Shown: positions 1 through 64,000 of the stretch, piece after piece | Position numbering within the stretch: the stretch's first letter is position 1 | Layout: every line of letters begins with the position of its first letter | Assembly: GCA_963785725.1 (NCBI GenBank) | Contig: CAWAWS010000007.1 | Span: forward strand, 871,919 to 935,918 | Source: an uncultured delta proteobacterium | Lineage (GTDB): Bacteria; Myxococcota_A; Polyangia; Palsa-1104 | Direction: 5' to 3' | Length of the DNA stretch: 64,000 nucleotides | Program-made: the position numbers and the translations under genes | Notes under the pieces: generated by a model | The model's input: the letters and a program-made list of their open reading frames with translations, nothing else | Database searches by the model: none | Told to the model about the DNA's origin: nothing

Positions 1-27
1 GGACGCGAATCAACTTGTTTGCTTGGC

Positions 28-1872
28 TCACGTCCGCTCCTGGTTGCCGTCGCCGTCGCCGCAGCGCGCGGCCGGGCTCATCGCGTCCGCCGTCTTCATG
101 CGCAGCGCCACGTACGCGTTGACCGGCTCGGCCACGCCTTTGAGCTGCATGGCGCGGCAGGGCTCGTATTCGATGTGCTCGCGCGTCGCCAAATAGGTCT
201 TCTCGCCGACGAGGACGCCGCCTTTGGGCGCGTTGGCCTCGAAGCGCTGGGCGCGATTGACGACGTCGCCGATGACGGTGTAATCGCGGCGCACGTGACG
301 CGAGCCGATGTCGCCGCGCACGACCGGGCCGATGTTGACGCCGATGCGGATCATGAGCGGCGGGTTGCGCTGCAGCTTCTCGTTCCAGGCGCGCAGCGTC
401 GTTTGCATGGCCAAGGCCGCGCGCACGGCCCGCAGCGGCGCCGGATCGCCGTCGGGCAGCTCGTCGAACAGCGCCATGATCGCGTCGCCGATGAACTTGT
501 CGATGTCGGCCGCTTCGTCCTTCAGCACCGGGCACATGGCGTCGAAGAAGGAGTTGAGCAGCTCGACCACTTCCATCGGCTGCATCGTCGAGCTCATGGA
601 CGTGAAGCCGCAAATGTCGCTGAAGAGGACGGCCATCTCGCGCGCCTCGGCGCGCACGGCGTCGTTCGATCCGGAGCGCGCCGTCTCTTCGGCCGCGCGC
701 ACGGCGCCGTCGCTGATGTAGAGCCGCGACGCCTCTTTGTAGGCGATGAGCCGGCGCTCGGCCAAGACGCGCTCGACCATGGCGATGCATTTGTCGACGG
801 AGAACGGCTTGACCAAGTAGCTGGTGAGGCCGACGGCGCGCATCTGCGCCTGGTCGCGCCGCGTGTCGCGCGCCGTCAGCATCAAGGTCGGGATGTCGCG
901 CAGCTTCGGGTCGCGTTTGAGCGCGTGCACCAGCTCGAAGCCGGTCAAGCGCGGCATATCGTAGTCGGTGACGATCATGTCGAAGCGCGCTTCGCGGGCG
1001 CGCTCGAGCGCGTTCTGGCCGTCGTCGGCGACGGTGACGTTGAACCCTTGGCGGCCGAGCGCGTCGGCGATCAAGTGGCGAATCGCCGGCGAGTCGTCGA
1101 CGACGAGGATGCGCTCGCGCTGGCCGGGCTCGACGCCGAACGTCGTCAACAGCGAGCGCACGCGCGAGGTCAATTCGTCGGGCGCCGCGGGTTTGACCAG
1201 GTAATCGTCGGCGCCGGCGTCGAAGCCGCGCTCGAGGTCGGCCGCTTCGCCGAGCGCCGAGCAGATGATGACGGGCGTCGGCGGCAGTTGTCCGGCGGCG
1301 CAGCGCTCTTTGATCGCCTTGCACACGCCGTAGCCGTCGAGCTTGGGCATTTCGACGTCGGTGATGACGAGATCGGGCTTGCGCTCGTCGACCACGTCGA
1401 GCGCCTCGGCGCCGTCGAACGCGCTGACGACGTCGTAGCCGGCCTCTTCGAGGATGGGCGCGGTGTGGCGATGGATGAGCGCCGAGTCGTCGACGAGCAG
1501 CATCAATTTGCGGCCGCGCGTGGCGATGCCGATGGCGTCGAGCAGCTCGCCGGCCGAGAACGGGATGCGCAAGAACGCCGCCTCGACGCGGCGGGCGTCG
1601 CCGGCGTCGGCGGCGTCGGGTGAGACGAGCAGCGCCGGCGTGAGCACGGGCGCGGCCATCGGTCCGCCGCGGCGCAGGCGCGCGATGAGCTCGTGGCCTT
1701 CGTCGCCGGCGACCCGCGCGGCGACGACGACGGCGTCGGGCGGCGCGGCGCGACAGGCGGCGAAGAAGGCGTCGGCGGTCGCGAACGCCGACACGTCGTG
1801 ACCGGCGGCGGCGAGCGGACGGCGCACGAACTCGGGCAGCACGCTGCCGGCGGCGAGGACGTAGACGTTCAC
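28..1872 (-). CDS. Multi-receiver class III adenylate cyclase (degenerate REC + REC + REC + cyclase homology domain)
   Basis: Two intact receivers (LLVDDS...ITDVEMPKLDG; ILVVDDS...VTDYDMPRLTG) and an N-terminal REC-like region without the acidic residues. Cyclase motifs LFSDICGFT, DKFIGDAIMALF, RIGVNIG, YTVIGDVVNRAQR. Start overlaps the cheA stop. Confidence 0.92.
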   Translation of the reverse strand: MNVYVLAAGSVLPEFVRRPLAAAGHDVSAFATADAFFAACRAAPPDAVVVAARVAGDEGHELIARLRRGGPMAAPVLTPALLVSPDAADAGDARRVEAAFLRIPFSAGELLDAIGIATRGRKLMLLVDDSALIHRHTAPILEEAGYDVVSAFDGAEALDVVDERKPDLVITDVEMPKLDGYGVCKAIKERCAAGQLPPTPVIICSALGEAADLERGFDAGADDYLVKPAAPDELTSRVRSLLTTFGVEPGQRERILVVDDSPAIRHLIADALGRQGFNVTVADDGQNALERAREARFDMIVTDYDMPRLTGFELVHALKRDPKLRDIPTLMLTARDTRRDQAQMRAVGLTSYLVKPFSVDKCIAMVERVLAERRLIAYKEASRLYISDGAVRAAEETARSGSNDAVRAEAREMAVLFSDICGFTSMSSTMQPMEVVELLNSFFDAMCPVLKDEAADIDKFIGDAIMALFDELPDGDPAPLRAVRAALAMQTTLRAWNEKLQRNPPLMIRIGVNIGPVVRGDIGSRHVRRDYTVIGDVVNRAQRFEANAPKGGVLVGEKTYLATREHIEYEPCRAMQLKGVAEPVNAYVALRMKTADAMSPAARCGDGDGNQERT

Positions 1873-4580
1873 GTGGCCCTCCCGCGCGTCGCCAAGTGGC
1901 GCTCGACCGCGCGCAACAGCTCGCCGCCGTCGAGCGGCTTGGTCAGGTAGTCGTCGACGCCGGCATCGAAGCCGCGCACGCGATCGAGTGGCTCCGACTT
2001 GGACGTCACCATGATCATCGGTACATCTTTATGACGCGGCTGCAGACGCAACGCCCGAGCCAGCTCGTAGCCGTCCAAGTTGGGCATCATCACGTCCGTC
2101 GAGACCAGGTCGAAGCCGCGCGCGTCACGCGACGCCAGCTCCAGCGCTTCGCGACCGTCGCGCGCGGCCACGACCTCGTAGCCGTGCGCTTCCAACACGC
2201 GCTTCAACGACTCGCGAATGACGTCGGAGTCCTCGGCGACGAGGATGCGCGGGCGCTGGCGCTCGCTCGGCAACGCCGCGATCTCCGTCGGCAACGGCGC
2301 GCGCGACGGCGTGCGTTGCAGGCCGCGCTGGATGACCTGCGCCACGTCGAGGATGACGGCCACGCGCTCGCCGATGAGCGTCGCGCCCGCCGCGCACGGC
2401 ACCTGCTGCAACAAGGCGCCCAGCGACTTGAGCACGATCTCGCGCTTGCCGAGCAGCCGCTCGACGGCCAGCGCGTACGTCTGCCCGCCGGCGTCGACGA
2501 GCACGACCGGCAGGTCGCCGCCGCCGCCGAGCTCGACCGGCAAGCGCGCGCCCAACTCCAACTCCAGCGCGTCGGCGGCCCAAATCAGCGGAATCTGCGC
2601 GTCGCCGACGAAGATGACGTCGCGATCGTAGACGCGATGGATCTGCTCGGGCGCGACGGCCAGCGTGCGCACGACGATGTCGACCGGCAGCGCGTAATCC
2701 TCGCCCGCGATGCGCACCAGCAGCACCTGCACGATCGCCAACGTCAGCGGCAGCTTGAGCGTGAAATCGGCGCCTTGTCCCGGCGTCGACGACAGCTCGA
2801 TCGTGCCCGACAAGCGCGTCACCGTCTCGCGCACGACGTCCATGCCGACGCCGCGCCCGCTCACGTCGGTCACGCGCGCCGCCGTCGAAAAGCCGGGCCG
2901 AAAGATGAGATCGAGGACGGTCGTATCGTCCATCGACGTCAGCTCTTCCTCGGTCGCCAGCGACTTGGCGCGCGCTTTTTCACGCAGCCGCGCCGGATCG
3001 AGCCCGGCGCCGTCGTCGCGCACCTCGACGATGATCTGGTTGCCGCGGTGGCGCGCCGCCAACGTCACGACGCCCTCTTCCGGCTTGCCCGCCGCGCGCC
3101 GCAGCTCCGGCGTCTCCAGCCCGTGGTCGACGGCGTTGCGCACGAGGTGCAAGAGCGGGTCGTCGAGCTGCTCGAGCAGCACCTTGTCGAGCTCGGTGTC
3201 GGCGCCTTCGAGCTCGAGCCGCGCCTTCTTGTCGAGCGCGTGGGCCAGCTCGCGCACGGTGCGGTGATACTTCGTGAAGACGCGCGCGATCGGCAGCATG
3301 CGCAGCTTCATGACCTGCTGGCGCAGCTCCGCCGTCACGTGATCGAGCGCGCCGGCGCCGCCGCCCAAGTCGTTGGCCAGCTCGGCCAAGATGCGCTGGA
3401 AGCGATCGATGTCGTCGAGGTCGAGCTTGCCGCGGCTGTGGCGCGCGCGGCGGACGAGGCCGTCGAGCTCGCGCCCGAGCACGCCCACCGACGTGATCGA
3501 GCCGTGCAGCCGCGCCTTGGCCAGCACCAGCTCGCCGACGAGGTTGAGCAGCGTGTCGAGCTTGTCGAAGTCGACGCGCAGCGTCTGCTTCGAGTCGCCG
3601 CCGCCGGCGCTGGCCGCGGCGATGGCGTTGGTGTTCGGCGCGTCGTGCGTCGCCGGCGTGGTCGACAGCGGCGGCGACGGCAAGGGCGCGCCGGTCGCGA
3701 CCGCGCGCAGCCGCGCCACCTCGACGGCGATGGGCACGTCGATGCGCGCGCCCGCCGTCACGTCCACGGCCGACGCCGCCCGCAAAATGGCGCGCAAGCC
3801 GTCGAGCGCGCCCAAGAGCGCGTCGACGAGCGGCCGATCGGCGAGGCGCGTCCCATCGCGCAGTTGGCCGACGAGATCCTCGGCCGCGTGCGCCAGCCGA
3901 TTCATGCGCCCGAGCCCGACGAACGCCGACGATCCCTTGATCGTGTGCAGGTCGCGGAAGATCTCGCGCACCAGCTCGACGTCGTTGGGCGCCGTCTCCA
4001 GCCGCAGCAGCTTTTGCGCCAAGGCCTCGATGCGCTCCGCCGCCTCCTCCAAGAACGGCTCGACCATGTCCGCGTCGACTTGCGGCACCCATAAGGTGTC
4101 GTCGGGCGGCAGCTGCGGATCGTCCGGCTGGTCGCGAACCAGCGTCGGCGCCGTGGTCGTCGACGCGGTCGTGGGCGCGAGGGTCGCGACGTTCGGCGTC
4201 GGCGGCGCGAGGCCGAGGCGCGCCGGCAAGGCGTCGAGGTCGCGCGTGTCGTCGAGCCGCGCGCCCGACGCGTCCGGTCGCGACAGGGTCTCGGCCGCCG
4301 CCGTCAGCGCGTCGGCGCCGGCGCGCAAGGGCTCGCGCAGGCCGGCCCAATCCTCGGCGCCGCGCTCCGACAGCGCCGTCTCCAGCGCCGCCGCCGCGCG
4401 CGCCACCGCGTCGACGCCGAGCAGCGCCGCCGACGCGCGCAGCGTGAACAGCGCGCCCACCAGCCGATGCAGCTCCGCCGTCGCCAGCGCCGCCAGCTGC
4501 GACGACGCCGCCAAGTCCGACGCCGTCGCCTGCGTCTCGGCCAGGAAGTCCTGCCACACCGAGTCGCCCGATTGGCTCAT
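1869..4580 (-). CDS. cheA: Hybrid chemotaxis kinase CheA (degenerate Hpt, Hpt, dimerisation, HATPase, CheW, REC)
   Basis: FRDLHTIKGSS Hpt, LRVDFDKLDTLLNLVGELV, HLVRNAVDHGLE, GFSTAARVTDVSGRGVGMDVV, C-terminal receiver (LVAEDS...STDVMMPNLDG). Confidence 0.95.
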   Translation of the reverse strand: MSQSGDSVWQDFLAETQATASDLAASSQLAALATAELHRLVGALFTLRASAALLGVDAVARAAAALETALSERGAEDWAGLREPLRAGADALTAAAETLSRPDASGARLDDTRDLDALPARLGLAPPTPNVATLAPTTASTTTAPTLVRDQPDDPQLPPDDTLWVPQVDADMVEPFLEEAAERIEALAQKLLRLETAPNDVELVREIFRDLHTIKGSSAFVGLGRMNRLAHAAEDLVGQLRDGTRLADRPLVDALLGALDGLRAILRAASAVDVTAGARIDVPIAVEVARLRAVATGAPLPSPPLSTTPATHDAPNTNAIAAASAGGGDSKQTLRVDFDKLDTLLNLVGELVLAKARLHGSITSVGVLGRELDGLVRRARHSRGKLDLDDIDRFQRILAELANDLGGGAGALDHVTAELRQQVMKLRMLPIARVFTKYHRTVRELAHALDKKARLELEGADTELDKVLLEQLDDPLLHLVRNAVDHGLETPELRRAAGKPEEGVVTLAARHRGNQIIVEVRDDGAGLDPARLREKARAKSLATEEELTSMDDTTVLDLIFRPGFSTAARVTDVSGRGVGMDVVRETVTRLSGTIELSSTPGQGADFTLKLPLTLAIVQVLLVRIAGEDYALPVDIVVRTLAVAPEQIHRVYDRDVIFVGDAQIPLIWAADALELELGARLPVELGGGGDLPVVLVDAGGQTYALAVERLLGKREIVLKSLGALLQQVPCAAGATLIGERVAVILDVAQVIQRGLQRTPSRAPLPTEIAALPSERQRPRILVAEDSDVIRESLKRVLEAHGYEVVAARDGREALELASRDARGFDLVSTDVMMPNLDGYELARALRLQPRHKDVPMIMVTSKSEPLDRVRGFDAGVDDYLTKPLDGGELLRAVERHLATRGRAT

Positions 4581-5689
4581 TTGGGGCGAATTCCGTGGCG
4601 CGCGAGCCAGCGCTGCGTGGCGGCGCGCGTCGCCTTCAGCTGCAGCCGCGGCGTGGCCTCGGCGGCGCGGCGCAGCACACGCGCCGCCTCGTCGCCGAGG
4701 AAGCTGGCGCCGTCGAGATCGATGACGGCCGGCGCGCCGCCGACGAGCGGTCGCAGCTCGCCCGCCAAGCGCTGCCCGTCGAAGTAGTCGCCGCGCAAGA
4801 CCAGCGTGCGCAACGGCGGCAGCGGATGCTGGTGCGTCAGCGCCGGCGACGACGGCGTCGGCCGCGTGCCCGGCAGCGACACCGCTTGACGAGCCGCCGG
4901 CGTCGCCGGCAGCGGTCGCGACGGCGGCCGCTCACGACCGGACGCCGGCGTCGCGTCCTGCTTGCGGTAGATGGCGTTCGCTTCGCTCGTCAGCTCGGCG
5001 CAGTCGCGCAGCGTCTCCGAGTAGCCGACGAGCAGCCAACCTCCCGGCGACAGCGCGCGAATCAGCTTTTGCACGACTTGCGCCCGTCGTCGCGAGTCGA
5101 AGTAGATGAGCACGTTGCGACACAGGACCAGATCGAAGGTCAGCGGCTGCAGCGGCGACAACAGATTGTGCTCGACGAAGCGGACGTGCGGCCGCAGCCG
5201 ATCGTTGAGCACGCGCTCGTTGCCGACGCGGCGGAAGTAGCGGGTCACGAGCGGCGCCGGCACGTCGGCCTCGACGCGCGCCGCCGGATAGGCGCCGCGT
5301 CGCGCCTTGTGCAGCGCCGCCGGCGACAGATCGCTCGCCGTCAGCGAAAACGGCAGGCCGCGCTCGGCGAGCAGGATGGCCAGCGTCCACGCCTCTTCGC
5401 CGGTCGCGCAGCCGGCGCTCCACGCCGCCACCGGGGCGCGCAGCTGCGGCAACACGCGCGTCGCCAGCGCGTCGAGCTGCGCCTGGTGGCGAAAGAAGCG
5501 CGTCTCGCCCACGCGCAACAGCTCGACCAGCCGCCCGAGCTCGGCCGCGTCGCCGTCGAGCCGCGCCACGTAGTCCTGCTCGTCGATGCCGAGCGCCGTC
5601 GCCCGTTCGCGCACGCGCGCCTGCAGCGCCCAATCGGGCGGATCGAGCCCGGCGTACGCCGCCAACAGCGGGCCCAGCCGTTCGCGCAT
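4577..5689 (-). CDS. cheR: CheR methyltransferase with C-terminal STAS-like domain
   Basis: GETRFFRH, WSAGCATGEEAWTLA, FDLVLCRNVLIYFD, LSPGGWLLVGYSE. A Pro-rich linker leads to TLVLRGD...AVIDLDGASFLGDEAARVL. Confidence 0.92.
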   Translation of the reverse strand: MRERLGPLLAAYAGLDPPDWALQARVRERATALGIDEQDYVARLDGDAAELGRLVELLRVGETRFFRHQAQLDALATRVLPQLRAPVAAWSAGCATGEEAWTLAILLAERGLPFSLTASDLSPAALHKARRGAYPAARVEADVPAPLVTRYFRRVGNERVLNDRLRPHVRFVEHNLLSPLQPLTFDLVLCRNVLIYFDSRRRAQVVQKLIRALSPGGWLLVGYSETLRDCAELTSEANAIYRKQDATPASGRERPPSRPLPATPAARQAVSLPGTRPTPSSPALTHQHPLPPLRTLVLRGDYFDGQRLAGELRPLVGGAPAVIDLDGASFLGDEAARVLRRAAEATPRLQLKATRAATQRWLARHGIRPK

Positions 5690-5710
5690 TTATCGCTTAC
5701 ACCGCAAGAT

Positions 5711-7711
5711 CTAGCCGCGCGCCGTCTTGCGCCGCTCGCTCGATCGCTCGGGCAGCGCCGCTTTGGCCGCCTTCGCCGCCAGCGCGTCGTGGCCGTTGCC
5801 GTGGCCCGCCCCCGAGCCGTCGATGCGAAAGCCGTGCACCAGCTCCTCCAGCTTGAGCGCCAGCGCGTGCAGCTGCTCGCCTTGCACGACCGCCTCCTCC
5901 GACGAGCCCAGCACCTCTTGCGCGATCTTCTGCACGGCGTCCATGTTGCGCGCGATCTCGTCCGACACCACCGCTTGCTCTTGCACCGAGCGCGCCGTGT
6001 CCTGCGTGACGGCGATGATCTGCTGCAGGCTCTCCTGCATCTCCGACGACTTGCGCACGTGCTCGCCGAACACCTTCGTCGCCTGTTGCATCGAGCTCAC
6101 CGTCTGCTGCGTCTGCTCGCCGATGGTCCCGATGAGCGACTCGATGTCCTTGGCGCTCTGCCCGACGCGTCGCGCCAGCGACGACACCTCGTCGGCGACG
6201 ACGGCGAAGCCGCGCCCTTGCTCGCCCGCGTGCGCCGCTTCGATCGACGCGTTCAGCGCCAACAGCGACGTCTGCTCGGAGATCTGCCGAATCACCTCGA
6301 CGATGCTGCCGATGCGCTTGCCCGACTGCCCGAGCTCGGTGATCTTCGTCGCCGTCTCTTCGATGATGTGCGCCACTTCGCCGAGGTGCCGGATGCTGCC
6401 CGCCAGCGTCTCGCCCGACTGCCGCGTCACCTGCGTCGCCTGCATCGCGTTCTCGGCCACCGTCTGGATCGACGACGAGAGCTCGGTCACCGCTGCCGTC
6501 GACGACTCGATGCGCGCCGCCTGATCTTTGGCGCCGCCCAGCATCTGCTTCGACGCCGCCGAGATCTCGGCCGACGAGGCGCCCACTTGCAGCGACGCGC
6601 CTTGCACCTCCGACGCCAGCGACTGCAGCTTGCCGAAGATCTCGTTCAGGTTGCTCGCCAGCTGATGCATCTCGGAGCCGGCGCTCGGCTTGACGTGCAG
6701 CCGCTTCGTCAGATCGCCGGCGCCGTGCGCCAGATCTTCCGTGGCCTCGATGAACTTCGAGATCGGCCGCGTCACCACGACCGAGATCGCGAACGCCACC
6801 AGCGCCGCCAGGCCCAGCGCGAACGCGGCGACGGTGAACGTGTCGCGGATGAGGTTGTCCATCTTGCGCACGCGCTCGAAGCGATTGCGGAAGAAGTACA
6901 AGCTGCCGACCGAGCCCAGCGTCGAGCCTTCGTAGCCGTTGAGCTGCGCCGCGAAGAAGTCGTGCTGGCCGTCGGGCAGCGTCAACACTTGGATCTTCTC
7001 GCCGCCTTCGATGATGGTCTCGCGCGCTTCCGGCCGCGTCGCGCGCGCCAAGTCGTCCCAATCGTCGGTGTGCGCCGCCGACGCCGTCGTCCGCTGGTTG
7101 TGCACCAGCGCCAGCTCCACCTGCTTCTTCGGATCGTCGTCGGTCTGATGCTTGAATTCGCCGAACACCGTCTCCATGCGCGCGCCGATGACGAGGCCGC
7201 CGACCGGCTCGCCGTTGGCCATGACCGGCTCGCCGGCGATGAGATAGGCGCGCCCGTCATTCTCGAGCAGCCCGTCTTTGATGACGAGGCCGGCGCGCAC
7301 GTCGGCGATGGCGCGCAGGCCGCGCGCTTGCGACGCGTCGATCGCGCCCGAGGCCGTGATGTCGCCATGCTTGTCGAAGAGCACGACGAACGCCGGCTTC
7401 ACCGTCTGCGCCAGCGACTGCTCGAGCTGCGCGATGACCGGCTTGGCCGCTTCGTCGTCGCCTTTGGCGAACGCTTGGCGCAGCTGCGGCGAGCTCGCCC
7501 ACACCGACGCCGCGGCCGCCATGTAGCTGCCATAAGACAGCTCGAACGACTTGTAGCGACGATAGGTGCCTTGCAGCTCTTGCGCGGAGTGATCGGTCGT
7601 CTTCTTCACCAGCTCGGTCGCGAACCAGTAGTTGAAGGCCACGATCGCCAGCGCCAGCCCGAAGCACCACACGAAAATTTTCCACTTGATGCTCAGGCGC
7701 AAGAGCTCCAT
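5711..7711 (-). CDS. Methyl-accepting chemotaxis protein (TM - periplasmic sensor - TM - HAMP - signalling domain)
   Basis: True start is the ATG at 7711 ([11 protein letters not shown]), overlapping the cheW stop (TAATG). Two TM helices; hairpin tip [33 protein letters not shown]. Confidence 0.95.
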
Positions 7712-8247
7712 TAGCGCGTCTCCCGTCGGAAAGGGGCGAGCCGCTCGGCGCCCAAGAGGCGCTCGGGGGCGAGGATCAGGAGCGGGCGAGGCGGATCGCC
7801 GTTTTGGGCGACGCCTTCGAGGTAAGCGGCCGGCTCGGCTTGCAGCGTGGCCGGCGGCGGCTTGAGCTCGCCCGGCGGCAGATCGTGCACGCCGTCGAGC
7901 CGGTCGACGAGCAGCCCGGCCGCCGGCCGATTGGCGGCGTTGCGCGGATCGCGCGCGCCCGGCAGCAAGTTCGCGCGCAAGACGACGATGTTGCGCCCTT
8001 CGCTGCGCCCGAAGGGCGAGGGTGCACCGTGGGGATCGATACGCGCCTCGACTCTGCCGCCCGATAGCCCGAGCAGCGCCGCCAGATCGAGCACGGCCAC
8101 CACTTCGCCGCGCAAGTTGATGAGCCCGGCCACGAACGGCGGCACGAGGAACAGCCGCGTCAACGGCCGCTCCGGCAGCGTCTCCTTGACCGAGCCGATG
8201 GGCAGCGCGAAGTCCTGGCCAGCGACGTGAAAGCAGAGCAGCTTCAC
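7711..8247 (-). CDS. cheW: CheW adaptor
   Basis: [50 protein letters not shown]. Confidence 0.93.
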
Positions 8248-8267
8248 AGCCGCAACATGTTAGCGCG

Positions 8268-8987
8268 TTACGACAAGCGGCGATAGGCGGCGGCGATGGC
8301 GGCGAAGCGGCCCTCGAGATCGCGCAGCTCCTGTCGCGTCGCGTTCGGGTGCGCGTCGGGATGCAGCGCGCGGGCGAGGCGGCGATAGGCGCTCTTGATG
8401 GCGTCGGCGTCGGCGCCGGCGGGCAATTCGAGCAGCCCGAGCGCCTCGTCGCGCGCCAGCGTCTTGTCGAGCCCGAGCGCGCCGATTTGCTCGAGGAACG
8501 CGAGCAGCGGCAGCGCGCGCGACGGCGGGCACAGCGCGGCCGCTTCGACGTCGGCGAAGGTGCGCGGCAGATCCAAGAACGCGACCAGCGAGCGCTCGTC
8601 GAGGCCGATGCAGCTCTGATGCGGCCGATGCACGAGCTGCAGCCGCGCGCCTTCGGCCTTGGCGCGGAAGCCGTCGCCGACCGCGCCCACGACGTTGCGG
8701 ATGACCGCCGCCGGATGAAACGGCCCCATGCCACGCCGCGTCCCCGCCAGCTTCGCGTCGAAGGTCCAGTCGGCGTCGCTGCGCTTGAGGATGAGCTTGA
8801 GCGCGTCCTCGCCGCGCGCCGGCGCTCGCCCGACGATCGTCTCGATGGCCACGAGATCGACGGCGTGCACCCAGCCGCGATAGAGCTCGACGCGCGCCGG
8901 CGACAGCCGCTGACCACGCAGCTGCACGAGCACCGTGCCCGACGCGAGGTCGTGGCTCAGGCTCCAGACGAGCTTGGCGGCGTTCAC
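8268..8987 (-). CDS. J-domain (DnaJ-like) protein with N-terminal accessory domains
   Basis: C-terminal [27 protein letters not shown]...[11 protein letters not shown] containing the HPD motif. Confidence 0.85.
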
Positions 8988-9011
8988 TTCGGAGAGATTG
9001 TACTGCGAATA

Positions 9012-9281
9012 CTACTTGTTGGCGCGACGGCTGTTGTCGTCGGCGATACCGCGAGCGCGCGTCTCTTTGAGGTGCTCTTCGACGATCTCGGTGACGTTCT
9101 CGTTGAACTTCACCTTGCCGTCGGCGATCTCGCGCAGCGCGGTCACGGCCGGCTTGTTGTCGCAGCGAACGAGCGCGCGGGCGCCCTTCGACAGCTGGCG
9201 CGCGCGCTCGGCGGCGAGGATGACGAGCGCGAAGCGGTTACCGACTTTATCGAGGCAGTCTTCAACGGTTACGCGAGCCAT
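9012..9281 (-). CDS. rpoZ: RNA polymerase omega subunit
   Basis: [10 protein letters not shown]...[16 protein letters not shown]...[12 protein letters not shown]. Confidence 0.97.
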
Positions 9282-9401
9282 GGTCGGTGGAGACTAGCCT
9301 AACGCCGCAAACAGTCAAGGCACTTTCGCCTTGAAAGGAGGCGGACCGCGCCGTATCGTAAGTTGAGGCTTCTTCTCGTTATACTTCGTTGGGAGAGCAG
9401 C

Positions 9402-10058
9402 ATGCGTGTCGTAGCCGTCAACTGGACCGATCTCGAGACCGCGTTCGAGCGCAACTCACCCGAGACGGAGAGCTTCCTCGACACCCGCACGGGGGAAGTC
9501 GTCACGGTCAGCGAAGGCGCCATCGACTACTCCGAGCAGCGCTCCAAGGTCCAGACCGGCGGCGATGCCTTCGTACGCATCGAGCCGGCCGCCAGCCGCG
9601 AGCAGTACAAGTGGATGGAGCGCTTCGTCGTCGGCGTGACCGATGAGCCGCTGCGCGAGCGGCTCGTCATCGCCATCGACGGCAAAGGCGCCTTCCGCCG
9701 CTTCAAAGACGTGCTCCTCAACTACCCGACCGAGCGCGAGCGCTGGTTCAGCTATCGCGGTGAGCTGTTGCATTGGGCGATCAAGAAGTGGATGGAAAAA
9801 GAGCAGCTTTCGCCGAAGGAAGCGGCGCCGTGGGGCGAGCCCAAAGAGCCGGTCGAGGACGACGTGCAGCTCGAGCGTCCGACGACGGCGGGTGAAGGTC
9901 CGGGCGAGCTCTTGCGCCGCCAGGCCAAGGAGTTGATCGATCTCGTCCCCGCCGTGGAATTGCCGGCGGCAATCGCGTTCCTCGATTTTTTGCGCGAGCG
10001 CGGCGTCGCTGAGCTCGGACGCGTCCGCACCATCCCCGTCAAACGCACCGCCGCATAA
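9402..10058 (+). CDS. UPF0158-family protein
   Basis: DLETAFE...SFLDTRTGEV, YKWMERFV, AIDGKGAFRRFKDVL...ERERW. ATG at 9402 follows GGGAGAG. Confidence 0.85.
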   Translation: MRVVAVNWTDLETAFERNSPETESFLDTRTGEVVTVSEGAIDYSEQRSKVQTGGDAFVRIEPAASREQYKWMERFVVGVTDEPLRERLVIAIDGKGAFRRFKDVLLNYPTERERWFSYRGELLHWAIKKWMEKEQLSPKEAAPWGEPKEPVEDDVQLERPTTAGEGPGELLRRQAKELIDLVPAVELPAAIAFLDFLRERGVAELGRVRTIPVKRTAA

Positions 10059-10177
10059 AACCGCCGCGACCGGGCCGATCGCGTCGTTGTCACTGCGCTC
10101 CGCTGCTCACGTACCCGAGCGTACGCTGCGCTGCGGTGCTCGTTCCGCCTAGCGCTCGGCCCGCTCGCGACGGTTTT
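10057..10177. repeat. Palindromic intergenic element (MITE/REP-like)
   Basis: AAAACCGCCGCGACCGGGCCGA (10057-10078) pairs with TCGGCCCGCTCGCGACGGTTTT (10156-10177), 2 mismatches in 22. Internal CGTAC...GTACG hairpin. Lies between convergent genes. Confidence 0.65.
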
Positions 10178-10232
10178 GCCGAAAGTTCCATAGACAGAAG
10201 CTGAGACGGAGGCGGCGCGGCGGGGGTTCCCG

Positions 10233-11018
10233 TTAGAGCAGCGCGGCGGCTGCTGCGGCGGCGAACGTGGCCGCGGCGTTGACGGCGTCGTTGCCGAAGC
10301 CGCGCCAGCCGCCGGCGCGAACGCCGTCGGTGCCGCAGTGGTGGCGGGCGGATTCGCTGTCGCGGTCGCAGCTCGGGCAGCGCCAGCGCGCTTGCACCGT
10401 CGCGCCCAACAGGCTGTCGGCGAGCGCGCCGGCGACGCCGAAGCCGACGGCGACCGCCATCGTGTGCAGCGGCCGCGCCGACGAAAAGGCCGCGACGACG
10501 CCGACGAGCAGCGCGCCGGCGAAGGCAGCGGCGAGACCGAGCGGCGACACGGCGCCCGACGTTCCACGCGGCACGCGCTGGAGGCGCACGAGCGACCACG
10601 GCTCGCCGCGCGACAAGACGCCCAGCTCCGTCGCCCACGTGTCGGCGTTGGCGGCGGCGAGGCCGGCGACGAACGCGTCCGCCCAATGCGGCGACGGCGA
10701 CCAGGCCATCGCCAGCGCCGCCAGCGTCGCTGCGCCGCCGTTGGCGAGCACTTGCCAGGCGTCGCGCGTGTCGCCTTTGTCGAACTCGCGCTTGACGGCC
10801 GCTTTGCGCATTTTGCCGACGCGTCCGAGCAGCGTCGACGTGACGAAGAACGCGCCGAGCACGCTGAACCAGCCGAAACCGCCGGCGCCGTAAATGATCG
10901 TGCCGACGAAGACGGCGGCGATGGCGCCCGAAGCGGCCAGCGAGCCGCGTCGCCAGGCGCCGACCGCGACGACGACCGAGAGGGCGAGCCCGACGAAGAC
11001 GCTGCCGCCGAGGCTCAT
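10233..11018 (-). CDS. DUF92 / TMEM19-family membrane protein
   Basis: RDAWQVLANGG, AAANADTWATELG, VPRGTSGAVSPLG, ADSLLGATVQA, GNDAVN. ATG at 11018 overlaps the upstream stop. Confidence 0.9.
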   Translation of the reverse strand: MSLGGSVFVGLALSVVVAVGAWRRGSLAASGAIAAVFVGTIIYGAGGFGWFSVLGAFFVTSTLLGRVGKMRKAAVKREFDKGDTRDAWQVLANGGAATLAALAMAWSPSPHWADAFVAGLAAANADTWATELGVLSRGEPWSLVRLQRVPRGTSGAVSPLGLAAAFAGALLVGVVAAFSSARPLHTMAVAVGFGVAGALADSLLGATVQARWRCPSCDRDSESARHHCGTDGVRAGGWRGFGNDAVNAAATFAAAAAAALL

Positions 11019-11824
11019 CGCCGCCGGCTCAGCTCGCCTTGTGCGGAAACCAGAATCCATCCGTCGTCGCGCACGGTGCCGTCGCTGGGCGGCTCGACAC
11101 AGGCGCCGCGCGACCACAAATAGCCGGTGTAAGCGCAGATGACGGCGTCGAACTTGTGGTCGTTGGCGAGGCCGTGCTCGCGCCAAGCGCCGGGCGCGAA
11201 CTTCAGGTCGGTCATGGCGTTCAGAATATCGAGGCGCGTCTGCGGCGAGTCGCCCGAGCGCTTGTAGCTGCCGGCGGTCTTGGCCGCGAACAGCTGCGTC
11301 AACGTCGCCTTCGGATAGACCTCGATCAAGTTCTCGTTCAGCCGATGCGTCGACCCGAGCGCGCGCGTCAGATAAGCCGCGCGTGCCGTCAAGGGACCCA
11401 TGCCTTGGCCGAGCGTCTCGCGCGGCATGATGTGCTGCTCTTCGTGCAACAGCACTTCCGTCGCCCGCTGCGTATACGGCGTGTATTTCGGCTTCTTGCC
11501 GGCCACGCGCGCGCCGTTTTCACGCTCGCGAAACCAGCGGACAATCGACACGTCGCACGCTTCCAAGCCCGGACAGGCCGGCAGCTGACAGCGCACGCAG
11601 CCCGGCAGGGTCAACGGCGCGTCGACGGCCACCAGCGCCTGCGGATATTCGCGCAAGTAGGCCAGCAGCCGATCGTCGTACCAAGGCTCGGACTTGCCCG
11701 TGCCGTAGTCGCGCACTTCGAGGATCGCCGGCGTCCCATCCACGAGCTCGAGGCGCGCCACGGCGGTGTTCTTGCCCTTGCCGCCTCCGAGATCGACGCC
11801 GATGAAGGTGGAAAACGCCATCAA
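11015..11824 (-). CDS. DUF429-family predicted nuclease (RNase H-like fold)
   Basis: [38 protein letters not shown]. Confidence 0.85.
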
Positions 11825-12210
11825 ATGCGCCGTTGCGGTCCTGGAATCTCTTGCACGCCGGCCGCGCGCACGCGGTTGTGCTCGTCGACGAGCACGACCT
11901 TCGGCGTCCAGCCTTTGATCTCGTGCGCCTCGAGCTCGGCGAAGGTGGCGATGATGACGAGGTCACCCGGCTGCATGAGATGCGCGGCCGCGCCGTTGAT
12001 GCAGATGACGCCCGAATCCGGCTCGCCGCGCAGCGCGTAGGTCTCGAGCCGCGTTCCGCGCGTCACGTTCCAGATGTGGACATGCTCGTTGGGCAGAATA
12101 TCGGCCGCTTCGAGCAGGTTGGAATCGATCGTCACCGAGCCTTCGTAGTCGACGTCGGCTTGCGTCACTCGGGCGCGGTGGATCTTCGATTTGAAAAACG
12201 ATCGGCGCAT
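11821..12210 (-). CDS. panD: Aspartate 1-decarboxylase
   Basis: [23 protein letters not shown] (G-S autocleavage site), [16 protein letters not shown]. Confidence 0.97.
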
Positions 12211-12256
12211 CGATTGGTCTACTTATAGCACCCTTTTATGGGCGAGGAGGTACGCC

Positions 12257-13186
12257 GTGCCCCGCGCCATGTGGTCTGGCTCCATCAGCTTTGGTCTCGT
12301 GAACATCCCCGTCAAGATGTACAAGGCGACGGCCGCAGCTTCGGGACGCGCGGTCTCCTTCCATCAGATCCATGCCACCTGCGGCACGCGCATCAAGATG
12401 AAACGCTGGTGTCCCAAAGACGACGTCGAAGTTCCGTGGGACGAGGTGGTCAAAGGCTACGAAGTCGCAAAAGGCAAGTACGTCCCCATCGCCGCCGCCG
12501 AGCTCGACGCGCTCCTGCCCGACGATGACTACGCCGCCGTCGCCATCGAGAGCTTCGTCGGCCTCGCCGAGGTCGATCCCATCTACTTCGATCGCGCCTA
12601 TTACCTGTCGCCCGACGGCGCGACTTCGCCCAAGGCCTACGCGCTCTTGCATCGTGTGCTCGCGGACGCGGCGAAGGTGGCGGTGGCGCGCGTGCTCTTG
12701 CGGACGCGGTCGCATTTGGCGCTGGTGCGCGTGCTCGGCGACCACTTGGTCTTGGAGACGATGTTCTTCGCCAGCGAGCTGACCGACATCGGCGACGTGG
12801 CCGGAGTGGCCAAAGGTAAGGCGCAGGTCGAGCCGCGGCAGCTGAAGATGGCCGAGCAGCTCGTCGAATCCATGACCATCGACTGGGATCCCGCGCGCTA
12901 CAAAGACGAATACGCGACCAAAGTGAACGAGGTGATCGCCAAGAAGCTGCGCGGCGGCGAAGTGTTGGAGTCGCCGGTCGACGGCGAAGGCGGGCAGGTC
13001 GTCGACCTGATGGACGCGCTGCAGCGCTCGATCGCGGCTACGAAAGCGCCGGGCAAGAAGCGCGCGGAGACGCTCGCCGACGTCGCCGAGCTGCGGCCGA
13101 TCGCGCGCGTCTCGGCCGTCAAGCAGCCGCGCAAACGCGCGCACGCCGCCACGCGCACGCCGCGCGCGGCGACCACGAAACGTTAG
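12257..13186 (+). CDS. ku: Non-homologous end-joining protein Ku
   Basis: PRAMWSGSISFGLVNIPVKMY, VKGYEVAKGKYV, VDPIYFDRAYYL, VVDLMDALQRS, basic tail. GTG start follows GAGGAGG. Confidence 0.95.
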   Translation: MPRAMWSGSISFGLVNIPVKMYKATAAASGRAVSFHQIHATCGTRIKMKRWCPKDDVEVPWDEVVKGYEVAKGKYVPIAAAELDALLPDDDYAAVAIESFVGLAEVDPIYFDRAYYLSPDGATSPKAYALLHRVLADAAKVAVARVLLRTRSHLALVRVLGDHLVLETMFFASELTDIGDVAGVAKGKAQVEPRQLKMAEQLVESMTIDWDPARYKDEYATKVNEVIAKKLRGGEVLESPVDGEGGQVVDLMDALQRSIAATKAPGKKRAETLADVAELRPIARVSAVKQPRKRAHAATRTPRAATTKR

Positions 13187-13198
13187 CGGCCGTGAGCG

Positions 13199-14020
13199 TT
13201 AGAAGCGCGAGTCGGAGAGCGGATGTTGCGCGACGAAGTCGAGCACGGCGCGGTTGAACTTGTCGGCCTGCTCGACGTTGAAGCCGTGCGAGCCGCCTTC
13301 GAGCTTCAGCAGCGTCGAGTCGGGAATGAGCCGGTGCAGCTCGTCCGATCCGCGCGGCGCCACCAGCATGTCGGCGGTTCCCGTCATCACCAGCGTCGGC
13401 AGCGTCAGCGACGGAAGCCGGCTCACCGTGTCGTGATTCATGACCGCCATGTACTGCGCGGAGAAGCCCTCCATCGAGAAGTTGTTCATCGTCTGCTCGC
13501 GCAAGGAGCGCAGCCAATCGAGCTCGCGCGTGATGAACTCGGGCGTCAACACCAGGCCCATCATGAACTTGAACAGCTGGATCGGATCGACGGCGGTCGG
13601 GTTCGCCGGATTGAACGGCGAGTGCGCCGCCTGCGCGCGCGCTTCGTCGTCGGGCTTGGCGAACGTGCACGCCAGCGTCAGCGACGCCAAGCGATCGGGA
13701 TGGCGCAGCGCGAGCTCCTGCGCGATCATTCCGCCCATGCTGAGGCCGAGCACGTGCGCGCGATCGAAGCCGCAGGCGTCCATGATCGCGAGCGCGTCGT
13801 CGGCCATCGCCGCCGTCGAATACGGACCGGCCGGCTTGTCCGAGCGGCCCATGCCGCGATTGTCGAACACGCACACGCGATGATGACGCGCGAACACCGG
13901 CGTCTGAAACTGCCAGAACTGCAGCGTCGCACCGAGGCCCATGATGCAAAAGAGCGGATCGCCCGCGTCGCCGTGGCGCTCGTAGTAGAGGTTGACGCCG
14001 TCGTGGCTCGTGGTCGGCAT
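13199..14020 (-). CDS. Alpha/beta hydrolase
   Basis: FDNRGMGRS, GLSMGG nucleophile elbow, GTADML, GGSHG. Confidence 0.92.
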   Translation of the reverse strand: MPTTSHDGVNLYYERHGDAGDPLFCIMGLGATLQFWQFQTPVFARHHRVCVFDNRGMGRSDKPAGPYSTAAMADDALAIMDACGFDRAHVLGLSMGGMIAQELALRHPDRLASLTLACTFAKPDDEARAQAAHSPFNPANPTAVDPIQLFKFMMGLVLTPEFITRELDWLRSLREQTMNNFSMEGFSAQYMAVMNHDTVSRLPSLTLPTLVMTGTADMLVAPRGSDELHRLIPDSTLLKLEGGSHGFNVEQADKFNRAVLDFVAQHPLSDSRF

Positions 14021-14043
14021 GCGCACCAAGGTAGCACGCGGGC

Positions 14044-15057
14044 ATGATGCGGCGCGCGCTCGGCTGGCTCGTCCTCGGCATCATCGTCAGCGTCGCGGCG
14101 CTGGCGCTCGGCTTCTTTCGCGTGACCTTCGCCGGCGGCGTGCGCGTCGCGCCGCGCATCGACGGCCACGCGCTGAAGGCGGCGCTCGCCGGTGTGCGCG
14201 TCGGCTGGCTGAGCCTGTATGCGCTCGTGAACGTCATGACGCTGGTGCTGCGGGCCCTGCAGCTGCAGGCGCTGGCGCGACGACGAGACGCTACGGCGCC
14301 GCGGTTTTACGCCTGTTACCAAGCCGTGGCGGTGGCGATGGCGGCGCAGAATCTGCTGCCGGCGCGGCTGAGCGAGGCGCTGCGCGTCGTGACGTTGGCG
14401 CGCGCCGACGATGTCGCGCTGGCGTCGGCGACGGGCGCGGTCGTGTTCGGGCGCGTGCTCGATCTGCTGTCGCTGTTGGCGGCGGTGTCGTTGCCGCTCT
14501 TGGTGCTCGACCTGCCGGCGGCGCACGCGCGTTGGCTGCGGGAGGCGGCGCTGCTCGCGCTCGTCGTGGCGCTGCTGGCGATCGCGCTCCTGGCGCTGCT
14601 GTATGGCCGTCGCGAGCGGCTGGCGGCGCGAACGGCGCGACGCTGGCCGCGGCTGGCGCCGGTGATCAGCGGCTTCGCCGAAGGGCTGTCCGCGCTCGCC
14701 GATCGACGCCGCTTGGCGACGGCGACATTGGTCTCGCTAGCGATTCCGCTGACGCTGGCGTCGAGCTACGCCTGCGCGTTGGCGGCGTTCGGCCTCGAGG
14801 GTTTGCCGGCGGGAACGGCGCTGATCTTGGCCGCGGCGGTGCTGTGCGCCATCGCCGTGCCGTCGGCGCCGTCGGCGCTCGGCGTCTACCACGCGGCGGC
14901 GACGTGGACGTTGGTCGCGCTCGGCGCGCCGGCGGCCAATGCGGCGGCGTTCGCGCTGGCGACCCACGCGGTCAGCGTCGTCAGCTTCATCGCCATCGGC
15001 GCCGTGGCGCTGGCGCAGCTCGGCGGCCGCGGCTGGTTTCGCGCGCCCGCTGCATAA
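14044..15057 (+). CDS. Lysylphosphatidylglycerol synthase TM / UPF0104 flippase-like membrane protein
   Basis: Multi-TM protein; NLLPARLSEALR, GRVLDL, VPSAPSALGVYH. Confidence 0.85.
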   Translation: MMRRALGWLVLGIIVSVAALALGFFRVTFAGGVRVAPRIDGHALKAALAGVRVGWLSLYALVNVMTLVLRALQLQALARRRDATAPRFYACYQAVAVAMAAQNLLPARLSEALRVVTLARADDVALASATGAVVFGRVLDLLSLLAAVSLPLLVLDLPAAHARWLREAALLALVVALLAIALLALLYGRRERLAARTARRWPRLAPVISGFAEGLSALADRRRLATATLVSLAIPLTLASSYACALAAFGLEGLPAGTALILAAAVLCAIAVPSAPSALGVYHAAATWTLVALGAPAANAAAFALATHAVSVVSFIAIGAVALAQLGGRGWFRAPAA

Positions 15058-15574
15058 GCCCGTCGCTCGGGCTGTCCCCTCGCGCTAACCCGCGGTACTC
15101 ATGTTTCCGACCGCGACACTTGCGCGCCGACCTGCGGACGACAAGTGGCACGGTGGGGTCTCGCTGAACCGTCGCGACTTTCCCCAGCCGCCGTGGCAGG
15201 CGCCGCCGTCGTGGTGGGGCGCGCAGGCTCCAGCGAATGCGCACGACGAGTTGCGCCGCGCGTCGTCTCCAGCCGCGAAAACCGTACGGAATGAGGCTCC
15301 CGACGCTGTGGCGAGGGCAAAATTCGTTCGCCGCCCGCGTAACGAAGCGAGGGCGTCTTAGACGGAACGTGCGGATGTAAGGTTCCCGCATACTGCGCCC
15401 GATATGCTGCGGCCTCGATCCCCCAGCCTGCGCGCGTCGCCATTCGCCACACTCCGGCGAGGTTGCGATCATCAGCTAACGATTCGATTTTTGGGCGGAT
15501 CAAGCGTGCGGTGGCGATTGGCGAGCCGCTTGCTGAGCAGGTGCGTCACACGGTTCCTCGAAGGAGCGGCGCAC

Positions 15575-17214
15575 ATGACGAGACGCATGAAGCAGACGCA
15601 CCAAACTCAGCGAGCCTCGCTGTTCGTGTCGATGGTGGGGGCGCTCGCGGCGTTCGCCATCGTGTCGCCGGCGAACGCCGAGACGACGACCGATCACCTC
15701 GTGCGCCCCGACGGCATGCACATGGAGCCGCTCGGCTGCGCGTCGGGTCCGGGCTACCACTGCCGCGCGCATCGCTGGGTCAACGCCGACGGCTCGGCGA
15801 TCATCGCGCCGCGCGCCGCCGCGCCGCAAGGTCTCGCGCCCGCCGACATCGTCTCCGCATATAAGATCGATACGACGCTCGGCGCCGGCATGACCGTCGC
15901 CATCGTCGACGCCTACGCCTACGACTTGGCCGAGAGCGATCTGGCGGCCTATCGCAAGCAGTACAACTTGCCGGCGTGCACCGTCCGCCAGCGGCTGCCT
16001 CAAGGTCGTCGGCGGCACCGGCGGCACGCCGCCCGCCGGCAACGACGGCGGCAACGGCTGGAACGGCGAAGCGGCGCTCGACCTCGACATGGTCTCGGCC
16101 GCCTGCCCGCTGTGCAAAATCATCCTCATCCTGGCCACGAGCGCCAGCAACAGCGCGCTCGACGCCGGCGAGCAGACCGCGGCGACGTTGGGCGCGACCG
16201 TCGTCAGCAACAGCTGGGGCGGCGCCGACGCCAACCCGTCGTCGGAAGAGAAGTACTTCCAGACGACGCCGCCGATCGGCATCTTCGTCGCCGCCGGCGA
16301 TTCCGGCTACAACAACGGCGGCCAAGGCCCCGACTATCCGAGCACGTCGCTCTACGTCATCGGCGTCGGCGGCACGGTGCTGACGAAGTCGTCGTCGGCG
16401 GCGCGTGGCTGGACCGAGGCGCCGTGGTCGGACGCCGGCAGCTCCTGCTCGACGACGTTCGCCAAGCCCAGCTACCAGACCGCGTTCGTGCCCGCGTCGG
16501 CGTGCGCCGGTCGCGCGGCGTCGGACATCTCGGTCGTCGCCGACAATATCGCCACCTATCAGGGCGGCTGGCAGCTCGTCGGCGGCACCAGCGCCGCGTC
16601 GCCGCTGGCGGCCGCGATCTTCGCCATGAGCGGTCACGGCGCCGCCAAGGCCGACTTCGTCTACGCCAACCCGACGGCGTTCTTCGACATCACGACGGCG
16701 ACCAAGAACGGCACCTGCGGCTCGCCGATGTGCGCGGGCGCGGTCGGCTGGGACGGCCCGACGGGCTTGGGCACGCCGAACGTGGCCTCGCTGGCGGCGA
16801 TCGGCGGCGGAACGGCCGGCGGCGGCGGCACCGGTGGCGGCGGCGGAACGGCCGGCGGCGGTGGCACGGCTGGCGGCGGCGGAACGGCCGGTGGCGGCGG
16901 CACGACGGTTCACGACATGGCAGTGCCCGAGGATCTGGCGACGCCGATCGAGCACGACATGGCGATCGGCGACGACCTCGCCGTCGGTGGCATCGGCCGG
17001 CGGCACGGGCTCGGCCGGCGGCACGGGCTCGGCCGGCGGCACGGGCTCGGCCGGCGGCACGGGCTCGGCCGGCGGCAACGGCTCGGGCGGCGGCAAAGGC
17101 GGCGGCGACGGCGGCCTTGGCTGCAACTTCGGCGGCACGCAGGACGCCTCGGCCGCGCTCCCGTTCGCGCTCTTGCTGTTCGGCTTCGTGATCTCGCGTC
17201 GCCGCCGCGCCTAA
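15575..17214 (+). CDS. Secreted S53 (sedolisin-like) serine peptidase with Gly-rich linker and MYXO-CTERM; two frameshifts in this sequence
   Basis: Signal peptide; VAIVDAY, GEAALDLDMVSA, VSNSWG, AAGDSG, GGTSAASP, GWDGPTGLGTP. Tail GLGCNFGG...LPFALLLFGFVISRRRRA. Frame changes near 15985 and 16995. Confidence 0.85.
16804..17090 (+). repeat. Two arrays of 18-bp coding tandem repeats (GGGGTA and AGGTGS peptides)
   Basis: GGCGGCGGCGGAACGGCC-type units at ~16804-16906; GCCGGCGGCACGGGCTCG units at ~16996-17085. Confidence 0.85.
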
Positions 17215-17243
17215 TCGCGCCTCTCGGCGACGGCAAGCTCCGC

Positions 17244-17279
17244 AAGCCCACCGCGTTTCGGCGCGGTGGGCTTTTCTTT
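17244..17279 (+). terminator. Rho-independent terminator
   Basis: AAGCCCACCGCG-tttcgg-CGCGGTGGGCTT followed by TTCTTT, just after the peptidase stop. Confidence 0.85.
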
Positions 17280-17367
17280 GCCGGCGATCGACGCCCTGCA
17301 TCGGCGCCGTGGTCGCGGCCGTTCTGCGGGAAATTCGCGGTGGATTGGTGCGGGCGAAGGTGCGGCG

Positions 17368-17802
17368 CTACTCGGAGGCCGAGGCGCGCACGACTTCGGG
17401 GTGCAACACTTCGTCTTCCTGCTTCATGCGGCGCCACAACGTCCCCAGCACGGCGCGCGTCTCTTCGATGAACTGCCAGGGCGCGATCGCGATCGCCGCC
17501 GACGACGGCCAGCTCGCGCGATACTCCGCGAACTCCGCCTGCACCTGCGCGCGCTCGGTCCAAAAGCGCTCGGCCAGCGCGCGCAGCTGCGGATCGGGAT
17601 GGTGCAACAGGCCCGGATAGAGCGAGCGCTCTTCCGTCGCCAGGTGCTTGTCGAGGATGGTGCCGAGCGCGGCCAGCGCGCGGAACGCGAAGGCGGCTCC
17701 GTCGCGCTGCAGCTTCGTCACGTCGAGCCAGCCGATCATCTCGGTCGCGACCTGCACCAGCTCGCCGTGTTGGCGGCTCAGGCTCTCGATGATTTGCTGC
17801 AT
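17368..17802 (-). CDS. Hemerythrin-domain protein
   Basis: LSRQHGEL, HLATEERSLYP, RRMKQEDEVLHP. Confidence 0.8.
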   Translation of the reverse strand: MQQIIESLSRQHGELVQVATEMIGWLDVTKLQRDGAAFAFRALAALGTILDKHLATEERSLYPGLLHHPDPQLRALAERFWTERAQVQAEFAEYRASWPSSAAIAIAPWQFIEETRAVLGTLWRRMKQEDEVLHPEVVRASASE

Positions 17803-17927
17803 GATTCTATTTATACGATCGACGCGACTTGTAAGATCATTAACGATAAAAAAACGTGATGAAACGCGTCATAACCTCCGAAAACTGGGCTATTTGTATG
17901 ATTTGTTACGACTATAACAGCTGAGTT

Positions 17928-18662
17928 CTAGGAGGCGATCTCGTCGATTTCGTCTACCACGCTGAGGATGCGCCGGGCTTCGGCGAGGCAGTCGCGGGTG
18001 ACGACGTCGAAGTAGTCGATCTCGGCCGAGCCCTGCGCGCCTTCGCGCTCGCGGATGCGGTCGCGGGCGCGGGTCAGCGCCTGGACGATCGCTTTGGCGG
18101 CCGTCTTCACCGTCGGATAGGCGGCGGCGGCGAGGATGTCGCGCATGGCCAGCTGGCCGTCCTCGGGCATGTGACCGCCCGATTTGTCGAGCCGCTTCAA
18201 GAAGGCGTCGGCGACGCGCGTGGCCATCGCTTTGAGCTCGGCGTTCTTGCGCTTGAGCTCGGCGATGAGCTCGGCGTTGTCGCGGCCGAGCTGATAGTGC
18301 TCGAGCGCGTGCGCGATGATCATGCGCAATTCTTCCGGTCCCCACGGCTTGGTGACGTAGCGATAGACCTCGCCGCGGTTGATGGCCTCGATGAGATCGG
18401 ACGCATCCGGATAGGCGGTGAGGACGATTCGCATCGCCGCCGAGAGCCCTTTGGCTTCCTCGAGCAGCTCGACTCCCGAGCGGCCAGGCATCGACTTGTC
18501 GGCCAAGATGAGGTCGATGTGACGACCTTCATCGCGCAGGATTTGGAGCGCGCCGTCCGCCGATTCGGCGCGCACCAAGTCGTAGTCGTGCCGGAGGACG
18601 CGGGTCAGCGCGTCGAGGTTGAGCGGATCGTCGTCGACAATCAGTAGTCGGTAGCGCACCAA
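17928..18662 (-). CDS. Response regulator (REC + coiled coil + helical C-terminal domain)
   Basis: LLIVDDD, ILADKSMPGRSG, AINRGEVYRYVTKPW. Confidence 0.88.
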   Translation of the reverse strand: MVRYRLLIVDDDPLNLDALTRVLRHDYDLVRAESADGALQILRDEGRHIDLILADKSMPGRSGVELLEEAKGLSAAMRIVLTAYPDASDLIEAINRGEVYRYVTKPWGPEELRMIIAHALEHYQLGRDNAELIAELKRKNAELKAMATRVADAFLKRLDKSGGHMPEDGQLAMRDILAAAAYPTVKTAAKAIVQALTRARDRIREREGAQGSAEIDYFDVVTRDCLAEARRILSVVDEIDEIAS

Positions 18663-18686
18663 GCCGGGATTTTATACGATCTTGCA

Positions 18687-19004
18687 ATGTCACGCATCGA
18701 AGCCATTCAGAAGATCGTCGCGCAGTCGCCCAATGATCCGTTCCCGCGCTATGGGCTGGCCATGGAATACAAGAATGCCGGGCGCGCCGAAGAGGCGCAT
18801 CAAGCGTTCGCCGAGCTGGAGACGCGCTTTCCCGACTACGTCGCGCAATACCTGATGCACGGCAACGTGCTCGCGTCGCTGCACAAGATCGAAGAGGCCA
18901 AAGGCGTCTACGAGCGCGGCATCGCGGCCGCGCGCAAAAAAGGCGACGCCCACGCGCTCGGCGAGCTGCAAGGCGCCCTCGCCGGTCTGCCGAGCGACGA
19001 CTAG
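18687..19004 (+). CDS. Small tetratricopeptide-repeat protein
   Basis: PNDPFPRYGLAMEY, PDYVAQYLMHG, GDAHALGELQ. Confidence 0.85.
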   Translation: MSRIEAIQKIVAQSPNDPFPRYGLAMEYKNAGRAEEAHQAFAELETRFPDYVAQYLMHGNVLASLHKIEEAKGVYERGIAAARKKGDAHALGELQGALAGLPSDD

Positions 19005-19163
19005 GGGCTGTTCTCAATTGGCGGACCGAGCCAAGCGCCGCGAGGAGCCGCGGCTGCGAGGCGCGAAGAGCGAAGCTACTGGCGGTAACTGAGCGATGAG
19101 CAACGAAGCAGACGCGGCCCGCAGCAAAGCTTGGCGACGGGAGCTGATTGAGAACAGCCCCTA
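19002..19163. mobile_element. MITE (non-autonomous miniature inverted-repeat element)
   Basis: Perfect 17-bp inverted repeats TAGGGGCTGTTCTCAAT (19002-19018) and ATTGAGAACAGCCCCTA (19147-19163), TA at both ends, no transposase. Confidence 0.8.
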
Positions 19164-19185
19164 AGCCGCACAAAAATCGTCGGCG

Positions 19186-20816
<1,631 letters not shown>

Positions 20817-20820
<4 letters not shown>

Positions 20821-22136
20821 TGCTGGCGGCGTTGCTGTTGATCCCGACGGTGGCGGTCATGCCGTTCAAAGATTTATCGGGCGGTCGTGGTCAGGTCGGC
20901 GAGGCGATTCGCGAGACGGTGACGTCGGATCTGAAGGGCGTCGACGGGCTCAAAGTCGTGGAGCGCGGCGACATCGACAAGATCATCGCCGAGCAGAATT
21001 TACAGGGAAAAAAGAACGATCTCGGCATGGGCGAGTCGATTCGCGTCGGCACGCTCTTGGGCGCGACGTTGATCGTGGCCGGCTCCTATCAAAAGGCGGC
21101 GACGCAGGTGCGGCTCATCGCCCGCTTCGTCGACGTGGCGACGGGCGAAATCAAAGGCAGCGCCAAGGTCGACGGCGCGACGGCGGACTTCTTGTCGCTG
21201 CAAGATCGCATCACGACCGAGCTATGCAAGTCGGCGGGCATGTCGCAAAAGAGCGTGCAGCTGTTCGCCAAGCGCACGCGGCCGAAGGTCAAAAGCTTCA
21301 AGGCCATCGAGCTCTACGGCGACGCGGTGACGCAGACCGACGACGGGAAAAAGGCCGAGCTGTTGAAGCTGTCGCTGCACGAAGATCCACAGTTTACGTA
21401 CGCTTCGCACGATCTCGACGAGCTCGAGCAGCGCATGAAGAAGTACGCGGCGGTGTCGGATTCGGCGCAGCGCAACGAGACGGCGGAGCTCTTGCGCAAG
21501 CTCAAGGACGAGAAGGATCCGATGCAGCGCTACATGCAATACAGCATGCTGTCGGGCCGTCTCATGCAGCAAGGGCGTTGGCGCACGTTGATCGCGGTGT
21601 CGCGCACGATCGTCGCCGATCCGCCGAAGCTGCCGACCACGATGCCGGTTTCGGCCGATCAGACGGCGCAAGACAACATCATTCGCGCTTACGATCAGCT
21701 GCACGACGACGACGGCGTCTTGCGCGAAGGCGAGAAGTATCTGGCGAAATATCCGGCGTCGATGACGATCACCGTCGTGCGCATGTGGATGAACAACGCA
21801 ATCAATCACAAGCACGCCGTGGCCGACGGCGTGCAGGGCGCGGCGGCGGCGCTGGCGAAGCTGCCGCCGGCGGAGCGCGAAGATCCGTGCAAGCGCGCGC
21901 AGATTTACGCCGACAACGAGCAGAAGAAGGACGCCAAGCGCAACTGGATCGCGTGCGATGCCAAGGGCGGTCCGCCGCATTGGCCGCCGGGCAACATGGC
22001 GATCATTTTGGCGCGGCTGGCGCTCGATACGAACGACGTCGGGCTCATGAAGTCGTCGATGGCGCGGCTGCAGAAGGAGAGCCCGCAGCAGTATCGTCAG
22101 CTGCAGTTTTGGGAGACGCTGGTCAGCGACGAATGA
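20817..22136 (+). CDS. CsgG/TolB-N-like domain protein with helical (TPR-like) C-terminus
   Basis: TVAVMPFKDL, VVERGDIDKIIAEQ, VGTLLGATLIVAGSYQ, VRLIARFVDVATGEI. Overlaps the kinase stop. Confidence 0.8.
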
Positions 22137-22975
22137 CGGCGTTTGCGCATGGCGGCCTCGTCGCCGATTACGAGCTGCGCGGCGACGCCGGCCAGCCGAC
22201 CGCGATCTTGCTGCACGGCCTGACCGTCGATCGGCGCATCGTCGCCGCCGCGTTCGACGAGCCGTTGGCGGCGGCGGGCGTGCGCCGGCTCTATGTCGAT
22301 CTGCCCGGGCATGGCGCCGCCGTCGCGCTCGGCAGCGACGCGAGCGCGGCGTCCGCCGACGGGCTGGCCGCGCTCGTGACGGCGCTGGCGCGGCGCGAGC
22401 TGGCGCTGCCCGATCGGCCGGGCGAGCTGTCGGCGCCGCTCGTCATCGGCTATTCGTACGGCGGCTATTTGGCGACGGCGCTGGTGCGCGATTTGGGCGG
22501 CGCGCGCGGCCTCTTCTTGTGCTGCCCGGTCGTCGAGCCCGACTTCGCGCGCCGGCAGCAGCCGCGCAAACGCGTGGCTTGGCGCGACGACGAGCTGCCG
22601 TTCTCCGACGATCCACGCGAGCGCGCGGCCTTCGACGAAGTGGCCGTGCAGCAGACGCGCGCCGTGTTGGCGGCCTTTGCCGCGCTCGTGCATCCGGCGA
22701 ACATCGCCGTCGACGCAGCGGTCGTCGCGGCGGTGCGCACGCGTTACGCGCTGTCGCGGCCGCTCGGCGACGCGCTCGTCAACCTCGACGCGCCGGCGAC
22801 GATCGTGTGCGGCCGCGACGATCATTGGGCCGGCTGGCAAGACGCGACGACGCTCGTGCGGCAGCTGCCGCGCGCCGCCTTCAGCGTGCTGCCCGACTGC
22901 GGCCACCTGTTGCCGATCGAGCAGCCGGAAGCCTTACGCGCGCTCGTGAACGACTGGCTCCGCCGCTGCGCCTAA
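22133..22975 (+). CDS. Alpha/beta hydrolase
   Basis: LLHGL, YVDLPGHG, GYSYGG, CGRDD, CGHLLPIEQP. ATG at 22133 overlaps the previous stop. Confidence 0.88.
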   Translation: MTAFAHGGLVADYELRGDAGQPTAILLHGLTVDRRIVAAAFDEPLAAAGVRRLYVDLPGHGAAVALGSDASAASADGLAALVTALARRELALPDRPGELSAPLVIGYSYGGYLATALVRDLGGARGLFLCCPVVEPDFARRQQPRKRVAWRDDELPFSDDPRERAAFDEVAVQQTRAVLAAFAALVHPANIAVDAAVVAAVRTRYALSRPLGDALVNLDAPATIVCGRDDHWAGWQDATTLVRQLPRAAFSVLPDCGHLLPIEQPEALRALVNDWLRRCA

Positions 22976-23000
22976 TGGTAACGCTGCGTAATCTGGAGGG

Positions 23001-23600
23001 TTACTTGGCTTTGCCTTTGACGGCGGAGACGGTGACCATGACCTGCGTCTGCTGGATCTCGTCTTTGACTTCCATCTTCACGAAGCGCTGCGCGCCGCGC
23101 GCGAGCACGAAATAGCGCTTCTTGCGGATGAGGCTGCGCGCGCCCAACGCCAACCCGGCGGCCGTGGCGACGCAGGCGTAGCCGAGCAGCTTGGTCAGGA
23201 GGTTGGTGCGCTGGTAGTCGGGATCGGGGTTGGCGTCGCTGCCGTCAGCGTCGTTGGGGCTGGGCTCGGGTGGCGCGGCGGTCGTCGCGTCGTCGCCGGG
23301 CGCGGCCGACGAGAAGAGCGACAGCGGCGACGCCATCGGCCGGCCCCACACGTCGTAGATTTCGTAGGCGCCGAAGCCGAGCAGCGGCAGCGCCAGCACG
23401 AGCAGCATGATGCCGAGCGCTGCGCGCGGCCGCACGATACTGCGGCTGACGACGTGGATGTCGTCGGTCGCCACCTCGACCTCGCCCGCGTCCGAGCGCT
23501 GCACGATGCGCTTGTTGGTGATGATGAGCTTGTGCTGCTCGTTCTCCGCGTAGGGCACGGGAAACAAAATGTTCTCGTGCAATGCGGCTTTGAACGCCAT
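23001..23600 (-). CDS. Hypothetical two-TM membrane protein (PH-like strands flanking the TM pair)
   Basis: ATG at 23600; KLIITNKRIV motif; two hydrophobic helices; GC-biased third codon positions. Confidence 0.7.
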   Translation of the reverse strand: MAFKAALHENILFPVPYAENEQHKLIITNKRIVQRSDAGEVEVATDDIHVVSRSIVRPRAALGIMLLVLALPLLGFGAYEIYDVWGRPMASPLSLFSSAAPGDDATTAAPPEPSPNDADGSDANPDPDYQRTNLLTKLLGYACVATAAGLALGARSLIRKKRYFVLARGAQRFVKMEVKDEIQQTQVMVTVSAVKGKAK

Positions 23601-23687
23601 GGCGAGGGAGAATAGCAACTTTGGGGGCCGCTTGCCGATAACCAATATGGGGCGTGGTATTCTTGACGTCCCGGAGGCGCGCTCGAG

Positions 23688-24503
23688 ATGACCTTCCTGA
23701 ACCCGTCGCACGGTACCCCGCAGCACAACGTCCGCCGCATGAGCGGCGTCGCGGTCGGCGTCGTCACCAACAACGTCGACGACAACAGCGGCTACCGCGT
23801 AAAGGTGCGCTTTCCGTGGCTGCCGAACGGCGGCGACCAGGGCGAAGAGAGCCATTGGTGCCGCATCGCCACGTTCATGGGCGGGCCCGATCGCGGCGCG
23901 TTTTGGCTGCCCGAAGTGAACGACGAGGTGTTGGTCGCGTTCAACCATGGTGATCTGGAGCACGGTTTCATCATCGGCGCGCTCTGGAACGGCAGCGACA
24001 AGGCGATCTACAGCAACAAAGACGCCAGCGGCAAAGTCACCGACGCCGCTTTCCAAGGCAAGAACGAAGCGAAGAAGAACGATCTGCGCGCCATTCGTTC
24101 GCGCATCGGCCATCAGCTCATCTTCAACGACAACGCGTCCGAGCCGCGCGTGGCGCTGCACTCGGCGCAGAAGCATCGCATCGTGCTCGACGACAAGAAC
24201 AACGCGCCGACGCAGATCGAGATTTACGACGGTAAAGAGGAGAACTACATCCTCATCGACACGGTGAACAAGAAGATCACGATCGAGTCGAAGTCGGGCG
24301 ACATGCTCCTGAAGTGCAAGGAGACGTTCTCGATCGAGGCCAAAGAGATCAAGCTCAAGTCCGATCAGAACACGACGCTCACAGTCGGCAAGAACTTCGA
24401 GATGAAGGCCTCTTCGAACATGACGATCAAGGCGTCGGGAACGGGCGACGTCGAGTCGTCGGACGCGATGACGATCAAGGGCTCGAAGGTCAACATCAAC
24501 TAA
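23688..24503 (+). CDS. Baseplate spike protein (gp5 / baseplate assembly protein V, eCIS-type)
   Basis: OB-fold GVVTNNVD...RVKVRFPWL...WCRIAT...LPEVNDEVLVAF..GD...IIGALWNG, then beta-helix repeats ending IKGSKVNIN. RBS GGAGG. Confidence 0.92.
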   Translation: MTFLNPSHGTPQHNVRRMSGVAVGVVTNNVDDNSGYRVKVRFPWLPNGGDQGEESHWCRIATFMGGPDRGAFWLPEVNDEVLVAFNHGDLEHGFIIGALWNGSDKAIYSNKDASGKVTDAAFQGKNEAKKNDLRAIRSRIGHQLIFNDNASEPRVALHSAQKHRIVLDDKNNAPTQIEIYDGKEENYILIDTVNKKITIESKSGDMLLKCKETFSIEAKEIKLKSDQNTTLTVGKNFEMKASSNMTIKASGTGDVESSDAMTIKGSKVNIN

Positions 24504-24536
24504 GCGGCAGCCTCACGAGTCGGGAGACACTGTTTC

Positions 24537-25409
24537 ATGCCGAGCCTGCAGTTCATCAAGATCCTCGGGAATCTGAAGTTCTTCTCGCATGGGCTGAAGC
24601 TGCCGGTGAATTGGCAGGCGCCGTCGGGGAGCGATCCGAGCAAGCAGTACAGCGACTCGCTGCAGCCGTCGGAGAAGGTGGCGGTGCCGCAGCTGATTCC
24701 GCCGTGGTTCATGCCGCAAGAGCCGCAGAAGTATTTTCAGGACAGCGCCGACAAGATCGGCAACGAGTTCAAATCGTTTCACGACTCGATGCTCGACGCC
24801 GTGCAGTTCGGCCACAACATGTGGAAGCTGCAGGCGAAGTTTCAGAACCTGCAGGTGATGGGGCCGTCCGCGATCGGCTCGCCCGGCTGTCTCGATGGGC
24901 CGGAGCTGGAGTCGCTCATCAAGAACGCGCCGCAGTGCGCCGCTTTCACCGGCAACAAAGCGAAGTATCGCGACGCCGTGGCCGCGGGCGTGTCGAAGTG
25001 CTTCAAGGATTGGCAAGGGCAGGTGATGGTGCCGGGGTTGCCGTGGTATCCGGCGTTCGCGATGTTTCCGGGGCCGATGGCGCCGCCGATGCCGAACATT
25101 CCCACGCCGCTGATCGCCTGTCCGTCGGCGATGATGGCGCGCATGGCGACACCGACGCAGATCGCGACCGAGATGAAGAACGCGCTCGACTCGGGCCTGC
25201 AGAACGACGACAAGTCGAAGCAGTTCGAAGCGCTGTTCGACGCGCTGGCGACGGTGATTTCGCTGGCGTTCATGATCTGGCTGCCGAGTCAGCAGGTCAT
25301 GCTGGTCATGGGCAAAGGGCAGATTCCGACGTTCGCGCCGCCGTTCGTGCCGGCGGGCCCGGTGTTGGCCGGCGACAATCTGCCGGTGCCCGGCTCGCTC
25401 ATGAGCTAG
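24537..25409 (+). CDS. Hypothetical 290-aa protein with three internal D-x12-W repeats; candidate spike tip
   Basis: Strong GC3 codon bias, RBS GGGAG, 33 bp downstream of the spike gene. Coding status is well supported; the function is inferred. Confidence 0.75.
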   Translation: MPSLQFIKILGNLKFFSHGLKLPVNWQAPSGSDPSKQYSDSLQPSEKVAVPQLIPPWFMPQEPQKYFQDSADKIGNEFKSFHDSMLDAVQFGHNMWKLQAKFQNLQVMGPSAIGSPGCLDGPELESLIKNAPQCAAFTGNKAKYRDAVAAGVSKCFKDWQGQVMVPGLPWYPAFAMFPGPMAPPMPNIPTPLIACPSAMMARMATPTQIATEMKNALDSGLQNDDKSKQFEALFDALATVISLAFMIWLPSQQVMLVMGKGQIPTFAPPFVPAGPVLAGDNLPVPGSLMS

Positions 25410-27089
25410 CCGCAGCCGTTGCCTTGGCCGTTGTCGGTGCCCGAGTCGAGGCGTCGACGTGCTCGGCTGCGGCGCGCTCGTGTTCGTCATCGTGCCGCCG
25501 TATTCGAAGCGCGGGTTACTGCCATCGGGATCGGTCGTGTAGCTGATGATCGGGATCGACGGCACCGACGGCGGCAGCTGGTTGACGACGTTCTGCACCT
25601 GGCTCTGTCGCCCCGGCGTGTTCCAGCCGTAGACGACGAGCCCGACGATCGCGTTCGGATCGTAGCCGTTGGTCTGGACTTCGTTGTTGTCGAGCGGCCG
25701 GCCTTGGTTCACCGGCTCCTCCTGCTTATGGTGCAGATCGTTCTTCAGGTTGCTCAGCTGGTCGTTCGCGCTCTGTCCGCTCATCGGAGTCTCGCCCGGC
25801 TGCAGCGTCGCGCTGCTCGCCGAATCGGTGGAGCTGATGTTGATGTAGTGCGGACCCACCTGATTCGGGTCGAGGACGATGCCGACGGTGCGTCCGAGCG
25901 GACCAGCCTGCGGCCCCATGTTGAAGAAGTTGGGCACGAGCGAGCTGTCGTTGTAGGTCCAGCGATAGCGATAGTTCGGATCCTGCGTGAAGTTCAGCGG
26001 TAAATCTCGGGTCTGTACGGTGCGGACGAGCACGCCGTTGCGGAAGATCTCTTCGACGCGCTGGCCCGTCGTCGGATCTTGGGTGACCACGACCGTCGTT
26101 CCCGACGAGCCCGAAGGACCACCGAGGCGCGGCGGGCGTATGCCGGGCGGCCGCAAGCCGGGCGGACCGGGCGGACCCGGCGGCGGCGGCGGTGGCGGCG
26201 GTCCGCCGGTCGACGACGAAGACAGCGGCGGTGCAGGCGGCGGCGGTGGCGGTGGCGGCACATGGGTCGACGTCGGCGGGCCCGGCGGCGGTGGGGGCGG
26301 AGGAGGAGGAGGCGGCGGCACGGTGTCGCCGAGAAGAATCTGCGAGCCCGACTTCGGATTGCCGTTGTGCACCCACAAGCCGCGCGCACCGACGAAGTAC
26401 GTATGAAAGTCGGCGACCTCGAGGTTGAACACCGGCACGTGCGCGTCGAGCGAGGCGACGGCCGCGATGGCGAGCGGCGCGCCCTCGGCGTCGAGCAGCA
26501 CGTCGCGCTCGGGCTCGAGCGTGCGCGCTTCGACCCAGCCGCGGCCCTCGACGTGCACGCGATGATTCGGCGTCAGCTCGAGCACGTCGACGTCGTCGCT
26601 GCCGGCTTTGGCGATCGTCAGCTGCACCAACGACCTCGACGAGCTGACGAACGTCTTGACGATCGGCTTCCAGTCGGCGGCGTCGCCCTCTTGATCGCGC
26701 GACCACACGCGCGTGCCTGCGGTCAGCGACTCGATCGGCCGCAATCCGGCGTCGGTCAGGACGAGCGTGCCGGCGACGAAGCAGCACTTGCCGCCGACGC
26801 AGGTCGTGCTCGGCGTCGGACCGGCGCTGCCCGGCGGCGGCGGCGGCGCGTCGTTGGCAGCGAGCGTGCCGTCGTCGCAGCTGACGTTGTCGGCGTCGCC
26901 GCTGTCGCTGAGCAGGGCCGAGAGCATGCCGTTGGCCTTGGCGACTTTGCAGCGGTACTTGCCGCCGAACTTCTTGAAGCCGCCGACGCCGACGATCGCC
27001 GTGATGGCGATGAAGACGACGATGGTGATGTACTCGACGGCCGACGCGCCGCGCGTAGGGCGGCTTCGTCGCGACAAGGCGGGACGCAT
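25406..27089 (-). CDS. Flp/Tad pilin - HINT - polyproline - unknown C-terminal domain fusion (~560 aa, one frameshift near 25450)
   Basis: AGGAGGAG RBS before the ATG at 27089. RG^ASAVEY plus hydrophobic helix; HINT from CFVAGTLV (26783) to VFNLEVADFHTYFVG..GLWVHN (26364). Removing one base near 25450 gives ...LDSGTDNGQGNGCG* ending in a CTAG shared with the convergent gene. Confidence 0.85.
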
Positions 27090-27203
27090 GACTCCTCCTG
27101 AGTCGGGCCTGGTTTGCAAACGCGGCACCGCACGCGCGTCCTTCGATTTCAGCGGTTTACGCAGCCAGCTGGGGCGCGCAGCCTCGGCGGTGGGTGGGAA
27201 AGT

Positions 27204-27731
27204 CTACTTCTTGCGCGCCAGGCCGCCGAGCCAGTTGGGATCGGCGCGCAGCCGCTCCAGCTCTTCGCGCACCTCGGGCGTCCCTTGTTCTTCGAGATCG
27301 GTGAGCGCTTGGTCGACGGCGCTGCGCATCTTGCCGTCGGCGTCACGGTCGACCTTGCGGCGGCGCGCCTGCGCGATGGCGAGCAGCTCGATGTCGCGCG
27401 GATCGGTGGTCGGCATCGCCTTCGACAGGACGCCCATCTCGTCATTGACGACGACGCTCTGCAGCTCGACGCCGGTCAACGCCAAGACGCGCTGCCGCTG
27501 ATCGGGCGTCAGCATGACCTCGAGCGAGCCGCGCGGCGGCGGTCCGGCCTTGGCCAGCTCCTGCTTCTCGAACGCCTTGGCCAGCACTTCGAGCTCTTGA
27601 CCGTCGCGCTCGAGCTCCTTGGTCAACCCTTGAATGGCGTCGATGTCCTTCTCGGTGGCGAGCCGCTCGGCTTTGGCCACCATCTCTCGCTGCTTTTGCA
27701 TCAGCTCGTCCATGCTGATCTCGCGCGCCAT
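27204..27731 (-). CDS. Hypothetical helical/coiled-coil protein
   Basis: 175-aa charged ORF with typical codon bias, 9 bp after the methyltransferase stop. Confidence 0.75.
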   Translation of the reverse strand: MAREISMDELMQKQREMVAKAERLATEKDIDAIQGLTKELERDGQELEVLAKAFEKQELAKAGPPPRGSLEVMLTPDQRQRVLALTGVELQSVVVNDEMGVLSKAMPTTDPRDIELLAIAQARRRKVDRDADGKMRSAVDQALTDLEEQGTPEVREELERLRADPNWLGGLARKK

Positions 27732-27740
27732 CCGTGTACT

Positions 27741-28778
27741 TTAGCGCGCCTTCGTGGCCCGCAGCCAGTGCACGCGATACATCGTCGCCGCGCGCGCATC
27801 GCGGCGCAGCGTCCACGGCAGCTCGGCCTCGTCAGCGATCGCGTAGCGCGCCTCCAAGTCGTGACCGTCGGCGAAGCGCTGCCGCAGCGTGGCCGCCGGG
27901 TCGGCGCCGCCGAGCCGCTGCTCTTCGTCCACGATGCCGCTCTGCCACGAATAGGGCGACGTGAGGACCACGTCGCCGCCGGGCGCGCACAGGCCGTCGA
28001 CGACCGAGATGAGCTGCGCCGGCGTCGCGACCGCGTCGACGAGGTTGAGCGCGACGACGCGATCGAACGCGCCCGGCACCAACGGCGGATCGAGCGCGTC
28101 GCCGCAGACGAAGTCGATCGCCGGTGCGGGCGTGGGCGCGGCGATGGTCGCGGTCGTGTAGTGGCGGCCGGCGGCGCGGCGAGCGTAGGCGAGCGGTAGG
28201 CCGCGGGCGAGGCGGCGGGCGCGACGCAGCGCCGCGAATTGCAGATCGACGGCGACGACGTGGGCGCCGGCGCGCGCCAATTCCCACGCGCCGCGACCGG
28301 CGCTCGCGCCCAGCTCGACCGTCGCAGCGCGTGGCGGCAGCGCGGCCAGCTTCGCGGCGATCGCGGCCATCCCGAACGGCGGCGAGGGGCCGTCGGGCGG
28401 CGGCGTGGCGCGATCGCCCCAATGCGCATCCAAGTAGACCGACAGATGCTCGATGAGCCAGGGATAGGGCGCGTCGTCGGGACCGGCCGCGGCCAAGAGC
28501 GCGGCGGTCGCGGGATGCAGGTTCGGCTCGAGGATGCCGGCGCCGAAGCGTTGTAAGTGCGCGGCCGAGCCGGCGACGACGATGGGGATGCCGTCGACGA
28601 TCGGGTAGCGGCGGCCGCAGGCGGCGTTGTCGCAGGCGAGCTGGCCGTCTTCGACCTCGCCGGCGGCGACGGCGAACGTGGCGACGAGCGACAGCGTGTG
28701 CAGCTCGCGGCCGCGCTCGGTGCGCGCGCGACAGGCGGGACAGATGAGCGGCAACAGCGACGGCAAATCAACGCGCAC
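27741..28778 (-). CDS. SAM-dependent methyltransferase with N-terminal Trm112-like zinc ribbon
   Basis: LICPAC...LACDNAACGRRYPIVDGIP; VELGASAGRG; GDALDPP...FDRVVALNLVD; PGGDVVLTSPYSW. Confidence 0.82.
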   Translation of the reverse strand: MRVDLPSLLPLICPACRARTERGRELHTLSLVATFAVAAGEVEDGQLACDNAACGRRYPIVDGIPIVVAGSAAHLQRFGAGILEPNLHPATAALLAAAGPDDAPYPWLIEHLSVYLDAHWGDRATPPPDGPSPPFGMAAIAAKLAALPPRAATVELGASAGRGAWELARAGAHVVAVDLQFAALRRARRLARGLPLAYARRAAGRHYTTATIAAPTPAPAIDFVCGDALDPPLVPGAFDRVVALNLVDAVATPAQLISVVDGLCAPGGDVVLTSPYSWQSGIVDEEQRLGGADPAATLRQRFADGHDLEARYAIADEAELPWTLRRDARAATMYRVHWLRATKAR

Positions 28779-28792
28779 GCGCTACCGTAACA

Positions 28793-30135
28793 TCAATCCT
28801 CGGGGTGCTCTATGGACTGCGCGATCGCCTCGCGGCGGGCGCGGCGCGCTTCGGGGATGTGCGTGGCGTAGTAGCTCACCTGCCAGTCGTCGAACGACCA
28901 CAAGCGATGGCGCCACTTCTCGCGGTCGATGTCGCGGCCGTTGCTGGCGTTCCAGCCGTCGGTGTCGTAGGTGAACGCGCCGAGCGCCTGCACGGCGACG
29001 GACCAGCCGAGCACGAGGCCGGCGACGATGCGGCGCCAGCGCTGCGCGAAGACGAAGTCGACGAGCGGCACCAGCATGAGCGCGAGCAGCGGCGTGACGT
29101 CGACGAGCGGGCGATAGCCGTAAGTCCAGCCGCCCCACCAATCGAACCACTTGGCGGCGATGGCGATGAGACCGAGCGCGGCGATCGCGAGCGGGCGCAG
29201 CGTGGCGAAGCGATCGCTGCGCAGATCGAAGATGGGGACGAGCGCGACGAACGAGAGCACGAACAGCGGCGAAAAGATGAACAGCCCGCGCGACGGGCTC
29301 ACGAGTAGGCCGGCGAGCCCGAAGCCGAACGGCGTCTGCCATGGGTCGGCGACGCCGGTCTTGCCGCGGGCGATGTCGGCGGCGCGCTCGGTCTGGCCGG
29401 TGTTCCAGGGCGCGCCCAGCCAGTGCCAATTGTAGAGCGCGAGCGGAATCAAGAGCGCGGCGGCGCCGGCGGCGAAGCGCAGGCCGCGCCGCCACTCGCG
29501 ACCGAGCAGCCACACGCCGACGCAGATGACGACGACGGCGCTCGTCGGGCGACACCACGTCGCGGCGCCCAAGGCCAAGCCGGCGCCGAGGTCGCGCTGG
29601 CGAATCAACAAGTAGGCGCCGAGCGCGAGGAAGAGCATGTCGGGGCCGTGTTGATAGAGCGCTTGGCTGGCGATGCTCCAGGCGCAGCCGCCGAGCGCGT
29701 ACGCGATGGCGACGGCGAGCGCGCGACGCTGCGTCGTAAAGGCCAGCGCCGCTAGGAATACGAAGGCGGCCGACGCGGCGACGCAGGCGGCGGCGATGGC
29801 CTTGGCCGCGTACCACAAGAGCCAAGGATGCGACTCGAGGCGACCGACGGTGACGCGCAGCGCGGCCAGCACCGGCAGCGCGGTCAGGCCGGCGCCGAGG
29901 CCGAACGTGCCGGCGTAGCGACCCGGCGGCACCGAGGCCGTCAGGTAATATTTTTCGCCGTGCGGCGTGAACATGAACGGCTCTTCGGCGCGCGCGAACG
30001 TGAGCGCGTGATGATCGAGGATGGCGATGGTGAGCCAGACGTTTGGCTTGGCGCCGTTGGCGACGGCAAATCCGCCGTCGGCCAGGTACACGAGCCAAAG
30101 AGCGGCGAAGAGCAGCGCCGCAGTCCGCTTGGGTC

Positions 30136-30139
<4 letters not shown>
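28793..30139 (-). CDS. Multi-pass membrane glycosyltransferase, GT-C-like
   Basis: About 11 hydrophobic segments; SQALYQHGP, GLLVSPSRGLFIFSP, WWGGWTYGYRPL. GTG start overlaps the FIST gene stop. Confidence 0.7.
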
Positions 30140-31296
<1,157 letters not shown>

Positions 31297-31729
31297 GGAC
31301 TTATTGTACGCGAAAAGTGTCGATTGGGCGAGGGGCGCTGGTCCGCGACGGCCGGCGACCATCCCGTCGATCGATCCGCGCGCGACCACGCCCGACCACG
31401 CCCGACCACGCCGAGCGGTCGTCAGGCCAACGACCGGTAAGCGACTCTTCCCCACATCGCGCCACCCTCCGGTCGACTTGCGGCGGATGTTCCCGCGATC
31501 GGGCCGATCGTCGATTTCGGTCGTACGAAAAAGTCGCGAGACAAAAGTCGATCGGCTTCGTCATCCGTAAAACTGGCATTCGACCATACGTCGAAAAAGT
31601 TCCCGAAAGTGCGATGCGACACCCGAAACGAGTGACCGATGACGCAGACGACCACCTGTAAGTCCGCTAATTAGTACTCGCGATCAGTACGTTTTTTAGT
31701 TTACGATAAAGGTTCTGACGAAACTGCCG

Positions 31730-32950
31730 ATGGGGACGGTGATGCTACCGGTGGAGACATTCTTGATAGCGGTTGGGGTGGCGGCGGTGCTCACTCCCCT
31801 GGTCCGTGCTGCCGCTCTGCGTTACGGCATGCTGGACGCCGTGGGCGGCCGCAAGGTCCATACCAAGCCGATTCCGCGTATCGGCGGTGTCGCGATTGTC
31901 GGCGGGTTCTACGCGGCCGTTACGATTCTCTTGATCGTGCATCCCGGTTTGCGCCGGCAGCTGATGGCGGACGGCTCGGGCCTCATGGCCATGCTCGTCG
32001 GCGGTCTGGCCATCGCCATCGCGGGTTTCTGCGATGACCTGCTCGACGCCAGCGCGCGCGTCAAGTTCGGCATTCAAATCGCCGTCGCGTGCGGGCTCTA
32101 CGCCTTCGGCTTTCGCGTGACGACGCTGACGATGCCGTGGGGCGTGATGGACCTCGGTCTCCTCAGCCTTCCGGTCACGGTGTTGTGGATCGTCGGCGTC
32201 ACCAACGCCGTCAACTTGATCGACGGCCTCGACGGCCTCGCCGGCGGCGTCTCGCTCATCGCGCTCGCGGCCGTGTTCTTCGTCGGCGCCTCGCGCGGCG
32301 ACGCCTTCATGATGTTGTTCTCGGCCGCGCTCGGTGGCGCCGTCCTCGGCTTCCTCTTCTACAACTTCAACCCGGCTACGATCTTCATGGGCGACACGGG
32401 CTCGATGTTCCTCGGCTTCATGCTCGCCGTCTGCTCGATCAAGGCGGGCCAGAAGTCGTCGACGGCGGTGGCGCTGTTCCCGGTGGCGCTCTTGGCGCTG
32501 CCCTTGTGCGACACGGTGGTGGCGATGTGGCGCCGGTTGGCCAGCGGTCTGCCGCCGTTCACGGGCGATCGCGAGCACTTTCATCATCGCCTCTTGGCGC
32601 GCGGCTTGAGCCATCGCCACGCGGTGACGACGCTGTACGGCGTGGCCTCGATCTTCGCGACGCTCGCGGTCGTGCTCTACGACGCGACGGGCTGGCTGCT
32701 CCTCGGCTCGATCGGCGGCCTCGTGCTCATGCTGCATACGCTGCTGAGCCAGCTCGGCTACTACCGCGACCTCGTGCCGCGCCGGCGGACGGCGGCGGCG
32801 GTGGCGACGGTGGTCGCGCTCACGCGCGTGCAGCCGCTGGCGACGACGCAGCGCCGCGTGCTGCGCCGGCGCGTGATTCCGTCGGTCGCCGATGCGTCGA
32901 TCGTGGCCGTGCCGCGGCGCGTGCGTCGCGACAGCTACATCGGCGAATAG
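31730..32950 (+). CDS. wecA: WecA/MraY-family undecaprenyl-phosphate sugar-1-phosphate transferase
   Basis: RKVHTKPIPRIGG, GFCDD, NAVNLIDGLDGLAGG, YNFNPATIFMGDTGS, GDREHFHHRL. Confidence 0.92.
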   Translation: MGTVMLPVETFLIAVGVAAVLTPLVRAAALRYGMLDAVGGRKVHTKPIPRIGGVAIVGGFYAAVTILLIVHPGLRRQLMADGSGLMAMLVGGLAIAIAGFCDDLLDASARVKFGIQIAVACGLYAFGFRVTTLTMPWGVMDLGLLSLPVTVLWIVGVTNAVNLIDGLDGLAGGVSLIALAAVFFVGASRGDAFMMLFSAALGGAVLGFLFYNFNPATIFMGDTGSMFLGFMLAVCSIKAGQKSSTAVALFPVALLALPLCDTVVAMWRRLASGLPPFTGDREHFHHRLLARGLSHRHAVTTLYGVASIFATLAVVLYDATGWLLLGSIGGLVLMLHTLLSQLGYYRDLVPRRRTAAAVATVVALTRVQPLATTQRRVLRRRVIPSVADASIVAVPRRVRRDSYIGE

Positions 32951-32979
32951 CGCGCTTCGCTTCTAATTCCCTACAAAAT

Positions 32980-34482
32980 TCAATGTCGCAGCGACGGCGT
33001 CCACACGAGCGTGGCGCGGAAGTCGACGTTGTCGCGCGTCGCGCCGGTGACGAACGCGAACGACTGCACGTGCTCGTAGATGGCCTCGGCGTCGACGCGC
33101 AGCGCGTGCGGCAAGAGGATTCGCCCGCGTAGGCCGGCGCGCTCGCGCGTCTCGGGCACGCCGTGCGTGACGACGAAGATCGGGCCGTGCACGATGGCGT
33201 CGTAGAGGTCGCTCGACAGGCGCGCCCATTCGAACCACGGCGAGAGCGCGATGTGATGCGGCAGATCGAGGCGCGCCGTCGCGTACAGCGACCAGCTGTC
33301 GGGGCCGAGCGGCGCGCCGACGACGCGGCCGTCGTTGGTCAGGCCCGTCGTGAAGTACGAATGTTCCTGCGAGAAGGGGCCGTTGTGCTGCAGCTCGACA
33401 TCGAAGCCGTGCTGCCCCGTCTTCGTCAACGCCGGCATCTCGAAGCCGAGCAGATGATCGCAGTCGTAGAGGAACATGTCGCCGAGCTGCTTGCGAAAGT
33501 CCTCGAAGGCGAGCTCGTAGTAAATGCGTAAACCGCGCGTGTGCTTGTTGGTGTAGACGAGGTCGACCGAGTCGCGGCGGTTGGAGAAGCCGGCGCCGAC
33601 TTGGCTGCCGGTGCGCGTGAAGTTCTCGCCGATGAAGTCGAGCAAGTCGTAGTGGACGGCGCCGTCGCCGTTGAGCTGCAAGAGCTGCTGCGCGCCGAGC
33701 TCGACCTGATCGGCGATGGCGATGGCGACGCGCTCGAGCTGCACCTGCGTGTTGTGGAACGTCTGCGGATCGCGGAGCAGGCCGAACGCATAGAGCGCCG
33801 AGACCGTCACCGGGATCTTGGGGATCTTGAGCGGATGCGCGGTCTGAATGCGCACTTGATCGAGCGGCGCCGTGTTGTCGCCCCAGATGAGCTGCGTGTG
33901 CACGCCGGGGCCGAGGACGAGCACGTCGCGGCCGATCTCGACGGCGACGGGGCCGTATTGGCCGTCGAGGTAGGCGCGATCGAGGTGGCCGAGCGTCGTC
34001 CATTGGTTCGTGCCGAAGGTGAGCTCGAGGCGGGTGAAGGCGGAGAGCCAGTGGCCATAGCCGGCGGCGGAGTCGAGCATGATCATGGCGCCGCCGCCTT
34101 CGCCGCAGGGGCGGCCTTCTTGGTGCTCGCAGGAGACTTCGATGCCGCCGGTCATCAGCAGCGGACGCTGTGGGGTCGAATAGGGGCGCTCTTCGTCGCT
34201 GGCGGCGCCGACCAGGAGGCTCACGCGATGGGCGGGGTCGAACCACAGGCCGCGGAGGGTCGGCGGCTGCAGGTGCGGATCGGGCGGGAGGCCGGCGCTG
34301 ACGAGGAGCCGCTGGGCGTCGTATTCGGTGAGCGGGCGGATGCCGCCGAGGTAGAGCGGGATGCGATTTTGGGCGCGCAGGATGGCGAGCTGCTCGTAGA
34401 CGGGATCGTCGAGCGGGATTTGCGGTGAGGCCTCGGCGACGCTCGTGATGCAGAGGAGCGCGAGGACGAGACCGATGCGCAT
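32980..34482 (-). CDS. wzi: Capsule assembly Wzi-family outer-membrane protein
   Basis: Signal peptide; LDRAYL, IGRDVLVLGPG...LIWGDNTAPLD, GAPLGPDS; amphipathic beta strands. Confidence 0.75.
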   Translation of the reverse strand: MRIGLVLALLCITSVAEASPQIPLDDPVYEQLAILRAQNRIPLYLGGIRPLTEYDAQRLLVSAGLPPDPHLQPPTLRGLWFDPAHRVSLLVGAASDEERPYSTPQRPLLMTGGIEVSCEHQEGRPCGEGGGAMIMLDSAAGYGHWLSAFTRLELTFGTNQWTTLGHLDRAYLDGQYGPVAVEIGRDVLVLGPGVHTQLIWGDNTAPLDQVRIQTAHPLKIPKIPVTVSALYAFGLLRDPQTFHNTQVQLERVAIAIADQVELGAQQLLQLNGDGAVHYDLLDFIGENFTRTGSQVGAGFSNRRDSVDLVYTNKHTRGLRIYYELAFEDFRKQLGDMFLYDCDHLLGFEMPALTKTGQHGFDVELQHNGPFSQEHSYFTTGLTNDGRVVGAPLGPDSWSLYATARLDLPHHIALSPWFEWARLSSDLYDAIVHGPIFVVTHGVPETRERAGLRGRILLPHALRVDAEAIYEHVQSFAFVTGATRDNVDFRATLVWTPSLRH

Positions 34483-34572
34483 GCGGGACGGCTGACTATA
34501 CTCAATCACATGCGGCAGGCGGAATTTTGCGAGCCTTGGTAGAACGGCTCGAGAGGAGCAGAAGCGGGTGAA

Positions 34573-35904
34573 TTAGTAGGTGAAGCAGCTGGCGCCCGTG
34601 CAGTACACGTGCGCGACGCCGTAAGGCGCGTTGATGAGGACCTTGCTCGAGGCGCCGTCGATCGTGCCGCCGGGGATGGCGAAGTTGATCGTCGCGTTGC
34701 TGCTGGCCGCGCCGCTCTCGTCCTTGATGACCAGGTAGACCGGGTTGTTCGCCGTCCCGGCGCCGCTACCTGTCAGCGTGTGCGTCGAGGAGATCGAGGT
34801 GTAGGCGACCAAGTAATCGTTGGCGGCAAGCGTGCAGTCCGCGTCCACGACGCCGCGACGATGCGGTTGCACCGCGCCGTTCTGCACAACGTTGCCGTTG
34901 ACGGTCTCGTCTTGATTCGCGACGAGCTGTCCCTGCACTTTCGTAGTCGACGAGGGGCCGCCGATGATCACGCCGGCCGCGGCGTCGGTCGCGCTACGGG
35001 TGCTGCCGATTCCGATCTCGACGTTGTCGGAGCTGTCCAAGAACATCAGCGACAGGAAAGTCGTTGCTTCGGCGTTGATCTGCGTCAGCAGAAGCTTGTT
35101 GTTAACCAAGCCGCGCATTTGCATCCCGTTGACGAGGCCGAAGACACCAGGCGTCAGCGAGAGCCACTGTTTGTGCGTCGTATCGACGTACTGAAAGAGA
35201 TTGGCGGTGATGTAGCCTTCGATGTCGCCCGTGTTGCGATTGAACATCCAGCTCTGCGGGCGATAGTAAGCACCGCTATTCGTGATGAAGACGATGTGGT
35301 GCTCCATGAACTCGGTGCCGACGTTCGGCGCGTAGTAGCTTTCGAACTGCAAGCCCATTGCGGCTTCGCCGGGCGTGACCTGCTTGCCGTACGCAGTCAA
35401 GTTCCAGCCGAAGTCGAGCACCTGATCGAGTCGCGTCGAACCCGCGAAAGAAGCGGCACCGAGCGTTTCGTACCAGGTCGACGTGCCTGCCTCTCCTGGG
35501 GTAACAGTCTTCAAGAAATCGTCACCGACGTTGCCGAGGCGCAGTGTCGCGCCGTCGCTGTTCAGCAACGACAGGTAGGCAAATTGGCTCGTGTCTGGCG
35601 ACAGCACTGCGCAGCGCGCACACGGATCGGTGCTCGGCGTACCCGGCGGTCCCACCGGACCCTGCGGGCCTACCGGTCCGGCGGGCCCTTGCGCGCCAGT
35701 GGCTCCTTGCGCTCCCGTCGCTCCAGCGGGTCCAACCGCGCCCGCGGCGCCAGTCGCACCCGTTGCGCCGACGCTCGATGAGTCTGTCGAATCGGGCTCA
35801 TGATCGGCTTGACCAGAACCGCCAACCGAGCAGCCAGCCGCCGCCGCCGCGATCACTACCGCAAGATGGAGCTGTGCCTTCTTTCGTTCGAACCCGTTGC
35901 GCAT
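34573..35904 (-). CDS. Lipoprotein with collagen-like repeats and tail-fibre-like C-terminus
   Basis: ATG at 35904 after GGAG; lipobox AAAAGC; ~15 G-X-Y triplets; C-terminal LVIKDESGAAS...TIDGASSKVLINAPYGVAHVY. Confidence 0.72.
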   Translation of the reverse strand: MRNGFERKKAQLHLAVVIAAAAAGCSVGGSGQADHEPDSTDSSSVGATGATGAAGAVGPAGATGAQGATGAQGPAGPVGPQGPVGPPGTPSTDPCARCAVLSPDTSQFAYLSLLNSDGATLRLGNVGDDFLKTVTPGEAGTSTWYETLGAASFAGSTRLDQVLDFGWNLTAYGKQVTPGEAAMGLQFESYYAPNVGTEFMEHHIVFITNSGAYYRPQSWMFNRNTGDIEGYITANLFQYVDTTHKQWLSLTPGVFGLVNGMQMRGLVNNKLLLTQINAEATTFLSLMFLDSSDNVEIGIGSTRSATDAAAGVIIGGPSSTTKVQGQLVANQDETVNGNVVQNGAVQPHRRGVVDADCTLAANDYLVAYTSISSTHTLTGSGAGTANNPVYLVIKDESGAASSNATINFAIPGGTIDGASSKVLINAPYGVAHVYCTGASCFTY

Positions 35905-36177
35905 TCTCGACTCCGCCATGATGTCGTGCCTGCTTGTCCATTCGGCGTAGAACGGAGCGACTTGAGGTCGCGGGCTGCGAAACCACTGCAGCCCGAGATT
36001 CGATCCCGACCTGTTCCACGAACGCCGAACGGTCGACAATCTTGCAGGCGCCGGCCGTCACTCTTGATACCCGTGACGCCAGGAGAAAGACGGTGTCTTG
36101 GTCACAGCGAGAGGGGTCGGGCGGCGCATTTCGGCCGCGCTGGACTCACTCGACGTAATCCTTTAGAAGATGGGACT

Positions 36178-38330
36178 ATGAAGCAAGTTCTGCAGTCTTA
36201 TCGTACAGGGGAGTTGAAGGTTGCCGATGTGCCTGCACCGGGAGTCGAGCCCGGATGCGTCCTCGTGCAGACCACGGCCTCGCTCGTGTCGGTAGGAACG
36301 GAGCGGATGACCATGAACCTGGCGCGCAAGTCGTTGCTGGGAAAGGCGCGCGAACGACCCGATCTGGTCCGGAAGGTCATCGAGCGAATCGGTCGCGATG
36401 GGCTCGTCGCAACCGGGCGCGCCGTCTTCGACAAGCTCGATCAGGCCAACCCTCTCGGCTATAGCTGCGTCGGCCGCGTCATCGCAGTCGGCGAAGGCGT
36501 CTCGGCTTTCTCCGTGGGAGAGCGCGTGGCTTGCGCCGGCGCAAAGGTTGCTAATCACGCCGAGGTCAACTTGGTTCCGCATAACCTCGCGGTTCGCGTA
36601 CCGGACGGGGTTGACGACGAGACTGCGGCGTTCGTGACGGTCGGTGCGATCGCGCTGCAGGGAATTCGCATCGCGCAACCGACCTTGGGGGAAGTCTTCG
36701 CGGTCGTCGGCCTGGGATTGATCGGTCAGCTCGCTGTCCAGCTGCTCAAGGCCAACGGGTGCCGCGTTATCGGCATCGACCTGGACGGCAAGAAAGTCGC
36801 GCTCGCGCGGCGTCTCGGCTGCGACGTCGCCGTCGAGCGCGGTGCTGACGTACTGCACGCGGCAGAGGCGCTGACCGAGGGGCGCGGGGTCGACGGCGTC
36901 CTCATCACCGCTGCGACACAGTCGAACGATCCGGTGGAGCTCGCCGGCGAGTTGTGTCGCGATCGTGCTCGCGTCGTGGCCGTGGGCGCCGTCGGCATGA
37001 ACGATCCCGCGCCGCCCTTATTACGACAAAGAGATCGGCTTTCATGCAGTCGCGGTCTTACGGTCCGGGCCGCTACGATCCCGTCTTCGAGGAGCTGGGC
37101 ATCGACTATCCGCTCGGGTACGTGCGTTGGACCGAGCAGCGCAATATGGAGGCGTTCATCGACCAGTGCGCCGGTAAGCGGCTGGATGTGAGTCGCGCTC
37201 GTGACCCATCGATTCGCAATCGGTGATGCCGAGCAAGCGTACGAGCTCATCTCGACCGATGAATCGGCGCTGGGCGTCGTGCTCAGCTATCCGACCGGCG
37301 CCACGCCGGCCCGGACGATCGAGGGCGCGAAGTCAGAAACGAAGCCGTGAAGAGGCGTGCGCGCGTCGGTTTTCTCGGCGCCGGCGCGTTCGCCACCGGA
37401 ACGCTGATTCCGGCGCTCGCCGCCGTAGACGATGTGCGGCTGGTTTCCATCGCATCCGCGCACGGCGTTTCCGCTCAACACGCCGCGGAACGCTTCGGCT
37501 TTCGCAGCTCGACGACGGACGACGCCTCGATTATCGCCGATCGGGACATCAACGTCGTCTTCATCTGCTACGCGACACGATCTGCACGCGGGACAGGCGG
37601 CTGCTGCCCTTCGTGCCGGCAAGCACGTCTTCGTCGAGAAGCCCTTGGCGCTACGGCCGGAGGAGCTCGACGAGGTTGCTGCCGCCGCACGAGCGTCGGG
37701 AGCGTTGTTGATGGTGGGATTCAACCGCCGCTTCGCGCCGCTATCCACCGACCTGCGCACTTTCTTTGGTCGGCGGCGCCAACCGCTTGTGATCAACTAT
37801 CGTGTCAACGCCGGGCCGATTCCGGCGTCGTCATGGATTCACGATCCTGCCATCGGTGGTGGTCGGATTTTAGGCGAGGTCTGTCACTTCATCGACTTCG
37901 TGTCGTTCCTAGCGGGAGCCCCGGTCGTTCGTGATGTTCACGCAGAGCACGGGCGGCGCTGGCGGTGTTCGTACCGATGACAACGTGATCATTACGCTGA
38001 CGCTGCGCGGACAGCTCGCTGGCCACGATCACCTACGTTGCGACGGGCGATACGACGGCGGGCAAGGAGCGCATCGAAGTGCTCGGCGATGGCGCGTGGG
38101 CTTGTCTTGACGACTTCCGCGAGCTCCGTATGCGTCGTGGCGGCAAGGAGCGCGTCGTGCGCAAGTTCTCGCAGGACAAAGGACACCGGGCTGAGGTTCG
38201 TGCCTTCATCGACGCGGTTGGCGGCGCCGCGGCTCCCATTCCGCTCGTCGAGCTCTTGGCCAGCACGCGGGCGACGTTTGCCGCGTTGCAATCGTTGGGA
38301 AATGGATTGCCCATCGAGGTCGCCGGTTGA
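36178..38330 (+). CDS. Bi-domain oxidoreductase (Zn-ADH-like + Gfo/Idh/MocA); several frameshifts in this sequence
   Basis: MKQVLQS..TGEL, SLVSVGTE, GLGLIGQL, SRSYGPGRYDP, YVRWTEQRNM, GFLGAGAF, HVFVEKPLA, MVGFNRRF, GEVCHFID, QDKGH. These motifs fall in different frames between ~37000 and ~38030. Confidence 0.85.
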
Positions 38331-40063
38331 ACGTTGGCCGGCTGCTGCGAACCACGAGGCATCTGACACCCGGCCAAGTCGGCTGGCGAATCGCTCATCT
38401 CGTGCGGTACGGTGTTTATCGCCGCGCCGGCAGTATGGCTCGGCTGTTTTGGTCCGAAGATGCAAACGCCAAATTTGTTGGCGATTTGCTGTCTCCCACT
38501 CCGTTTCTGCGCGATCGCGAGGTGGCGGAGCGTTGGAAGCGCGGTCGCGTTCGCTATCTGGCCATCGAAGGCGATGTCACCGATTGGCGCGCTGAAGAAC
38601 GCGTCAAGCTTTGGCGTTATGAGCGTCAGTATCACCGCGAGCTGGTCGTGCTCGCCGCGCTCGCGGCTGTCGAACCGGACGGCGACTGGCTGACGCTCGC
38701 GGTTGACGCGATTCAGTCGTGGCGTCGAGCCTGTCCGCCGCTCGAAGGTGATGCATGGGAGCCGTATCCCGTCGCGCGCCGGATCATCAATTGGTCGCTC
38801 GCTGGCTGCCTGGCGCCCAGCTTGGCGCCTCACTTGGCGCCTCTGCTGGCTCTGCACTTGCGCTTTATGTCGCGTCACCTTGAGCGTCACTTGCTCGGGA
38901 ATCACTTTTTGTGCGACGCGGCCGCGCTCGTTTGCGGGGCCGCCGTTCTCGACGGCAGTTCTGTGGAGCAGCTCGGGGCGCGGGGGATGTCGATTCTCGA
39001 AAGCGAGCTCGAACGTCAGCTGCTCGCTGATGGCGGCTACGGTGAGCGCACGGTGCAGTATCACGCGCTCGTGCTCTTCGACTCTATCGCCGCCGTTGGG
39101 CTTTGGCAGCGCCGAGGGCACAATTGTAGTCAGCGGCTGCGCGAGCTGCTCGATCGGATGGCGGCGTTTCTCGGCCGCGTGCGGCGTGACGACGGCTCCT
39201 TTCCCTGGGTCAATGACGCTGCGCCCGATTCCACCCCGCCGCTGGCTCAGCTCTCGGAGCTTTCGTCGGCATTGGGGCTGCGCTTGCCCGGTTTTGTGAA
39301 CGCCGAAGCCGGTGACTTCGCGCTCGCGGAGACGGGCTGGCAGTTCGTGCGCAGCGGCCACCATGAGCTGCTCTTCGACGTCGGCGTAATCGGGCCACCT
39401 GAGCAGCCGGGTCATGGACACTCCGATGCGCTCGCGTTCGAGCTTCGTTGGGACGGAGATCCGATTGTCGTCGATACCGGCGTGAGCACTTACGAGTCCG
39501 ACTCGACACGCGTCTTCGAGCGCTCGACGCGCGCGCATGCCACGGTCACCGTCGACGACTTGGGTCCCGACGAGCTGTGGGCCGCCTTTCGTGTCGGGGC
39601 ACGTGGGCGGCCGCACAGTGAGGCGCCTCGTCGCAGCGGGAACGTTCGCGTGTTGCACGGTACGGTCGACGCCGCTGCGGGATGGCGTCATCAGCGCACC
39701 CTCGTGTACTGGCCGACGCGTTTGCTGCTCGTCGACGATCGGGTGACGCGGTTTGGGCGATCGGTCTGTCGTGCGCGTCTACCGCTCGCGCCCGGCGTGA
39801 TCCTCGAAAGAGACCGGCTGACGCGGGGAAACCGCGCTCCCTTGCGCTGGCAGGTGTTGCGCGGCGAGCAGGCCTCAGTCGAGCCGGGTTGGATGAGCAG
39901 AGGCTTTGGGAATCGCATCGCGCGACAGGTCTTGGTCGTTCGTTGCGATGCCAGCGGCCGTGCGGTTTACAGTATCGGAGAACGGGACACCGAGGTCTCT
40001 ATCGACGAGCGCGGAGTCCATTTACGCCATCTCGAGGAATCGATCATGGTTCCGATCGCATGA
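38327..40063 (+). CDS. Heparinase II/III-family protein
   Basis: AWEPYPVARRIINW, LERHLLGNH, QLLADGGYGER..YH, GHGHSDALAFEL, VDTGVSTY, RSTRAHATV. Confidence 0.9.
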   Translation: MNVGRLLRTTRHLTPGQVGWRIAHLVRYGVYRRAGSMARLFWSEDANAKFVGDLLSPTPFLRDREVAERWKRGRVRYLAIEGDVTDWRAEERVKLWRYERQYHRELVVLAALAAVEPDGDWLTLAVDAIQSWRRACPPLEGDAWEPYPVARRIINWSLAGCLAPSLAPHLAPLLALHLRFMSRHLERHLLGNHFLCDAAALVCGAAVLDGSSVEQLGARGMSILESELERQLLADGGYGERTVQYHALVLFDSIAAVGLWQRRGHNCSQRLRELLDRMAAFLGRVRRDDGSFPWVNDAAPDSTPPLAQLSELSSALGLRLPGFVNAEAGDFALAETGWQFVRSGHHELLFDVGVIGPPEQPGHGHSDALAFELRWDGDPIVVDTGVSTYESDSTRVFERSTRAHATVTVDDLGPDELWAAFRVGARGRPHSEAPRRSGNVRVLHGTVDAAAGWRHQRTLVYWPTRLLLVDDRVTRFGRSVCRARLPLAPGVILERDRLTRGNRAPLRWQVLRGEQASVEPGWMSRGFGNRIARQVLVVRCDASGRAVYSIGERDTEVSIDERGVHLRHLEESIMVPIA

Positions 40064-41283
40064 AGATCCTATTTGTAAGCCAGTATTTCCCGCCGGAAAT
40101 GGGGGCGCCAGCGGCGCGCGTGTACGAGCTCTCGCGCGAATGGGCGCACGCCGGTCACGACGTCACGGTTCTCACCGGCTTTCCTAACCATCCAACGGGG
40201 GTTATCCCACCGGAATATCGTGGCTCGCTGGTGCGTCGTGAATCCGTCGACGGCATCCGCGTCGTACGAACGCCGATTTATGCCGCTGCAAACAAAGGGT
40301 TGGTTCGACGCAGCGCCAATTACGTCTCCTTCGGTCTAAGCGCGAGCACCGTCGGAATCGGGCTGGTTTCGCGTCCCGATATCGTCATCGGCACATCGCC
40401 GCAGATGCTGACGGCGATCGCCGGACTGTGGATTGCCCGCTGGTTTCGCGTCCCGTTCGTTTTCGACGTGCGCGATCTGTGGCCGCGCAGCATCGTCGAG
40501 GTGGGCGCGATGCCGGCCAATTCGCCGCTCGTACGGGCCCTGGAGCTCGTCGAGCAATCTTTGTACGAACGCTCCGACCATATCGTCGTCGTTTCGGAAG
40601 GGTTCATCGAAGAGATCGTCGCTAAGAAGATCGAGCGCCAAAAGATCTCCGTGATCACCAATGGCGTTGATCTCGAGCTGTTCCGACCCCGTGATCGCGA
40701 TGAGGCGCGCCGCCGGCTCGGCTTGAGCACGACGGAGAAGATCGTCAGCTATGTCGGCACGCACGGGATGGCGCACGGCCTTGGGACGGCGCTGGAAGCG
40801 GCGCAGTCGTTGCGCGCCGACAATGTCCGCCTGCTGTTCGTCGGCGAAGGCGCAGAAAAGGCGCGACTGCAGGAGCAGGCGCGAAAGCTCCAACTCGAGA
40901 ACGTGACGTTTTGGGACGCGCGCCCACGCGACGAAGTAGCGGACGTGCTGTCGGCGAGTGACGTCTGCATTGTCCTTTTGCGCGACCTGCCGGTATTCAA
41001 GACGGTAATTCCGTCCAAGCTGTTCGAGATTATGGCGGCGGCGCGCCCAATCGTCATGACGGTAGATGGTGAAGCCCGCCGGCTGCTCGATCGTTCGGGC
41101 GGAGGCGTGTTTGCGCCGCCGGAGAATCCCGCGGTGCTCGCCGAGACCATTCGTGGACTGATTCGCTCGCCGGAGCGCGCGGATGCGCTCGGGCGCGCAG
41201 GCCGTTTGCATGTCGAGCAGTGCTACTCCCGAACCGCGCTGGCAAGCCAATACATCCGAGTCTTGGAATCCGTCTTGCGATAG
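40060..41283 (+). CDS. GT4 glycosyltransferase (WbuB-like)
   Basis: MKILFVSQYFPPEMGAPAAR, TGFPNHPTG, VRDLWP, YVGTHGMAHGL, IPSKLFEIMA. Confidence 0.93.
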   Translation: MKILFVSQYFPPEMGAPAARVYELSREWAHAGHDVTVLTGFPNHPTGVIPPEYRGSLVRRESVDGIRVVRTPIYAAANKGLVRRSANYVSFGLSASTVGIGLVSRPDIVIGTSPQMLTAIAGLWIARWFRVPFVFDVRDLWPRSIVEVGAMPANSPLVRALELVEQSLYERSDHIVVVSEGFIEEIVAKKIERQKISVITNGVDLELFRPRDRDEARRRLGLSTTEKIVSYVGTHGMAHGLGTALEAAQSLRADNVRLLFVGEGAEKARLQEQARKLQLENVTFWDARPRDEVADVLSASDVCIVLLRDLPVFKTVIPSKLFEIMAAARPIVMTVDGEARRLLDRSGGGVFAPPENPAVLAETIRGLIRSPERADALGRAGRLHVEQCYSRTALASQYIRVLESVLR

Positions 41284-41323
41284 TCGCTGGTTCGCAACGT
41301 TCGACTTGCCTGCGAGGAGTGGA

Positions 41324-44248
41324 ATGAGCGCCATGAAGCTTGCATCGCGCGTCCTGGTGTTCGTCGTCTTCTCCGCCGCGTCCGCGAGAGCGGCGCCCAG
41401 TCTCGCCGTCGACTTCGACGGTGGTGTTCACGCAGTCGATGGTGCCGGGCGCCCGGTCGCGGTGGCGGTCACGCAAGCTGCACGCGCGGCGCCAACGTTG
41501 GTGAAGAGCGACCACGGCGAAGCGCTGCGCAGCGGCGCCACGTACGGTTACCTGCAGTTTCCAACCGCCGGAATCGTTCGCAAGGAAAGCGGCACGGTCG
41601 AGATGTGGGTCGCGCCCGTCGATTGGGATGGCAGTGAGCGCAAGTATCACATGCTGTTCGAGGCTCTCGGCGACGGCGGCGCGATCTATCTCTACAAGTT
41701 TCAGTCGGCGGGATTGATGATCCTGACTTGTCAGAACGCTCAGGCCGGTCCGTACAACACCGCCGACGTGGATATTTCGAGTTGGAAGCCCGGGCAGTGG
41801 CATCACGTCGCAGCCACGTGGTCGGCGCGCCGTCAGCGGCTGTTTGTCGATGGTGTCAAAGTGGGAGAGGTAGCGCCGCTGTTGCCGTCGCAGCTGGGCT
41901 CGACCTTCACGATCGGGGACCAACCCTGGCAAGGCGCGCGTACCTCGAGCTCGCTGTTGCGGCAGGTTCGCGTCTACGATCGCGAGCTTTCTGGGCACGA
42001 GGTGAACGCGCACGCTCATGGTCAGTTCGGAGTGCTGCCCGTCACCGAAGACGACCTTGATCTCTCGATGCGTGTCGATCCGCAATCGAGTCGCTTGACC
42101 GTCTCACTCGACCTCGAGCGCGACGAGAACGTATTCGACGGCGTAGAGGTTCCGCTCGAGCTCGTGAATGATCGGCAGATCGTGCTTGCGAAGTCGACTG
42201 CGCGAATGAGCCAAGGCGTGGCCAGCGCTGTCTTTCCGATGGAGGCGTTGCCGGCCGGCGCGTTCACGGTCACGGCGCGAATCGCTCCTCGCGGAAACGC
42301 AGCCATCGTCAAGTCGGCGACGATCCAGAAGCCCGATATGAGCTGGCGCGGAAATCACATCGGTGAGCCGACGAGCGTGCCGCTGCCCTGGACACCGTTG
42401 CAGGTGCATCGCGATGGTCAGCGTGTCCAGATCGATGCCATTGCCCGCCGTTATGAGTTCACTGGAAACGCCTTGCCCAATCAAATTACGTCGCAAGACG
42501 AGCGGCTACTGACGGGCGCGGTCAGCTTGATCCTTGGACGCGGCAACCAGCACGTCAATTCTCGACCGGCTGAGCGCCTCGACGTGGACGAGTCGGCCAT
42601 CGCCACGACGATCCGATCGCGTCAATCGGGTGCGCTCGGCGGCACGGTGGTCACGACGCAGCTCACGTCGCGTCTGGAATACGATGGGCTCTTGGTCGTC
42701 GATGTCGACGTCGCCACGGGAAATGGTCAGCCGTTGACGGACGCGACGCTCGAGATTCCGCTCGCGAAGGGCGTGGCCAAACAGCGACACCGTTGGACGA
42801 CGGGTGAAGCGCTGTCCGGCAATCTGCCCGACTCCGGCTCGGTGTTGGATAAGGATAAATTCATTCCCTTTGCTTGGATTGGCGACGATAAGCGCGGTCT
42901 CTTCTGGTTTTGTGAGAGCGATGAGTCGTGGCCGAATCGCAGCGCGGCCGACAGCTTTGCCATCGTTCGCCAAGGAGATACTACCGCGCTGCGGCTGACG
43001 ATCGCGCACGGTCAGCCGTTGCCGTCGCGATGGCGCCTACGCTTCGGGCTGCAGGCGACGCCGGTCAAGCCAATCAATCAGTCGCCCTGGCGAATTTCGC
43101 CGGCGCCACACGCCACCGAAGTCATCATCTGGCCGACGACAGCGCCCGATTCGCTTCGTTATTACGGTTATCCGGAGCCGTCCGATCCAAGCCAATTCAA
43201 ACGCCGCATCGACTCCATCCACGGCGCCAATACCCGCGCCATCGTCTACTCGGGTTTGACCTATCTGTCATCGCAGGCGCCCGAGTATCAGTGGTTCGAG
43301 CAAGATTGGCGCATCGGTGGCGCCGACGCCGCGTCGCGTGACGTGCAAGCCTTTGGCGGCATTTTTGCGCGCATGAACCCACTCTCGCGCACGTATTCCG
43401 ACTTCATCATTTGGAAGAATGCGCAGATGGCCGAGCAATTCGGCGTCGACGGTTTCTATCACGACAATACCGAGCCCAACGCATGCACGCTGGGGCACGA
43501 TGGTTGCGGATATAAAGACGCAGCCGGGCTCATTCATCCGACATTTCCCATCCTCGCCTATCGCGATCTTTATCGACGTCTTTACATCGCGGTCAAGCAG
43601 CGTCACCCAAATGGACGCGTGATGGCTCACGCCTCGATGAACCTGACGATTCCGGTCATCGCTTACGAGGACGCATATCTGGCGGGCGAGGAGTTTCGCG
43701 GGCAGGTGCGTGATTCGTACGTGTCCGTGTTGCCACTTGACAAGCTTCGAGTGGAGTTCGTAGGGACTCATTTCGGGATTCGTTCGATATTCCTACCCGA
43801 GCTCGAAGGCGGTCAGGAGAAGGCCGTCGCCCCAACACAGGAATTGGCGGCCATGCTGCTGGTGCACGATATTCCCGCGTGGCCGATCCTCAGCCGCGTC
43901 GAGGAATTCGCGCAAGCCTACGCTGCGCTGGATTCCTTTGGAACCGGGGCAGCACTATTCATTCCCTATTATGATCAGCAGCCTGTGGCCAACGTTTCGG
44001 GCACGGGACTTTACGTCAGTGGGTATAGGCGGCCGGACGGTAAGTGGTTGCTCGTCGTGGCCAATCTCTCCACACAGCCACAAACTGCCGCAGTTAGACT
44101 GAATGAGTCGCGAATCGGCGCTCTTCCACGCGAAGTGTCGAGCTTTCCTTCGCGGCAGGCGTTGCCCTTCGCGGCAGGAGCGGCCACAGTCGACGTCCCG
44201 GCGCGCGGCTATCGCTTCGTGTACTTCGAAGACGCCGCTAAGCGTTAG
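41324..44248 (+). CDS. Secreted LamG-domain + putative glycoside hydrolase protein
   Basis: RBS GAGGAG, signal peptide; LamG GTVEMWV...GQWHHVAATW..RLFVDG...VRVYDRELS; EYDGLL, FGLQATPVKP, GVDGFYHD, LLVVANLS. Confidence 0.75.
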   Translation: MSAMKLASRVLVFVVFSAASARAAPSLAVDFDGGVHAVDGAGRPVAVAVTQAARAAPTLVKSDHGEALRSGATYGYLQFPTAGIVRKESGTVEMWVAPVDWDGSERKYHMLFEALGDGGAIYLYKFQSAGLMILTCQNAQAGPYNTADVDISSWKPGQWHHVAATWSARRQRLFVDGVKVGEVAPLLPSQLGSTFTIGDQPWQGARTSSSLLRQVRVYDRELSGHEVNAHAHGQFGVLPVTEDDLDLSMRVDPQSSRLTVSLDLERDENVFDGVEVPLELVNDRQIVLAKSTARMSQGVASAVFPMEALPAGAFTVTARIAPRGNAAIVKSATIQKPDMSWRGNHIGEPTSVPLPWTPLQVHRDGQRVQIDAIARRYEFTGNALPNQITSQDERLLTGAVSLILGRGNQHVNSRPAERLDVDESAIATTIRSRQSGALGGTVVTTQLTSRLEYDGLLVVDVDVATGNGQPLTDATLEIPLAKGVAKQRHRWTTGEALSGNLPDSGSVLDKDKFIPFAWIGDDKRGLFWFCESDESWPNRSAADSFAIVRQGDTTALRLTIAHGQPLPSRWRLRFGLQATPVKPINQSPWRISPAPHATEVIIWPTTAPDSLRYYGYPEPSDPSQFKRRIDSIHGANTRAIVYSGLTYLSSQAPEYQWFEQDWRIGGADAASRDVQAFGGIFARMNPLSRTYSDFIIWKNAQMAEQFGVDGFYHDNTEPNACTLGHDGCGYKDAAGLIHPTFPILAYRDLYRRLYIAVKQRHPNGRVMAHASMNLTIPVIAYEDAYLAGEEFRGQVRDSYVSVLPLDKLRVEFVGTHFGIRSIFLPELEGGQEKAVAPTQELAAMLLVHDIPAWPILSRVEEFAQAYAALDSFGTGAALFIPYYDQQPVANVSGTGLYVSGYRRPDGKWLLVVANLSTQPQTAAVRLNESRIGALPREVSSFPSRQALPFAAGAATVDVPARGYRFVYFEDAAKR

Positions 44249-45413
44249 TCGGGCTACTGAATAGCTTTTCGAGCGACGAACGGTACCGGCTCCAAGCGAT
44301 TCCAGCGATCAAACCTAAAATGAAACCAGCGAGAATAATCTGTAATCGCGGCGGCCGACTCTTGTGTGTCGGCAAGGCTGCGTGATCGAGAATCTGAAAC
44401 GTCGAGGTGTCGCGAGCTTCGTTGACTTTGGCCATCTCGAATCGCTGTGTCAGCACCAAGAACACCGTCTCGGCAATCTTCTGCTGACGGTAGAGCTCGG
44501 TCATTTCGAATCGCAGCTTAGGCACCGTAGAGGCTTGCGGAAAGAGCGAGGAGCTCTGCTCGGCACGGCGTGCCTTGGCAGCGTCGGCGGTTGGTCTGGT
44601 CACCGGGCCGACATCGTTCTCGTAAGCTCCTTCGAGCGACTTCATCTTGGCGTCCATGACGGCAACTTGTCGACGAAGCTGCGCCGCCGTCGACTCGTCG
44701 CCGGCGGAGAACGAGGTCAGATAGGAAAGCTCCAGCTGCTTAGACAGGAGCTCACCCTTGAGAGACGCCATCGCCGAAACGAGCGCTTTGCTCTGTTCCG
44801 TGAGGTCGATGAGGTGGTTCTTCTCTTCGAAGGCGCGCACTCGCTGCGAGGCCGTCTCGACGTCATTCTTGGCTTCGGCTACGCGCTGCTCGAGAAATCG
44901 CCGCTCTTCGCCGGCCGTCGAAGCGGAGATTCGCCGGAAAACGATATTGCCAAATTCGCCGACATACTCGGCCATCGCTTGTGCCACGGCTGGATCTTTG
45001 TCCTCGCACGTGATGCTGACGACGCCCGGCTTCTTGTCGAGCTTCTCGACGCAATGCTGCCACAGCTCCTTGCGCGTGGCTTCGATGTACTTGTTGTCGT
45101 ATCTCTCGATGAGCCCGAACTTCTGGATGACCGCGTCCGTGACGGTGCGACTGCGCAGTACGGCGTAGATCCTCTCCGCGTCCGATCCGCCGCCGACGTC
45201 GATTGGCAGATCGATCGGCAGCGACCCGGCCAATCCCGCCAACGATCCCAGTCCGCCCTTGGACTGCGAGCTCGAGACGACCGATAGCTGCGCCTCGAAC
45301 CATGGAGGAGCCAGCATTGCGTAGGTCGTCGTCGCCAAGGCGCCGACGAGGACGAAAAGGAAGATCCCACGCCCGCCGGTGGGAATCATTCGAATGGCGC
45401 GCGGTGCGTTCAT
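44238..45413 (-). CDS. Polysaccharide chain-length determinant (Wzz/Wzc-N type, no kinase domain)
   Basis: Terminal TM helices, coiled coil, VLRSRTV, FQILDHAALPTHKSRPPR. Confidence 0.88.
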   Translation of the reverse strand: MNAPRAIRMIPTGGRGIFLFVLVGALATTTYAMLAPPWFEAQLSVVSSSQSKGGLGSLAGLAGSLPIDLPIDVGGGSDAERIYAVLRSRTVTDAVIQKFGLIERYDNKYIEATRKELWQHCVEKLDKKPGVVSITCEDKDPAVAQAMAEYVGEFGNIVFRRISASTAGEERRFLEQRVAEAKNDVETASQRVRAFEEKNHLIDLTEQSKALVSAMASLKGELLSKQLELSYLTSFSAGDESTAAQLRRQVAVMDAKMKSLEGAYENDVGPVTRPTADAAKARRAEQSSSLFPQASTVPKLRFEMTELYRQQKIAETVFLVLTQRFEMAKVNEARDTSTFQILDHAALPTHKSRPPRLQIILAGFILGLIAGIAWSRYRSSLEKLFSSPTNA

Positions 45414-46999
45414 TTGAACGCGACCAGGTAGACCAGCGTAAAGGTGCTCACGAAGAGTCCGGCGCCGGCCAGAACGAGCGAGACGACCTCGGAGCGGGAG
45501 AACGACCGCTCGGGAACCACGACCGTGTCGCCGGGATCGAGAATCAGGTTGGGACTGAACCGTCGTTCGTGACCGTCCGCGGTGACGATGCGATAGTTGT
45601 CGGGACTTTGTGCCGCCGAGCGCGGCCCGCCCGCCAGACCGACATATTGACCTGCGCGCAGGCTCGGATTGTGGGGATAGATCGACGGCTTGAGAACCGA
45701 GCCCTCGACTGCGACGCCGCGACGACGTTGCGGAATGACGATGGAGTCACCGACCGACAGCGGTCGATCGGCCGACAGATCGCGCCGCACGAGTAGTGCT
45801 TCCAAGTCGACGGGGACGATCTTGCCACTCTCGCTGCGGATATAACCGGATTTGAGATCGGCGGAGGCGCCTACTTCGCCGATTTGCTCGAGCATCAAGC
45901 GGACTGTCGCGCCCTCGAAGTATGGCATGCGGCGAACCGCCGTGACTTCGTCGACGTTGGTCGCGCCCGGTACCGGGCCGACGAACAAAATGCTCTGTTG
46001 CCGCTCGGCGGCGTCGGCGACCGAAACGATGTCGCCGTCGTGCAGCGGCGCGTTGGGCAGCGAGCCGTCAGGCGGAAAAGGAATCGTAATGTGCTTTTCG
46101 CTGTCGTTGGGTTCGCGGCGCAAGATGCCGATCGGCACCGTCGTCGCTCGGGACGGCTTGAACCCGCCCCCGAGTGTCAACAACTCGGCGAGATCGTCGC
46201 TCGCGACCAACTCGTAGTGTCCAGGTCGGTTCACTGCGCCGTTGAGCGTGGCCGCCAGCGTGAGGTTAGGGACATTGATGATGTCACCGTCCGCTAGAGG
46301 CGGATTGTATTTGAGGTCGCCGGTCAGCTCGTAAAGCACGAGATCGGCGGTCAACTTGGATCCGTCACGACGACGAATCTCGATCTTCCGTCGCGAGCCG
46401 TTGGTGCCCGGGCTCGCGGCGGCGACGATCGTCGAGACCGACTGCAGCGGTGTCGCTGGGTAGCTTCCCGGCTTCTTGACGTTGCCTACGACGTGGACGA
46501 GGAAGGTGCGCGGAATTGCCAGGCTGAAGTCGAAGTTCAAACCCGGGTAATAACGATGAACCGCCTTTTTGATGATCTCGCGCGCCTCGGCCAACGTCTT
46601 TCCGACGACCTCGACATATCCGATCTTGGGGATAAAGGTTCGCCCTTCGAGATCCGCGGTGACACGGACTTTGAAGTTTTGCTGCCCCCAAAAGTTGAAG
46701 TCGAACGTGTCGCCACGCCCGCAAATGTAGCGCTGAGGGTCGAGCGGTCCTTCGAGCGCGATGGGCGGAGGGGGGATTGCCGCGCTGTTCGCGGCGCCGC
46801 GCTCCGGTTGCAAGACTTCGGGATCGGTCGTGTGCAGACTCACAGTGGGCGTGAAGCTCGACGATTTCTCGGCCTTCTCGGGATCCGTCTGCTGTGCGTA
46901 GGCCGGCAATGCAACGATCGCTGCCGTAAGGAACGCGCCGATGCATCTAATTGAAAGCATTGGGTAGATCAGCGTAACAGTGTCACGCGGAGGTGTCAA
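45410..46999 (-). CDS. Polysaccharide export protein with SLBB repeats (Wza/KpsD-like)
   Basis: YICGRGD..FWG, IPKIGYVEVVGKTL, VHVVGNVKKPGSY, GAVNRPGHYEL, LDPGDTVVVPE. Start may be 46960. Confidence 0.88.
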   Translation of the reverse strand: MTPPRDTVTLIYPMLSIRCIGAFLTAAIVALPAYAQQTDPEKAEKSSSFTPTVSLHTTDPEVLQPERGAANSAAIPPPPIALEGPLDPQRYICGRGDTFDFNFWGQQNFKVRVTADLEGRTFIPKIGYVEVVGKTLAEAREIIKKAVHRYYPGLNFDFSLAIPRTFLVHVVGNVKKPGSYPATPLQSVSTIVAAASPGTNGSRRKIEIRRRDGSKLTADLVLYELTGDLKYNPPLADGDIINVPNLTLAATLNGAVNRPGHYELVASDDLAELLTLGGGFKPSRATTVPIGILRREPNDSEKHITIPFPPDGSLPNAPLHDGDIVSVADAAERQQSILFVGPVPGATNVDEVTAVRRMPYFEGATVRLMLEQIGEVGASADLKSGYIRSESGKIVPVDLEALLVRRDLSADRPLSVGDSIVIPQRRRGVAVEGSVLKPSIYPHNPSLRAGQYVGLAGGPRSAAQSPDNYRIVTADGHERRFSPNLILDPGDTVVVPERSFSRSEVVSLVLAGAGLFVSTFTLVYLVAFK

Positions 47000-47088
47000 C
47001 CTCGCAGCCGACAGGCGGACGCCGGAACTCTCGCTCGGCCTGCTATGATCGCGCTGTGCAGTGGAGCGTCGCGAGCCTACGGTCGGCC

Positions 47089-48393
47089 ATGAAGAGGATC
47101 AGCTCGCGTCCTGGTGCTCGACGGCTCGCGGGAGATGGCGCTTGGACGATGGCGGGTCAGCTAGCGGCCGCGCTAGGAATGCTCGTGGGAACGCGAATCC
47201 TGACCGAGGTCGTCTCTCCGAGCATCTTTGGTGCCGTCAGCTTGCTGGTAGGCACAGCGACCCTCGCTTACAACGTCTTCCCCGTTCCCATTGGACAGGC
47301 CGCGCTTCGCTATTATCCGGAAGCTGCCACGAACGGTTTATTGGCTCCCTTTACGCGCGTGCTGCGTTCCTACTTCGTCCGCGCAACGGGCCTGTTGGTG
47401 CTCGCGGCCCTCCTGACAGGCGCCGTCTTTCGCAAGACGCTGCACCAGGACTACTCGGAATTCGTAGCTTTGGGTGCGCTCATGGCCGCGGACATCGCGC
47501 GTACCTTCGGTCAATGCCTGTTGAATGCCGCGCGACATCAGCGGGCCTATGCCGTGTGGTCAGCAGCGGAGGCTTGGCTACGGCCATTGATCGCGGTGAC
47601 CCTGGTCGTCCTGTTAGGCGCGTCGGTGACGCACGTGCTGGCTGGCTATTGTGCCGCGACCGCGCTCATGTTCGCCTTGATGTATCGCACCGCCGTGCCG
47701 TCGACGAAGGTTCCCGCGTCCGACGAGCGAGCGACGCTTGGCCTCGGGCGAAGCCTGCTCAGCTACGCGTTGCCTCTGACGCCGATCGCGTTCGTCAATT
47801 GGATCTCGTCTTCGAGTGACCGCTATCTGATCGGCTGGACCCATGGGCTCGATGAGGTCGGTACATACTCGGCGGGGTATGGCTTGGCCGCGCGTCCGGC
47901 CATCGTCCTCTCACTCACTCTGATCACGGTCTTGCGACCGATTTACTACAGTGCGGTCTCGAGCACCGATCGACAAGGAGCCGCGCGCACGCTGCGACTT
48001 TGGCTGTTGCTTTCGTTGGGCCTCGGTTTGGCACTCACGGCGCTCGTCTATGTAACGCGACATTGGCTGGTCCTATTGGCATTGAGCCCACGCTATCGCG
48101 CCGCGGCGGAGCTGTTGCCGCCCATCGCGCTCGGCTACGTGTTCCTCTCGATCGCGCAGATGTACGAGACGGTTTGCCTCGCCTACAAGCGGCCGGGGCT
48201 AGTAACCGCGATCGAGGTCGGGGGCGCGCTGGTCAGCCTCGCCATCGAGATTCCACTCATTTGGTCTAGAGGTGCGGTCGGCGCAGCCTGGTCAGTTCCG
48301 GCTTATTACGGCGCGCAAATGATCTTGGCCGCGTTCATCGCGCGCTCGGTCGTCAAACGAGCTGATGCTGCTCCAAGTACCGTCCGAGAATGA
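47089..48393 (+). CDS. wzx: Wzx-type oligosaccharide flippase
   Basis: About 12 TM segments; SSSDRYLIG...EVGTYSAGY; GAVGAAWS. Start approximate. Confidence 0.85.
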   Translation: MKRISSRPGARRLAGDGAWTMAGQLAAALGMLVGTRILTEVVSPSIFGAVSLLVGTATLAYNVFPVPIGQAALRYYPEAATNGLLAPFTRVLRSYFVRATGLLVLAALLTGAVFRKTLHQDYSEFVALGALMAADIARTFGQCLLNAARHQRAYAVWSAAEAWLRPLIAVTLVVLLGASVTHVLAGYCAATALMFALMYRTAVPSTKVPASDERATLGLGRSLLSYALPLTPIAFVNWISSSSDRYLIGWTHGLDEVGTYSAGYGLAARPAIVLSLTLITVLRPIYYSAVSSTDRQGAARTLRLWLLLSLGLGLALTALVYVTRHWLVLLALSPRYRAAAELLPPIALGYVFLSIAQMYETVCLAYKRPGLVTAIEVGGALVSLAIEIPLIWSRGAVGAAWSVPAYYGAQMILAAFIARSVVKRADAAPSTVRE

Positions 48394-50218
48394 ACAAGCT
48401 CCACGGTCGGAAGAAGCCGATCGCTTCAGGCCGCGAACGGAATCGCGACCACACTTCGCGCACGCGAGCTTCGTCGAAGAGGGGATGCCTTGCGATCGTG
48501 TCGATGCCGGCGCTGACTTGATCACGCAGCTCATGAAGCATCCAACGCTCGAACGGCATCGCGAATCCTTGCTTTGGTCGCTCGACGTTTTCGCGCGGCA
48601 CCAAGTCACCTAACGCGTCGGCGAGCCATTTTTTCGGGTAAAGCCCAGGCTCGCGAACCGATTCGTCGAAGGACAGGGCGAGATCGGTCAGCTCGGCGTC
48701 GAGAAAAGGCAGCCGAATCTCCAGGCTGCGGCTCATTCCCATGACGTCGGCATCACGCAACAGCAGCTCGCCCATGTAGGCCTCGAGCTCGAGCTCGCTG
48801 ACTGCATCCAACACTCCGCGCCCAACCGCGACCGCTTCGAGGGCGGCCAACCGCTCCGGCGGAACTCCTGAGATCCAGCGCTCTCGACCGAGTGCCGGCG
48901 CGAGCGCGGCGACTTGTCGCGATGTGAAGCTCTTGCGCCGAGCGAGATATATTGGAACGACACCGGCGGGCGCATCGAGCAGCTCGATCAGCTTGGCAGG
49001 CAGGCGGCTGAAGCGTTCGTTGATCGACAAGAGACGCGTTGCCTGTCGTCGCAACGAGCGCGGCACCCGCTGCACGTGCACGAAACGGCGGATGTCCGCG
49101 AACGTCGGGTAGCCGCCGAACAGCTCGTCTCCCCCGACGCCGGAGAGGACGACTGTCAAACCCGCTGCGCGCGCTGCGTGCGAAACGACGAAGGTGTTGA
49201 TCGCGTCACCCGTCGGCTGATCCATCGAGTCGAGCGCGGTTGGCAACAGTCGGAGAATCTCGACAGCGGTGACCGGAATCTCCCGATGGTCGGTGCCGAA
49301 TCGTTCGGCCACGCGGCGCGCGTGTGGCGCTTCCGACGCTTGTGGATCGTCGGGAAAGGTGACGCAAAGTGAAGTGACGCGAGAGCGGCTGAGGGTTGCG
49401 GCGGCGGCGGTGATGGCCGACGAATCGAGACCGCCCGACAGGAACATCCCGATCGGAGCGTCGCTGACGAGGTGCCGCTCGACTGCTGCCATGAACGATC
49501 TACGCAGCAGCGCCGAGTCTGCGTGACGCTCGAGGTGCGATGGCGACCAGTAAGATCGAACATTCGAGGCGCGCTCGCGCACGGTGAAATTCAAAGCCGA
49601 CGCGCGCGGTAGCAGCGAGACGCCACGAACGATCGTCGACGGACCCTGCGTCGCGCCGAAGGACAGGAAGCCCTGAACACCCGCCGGATCGAGATGGCGG
49701 GGGATGAGATCGGACGCCAGCAACGCGCGCACTTCCGAAGCAAAGATGATGTGCTCGCCAAACCGCGCCCAATAGAGCGGCTTTTGGCCGAAGCGATCAC
49801 GCGCCAACAAGAGCTGCTGCTCGACCTCGTCCCAGAGCGCGAGCGCGAACATCCCGTTGAGCTGGGCGAGCCCTTCGGCTTTGCTTCGCGCCAACACGTG
49901 CAGGACGATCTCGGTGTCGCCAGTCGAGGTCAGCGTCTGCCCCGTCTGCTCGAGCGTGCGGCGCAGCTCGCGAAAGTTGTAAACCTCTCCGTTGTAGCTC
50001 AGGGCAAATCGGGCATCGGGCGAGCACATCGGCTGCGCCGCGGCGGTGCTGACGTCGAGGATCGCGAGGCGACGATGCCCGAGGACGCAGTTTCCGCTGG
50101 GCGCGACGTAGATTCCGCTGCCGTCGGGACCGCGGTGCTCGAGCGCTTTCACCATGCGACCGACATGCTCATGATAGTCAGCGGCGCTGGGGCCGACGAT
50201 GCCGGCGATTCCACACAT
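48353..50218 (-). CDS. asnB: Asparagine synthase (glutamine-hydrolysing) family amidotransferase
   Basis: MCGIAG, HRGPD, GHRRLAILD, YNGEVYNF, FLSGGLDSS, SGVGGDELFGGY, EIRLPFLD, RPKQGF. Confidence 0.95.
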   Translation of the reverse strand: MCGIAGIVGPSAADYHEHVGRMVKALEHRGPDGSGIYVAPSGNCVLGHRRLAILDVSTAAAQPMCSPDARFALSYNGEVYNFRELRRTLEQTGQTLTSTGDTEIVLHVLARSKAEGLAQLNGMFALALWDEVEQQLLLARDRFGQKPLYWARFGEHIIFASEVRALLASDLIPRHLDPAGVQGFLSFGATQGPSTIVRGVSLLPRASALNFTVRERASNVRSYWSPSHLERHADSALLRRSFMAAVERHLVSDAPIGMFLSGGLDSSAITAAAATLSRSRVTSLCVTFPDDPQASEAPHARRVAERFGTDHREIPVTAVEILRLLPTALDSMDQPTGDAINTFVVSHAARAAGLTVVLSGVGGDELFGGYPTFADIRRFVHVQRVPRSLRRQATRLLSINERFSRLPAKLIELLDAPAGVVPIYLARRKSFTSRQVAALAPALGRERWISGVPPERLAALEAVAVGRGVLDAVSELELEAYMGELLLRDADVMGMSRSLEIRLPFLDAELTDLALSFDESVREPGLYPKKWLADALGDLVPRENVERPKQGFAMPFERWMLHELRDQVSAGIDTIARHPLFDEARVREVWSRFRSRPEAIGFFRPWSLFILGRYLEQHQLV

Positions 50219-50224
50219 CGTGCG

Positions 50225-51259
50225 TTACTCCAACCCGCCGAGAAAACGCTGTAGATGCGGCACGAATCGCTCTTTGAAGGCACTGAAGCGGAAATGCTGC
50301 GCCCAACGTTGCTGCGCCTGCGCGCCCATCTGTCGTGCGTGATCGCGATCGCGCAAGAGCTCGATGATCCGTTCGGCGAGCTGGCCCGGTCGATCGAGGT
50401 CGACGTTGTAGCCGGTTTGGCCGTCTAGCGTAATCTCCTGCGCCGCGTCGTGGACGGAGGCGATGATCGGCAGCCCATGACGCATGGCTTCGATGTAAAC
50501 GAGGCCGAACCCTTCCCCGCGGCTGGGCATCGCGAAAGCCGTTGCGCTAGCGTAGAGGGCGTCCATTTCGTGCTCGGGAACGAAGCCGCGCAGGACCACG
50601 CGATCCGGACAGCCTGCGCGCGTAACGAGATGTCCCAGCTTGTCGCTGTCGCGACCGGCGATGACCAGCTCGGCGTCGGGCACCGCGGTCAAGACCTGAG
50701 GCCAACACGCAATCAGCTCCGCATGACCTTTGTAGGCGTCGGCGACCCTACCGCAGAACAGGATGCGCGGTCGCGTCCCGTTGGCCGTGATCGCGGCGGG
50801 CGGATCATCGGTCTCCGTGGCCAACCAACAGACGCTGGCTTGCGCAAACGGCCCATGCGTTTCTTGGGCTCGATCGAGCGTGTAGCGCGAGTTGGTGAGC
50901 AGCCGTGCCGCTCGCCTGGCCCAGCGAACGCGGTCTTGTCTCGATCGGTCCCATATCTCGACGCCGTGGAGATAGGTCATGAAGGGGCGGTCGAGCCCTG
51001 GAATCCGATTGTGCGCTCGCGACATGCCGACGAAGTCGTAAATGAAGTGACTGTGTCGAAGGGCCGCCGCATGCACGCTCGCGAAAAAACGCAGCCGCGA
51101 CTTCTGCGCGCTGGCGACCGCGAACTGGAATTCGTGCGGCGCACACGCCGGATCGAGCAGCACCGTGGCGTCGAAGCTTCCGGTGCCCGCGAGAGTCTCC
51201 TGCGTGACCCGTGCAATTAGCCTCGCCACGCGCGCGATACCGCCGTTACCCGCAACCAA
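50225..51259 (-). CDS. GT4 glycosyltransferase
   Basis: GGIARV, YLHGVE, YKGH, FAMPSRGEGFGLVYIEAM. Start uncertain. Confidence 0.9.
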   Translation of the reverse strand: MVAGNGGIARVARLIARVTQETLAGTGSFDATVLLDPACAPHEFQFAVASAQKSRLRFFASVHAAALRHSHFIYDFVGMSRAHNRIPGLDRPFMTYLHGVEIWDRSRQDRVRWARRAARLLTNSRYTLDRAQETHGPFAQASVCWLATETDDPPAAITANGTRPRILFCGRVADAYKGHAELIACWPQVLTAVPDAELVIAGRDSDKLGHLVTRAGCPDRVVLRGFVPEHEMDALYASATAFAMPSRGEGFGLVYIEAMRHGLPIIASVHDAAQEITLDGQTGYNVDLDRPGQLAERIIELLRDRDHARQMGAQAQQRWAQHFRFSAFKERFVPHLQRFLGGLE

Positions 51260-51312
51260 TGATGCGGCCGCGAGATGAACACGTGGTGCTCGCGAGCTGT
51301 AAGCGTTTGCGC

Positions 51313-52851
51313 TCAGGACATACTCGGCAATGTCGGCGGGTCAGCGACGGGGATCGCGCCGTCGCTCGCGTTGGGCGTATCCCAGTGGCGAAACACGACG
51401 CGTGAGATGAACAGGTAGTAGCCGATCGTGAGACCGATCATGGTCACGTAGGTGAGGACGAATAGATCATCGGGACGCCCGCCAATGTAGATGCCGACGA
51501 ACGCGCAGGGAAGCCAACGAAAGTCGAGTCGTTCGATGGCGTTGACGGTGAGCCGCGTAAAGACGCCGAACAAGGCTCCGACGTAGACGCACGTGATCAA
51601 CACGAGCAGCCAGCCGCCGTTCCAATAGGCCTCTGCGAAGATTCCCGGCGCACTCGAGCTCTGGTCGTTGCCGGTAATCATCTCGTTGAATTCGTGGCCG
51701 GTCGAGATCTCCGGCTTGTCCGGCCACAACGCACGTGGAACGAAGGACAAGAGCGCGTTGCCGAAGGTATCGCCGGGACGAGCATTGTCGTATTCGTTCA
51801 TGGCGAACGCCTGCGCGTTGGCGTAATTCAGTCGGAACCACCACAATTGAACTTGGTCGCTGGTTCCGGCGATCGAAGTGTCGCTTTGACCCGAGCCAAA
51901 GACATACGCGGAAAGCAGGGCGACGCGCGCTTCGAAGCCTTGGGTCTCGGTGGGAACGTCCGCGAGCTGCTCGCGCATTCGGAGAACGAAAGGCGCCATC
52001 GCCAAATAGAACACGATGCCGACGACGCCGACCGTGATGAAATAACGCAGTCGCGGTCGCGCGATGTACCAGCCGAGGAAGATCATCAAGATCGTGATCA
52101 GCGACTCCATTTTGGAGAAGGTGACGAGCGAAACGGCGAGCTCCGAGATGACCAGCGCCAGTGTCCAAAAGCCGAACTTGATCTCTCCCCGTGCATAAAG
52201 GAACGAGAGCGTGAACAGGGCCAGCGACGAGAACATCGCCAATTGCTGCACGCTGCCTGGAACCGTAAAAGATAGGATCAAGAACTGAGACGGCAGCGTG
52301 AGGAAGTATTTGACGGGCAGCCCGATGATCACGAAGAACAGAACCAGACGCAGCAGCTGCGCGCGGCTGGCGGGAACCGGCTGAGCGACCGCTTGCCGCC
52401 AGCGCGCAATCACGATGGCGCTCGAGAAACAGATGAGCCCGATGGCAACGGCGTTCAACAGGTTCGTGCGCAGAAGGCTGGCTTCGTCGACGTAGAAGAA
52501 AGCGTGCGTGAACGCGATCGTCTCTTCGTTGGCCGCGTGATAGATGAGCGGGCCCACTCCGAAGTAGGCGGCACAGGCGAGAAAGAACCACGGCAACGGC
52601 GTCAACATGAGCAAATGGCAGCGGCGCACGGTCAAGAACGCGCAGACGACGCAGAGTGCCGCAAGCACACCCGGCAGCGAAGAGTTGGCGAGTACTAACG
52701 TGCTCGAGGAGCCGTCGCTGGCGGCGCCGACGTAAAGAGCCGTGAGAGTCGCGCAGCAGGCCGCGGCGATGCGCAGCGTTCGAATCGCGGCGGACAGGTC
52801 GGCGGCGCGGGGCGGCTTGGGCGCGCCTGCATGGAGGTCGGTTGACGTCAT
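51313..52851 (-). CDS. Multi-TM protein, probable Wzy-type polymerase
   Basis: 11-12 TM segments, large loop, FVPRALWPDKP, PGIFAEAYWNGGW; sits among glycosyltransferase genes. Confidence 0.7.
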   Translation of the reverse strand: MTSTDLHAGAPKPPRAADLSAAIRTLRIAAACCATLTALYVGAASDGSSSTLVLANSSLPGVLAALCVVCAFLTVRRCHLLMLTPLPWFFLACAAYFGVGPLIYHAANEETIAFTHAFFYVDEASLLRTNLLNAVAIGLICFSSAIVIARWRQAVAQPVPASRAQLLRLVLFFVIIGLPVKYFLTLPSQFLILSFTVPGSVQQLAMFSSLALFTLSFLYARGEIKFGFWTLALVISELAVSLVTFSKMESLITILMIFLGWYIARPRLRYFITVGVVGIVFYLAMAPFVLRMREQLADVPTETQGFEARVALLSAYVFGSGQSDTSIAGTSDQVQLWWFRLNYANAQAFAMNEYDNARPGDTFGNALLSFVPRALWPDKPEISTGHEFNEMITGNDQSSSAPGIFAEAYWNGGWLLVLITCVYVGALFGVFTRLTVNAIERLDFRWLPCAFVGIYIGGRPDDLFVLTYVTMIGLTIGYYLFISRVVFRHWDTPNASDGAIPVADPPTLPSMS

Positions 52852-52902
52852 AGCGAACGGTCGCGCTTTCCACTGATGGCGTGGAGAACTCGGCGCGAGG
52901 CT

Positions 52903-53838
52903 TTATTGCGCGGCGGGAGCACGACGAAAGAGGGCAAGCTCCAGATTGACACCGCGGACGCTTGGGAGGCGACAGAGCAGAGCGTCTGCGGGCCGCAGTG
53001 AGCTCGCGAGCAAGGCACCGAAAGAGTTTCGGAGTGGGCCGGGCGTGATGCGGATCGTCTTCTGCAGGATTCGCCAGGTGGCATACAGCGCTTCGTCTTG
53101 CAGGTGAAAACCGGGCCGCCGAATCGGATCGCCCAGGATCGCGAAGACCGTCTCGCGATCGACCGCCTCGAATCCTCGTTTGCGCAAGACTTCGAGATAG
53201 GTCGACAAGGGACGGCGGCGCACATGCGCTTCGATCTGCACGGGCTTGTCGACGAAGATGTCCGACACGAGCAGAAGGCCGCCGGGCGCGACGAGCTCTG
53301 CCAGTTGGGCGAGCGCGCTCTCGAACCCTTTGTCATCGGTCAGATGGTAAAGAACGTCGATCGCGGAGACCAAATCGAATCGACGGTTCGTATCGAGTGG
53401 CCACTGGCGGGCGTCGCTCGTCAGGTCGAGAACGTGAAACTCGCCTTCGGGATGGCTCGCGCGCAAATGATCGATGGCGCCTTCGGAGATGTCCACGCCA
53501 ACCCAGCGCTCGCAGCCGAAGTCGCGCCACAGCGGGCCGTATGCTCCGACGCCGACCGCGGCTTCGAGAACGCTCGGGAACGTGGTGTTTCTCCGCTCGA
53601 GAAGATGTTTGGTAGCTTCCAAGCGGCGCGTGTAGGCGACTTGATTGAAGCCGATACCCAGCGCCGGATAGCCGACGGCCGAGAGCTCGCCGACGTGCGT
53701 ATCGTGCAGGTGGGACCAGTATCCGCGGTTCTGATAGCTCAAGCCTGTCGAGCTTACGCGCGTCGAAGGAAACGCGCAAACGCGTTTTACGACAGCGTCT
53801 TGATGAGATCGGCGCAGCGTGAAAAGTGATCGGCCCAA
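52903..53838 (-). CDS. Class I SAM-dependent methyltransferase
   Basis: VLEAAVGVG, GVDISE, FDLVSAIDVLYHL, PGGLLLVSD. True start probably downstream of 53838. Confidence 0.85.
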   Translation of the reverse strand: MGRSLFTLRRSHQDAVVKRVCAFPSTRVSSTGLSYQNRGYWSHLHDTHVGELSAVGYPALGIGFNQVAYTRRLEATKHLLERRNTTFPSVLEAAVGVGAYGPLWRDFGCERWVGVDISEGAIDHLRASHPEGEFHVLDLTSDARQWPLDTNRRFDLVSAIDVLYHLTDDKGFESALAQLAELVAPGGLLLVSDIFVDKPVQIEAHVRRRPLSTYLEVLRKRGFEAVDRETVFAILGDPIRRPGFHLQDEALYATWRILQKTIRITPGPLRNSFGALLASSLRPADALLCRLPSVRGVNLELALFRRAPAAQ

Positions 53839-54932
53839 GTGCTCGCGCTGGCCCTCACGTGCGCTTGGGCGCGCTCACCATGGGCGACGCGTTCGCTCGG
53901 ATCAGTGGCTGCCTTTTCCAAGGAGTCCGCCATAAGGTCGGGCTCGAACGGCCGCACGAAGGTCGCACAGTCGCCGCACAGCTCGCGTGCGATCGGAATG
54001 TCGGTGATGACGCTGGAGAGGCCCGCGGCCATCGCTTCCAAATAGGGATGGCCGAAAGACTCTGTCAGCGTGTGCCAAGCAAAGACATCGTGCTCCGCCA
54101 GCAGTTGCGGCAGCTCGTCGTGGCGCACGCGCGCTATGCAGCGCAGCCAAGGCTCGCCGGCGAGTCGGTTCGCCCACTCCACGTCTTGGGAGGTCGGTGG
54201 GCCGTGCGCCGGTTTCTTCGGATCGTCGAGCAGTGTCAGCGTCGCACGAATGCCGCGGCGGCGGATCTTCGCGACCGCAGCCAATATCGGCCAAACGGGC
54301 TTGTGGTAGCCGATGAGGGAATGACAAATGATGCGCAGCGTGCCCCGCTCGCTGGGAACGCGTCGTGTGGCCGCCGCTGAGAAATTCTGGAGGCTCACGC
54401 CGTAAGGATTGACCACGATTTTGGACGCGAGGTCGGGTCGTTGCGCCACCACCAGATCGCGCATCGTCCGCGAAGGAGTCATGATCGTCCGAGCAACGTC
54501 GCAAGATGCGAGCGTCAGGCCGCGGCGAATCTCGAGCCCGATTCGCGCTGCTGGCGCGAGATGCGGCGAGTGTTCCGCGTCGGTGAGCGGATCGAGGTAG
54601 ACGGCATTGCGAACCAACAAGAGCTGCGGCACTTGCCGGTCTATCAGCGTGAAGTTCGCCGTGGCAAAGAGGACAGCGGAGGGATCGCGCTTCAACAGCG
54701 AGTACAAGAGCCGCGTTTCGGCCGCGATGCGTCCTTCTTCGACCGTTTCCATGCGCAGCAGACCGGTCGAATCGTGCGCGACTCTTTGCGCGACGATCTC
54801 GGGCGCAACCAAGGTCGTCCGCGCGGGCGCCATCGCCATCGGCAAGCGGCGCGCTAGCTCGTTCGTGTACGTGAGGATGCCTCCCAGATGCGCGGGGATG
54901 GCGTTGACGATGAGTGGACGGAGCATGCGCAC
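53787..54932 (-). CDS. GT4 glycosyltransferase
   Basis: GGILTY, TPSRTM, NPYGV, YHKP, ESFGHPYLEAMAAG. Confidence 0.88.
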   Translation of the reverse strand: MRMLRPLIVNAIPAHLGGILTYTNELARRLPMAMAPARTTLVAPEIVAQRVAHDSTGLLRMETVEEGRIAAETRLLYSLLKRDPSAVLFATANFTLIDRQVPQLLLVRNAVYLDPLTDAEHSPHLAPAARIGLEIRRGLTLASCDVARTIMTPSRTMRDLVVAQRPDLASKIVVNPYGVSLQNFSAAATRRVPSERGTLRIICHSLIGYHKPVWPILAAVAKIRRRGIRATLTLLDDPKKPAHGPPTSQDVEWANRLAGEPWLRCIARVRHDELPQLLAEHDVFAWHTLTESFGHPYLEAMAAGLSSVITDIPIARELCGDCATFVRPFEPDLMADSLEKAATDPSERVAHGERAQAHVRASASTWADHFSRCADLIKTLS

Positions 54933-55022
54933 GCGTCAGTTTACCCTGCGGCGCTCGCGACGTTTCGCAATTCCGCGCGCGCGAATCGCGCTCGCACGCG
55001 TGTGCTATGATCGCGGGCGACC

Positions 55023-55715
55023 ATGAGCAAAGTAGAGCACCCCGGCGCGGTCGGTTTCCACGACGCGATCGCCCATAAGTGGGACGATTATTACCGCGAC
55101 GAATCATTCGCGGTGCGCGTGCGTGTGCTCGCCGATTTGTTGTCGTCGCACGATCTGCGCGGTCAACGCTGGCTCGATGCGGGCTGCGGTACAGGTGTCT
55201 TGGGACGCTGGCTCGCATCGACCAAGGAATGCCGAGTGCACGGCGTCGATGCCTCGGAGGCGATGATTCGCCACGCGCAGCCGGACCCGCGAATGACCTT
55301 CGAGCAGGTGGAGAGCATTTGCCGGGTTCCAGTCGAGTCGGGCAGCTTTGACGGTATTTTGTGCTCGAGCGTTCTCGAATACGTCGATGAGCCGCGCGAG
55401 GCTCTGCGCGAGTTCTTTCGCCTGCTCAAGCCCGGCGGGCTGCTGCTGGTTTCCGTCCCTCATAATGCGCTGCGCGTCCGCCTTCCGCTCCTGGCTGCCT
55501 ATTGGTTGACGAAGCCGTTGGGAAAGCGCCGTCTCGCCGCTTATCTGGATCATTCGAAGCACAGCTATTCAGTGAGCTCGTTCGCGACGCTGTTGCGTTC
55601 GGAGTCGTTCGACGTGCAGCGGTCGGTGGCTTTAGGGCACTTGAAGCTGCCGTTCGGCCTCGAGATTAAACGGGATGGAACGCTGCTCATGTTTTCCGCC
55701 CTCCGCCGCCAGTAG
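55023..55715 (+). CDS. Class I SAM-dependent methyltransferase
   Basis: WLDAGCGTG, GVDASEAM, FDGILCSSVLEYV, LKPGGLLLVSVP. Confidence 0.92.
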   Translation: MSKVEHPGAVGFHDAIAHKWDDYYRDESFAVRVRVLADLLSSHDLRGQRWLDAGCGTGVLGRWLASTKECRVHGVDASEAMIRHAQPDPRMTFEQVESICRVPVESGSFDGILCSSVLEYVDEPREALREFFRLLKPGGLLLVSVPHNALRVRLPLLAAYWLTKPLGKRRLAAYLDHSKHSYSVSSFATLLRSESFDVQRSVALGHLKLPFGLEIKRDGTLLMFSALRRQ

Positions 55716-55889
55716 CATCTCGCACCGTACTTTCCAATTCCGCTCCGACACTTTGTCTGCCGTCGCAGCGGCCGGGCAACGCTTGGGTGCATTCGCCGCA
55801 GATTGACGCACACTCGGCGATGACCGCGCGTGTCCTCGGGCTTCGGTGTTGAATTGCGAAGGGGGGACCGTCGGCGGCGGGCGGAAAGC

Positions 55890-55923
55890 AGCCGTGAACG
55901 CGCCGGACCGCGCGTTCACGGCT
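55890..55923. terminator. Hairpin between convergent genes (probable terminator)
   Basis: AGCCGTGAACGCGC-cggacc-GCGCGTTCACGGCT, ~10 bp past the ompA-like stop. Confidence 0.6.
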
Positions 55924-55932
55924 TTCGTCGAC

Positions 55933-56340
55933 TTACGGCTTGGCCTTCGGCGGCGCCTTCTCCGCCGGCGTCGTCTCCACCGCCGGCGAATCCGTCCCCG
56001 CGCTCGGCGTCGTCGACCCCGGCGCCGGGTCGATGATGTGGAACTCCACGCGCCGATTGGCCGCGCGCCCCTTCGACGTCTTGTTCGGCTCGACCGGCTT
56101 GGCATCGCCGTAGCCCTGCGCATCCAGCCGCACCGGCTCCACGCCATGATCGATCAAGAACGCCCGCACCGCCTGCGCACGCGCATTCGACAGCGCCATG
56201 TTCGTCGACGCCTTGCCGCGATTATCGGTGTGCCCCTGAATCTCGACCTTCTTGATCTCGGGCTCGACCTTGAACGCGTCGGCGACCGCCGTCAAAAGCG
56301 GCGTGCTCTTCGGCAGAATCTTCGCCTTGCCCGACGCGAC
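55933..56340 (-). CDS. OmpA-family peptidoglycan-binding C-terminal domain; 5' part missing (cut at the junction)
   Basis: ASGKAKILPKS..LL, VEIQGHTDNRG, NMALSNARAQAV, GYGDAKP, NRRVEF. Confidence 0.9.
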   Translation of the reverse strand, partial: VASGKAKILPKSTPLLTAVADAFKVEPEIKKVEIQGHTDNRGKASTNMALSNARAQAVRAFLIDHGVEPVRLDAQGYGDAKPVEPNKTSKGRAANRRVEFHIIDPAPGSTTPSAGTDSPAVETTPAEKAPPKAKP

Positions 56341-56492
56341 GCGAAGCGGAATTAATCGCGAACCGAATCGTCGAAGAATCGGAAAAACGATCGAAAGAAT
56401 TGACGGGCCTGAAAGACGATCTGATTCGGGCGCGACAAAACGAACACAGTGCGAAAGAAAAACTGCGGGAAATGATGGGAAATCCATATACT
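56340..56492 (+). CDS. NF2: Merlin/NF2 exon (helical region), 5'-truncated
   Basis: REAELIANRIVEESEKRSKELTGLKDDLIRARQNEHSAKEKLREMMGNPYT resembles merlin [27 protein letters not shown]. Donor GTAAGC at 56493. Confidence 0.85.
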
Positions 56493-56665
56493 GTAAGCCA
56501 CAGTTCAGGGCAGGGTGGCCATACTTGGGCTGTGGGGGGGGGGGGGGTAACCCCCTAGTACTGTATAGGTACAGATCAGGGCAGGGTGGCCATACTTGGG
56601 CTATGGGCCCTGGGGGGGGGGGGGGGGTAATCCCCCAGTACTGTATAAGCACAGATCAGGGTAGG
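56488..56665. repeat. ~70-bp direct repeats with poly-G in the merlin intron
   Basis: TCAGGGCAGGGTGGCCATACTTGGGCT...G-run...TACTGTATA occurs twice, plus a partial copy. Confidence 0.8.
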
Positions 56666-56723
56666 GTGACAAAAAAATACGAAGTGAAAATTGGATGGGG
56701 ATTATAATTGCTTGATTATTTAG

Positions 56724-56914
56724 CCATTTCCCCTTTACAACGATATCGATCGTTTTGCGCCACCGCCGACTTATTATACGTCGAACGGCGCCGGCGATTT
56801 TGCGATCGCGTATTCGAATCAAAATTTGCCGCAACATTTGCAGCAACGATTTGCGCCGGAATCGACGGTCGATCGGGACATAAAAGCGCTTTCGGCCGAA
56901 ATCGAAAAGGAACG
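56724..56914 (+). CDS. NF2: Merlin/NF2 exon
   Basis: TTTAG acceptor; open 191-nt frame ending DRDIKALSAEIEKER (cf. merlin DMKRLSMEIEKEK); donor GTATGT. Phase 0 to 2 matches both neighbouring exons. Confidence 0.85.
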
Positions 56915-57079
56915 GTATGTATGGCAATGAGGCCATATGGGCTGCATTCCTATAAGGAAAACAAAAACATTTTGGGTTGACATTTTTATGTGGGTATAAA
57001 TTGGGGCCTTATTTGGGCTGAATTAGCATCTGTCGGCAAAGTAGAAAGAAATTTGTTAGGTTTCGGGCTAGCATTAGTA

Positions 57080-57200
57080 CTGTGGGCATGGCTTTGAGGC
57101 CTTTTGGGCTGCATTCCTCTGTGGGTATGGCTTTGAGGCCTTTTGGGCTGCATTCCTCTGTGGGTATGGCCTTTGGGCTGCATTTTTGGGCTGCATTCCG
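57080..57200. repeat. Short intronic tandem repeat (~39-bp unit)
   Basis: TGTGGGYATGGCTTTGAGGCCTTTTGGGCTGCATTCCTC repeated; a related copy sits at the donor near 56919. Confidence 0.8.
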
Positions 57201-57266
57201 CTAGCGAAATGGGGAAAAAATGGTTGTCAAATTTGCCTTGTATTTCAGAATATTTTTTACCCTTAG

Positions 57267-57425
57267 GTCGGAATATTTGGAGAAGTCGAAGCAATTGCAA
57301 GAGCAATTGTCGGAGTTGCGGTCGGAGATTGAAGATTTAAAAGTGGAGGATCGGATCACGGACCAGGACCGGATCTACAGGGACAATTTGCAGCAGGGCG
57401 ACACAAATACTCAACGCTGCGAAAG
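57267..57425 (+). CDS. NF2: Merlin/NF2 exon (C-terminal domain); one missing A near 57405
   Basis: SEYLEKSKQLQEQLSELRSEIEDLK (cf. [24 protein letters not shown]). Adding one A restores GDxKYSTLRK. AG/GT boundaries. Confidence 0.9.
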
Positions 57426-57549
57426 GTAAAAAAAAAAAACGGATTTTCAATTCATTCCAGACAAATCTTGCAAATTGGCCGTTCAAATGGCCCGATATCA
57501 CCCAATAGTCCAATCTGTAAGGCGTATATGTTGCAATCGTAGGTCGTTT

Positions 57550-57810
57550 TTAAGCCTAAATGCTATGCCTAAACCTAGTCCTAAACCCTCAGCTAAGCCT
57601 CAATCCTAAGCTAAATTCCAATCCTAAACCCAAAGCCTAGGCCTAAGCCTAAGCCTAGATCCTAAGGTCTAAACCCAAAGCTTAGGCCTAAGCCTAAGCC
57701 TAAGCCAAAATCGTAGGTCTAAATCCAAAGCCTAAGGCAAAATCCTAGGTCTAAATTCTAGCCTAGGGCAAAATCTTAGGTCTAAACCTGATCCCTAAGC
57801 CTAGGCTTGA
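57550..57810. repeat. Degenerate (GCCTAA)n interstitial telomere-like repeat
   Basis: Runs such as GCCTAAGCCTAAGCCTAAG, the reverse complement of TTAGGC. A shorter tract lies at ~60295-60340. Confidence 0.75.
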
Positions 57811-58345
57811 TGGGTCTGTCGTATGGCGTTGAAATCGGCCGAAAAACAAATGAAAAATAATAAAAATAATCTTGCAGACGGCAAAGCAAAAGCTTATCGA
57901 AAAGGTAGAAATTGTCTTTGGTGTAAGTGTGTATAATAGTAAATTATAATTTGAAATATTCGCAGTTATTTTTATTTTTTCATTTTCTTGTTTGCTTAAC
58001 GTTTATTTGTATAGTTTGATTATCGGAAATTGTGTGAAAAGTTTTCTCGGGTGGGGGAACCTTCTGGTTTTTGGCTTCCTTCGGTTCGCGAACCTTTTAG
58101 GCCCCGAAATTTCGGAGGACCTTTTTAGACTTTTATAGCTTTTGACTTGGTCAAGTTGGGAGGGGACGGAGAGGAAGAGGGGTTTTGGGGGAGGGGGTAC
58201 CAACCCCTACCCCAATCCAGAGCACAGCGTGTAGTATTATTAGATGCTTCTGTGTGATATATAGATTTTGTCAAATATTTTAATTTTGGTTTCGATTGGA
58301 ATGAAAAGTTGAGTAAAATGATGTAAAAAGTTGTTTTTTTTTCAG

Positions 58346-58396
58346 AGCAGCGCCGGCTCAGCGAAATCTCGAATTGCCTTGTTCGAAGGACTTTAA
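58346..58396 (+). CDS. NF2: Merlin/NF2 terminal exon
   Basis: TTTTTCAG acceptor then SSAGSAKSRIALFEGL* (cf. SAKSRVAFFEEL). AATAAA signals at ~58614-58735. Confidence 0.9.
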   Translation, partial: SSAGSAKSRIALFEGL

Positions 58397-58894
58397 ATAT
58401 GATTGAAGGACTTTAAATATGATCGAAGGACTTTTGCTGCAAGAAAAAACGAAGAAAACGAAGGAAAATAAAATATGATCGAAGGACTTTTGATATTTTT
58501 CGAAACGTTTTTCAGCTGGACGGGATGATTTTTGACTTTTTTTTACGATTTTCTACGATTTTCGAACAAAAAATTAAACATTGTGCTGATTTTGATTTTT
58601 TTTTATGACAAAAAATAAAAATATACGTATAATGCCTTTTTTGTCAATAAAAGTGCCTTTTTATCAATGCTAGTGTGCTTTTTATCAATAAAAATGCCTT
58701 TTTTATCAATAAAAGTACTTTTTGTAAATAAAAGTGCTTTTTTATAATTTTACGAACTGATTTGCTCCATTTTTAATCAAAATTTTTTTGCATTTTTTTA
58801 ATTAAAATTTTATATATTTAATGAAATTTTTGTTTTTATTGAAATTATTTTGTTTTCTTTTGATTTTTAGAAGAAAATTGGTAAAATATTTACT

Positions 58895-59090
58895 GAAAAA
58901 CTTCAGGCTATTAAAACTTTCATGAAAACTTCTAATTTGACTAAAACTTCAACCATTTTGAGGCTTAGCAAACTTCAACCATTTTGAGGCTTAAAACTCA
59001 ACTAAGCTAAAACTCAACCTTTTGAGGCTTAAAACTTCAACCTTGAGCAAAACTTCAACCTTAGGCTAAAACTCAACCATTTAGGCATGA
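58895..59090. repeat. Degenerate minisatellite
   Basis: Recurring AAAACTTCAACCATTTTGAGGCTT units. Confidence 0.7.
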
Positions 59091-60167
59091 AATCATTAAC
59101 TGATTTTGAGGTTGAAAACCTCAACGAAAAGGCTTTAGGCATTTATGGATATGATATGAGTATTATAAGGCTGAAAACTTCAATGATACAACATCGCGTT
59201 AATAAGGAAATGATAAGGCATACGCATTATAATGATAAGGTATTACGAGTCGAAAATTTTGCATCAAGGTCAAGAATCAATTTGAGGTTAAAATTTTGAG
59301 TGTTTTATGAATTTTTTGGCTTCTGGGTTGCGAGCCCGATTTAAATAAAAATTTCGGTTTAGTTTTATTGGCTTGTACGAAAAAAAAACCTGCGTAAATT
59401 TAATTTTATTGGCTTGTACATCGAACGAATAAAAAACCTGCGTAAAGTACCTGAATTAAATATACGAGTAAAATTATATATAATAAAAGTATCTGAAAAG
59501 AATTATATAATTAAATTATATAATATAATTATATATAAAAGTATCTTAATATAATTATGAATTAAATTACGAGTAAAATTATATATAAAAGTATCTGAAA
59601 ATAATTATGAATAAAATTAAATTTAAAATAAAAATATACGAGTAAAAATTAAATTTAATATAATTTATATATATAATTACAATAATTTAATAAAAGTATC
59701 TGAAAAAAATTATGTATAAAATTATGAATAAAGTTAAATTTAATATTAAAATATACGAGTAAAATTATATTTAATAAAAATATGTGAAAAAAAGTTAAAA
59801 AAATATAAAATATAAAATGAAAACCTGTACCTGAAAGTACCTAAAAATTACGTGAAAGTACTAAAAAGTACCTGAAATAAAATACGATTAAAATAAAAAG
59901 TACCTGAATTTATTAAACAAAAACAATTAAATTATTGAATTAGAATTATGAATTATAAATTATTGAATTAAAATAATTTGTTCTAACCAGAGAACGACTA
60001 CTTTTTCACAAAATCCAGAGCAATTCTAAATTAGTCCAAATTATTTGTCCAAATGTCCAAATTAGTTGGTCACTAATTATTTTTACAAAAAAATTTTGTC
60101 ATTAAAGAGGCGGGGCAGCATTAAAAAATACAAAAGTGCAAATTAATTCATTATTATAACAACATGC

Positions 60168-60250
60168 ACATTTTCATTTCATTTTCATTTCATTTTCATT
60201 TCATTTTCATTTTCATTTTCATTTCATTTTCATTTCATTTTCATTTTCAG
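60168..60250. repeat. (CATTTT)n microsatellite
   Basis: Directly visible CATTT(T) run. Confidence 0.9.
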
Positions 60251-60449
60251 GCCCAATCTACTAAAAGATTTCCAAACATCTATTTTTTTGGCTGGGCTTA
60301 GGCTTAAGTTTAGGTTTAGGCTGAGGCCTAAGAATAAGCCTATCCATAAAATAGTGTCGATAGGTTATGGTTCGATAGCTAGCGTTCTATAGGCTATATA
60401 GACCAATTGTATTTATATATCTACGGTACATAAATAATACATAATTAGC

Positions 60450-60720
60450 GATACATACATAGCTAGCGGAAAATACAAAGCTAGCGGTGCAAACATAGAT
60501 ACATAGCTAGCGGTGCAAACATAAATACATAGCTAGCAGTGCATACATAGATACATAGCTAGCGGTGCATACATAGATACATAGCTAGCAGTACATACAT
60601 AGATACAAAGCTAGCAGTGCATACATAGATACATAGCTAGCAGTGCAAACATACATACATAGCTAGCAGTGTATACATACATACATAGCTAGCAGTGCAT
60701 ACATAGATACATAGCTAGCG
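60450..60720. repeat. Minisatellite (~26-bp unit)
   Basis: About 10 copies of CATAGATACATAGCTAGCRGTGCAWA. Confidence 0.88.
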
Positions 60721-61001
60721 GTCTGCAGGTTAAGTAAATCAACTATATATACGTCTATATAGTATATAGTATTACCATAGCATTAAATTTTGTACTGTAA
60801 TGTATGGATACTATATTTCAAATTGGTTTACACAGCCTGCACAACACTAGCTATGTATATACTACATTATACGTATAGGTATAGTTGGTTTGCATAGCCT
60901 GCAGAACGCTTAGCTATCGAAACCTTAACGTGCCGGACACACTAGATGTTTGGCTAGAAAAGCTTTTGAATAGATTGGGCGGATTTTCATCACTAATCAT
61001 T

Positions 61002-61300
61002 TGATAATGAAATCAGTTCAAAACCAAATCGCTTTCATGTACCTTCGGGATCAAGCGCTTTTATGATCACCTTTTATGGGTTGATAATGAAATGAGTTCA
61101 TAACCAAATCGCTTTCATGTACCCCAGGAAAACGCGTTCCCTCCCCGCTTATATGGGTTGATAATGAAATGAATTTATAACCAAATCGCTTTCATGTACC
61201 CCCGAGGAAAAGACGCCTTTCCCCCTCCCCTTATATGGGTTGATAATGAAATGAATTCATAACCAAATCGCTTTCATGTACCCCCGGGGAAACGACGCGT
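61002..61300. repeat. ~80-bp tandem repeat containing the 3' end and stop of the 199-aa gene
   Basis: GATAATGAAAT...AACCAAATCGCTTTCATGTACC occurs four times. Confidence 0.85.
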
Positions 61301-61856
61301 TCCCTCCTCTGTACGGCTGCACACGCCAGGTGACCCGGTAATCGTCAACCCACGGGGTGTACGTGTACCGAGTGGTCGTCGGCAGCCACGTATCGTAGGC
61401 CCGACCTGAGCTTAGGTAAGACGGGCGGTACCAATACGGTCGGCGGTCGTAGCGCTGATAAGAAAAAGGCTGCGGTCCATCGTTCGAATATTTTTCCGCC
61501 CTGTGGATGTACCGCCAAATCGGATACGCCCAACGACTAGGGTGATACAAATCGTAGCGCGAAGTATAAGGGTCTTCGACGGTTCCTTTTGGCATCACGT
61601 CCCCGCGGCCAAAAGACCAGGGGATCGGCGTAAAAGGCTTCGTGTAGACCATCGGGTTGTAGTCGGATAAATATAATTCGCTGGTCGTCCGGGCCAATTT
61701 CGCGGGTCCTTTGAATTGATTCCGGACCAGATTTGCGAAGTGCTTTTCGTTATCAGCAGAATAATTGTAGCCCCGATACGAAGTGTCGATTGAATTGATC
61801 CGCCGATTTATACTTTCCAACCGGGAAGAACTCGAAGAGCGACGGGAACGGGACAT
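61257..61856 (-). CDS. Single-exon eukaryotic Tyr/Arg/Pro/Ser-rich protein (199 aa), function unknown
   Basis: 600-bp GC-richer open frame in AT-rich surroundings; AG acceptor-like site just before the ATG. Confidence 0.75.
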   Translation of the reverse strand: MSRSRRSSSSSRLESINRRINSIDTSYRGYNYSADNEKHFANLVRNQFKGPAKLARTTSELYLSDYNPMVYTKPFTPIPWSFGRGDVMPKGTVEDPYTSRYDLYHPSRWAYPIWRYIHRAEKYSNDGPQPFSYQRYDRRPYWYRPSYLSSGRAYDTWLPTTTRYTYTPWVDDYRVTWRVQPYRGGNASFPRGYMKAIWL

Positions 61857-62310
61857 CTACTGTATCACAAGGTAATATTTTTTTAATAATACATTATATG
61901 GCTTATTCTAAGTGATAAACTTGTTTAGGAGTCCCACAATCGAAGAGCGACGGGAACGGGACATCTACTGTATCACAAGGTAATATTTTTAATAATATAT
62001 GGCTTATTCAAAGTGATAAACTTGACTTGGAGTCCCACAATCGAAGAGCGACGGGAACGGGACATCTACTGTATCACCAGGTAGTTATTCGAATAAATAG
62101 TACGCGCTCTATTCTAAGCTAACTTGACTGGACAAGATCGAAGAGCGACGGGACATCTACTGTATCACCAGGTAATATTTTTTAAATAATATATAGCTTA
62201 TTCTAAGTGATAAACTTGACTTGGAGTCCCGCACTGAGCGACGGGACATCTACTGAATTACAAGGTAAATTTTTATAAAATAAGTCTTATTCAAAGTGAT
62301 AAACTTTACT
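61832..62310. repeat. ~100-bp tandem repeat containing the start codon region of the 199-aa gene
   Basis: (TCGAA)GAGCGACGGGA(ACGGGA)CATCTACTGTATCAC..GGTAAT occurs five times, degrading with distance from the gene. Confidence 0.88.
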
Positions 62311-64000
62311 TCGAGACTAGGTAAAAATATTTTTTGTAATAAGGCTCATTCAAGTTTTCGGGTCCTGCAAGGTAATAAAGGTAATTGTTTGTTTTAATAC
62401 ATAAACCTAATAAAGACAATTGATAGTTTATTGATGAAGCGTAGTGAAATTGGGTAATAAAGGTAATATGTTTACAAAAATCTCATGCCAAGGTTTGGGT
62501 CTTACAAGGTACATGAAAGGTAACAGGGTATTTAAAAAATTTTTTATTAAAGAGTCATCGCGTGCTTATTAATTTTGAAGGTCATATTTTCCGCGAAAAA
62601 TTCTTCGCAGTGTTTTCCCGCCCACCCGGTGTCTCGACACTCCAAATTTGGTTTAAATTTTTTTTAATGTTCTGCTAAAAGGCGTATTAAACTAATGTAT
62701 TATTGTACAATATCCCTAACTTTACAACCCATAAAAATCATTGGTAAATTAGATTTGCTTTTAAAAACGACCCCCGAAAAAATAAAAAAAATACCTGAGC
62801 AAATAAAAAATTCGGAGAAAAGGACGGGAACAAAAACTCGAATTCGTTCGGCAAAAAAACGTCTTAAAAAACAATATCACTAGGCTATTTAATCGTATCA
62901 GAAGGAAATTAAGCTAAGATCCGGCGTTTAAACACCAAAAAAACTTTGACACAAAGCAGCGTAAAATCCGACTTTTCTTTCAACCGAAAAACGCGACCGG
63001 GGTAATAATGGTTAATAATATGTCGAAAAGCGGAGGCTGAAGCTAAAATATTCGAATGATTAAGCGAAAAGCTGCTTTTGCATTCAGTGGGGGTTAAAGT
63101 TGTCTGATGCGTTGAAAGAAGCAGCTTTATGCAGTACAGGGGGGGCAAGGGGGCGAGGGGCGAAGGGAAGGGAGGAGAGGGGGGGTTAAAGATGTTAAAC
63201 CGATTTACGTAAAATGTTTCCAATGAAGCGAAAAAAACTTTTCTGCTTTCAACAAAAGAAAAAAAAGAAAAACGTTTGACAGTTTTGCTCACTTCTGCCG
63301 GGATTTTTTTTCTTTCTTATCGGAATTTGTTCTGCCGTAACGCAAAATATTTTTCTAAGACGCAAAATATTTTCTTTAAAGACGTTATCGAAGACGTTGA
63401 AAAGACTTTTTCAAGTGCATTAGGCGAGGGGTGCGGAATGCCGGCAAACAACTGAAAATCCACTTCACAAAGAGAAAATTATTCAAGAAACTGTATTTAT
63501 TTATCAAAAAAAAAAATCTTTCAGCTTTTGGCCTTGGAGACAGACAGGACATATTATTAATATTGTTGCAGACAGAATATATATCAGTACATTATGTATA
63601 CCATATTATGTATACGTATTATATACATAACGTATGCTATCTTAGTATATTATTATATAAATTTAATTTATAACACATATACTAAAATACGAGTACATAC
63701 GAGTACAAACAGCTTCTTATTATTATTAAACTTCAACTATATCTGCTTCGAAGTTTCAGGTCATTTTGTCTGACGAAAATAACGTAAACCATACTGTAAA
63801 CTACTAAAACGATAAACCATACTATAGGCTAATATACATATAAACCATACAGAATCGGGTGTCAAGCAACTTTTTGTTCGATAGCTAGGGTTCCGCGGCT
63901 ATCTAAACCAACGATACATAAAAACAATATATATTATACCATAAATATATAGCATAGAAGTAGGCTATACTGTATGTCACATCTCAATAAGGCAATCCAC

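Follow-up and report, generated by a model that had tools for sequence, protein, structure and literature searches.

A pilin-headed HINT protein family in the Polyangia: candidate polymorphic toxins of a Tad (Kil-like) machine

We describe a protein family whose members combine, in one polypeptide, a Flp-type pilin as head, then a HINT domain, then a C-terminal tip that is exchangeable, and we propose, at a probability of roughly 0.6, that its members are polymorphic toxins in which the pilin would act as the export tag for a Tad (Kil-like) machine. The gene at the center of the analysis lies on the minus strand of a 64,000-nucleotide stretch of DNA (“the window”) from an uncultured delta proteobacterium of the Polyangia. 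The first-pass annotation had read it as a candidate for a pilus-delivered toxin; that interpretation is supported overall, and every refutation test that could be computed came out in its favor.

The window gene encodes, in a single reading frame, a Flp prepilin leader, a cysteine-bearing linker, a PT-HINT domain and a tip of about 300 residues (Table 1); the fusion of pilin and HINT, which the first-pass annotation had placed in one ORF, also occurs in database homologues. Its further readings of this part of the gene stand as well, namely a strong ribosome-binding site, a type IVb (Flp) prepilin N-terminus (a basic leader, Gly14 followed by ASAVEY, and hydrophobicity that peaks at residues 15–39), a short Cys/Pro linker and a complete HINT domain (CFVAGT with Cys1, TPNH at 173 and a VHN-G terminus). 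About 83 of the ~320 residues that it counted after the HINT domain are poly-proline linker. A regulatory hairpin across the ribosome-binding site was considered and rejected (z 0.89).

Table 1. Features of the pilin-HINT gene and its two neighbors, in window coordinates.
Feature	Position	Strand	Basis or remark
Upstream neighbor, 175 aa	27204..27731	–	Flank of the empty site
Shine-Dalgarno AGGAGG	27094..27099	–	Sequence; ATG 27089 four bases on
Basic prepilin leader, aa 1–14, last residue Gly14	27048..27089	–	Predicted prepilin-peptidase site
Flp-type pilin helix, aa 15–46, Glu+5 and Tyr+6	26952..27047	–	Identity to Flp-like pilins; Flp_Fap weak
Cys/Pro/Gly linker, aa 47–102, Cys47/71/97/102	26784..26951	–	Two disulfides predicted
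PT-HINT (bacterial intein-like), aa 103–242	26364..26783	–	E 7e-20, 72.1 bits, cut-off 27.7
Poly-proline linker, aa 243–325	26115..26363	–	51% Pro
Variable tip domain, aa 326–537	25479..26114	–	ADP-ribosyltransferase-like R...S...E motifs; one homologue cluster
C-terminal tail with frame break near 25445–25450	25406..25478	–	Shifted frame holds the tip's only Cys
Convergent downstream neighbor, 290 aa	24537..25409	+	Not an immunity gene

Two profile searches had been proposed as checks on this architecture: PT-HINT was confirmed, while Flp_Fap stayed below its cut-off on the window protein (15 bits, E 0.022, against a gathering score of 32.2) and reached at best 28.4 among the paralogues. The genome's own 72-residue Flp-like pilin had no Flp_Fap match in the Pfam search either, so that this model appears to be a poor fit for the clade. 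Direct comparison gave 43–48% identity between the N-terminus of the window protein and Flp-like major pilins of the same genome and of relatives, and in the pilin region the family profile matched 8u2b, a Flp pilin of Caulobacter, at E 0.0096. In the HINT region the profile matched 2lwy (E 4e-35) and 8w20 (E 6e-20). The first-pass annotation had cast the protein as a minor pilin; this part of its reading needs correction, as the head is nearer to Flp, the major pilin, than to the TadE-like minor pilins. The likeness to Flp is confined to the head: the protein runs to about 560 residues, against the all-helical pilins of 50–80 residues described in the passages covered of PMC12075869. Of 90 family members examined, 82 gave a parsed motif; in these, Gly occupies position –1 in 78, Glu+5 is present in 71 and Tyr+6 in 73; Glu+5 is absent from the other 11, with Gln in the immunity-paired type described below.

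The same genome carries six PT-HINT genes, all six led by a Flp head; these paralogues are 38–44% identical across the N-terminus and HINT and end in six unrelated tips. Pfam toxin matches are absent from four of these tips, and a fifth tip falls just short of one (24.0 against a cut-off of 24.1). Pilin and HINT occur together in 99 of the 157 proteins examined, and the 99 tips fall into 71 clusters, 53 of them singletons, so that the expectation of variable C-termini behind conserved N-termini is borne out. The tips include ADP-ribosyltransferases, M91 proteases, deamidases, glycosyltransferases, RNases and HNH nucleases. Peptidase_M91 exceeds its Pfam cut-off in 4 of 17 proteins of one set; other tips do so for ADPrib_exo_Tox, Scabin-like, Tox-ART-HYD1, Gln_amidase, Gln_deamidase_2, TcdA_TcdB and Gly_transf_sug, or for Ribonuclease, WHH, Tox-HNH-EHHH, RNAse_A_bac, GH-E, Ntox21, Ntox16 and HNH, and one (P0108) matches ADP-ribosyl cyclase weakly. 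This abundance of Pfam toxin domains speaks against the alternative of one constant, non-toxic C-terminus. Judged by these comparisons, the pilin-HINT family is a large, barely noticed group in myxobacteria, with end pieces that are often predicted to be known toxin enzymes. A DNA pattern scan of genome contigs returned at least 118 loci, with two true pilin-HINT genes among the matches listed; the 73 genomes of the family of G305 gave 15 HINT matches, with no pilin head recognized in the loci parsed; and in a phylum sample with four candidates scored per genome, 13 of 401 genomes had a match at 1e-40, the pilin head being recognized only in the window's own genome. Cultured carriers are Pendulispora rubella, P. 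albinea and P. brunnea; members from cultured Pendulispora include WP_394832720.1, WP_394839142.1, WP_394826115.1 and WP_394850761.1.

The tip of the window gene has no match in Pfam, NCBIfam, PHROGs, PDB sequences or Atlas, no homologue among 1668 candidates in a search of longer proteins, and none in two metagenome scans or in 41 other genomes of the order; the homologues that it has form one cluster, 73% identical. It carries R...S...E motifs (YRYRW at 373, INISS at 416 and NNEVQ at 468), all kept in the homologue P0229, and the Arg and Glu motifs align with Scabin-like tips at a weak profile score (2.3 bits). The ADP-ribosyltransferase profile score was equalled or beaten in 8 of 200 shuffles, and hhalign against this class was negative (probability 0.3%). 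A model built from three sequences only had a pLDDT of 41, so that the fold searches made with it (best Z 4.3, best E 1.1) are uninformative in either direction. An ADP-ribosyltransferase-like identity for this tip is, on these motifs, a tentative suggestion.

The proposed route would run as follows. Judging from the prepilin motif, the protein would insert into the inner membrane so that all of it beyond the pilin helix lay outside the cytoplasm, and cleavage after Gly14 would fall to a prepilin peptidase; given the resemblance of its head to the Flp pilin of the same cell, the processed protein would enter the Tad pilus as a subunit of low abundance. By analogy with its family, the HINT domain would cut after its terminal Asn without splicing; the cysteine counts suggest that a disulfide between a spare tip cysteine and HINT Cys1 would retain the cut tip until it was freed by reduction, either at the target cell or inside it, much as an AB toxin releases its A chain. 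The tip would act as an enzyme toxin, a role that is Pfam-backed for many members and, as ADP-ribosyltransferase-like, only suggested for the window copy. In its complete form this scheme would have the Polyangia arm a Tad/Kil pilus with a polymerized pilin-HINT-toxin that cuts itself, stays on a disulfide leash and drops on a reducing target, paired with immunity genes in conflicts among kin and lacking them where prey or eukaryotes are the target; we rate that whole at a little under even odds.

The leash is drawn from a regular cysteine pattern. The number of cysteines between pilin helix and HINT is even in 79 of 82 proteins, and the number in the tip is odd in 82 of 93. Across these 93 proteins, 64 have a tip cysteine just after HN alone, 14 at the C-terminus alone, 5 at both places and 10 at neither; with one protein per tip cluster, the count is odd in 62 of 68 and the positions are 48, 9, 4 and 7 (Fisher p 1e-4). 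Such an odd cysteine, close behind the HINT domain or at the very end of the tip, suggests a disulfide tether, and the cut tip is likely to be held by a single disulfide until release. A cysteine just after HN is also present in 33 of 36 parsed PT-HINT controls, and this feature is therefore general in PT-HINT proteins, not specific to the pilin-HINT family. The cysteine pattern suggests that PT-HINT toxins at large may retain their cut tips by a disulfide; no description of such retention was found in the literature searched.

The loci themselves bear on the target. At the nine loci of the short-linker type, to which the window gene belongs, there is no immunity-like neighbor (0/9). A second, nuclease-tipped type in three relatives (G406–G408) lies in or beside Tad loci, with tandem arrays inside them, and each copy is followed by a small immunity-like gene (DUF4279, DUF6334, DUF4265 or DUF6714). 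The missing neighbor of the short-linker type is likely due to a tip that never folds in the producer's cytoplasm and to a target that is prey or otherwise non-kin. Alternatively, with the same delivery, the immunity-free type may be aimed at eukaryotic microbes (amoebae, fungi, nematodes), in attack or defense. This difference between the two types would fit such a target, since PMC3482391, in the part covered, reads a lack of immunity genes as pointing to distant targets, eukaryotes for example; so would the poly-Pro tracts and the classes that the tips share with effectors directed at hosts (M91, glutamine deamidases, TcdA/B-like glycosyltransferase, VIP2-like ART); however, the periplasmic topology alone is enough to explain the missing immunity, and the Myxococcus Kil system is described as killing bacteria (PMC8460266, in part), so that we regard a eukaryotic target as rather unlikely. 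This alternative differs from the preferred reading in the target alone, and the two are compatible.

The export machinery that a pilin tag would call for is present. The genome has a Kil-like Tad locus with RcpC, an FHA-fused ATPase, two T2SSF platform genes, TadE/TadG-like pilins and a Flp-like pilin, and a secretin that adjoins a short A24 peptidase; the first-pass annotation had proposed looking for tad/kil and prepilin peptidase genes, and both were found. An FHA-fused ATPase and a short prepilin peptidase are given as Kil hallmarks in the passages covered of PMC8460266 and PMC12075869. One paralogue lies ~6 kb from the genome's Flp-like pilin gene and the other five are far from the Tad locus; in G022, G406, G407 and G408, pilin-HINT genes lie inside Tad loci or within ~10 kb of Tad genes. 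RcpC is present in all five other carrier genomes tested, and Flp-like pilins also occur in relatives without the pilin-HINT family. Since Tad is common in the group and most copies are unlinked, co-occurrence has weak discriminating power. No needle-less T3SS was recognized in the genome, where the FHIPEP matches were one among flagellar genes and one lone gene.

The same evidence has to be weighed against a reading in which the pilin helix is a membrane anchor and export signal only, and the tip is freed to the periplasm by HINT without ever entering a filament; the soluble toxin would then leave via a secretin (Tad acting in a T2SS-like manner, or T2SS itself) or in outer-membrane vesicles. 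Pilus delivery would pass a folded 60 kDa passenger through the secretin, which counts against it, and this large passenger, the four secretins of the genome, the members without Glu+5 and the lack of linkage to tad genes in most copies would all suit shedding from an anchor. The prevalence of Glu+5 and Tyr+6, the 43–48% identity to the cell's own Flp-like pilin and the arrays within Tad loci of G406–G408 argue the other way, and a tether cysteine would make little sense if the tip were merely shed; we consider both the anchor and these exits distinctly unlikely.

Back at the window locus, the downstream neighbor is conserved in relatives that lack a pilin-HINT gene, two contigs join the upstream-neighbor side straight to it (an empty site), and the gene is missing from its site in all three same-genus genomes; by this comparison the window gene appears as an accessory gene. 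The idea that it is cargo of a contractile injection system, prompted by a Gp5/VgrG-type OB gene at 23688–24503, was rejected; that gene is convergent and kept in relatives without the pilin-HINT gene, and none was seen beside the other paralogues.

The first-pass annotation had ended the gene at 25406. From 27089 to 25406 there are 561.33 codons, so that the TAG there is out of frame with the ATG at 27089; it sits in another frame, past the break near 25445–25450. The open frame from the ATG continues instead to 24513, antisense to the neighboring gene, with a drop in GC3 past about residue 545, and we rejected the resulting 858-residue read-through as a real protein because it runs antisense to a conserved gene at low GC3. 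The shifted frame finishes in an acidic Gly-Cys-Gly followed by TAG at 25406–25408, and P0229, whose tip is 73% identical, has the same kind of acidic Gly-Cys-Gly tail. In one contig from each of two runs (one study), the length differs at this place by a non-multiple of three. Since rpoB, rpoC and secA of the same assembly are each split across several frames, the break is most likely an assembly error, and 25406 is likely still the natural end of the gene. The break, a second broken paralogue in the genome and the lack of the window gene in close relatives could also be taken to mean that, in a family that is itself real, this copy is a decaying pseudogene which has lost its tail and tether cysteine; that is very unlikely, given essential genes broken in the same assembly, codon bias intact as far as the break, and a complete tail in the related contigs and P0229.

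As to the HINT chemistry, the residue after HN, which is Gly in the window gene, is never Cys and is Ser in 2 and Thr in 8 of 89 proteins; this fits cleavage rather than canonical splicing, as the first-pass annotation had argued from HN-Gly. Least probable of all is that HINT splices, with a tip cysteine or the new N-terminus attacking the Cys1 thioester so that the tip is ligated to the pilin and HINT excised: Cys1 (87 of 90) and TxxH (86 of 90) are conserved, and intein-like domains without a flanking nucleophile reportedly splice as well as cleave (so Dassa is said to have found in 2004), but Cys is at +1 in 0 of 89, the far C-terminal spare cysteine in 14 of 93 is better suited to a disulfide loop than to a splice junction, and both thiols would be capped in an oxidizing compartment.

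Among known systems, the closest in plan are the PT-HINT polymorphic toxins (RHS, CdiA/FhaB, Streptomyces UmbC umbrella toxins), which, in the part covered of PMC3482391, likewise have a conserved trafficking N-terminus and HINT before a variable tip, share toxin domains with the present family and, like its second type, have downstream immunity-like genes and tandem arrays. Here, in contrast, the trafficking part is a Flp pilin of ~45 residues, with no RHS, FilH or ALF stalk, and the window's type, unlike classical kin-directed polymorphic toxins, has no adjacent immunity gene. In that part, HINT is tied to T2SS, T5SS, T7SS and TcdB/TcaC export (Zhang et al., 2012), and the words “pilin” and “pilus” do not occur in its first 300,000 of 357,715 characters. 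The Kil system of Myxococcus xanthus (KilP, the KilK/KilO adapters, Tip1-4), as presented in the passages covered of PMC8460266 and PMC12075869, shares the G/XXXXE Flp motif, the FHA-fused ATPase, the short prepilin peptidase beside a secretin, disulfide-rich pilins and a proposed contact delivery of toxin. Kil pilins are short helices or TadE/F/G-like trimers, whereas here a predicted enzyme tip sits on the pilin itself; “intein” has no occurrence in those passages. Modular type IV pilins and their cargo (S. sanguinis PilB/PilC, V. cholerae TcpB-TcpF) resemble the present family in that a pilin bears or docks a functional domain, but in the part covered of PMC12075869 the cargo is either adhesive or a protein secreted on its own, and in no case a self-cleaving, exchangeable enzyme tip.

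The first-pass annotation knew of no pilin described as an export tag for polymorphic toxins, and this holds with a reservation: work on CD38-like ADP-ribosyl cyclase (ARC) toxins does name Flp pilins among ARC-associated domains, in one passing phrase that is the only mention of a Flp-toxin fusion in the literature searched, and a Pendulispora albinea protein stands in the same figure, presumably the one with the Flp domain (PMC12605009). The passages covered of that paper do not use the word HINT for the Flp fusion, nor do they propose a family, a link to Tad or a route of delivery. On present comparisons, the pilin-headed family is likely to be a new export class of polymorphic toxins.

Such a family would add a trafficking class to the catalogue of polymorphic toxins, and its 53 singleton tips form a pool of uncharacterized enzymes. 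The toxic effectors of Tad/Kil contact killing were left unidentified in papers of 2021 and 2025 and in a 2025 review, in the parts covered (PMC8460266; PMC12075869; PMC12428579), and a pilin that carries a toxin is a direct candidate mechanism for that killing. Since cultured Pendulispora carry members, the family is amenable to testing now. If true, toxin would be delivered by a distinct route, one where the toxin is itself a subunit of a type IV filament, and the gap in Kil effectors would be filled.

The pilin leader, cysteine linker and HINT domain of the pilin-HINT gene lie in one frame from the ATG at 27089, and the ribosome-binding site claimed for it is present as AGGAGG four bases ahead of that codon; the Flp_Fap match (E 0.022) falls below the Pfam cut-off. 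The first-pass annotation had ended the gene at 25406, where the TAG is out of frame, 561.33 codons after the start; the frame opened at 27089 continues to 24513, with its GC3 falling from about 0.9 to about 0.55 past residue 545. Nevertheless, 25406 is likely to be the natural end, because the homologue P0229 (73% identical) has a tail of the same kind as the shifted frame encodes, two soil runs of a single study each have one contig whose length at the break near 25450 differs by a number of bases not divisible by three, and rpoB, rpoC and secA are each split across several frames in the same assembly.

Features of the pilin-HINT gene, its surroundings and the Tad genes of the same genome (C, contigs; L, listed coding regions)
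Feature	Location	Strand	Remarks
Pilin-HINT gene	27089-25406 (likely natural end)	minus
Basic leader, G14-ASAVEY, hydrophobic helix	its N-terminus	minus
Cys47/71/97/102	its linker, pilin helix to HINT
HINT domain	its aa 103-242	minus	PT-HINT E 7e-20 (Pfam)
Poly-Pro tract, then ~210 residues of globular-looking sequence	after its HINT
OB-fold gene (lone, Gp5/VgrG-type) and 290-aa unknown gene	23688-25409	plus	Phage_base_V E 1e-22
Collagen-like repeat protein	34573-36039
RcpC, FHA-fused ATPase, two platform genes, second ATPase, TadE- and TadG-like pilins	C15		Tad genes
72-residue Flp-like pilin	C15		Tad locus
77-aa pilin (L004)	G000:C15:211152-211385	minus	family-head Cys pattern, without HINT; in TadE/TadG operon
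Flp-led protein, ~1,170 residues (L006)	G000:C15:225208-228726	minus	without Pfam match; edge of Tad locus
Secretin adjoining short A24 peptidase	C4
Second A24 peptidase	C24
Second FHIPEP (FlhA/SctV-type) gene	G000:C7:204881-206857	minus	alone, away from flagellar cluster on C29

The gene belongs to a family in which a Flp-like head and a PT-HINT domain carry exchangeable C-terminal tips. All six PT-HINT matches in its own genome start with the same Flp-like head and cysteine linker, and their tips are mutually unrelated. A word-based protein search returned 82 proteins, 13 covering more than 88% of pilin and HINT; a profile built from the pilin, the linker and the start of HINT matched 1,067 representatives at E <= 0.001. 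Among 157 proteins examined (16 chosen from the word search and 141 new ones from the profile search, whose best 150 of 1,067 were listed), 99 had both matches, a figure that is a yield rather than a frequency, as the profile is biased towards fusions of this kind. Once ten genomic members had been included, clustering of the 99 tips of at least 60 residues gave 71 clusters, of which 53 hold a single tip.

Tips above the Pfam cut-off matched Peptidase_M91, ADPrib_exo_Tox, Scabin-like, Tox-ART-HYD1, Gln_amidase, Gln_deamidase_2, TcdA_TcdB, Gly_transf_sug, Ribonuclease, RNAse_A_bac, WHH, Tox-HNH-EHHH, GH-E, HNH, Ntox16, Ntox21 and Tox-MPTase4; most tips had no match in the Pfam runs on 17, 30, 30 and 25 family proteins. 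Motifs in five such tips (P0151, P0154, P0162, P0213, P0134) resemble those of CNF1/CheD-like deamidases, and the motifs of P0189 resemble those of ribosome-inactivating proteins. Seven proteins (P0011, P0012, P0115, P0122, P0139, P0213, P0217) have two or more HINT domains, each of which precedes a toxin domain in some of these proteins. In relatives, cysteine-rich secreted or lipoprotein-like proteins (L010, L012, L014, L022, L025) put HINT to another use: they end in the domain and have no tip.

In the databases, members go under no other names than HINT-domain protein, Flp pilin or hypothetical; the closest named homologues are labeled Polyangia bacterium, which makes a myxobacterium of this class the likely host, and four of 30 proteins looked up come from cultured Pendulispora (two from P. 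rubella, one each from P. albinea and P. brunnea). The distribution across genome samples is patchy, all family counts being lower bounds: among 401 genomes of the class (seven candidates scored in each) matches that covered pilin and HINT together occurred in the gene's own genome, G292 (two) and G272 (one), with G022 added on inspection; a sample of 138 genomes from a different taxonomic family yielded G406, G407 and G408 as further carriers, and no member turned up in 14 other genomes of the host's own taxonomic family.

The gene is accessory: three same-genus genomes keep both left neighbors and lack it (at one of these loci the sequence extends just some 420 bases further), and in two contigs from run X1 its flanks adjoin each other. 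The neighboring OB-fold gene and the 290-aa gene are both kept in four of five relatives tested (36-82% identical) and may be satellites of some contractile injection system. Elsewhere in the window, a lower-GC block (34573-56000, about 60-65%) carries polysaccharide and glycosyltransferase-like genes, and from 56300 to 64000, up to the contig end, GC drops from about 63% to 22-47% in AT-rich, repetitive, mostly non-coding DNA, apparently foreign and perhaps eukaryotic material that became attached to the contig.

The assembly (8.9 Mb, 88% complete), in which the window forms the terminal part of contig C7, holds the Tad genes tabulated here; the 77-aa pilin could possibly be an ancestor or adapter pilin. 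One paralogue lies about 6 kb from the Flp-like pilin gene on C15 and the other five elsewhere. None of the six copies is followed by a small co-oriented gene: the next gene is convergent in five cases and an FHA/sigma-54-type regulator in the sixth. Their short-linker type (pilin, cysteine linker, HINT, Pro/Gly linker, tip) had no immunity-like neighbor at any of nine loci with context (six here, a pair in G292 and one in G272). In the second type, from G406-G408, Gln replaces Glu+5, the region ahead of the toxin is helical and the tips are of nuclease type. Its genes are arrayed in tandem immediately after those for secretin, FHA-ATPase and platform proteins, and have small co-oriented genes behind them that match DUF4279, DUF6334, DUF4265 or DUF6714, putative immunity proteins by position. 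Together with the G022 copy, about 10 kb from RcpC, this linkage is the strongest genomic tie of the architecture to a Tad machine.

The HINT domain itself is well preserved, with Cys1 in 87 of 90 members, TxxH in 86 of 90 and a terminal His-Asn (HN) in 86 of 89, followed by Cys in none, Ser in two and Thr in eight. Cysteines follow a rule: their number is even between pilin helix and HINT (79/82), zero inside HINT (91/93) and odd in the tip (82/93, with nine short fragments excluded at the outset and three further rows lost in parsing). The odd cysteine lies within six residues of HN in 64, among the last four residues in 14, at both in five and at neither in ten, where 3% and 2% would be expected for the two positions; one protein per tip cluster gives 48, 9, 4 and 7, with 62 of 68 odd (two rows lost). 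Up to the break, no cysteine occurs in the window's tip; its only one comes from the shifted frame, as the last residue but one. In HINT domains, as in inteins, the two termini are generally near each other. On the simplest reading, the linker cysteines would pair mutually and Cys1 with the spare cysteine of the tip, which would imply an oxidizing compartment and a tip still attached after cleavage. PT-HINT controls without pilin also have a cysteine after HN (33 of 36 parsed, from 66), so that a tether would be general to PT-HINT toxins; the far C-terminal position (2 of the 36) is seen mainly in the pilin-led family.

The window's tip had no match in Pfam or in other domain, structure-sequence and protein libraries, and has one homologue cluster. 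Motifs in three own-genome tips, this one included, resemble those of ADP-ribosyltransferases. YRYRW, INISS and NNEVQ...G.DP..I.G are kept in P0229, and YRYRW and NNEVQ line up with the Arg and Glu motifs that Scabin-like family tips have; the profile gives 2.3 bits, a score reached by 8 of 200 shuffles, hhalign against ART was negative, and the structure model was too poor for a fold search. We consider an ADP-ribosyltransferase fold possible, at somewhat less than even odds. Of the other own-genome tips, one has a Gln_amidase match just under the cut-off (24.0 vs 24.1), one is Gly-rich with hydrophobic stretches, and one clusters with tips whose His...Cys pattern is presumably that of permuted papain-like peptidases.

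No report of the architecture was found in searches on Flp pilins with inteins and toxin domains, on disulfides in the cleavage of HINT pretoxins or on intein-like C-terminal cleavage in toxins, in literature mostly outside subscription journals, and titles and abstract openings of papers on polymorphic toxins and prepilins gave none on pilin-HINT fusions. In the part of PMC12605009 covered, Flp pilins are named once among domains associated with ARC toxins, with a Pendulispora albinea protein listed; the portion of PMC13483458 covered lacks the words "pilin," "Flp" and "Tad." The figure and supplements of PMC12605009 and the additional file of PMC3482391 may show the architecture.

The proposal of a pilus-delivered toxin stands as far as computation reaches, and what was found extends beyond this single gene. 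A prepilin peptidase would very probably process the head, and we put export by a Tad machine at roughly 0.75; we lean slightly towards the protein being built into the filament rather than anchored and shed. HINT would quite probably cleave after Asn, and a disulfide, judging from the cysteine pattern, is likely to hold the cut tip. The head is Flp-like, although the whole protein is not a strict Flp pilin, and the family would work as polymorphic toxins do, but full classical membership applies only to the immunity-paired type. The targets of that type would be kin, and those of the immunity-free type prey bacteria or eukaryotic microbes.
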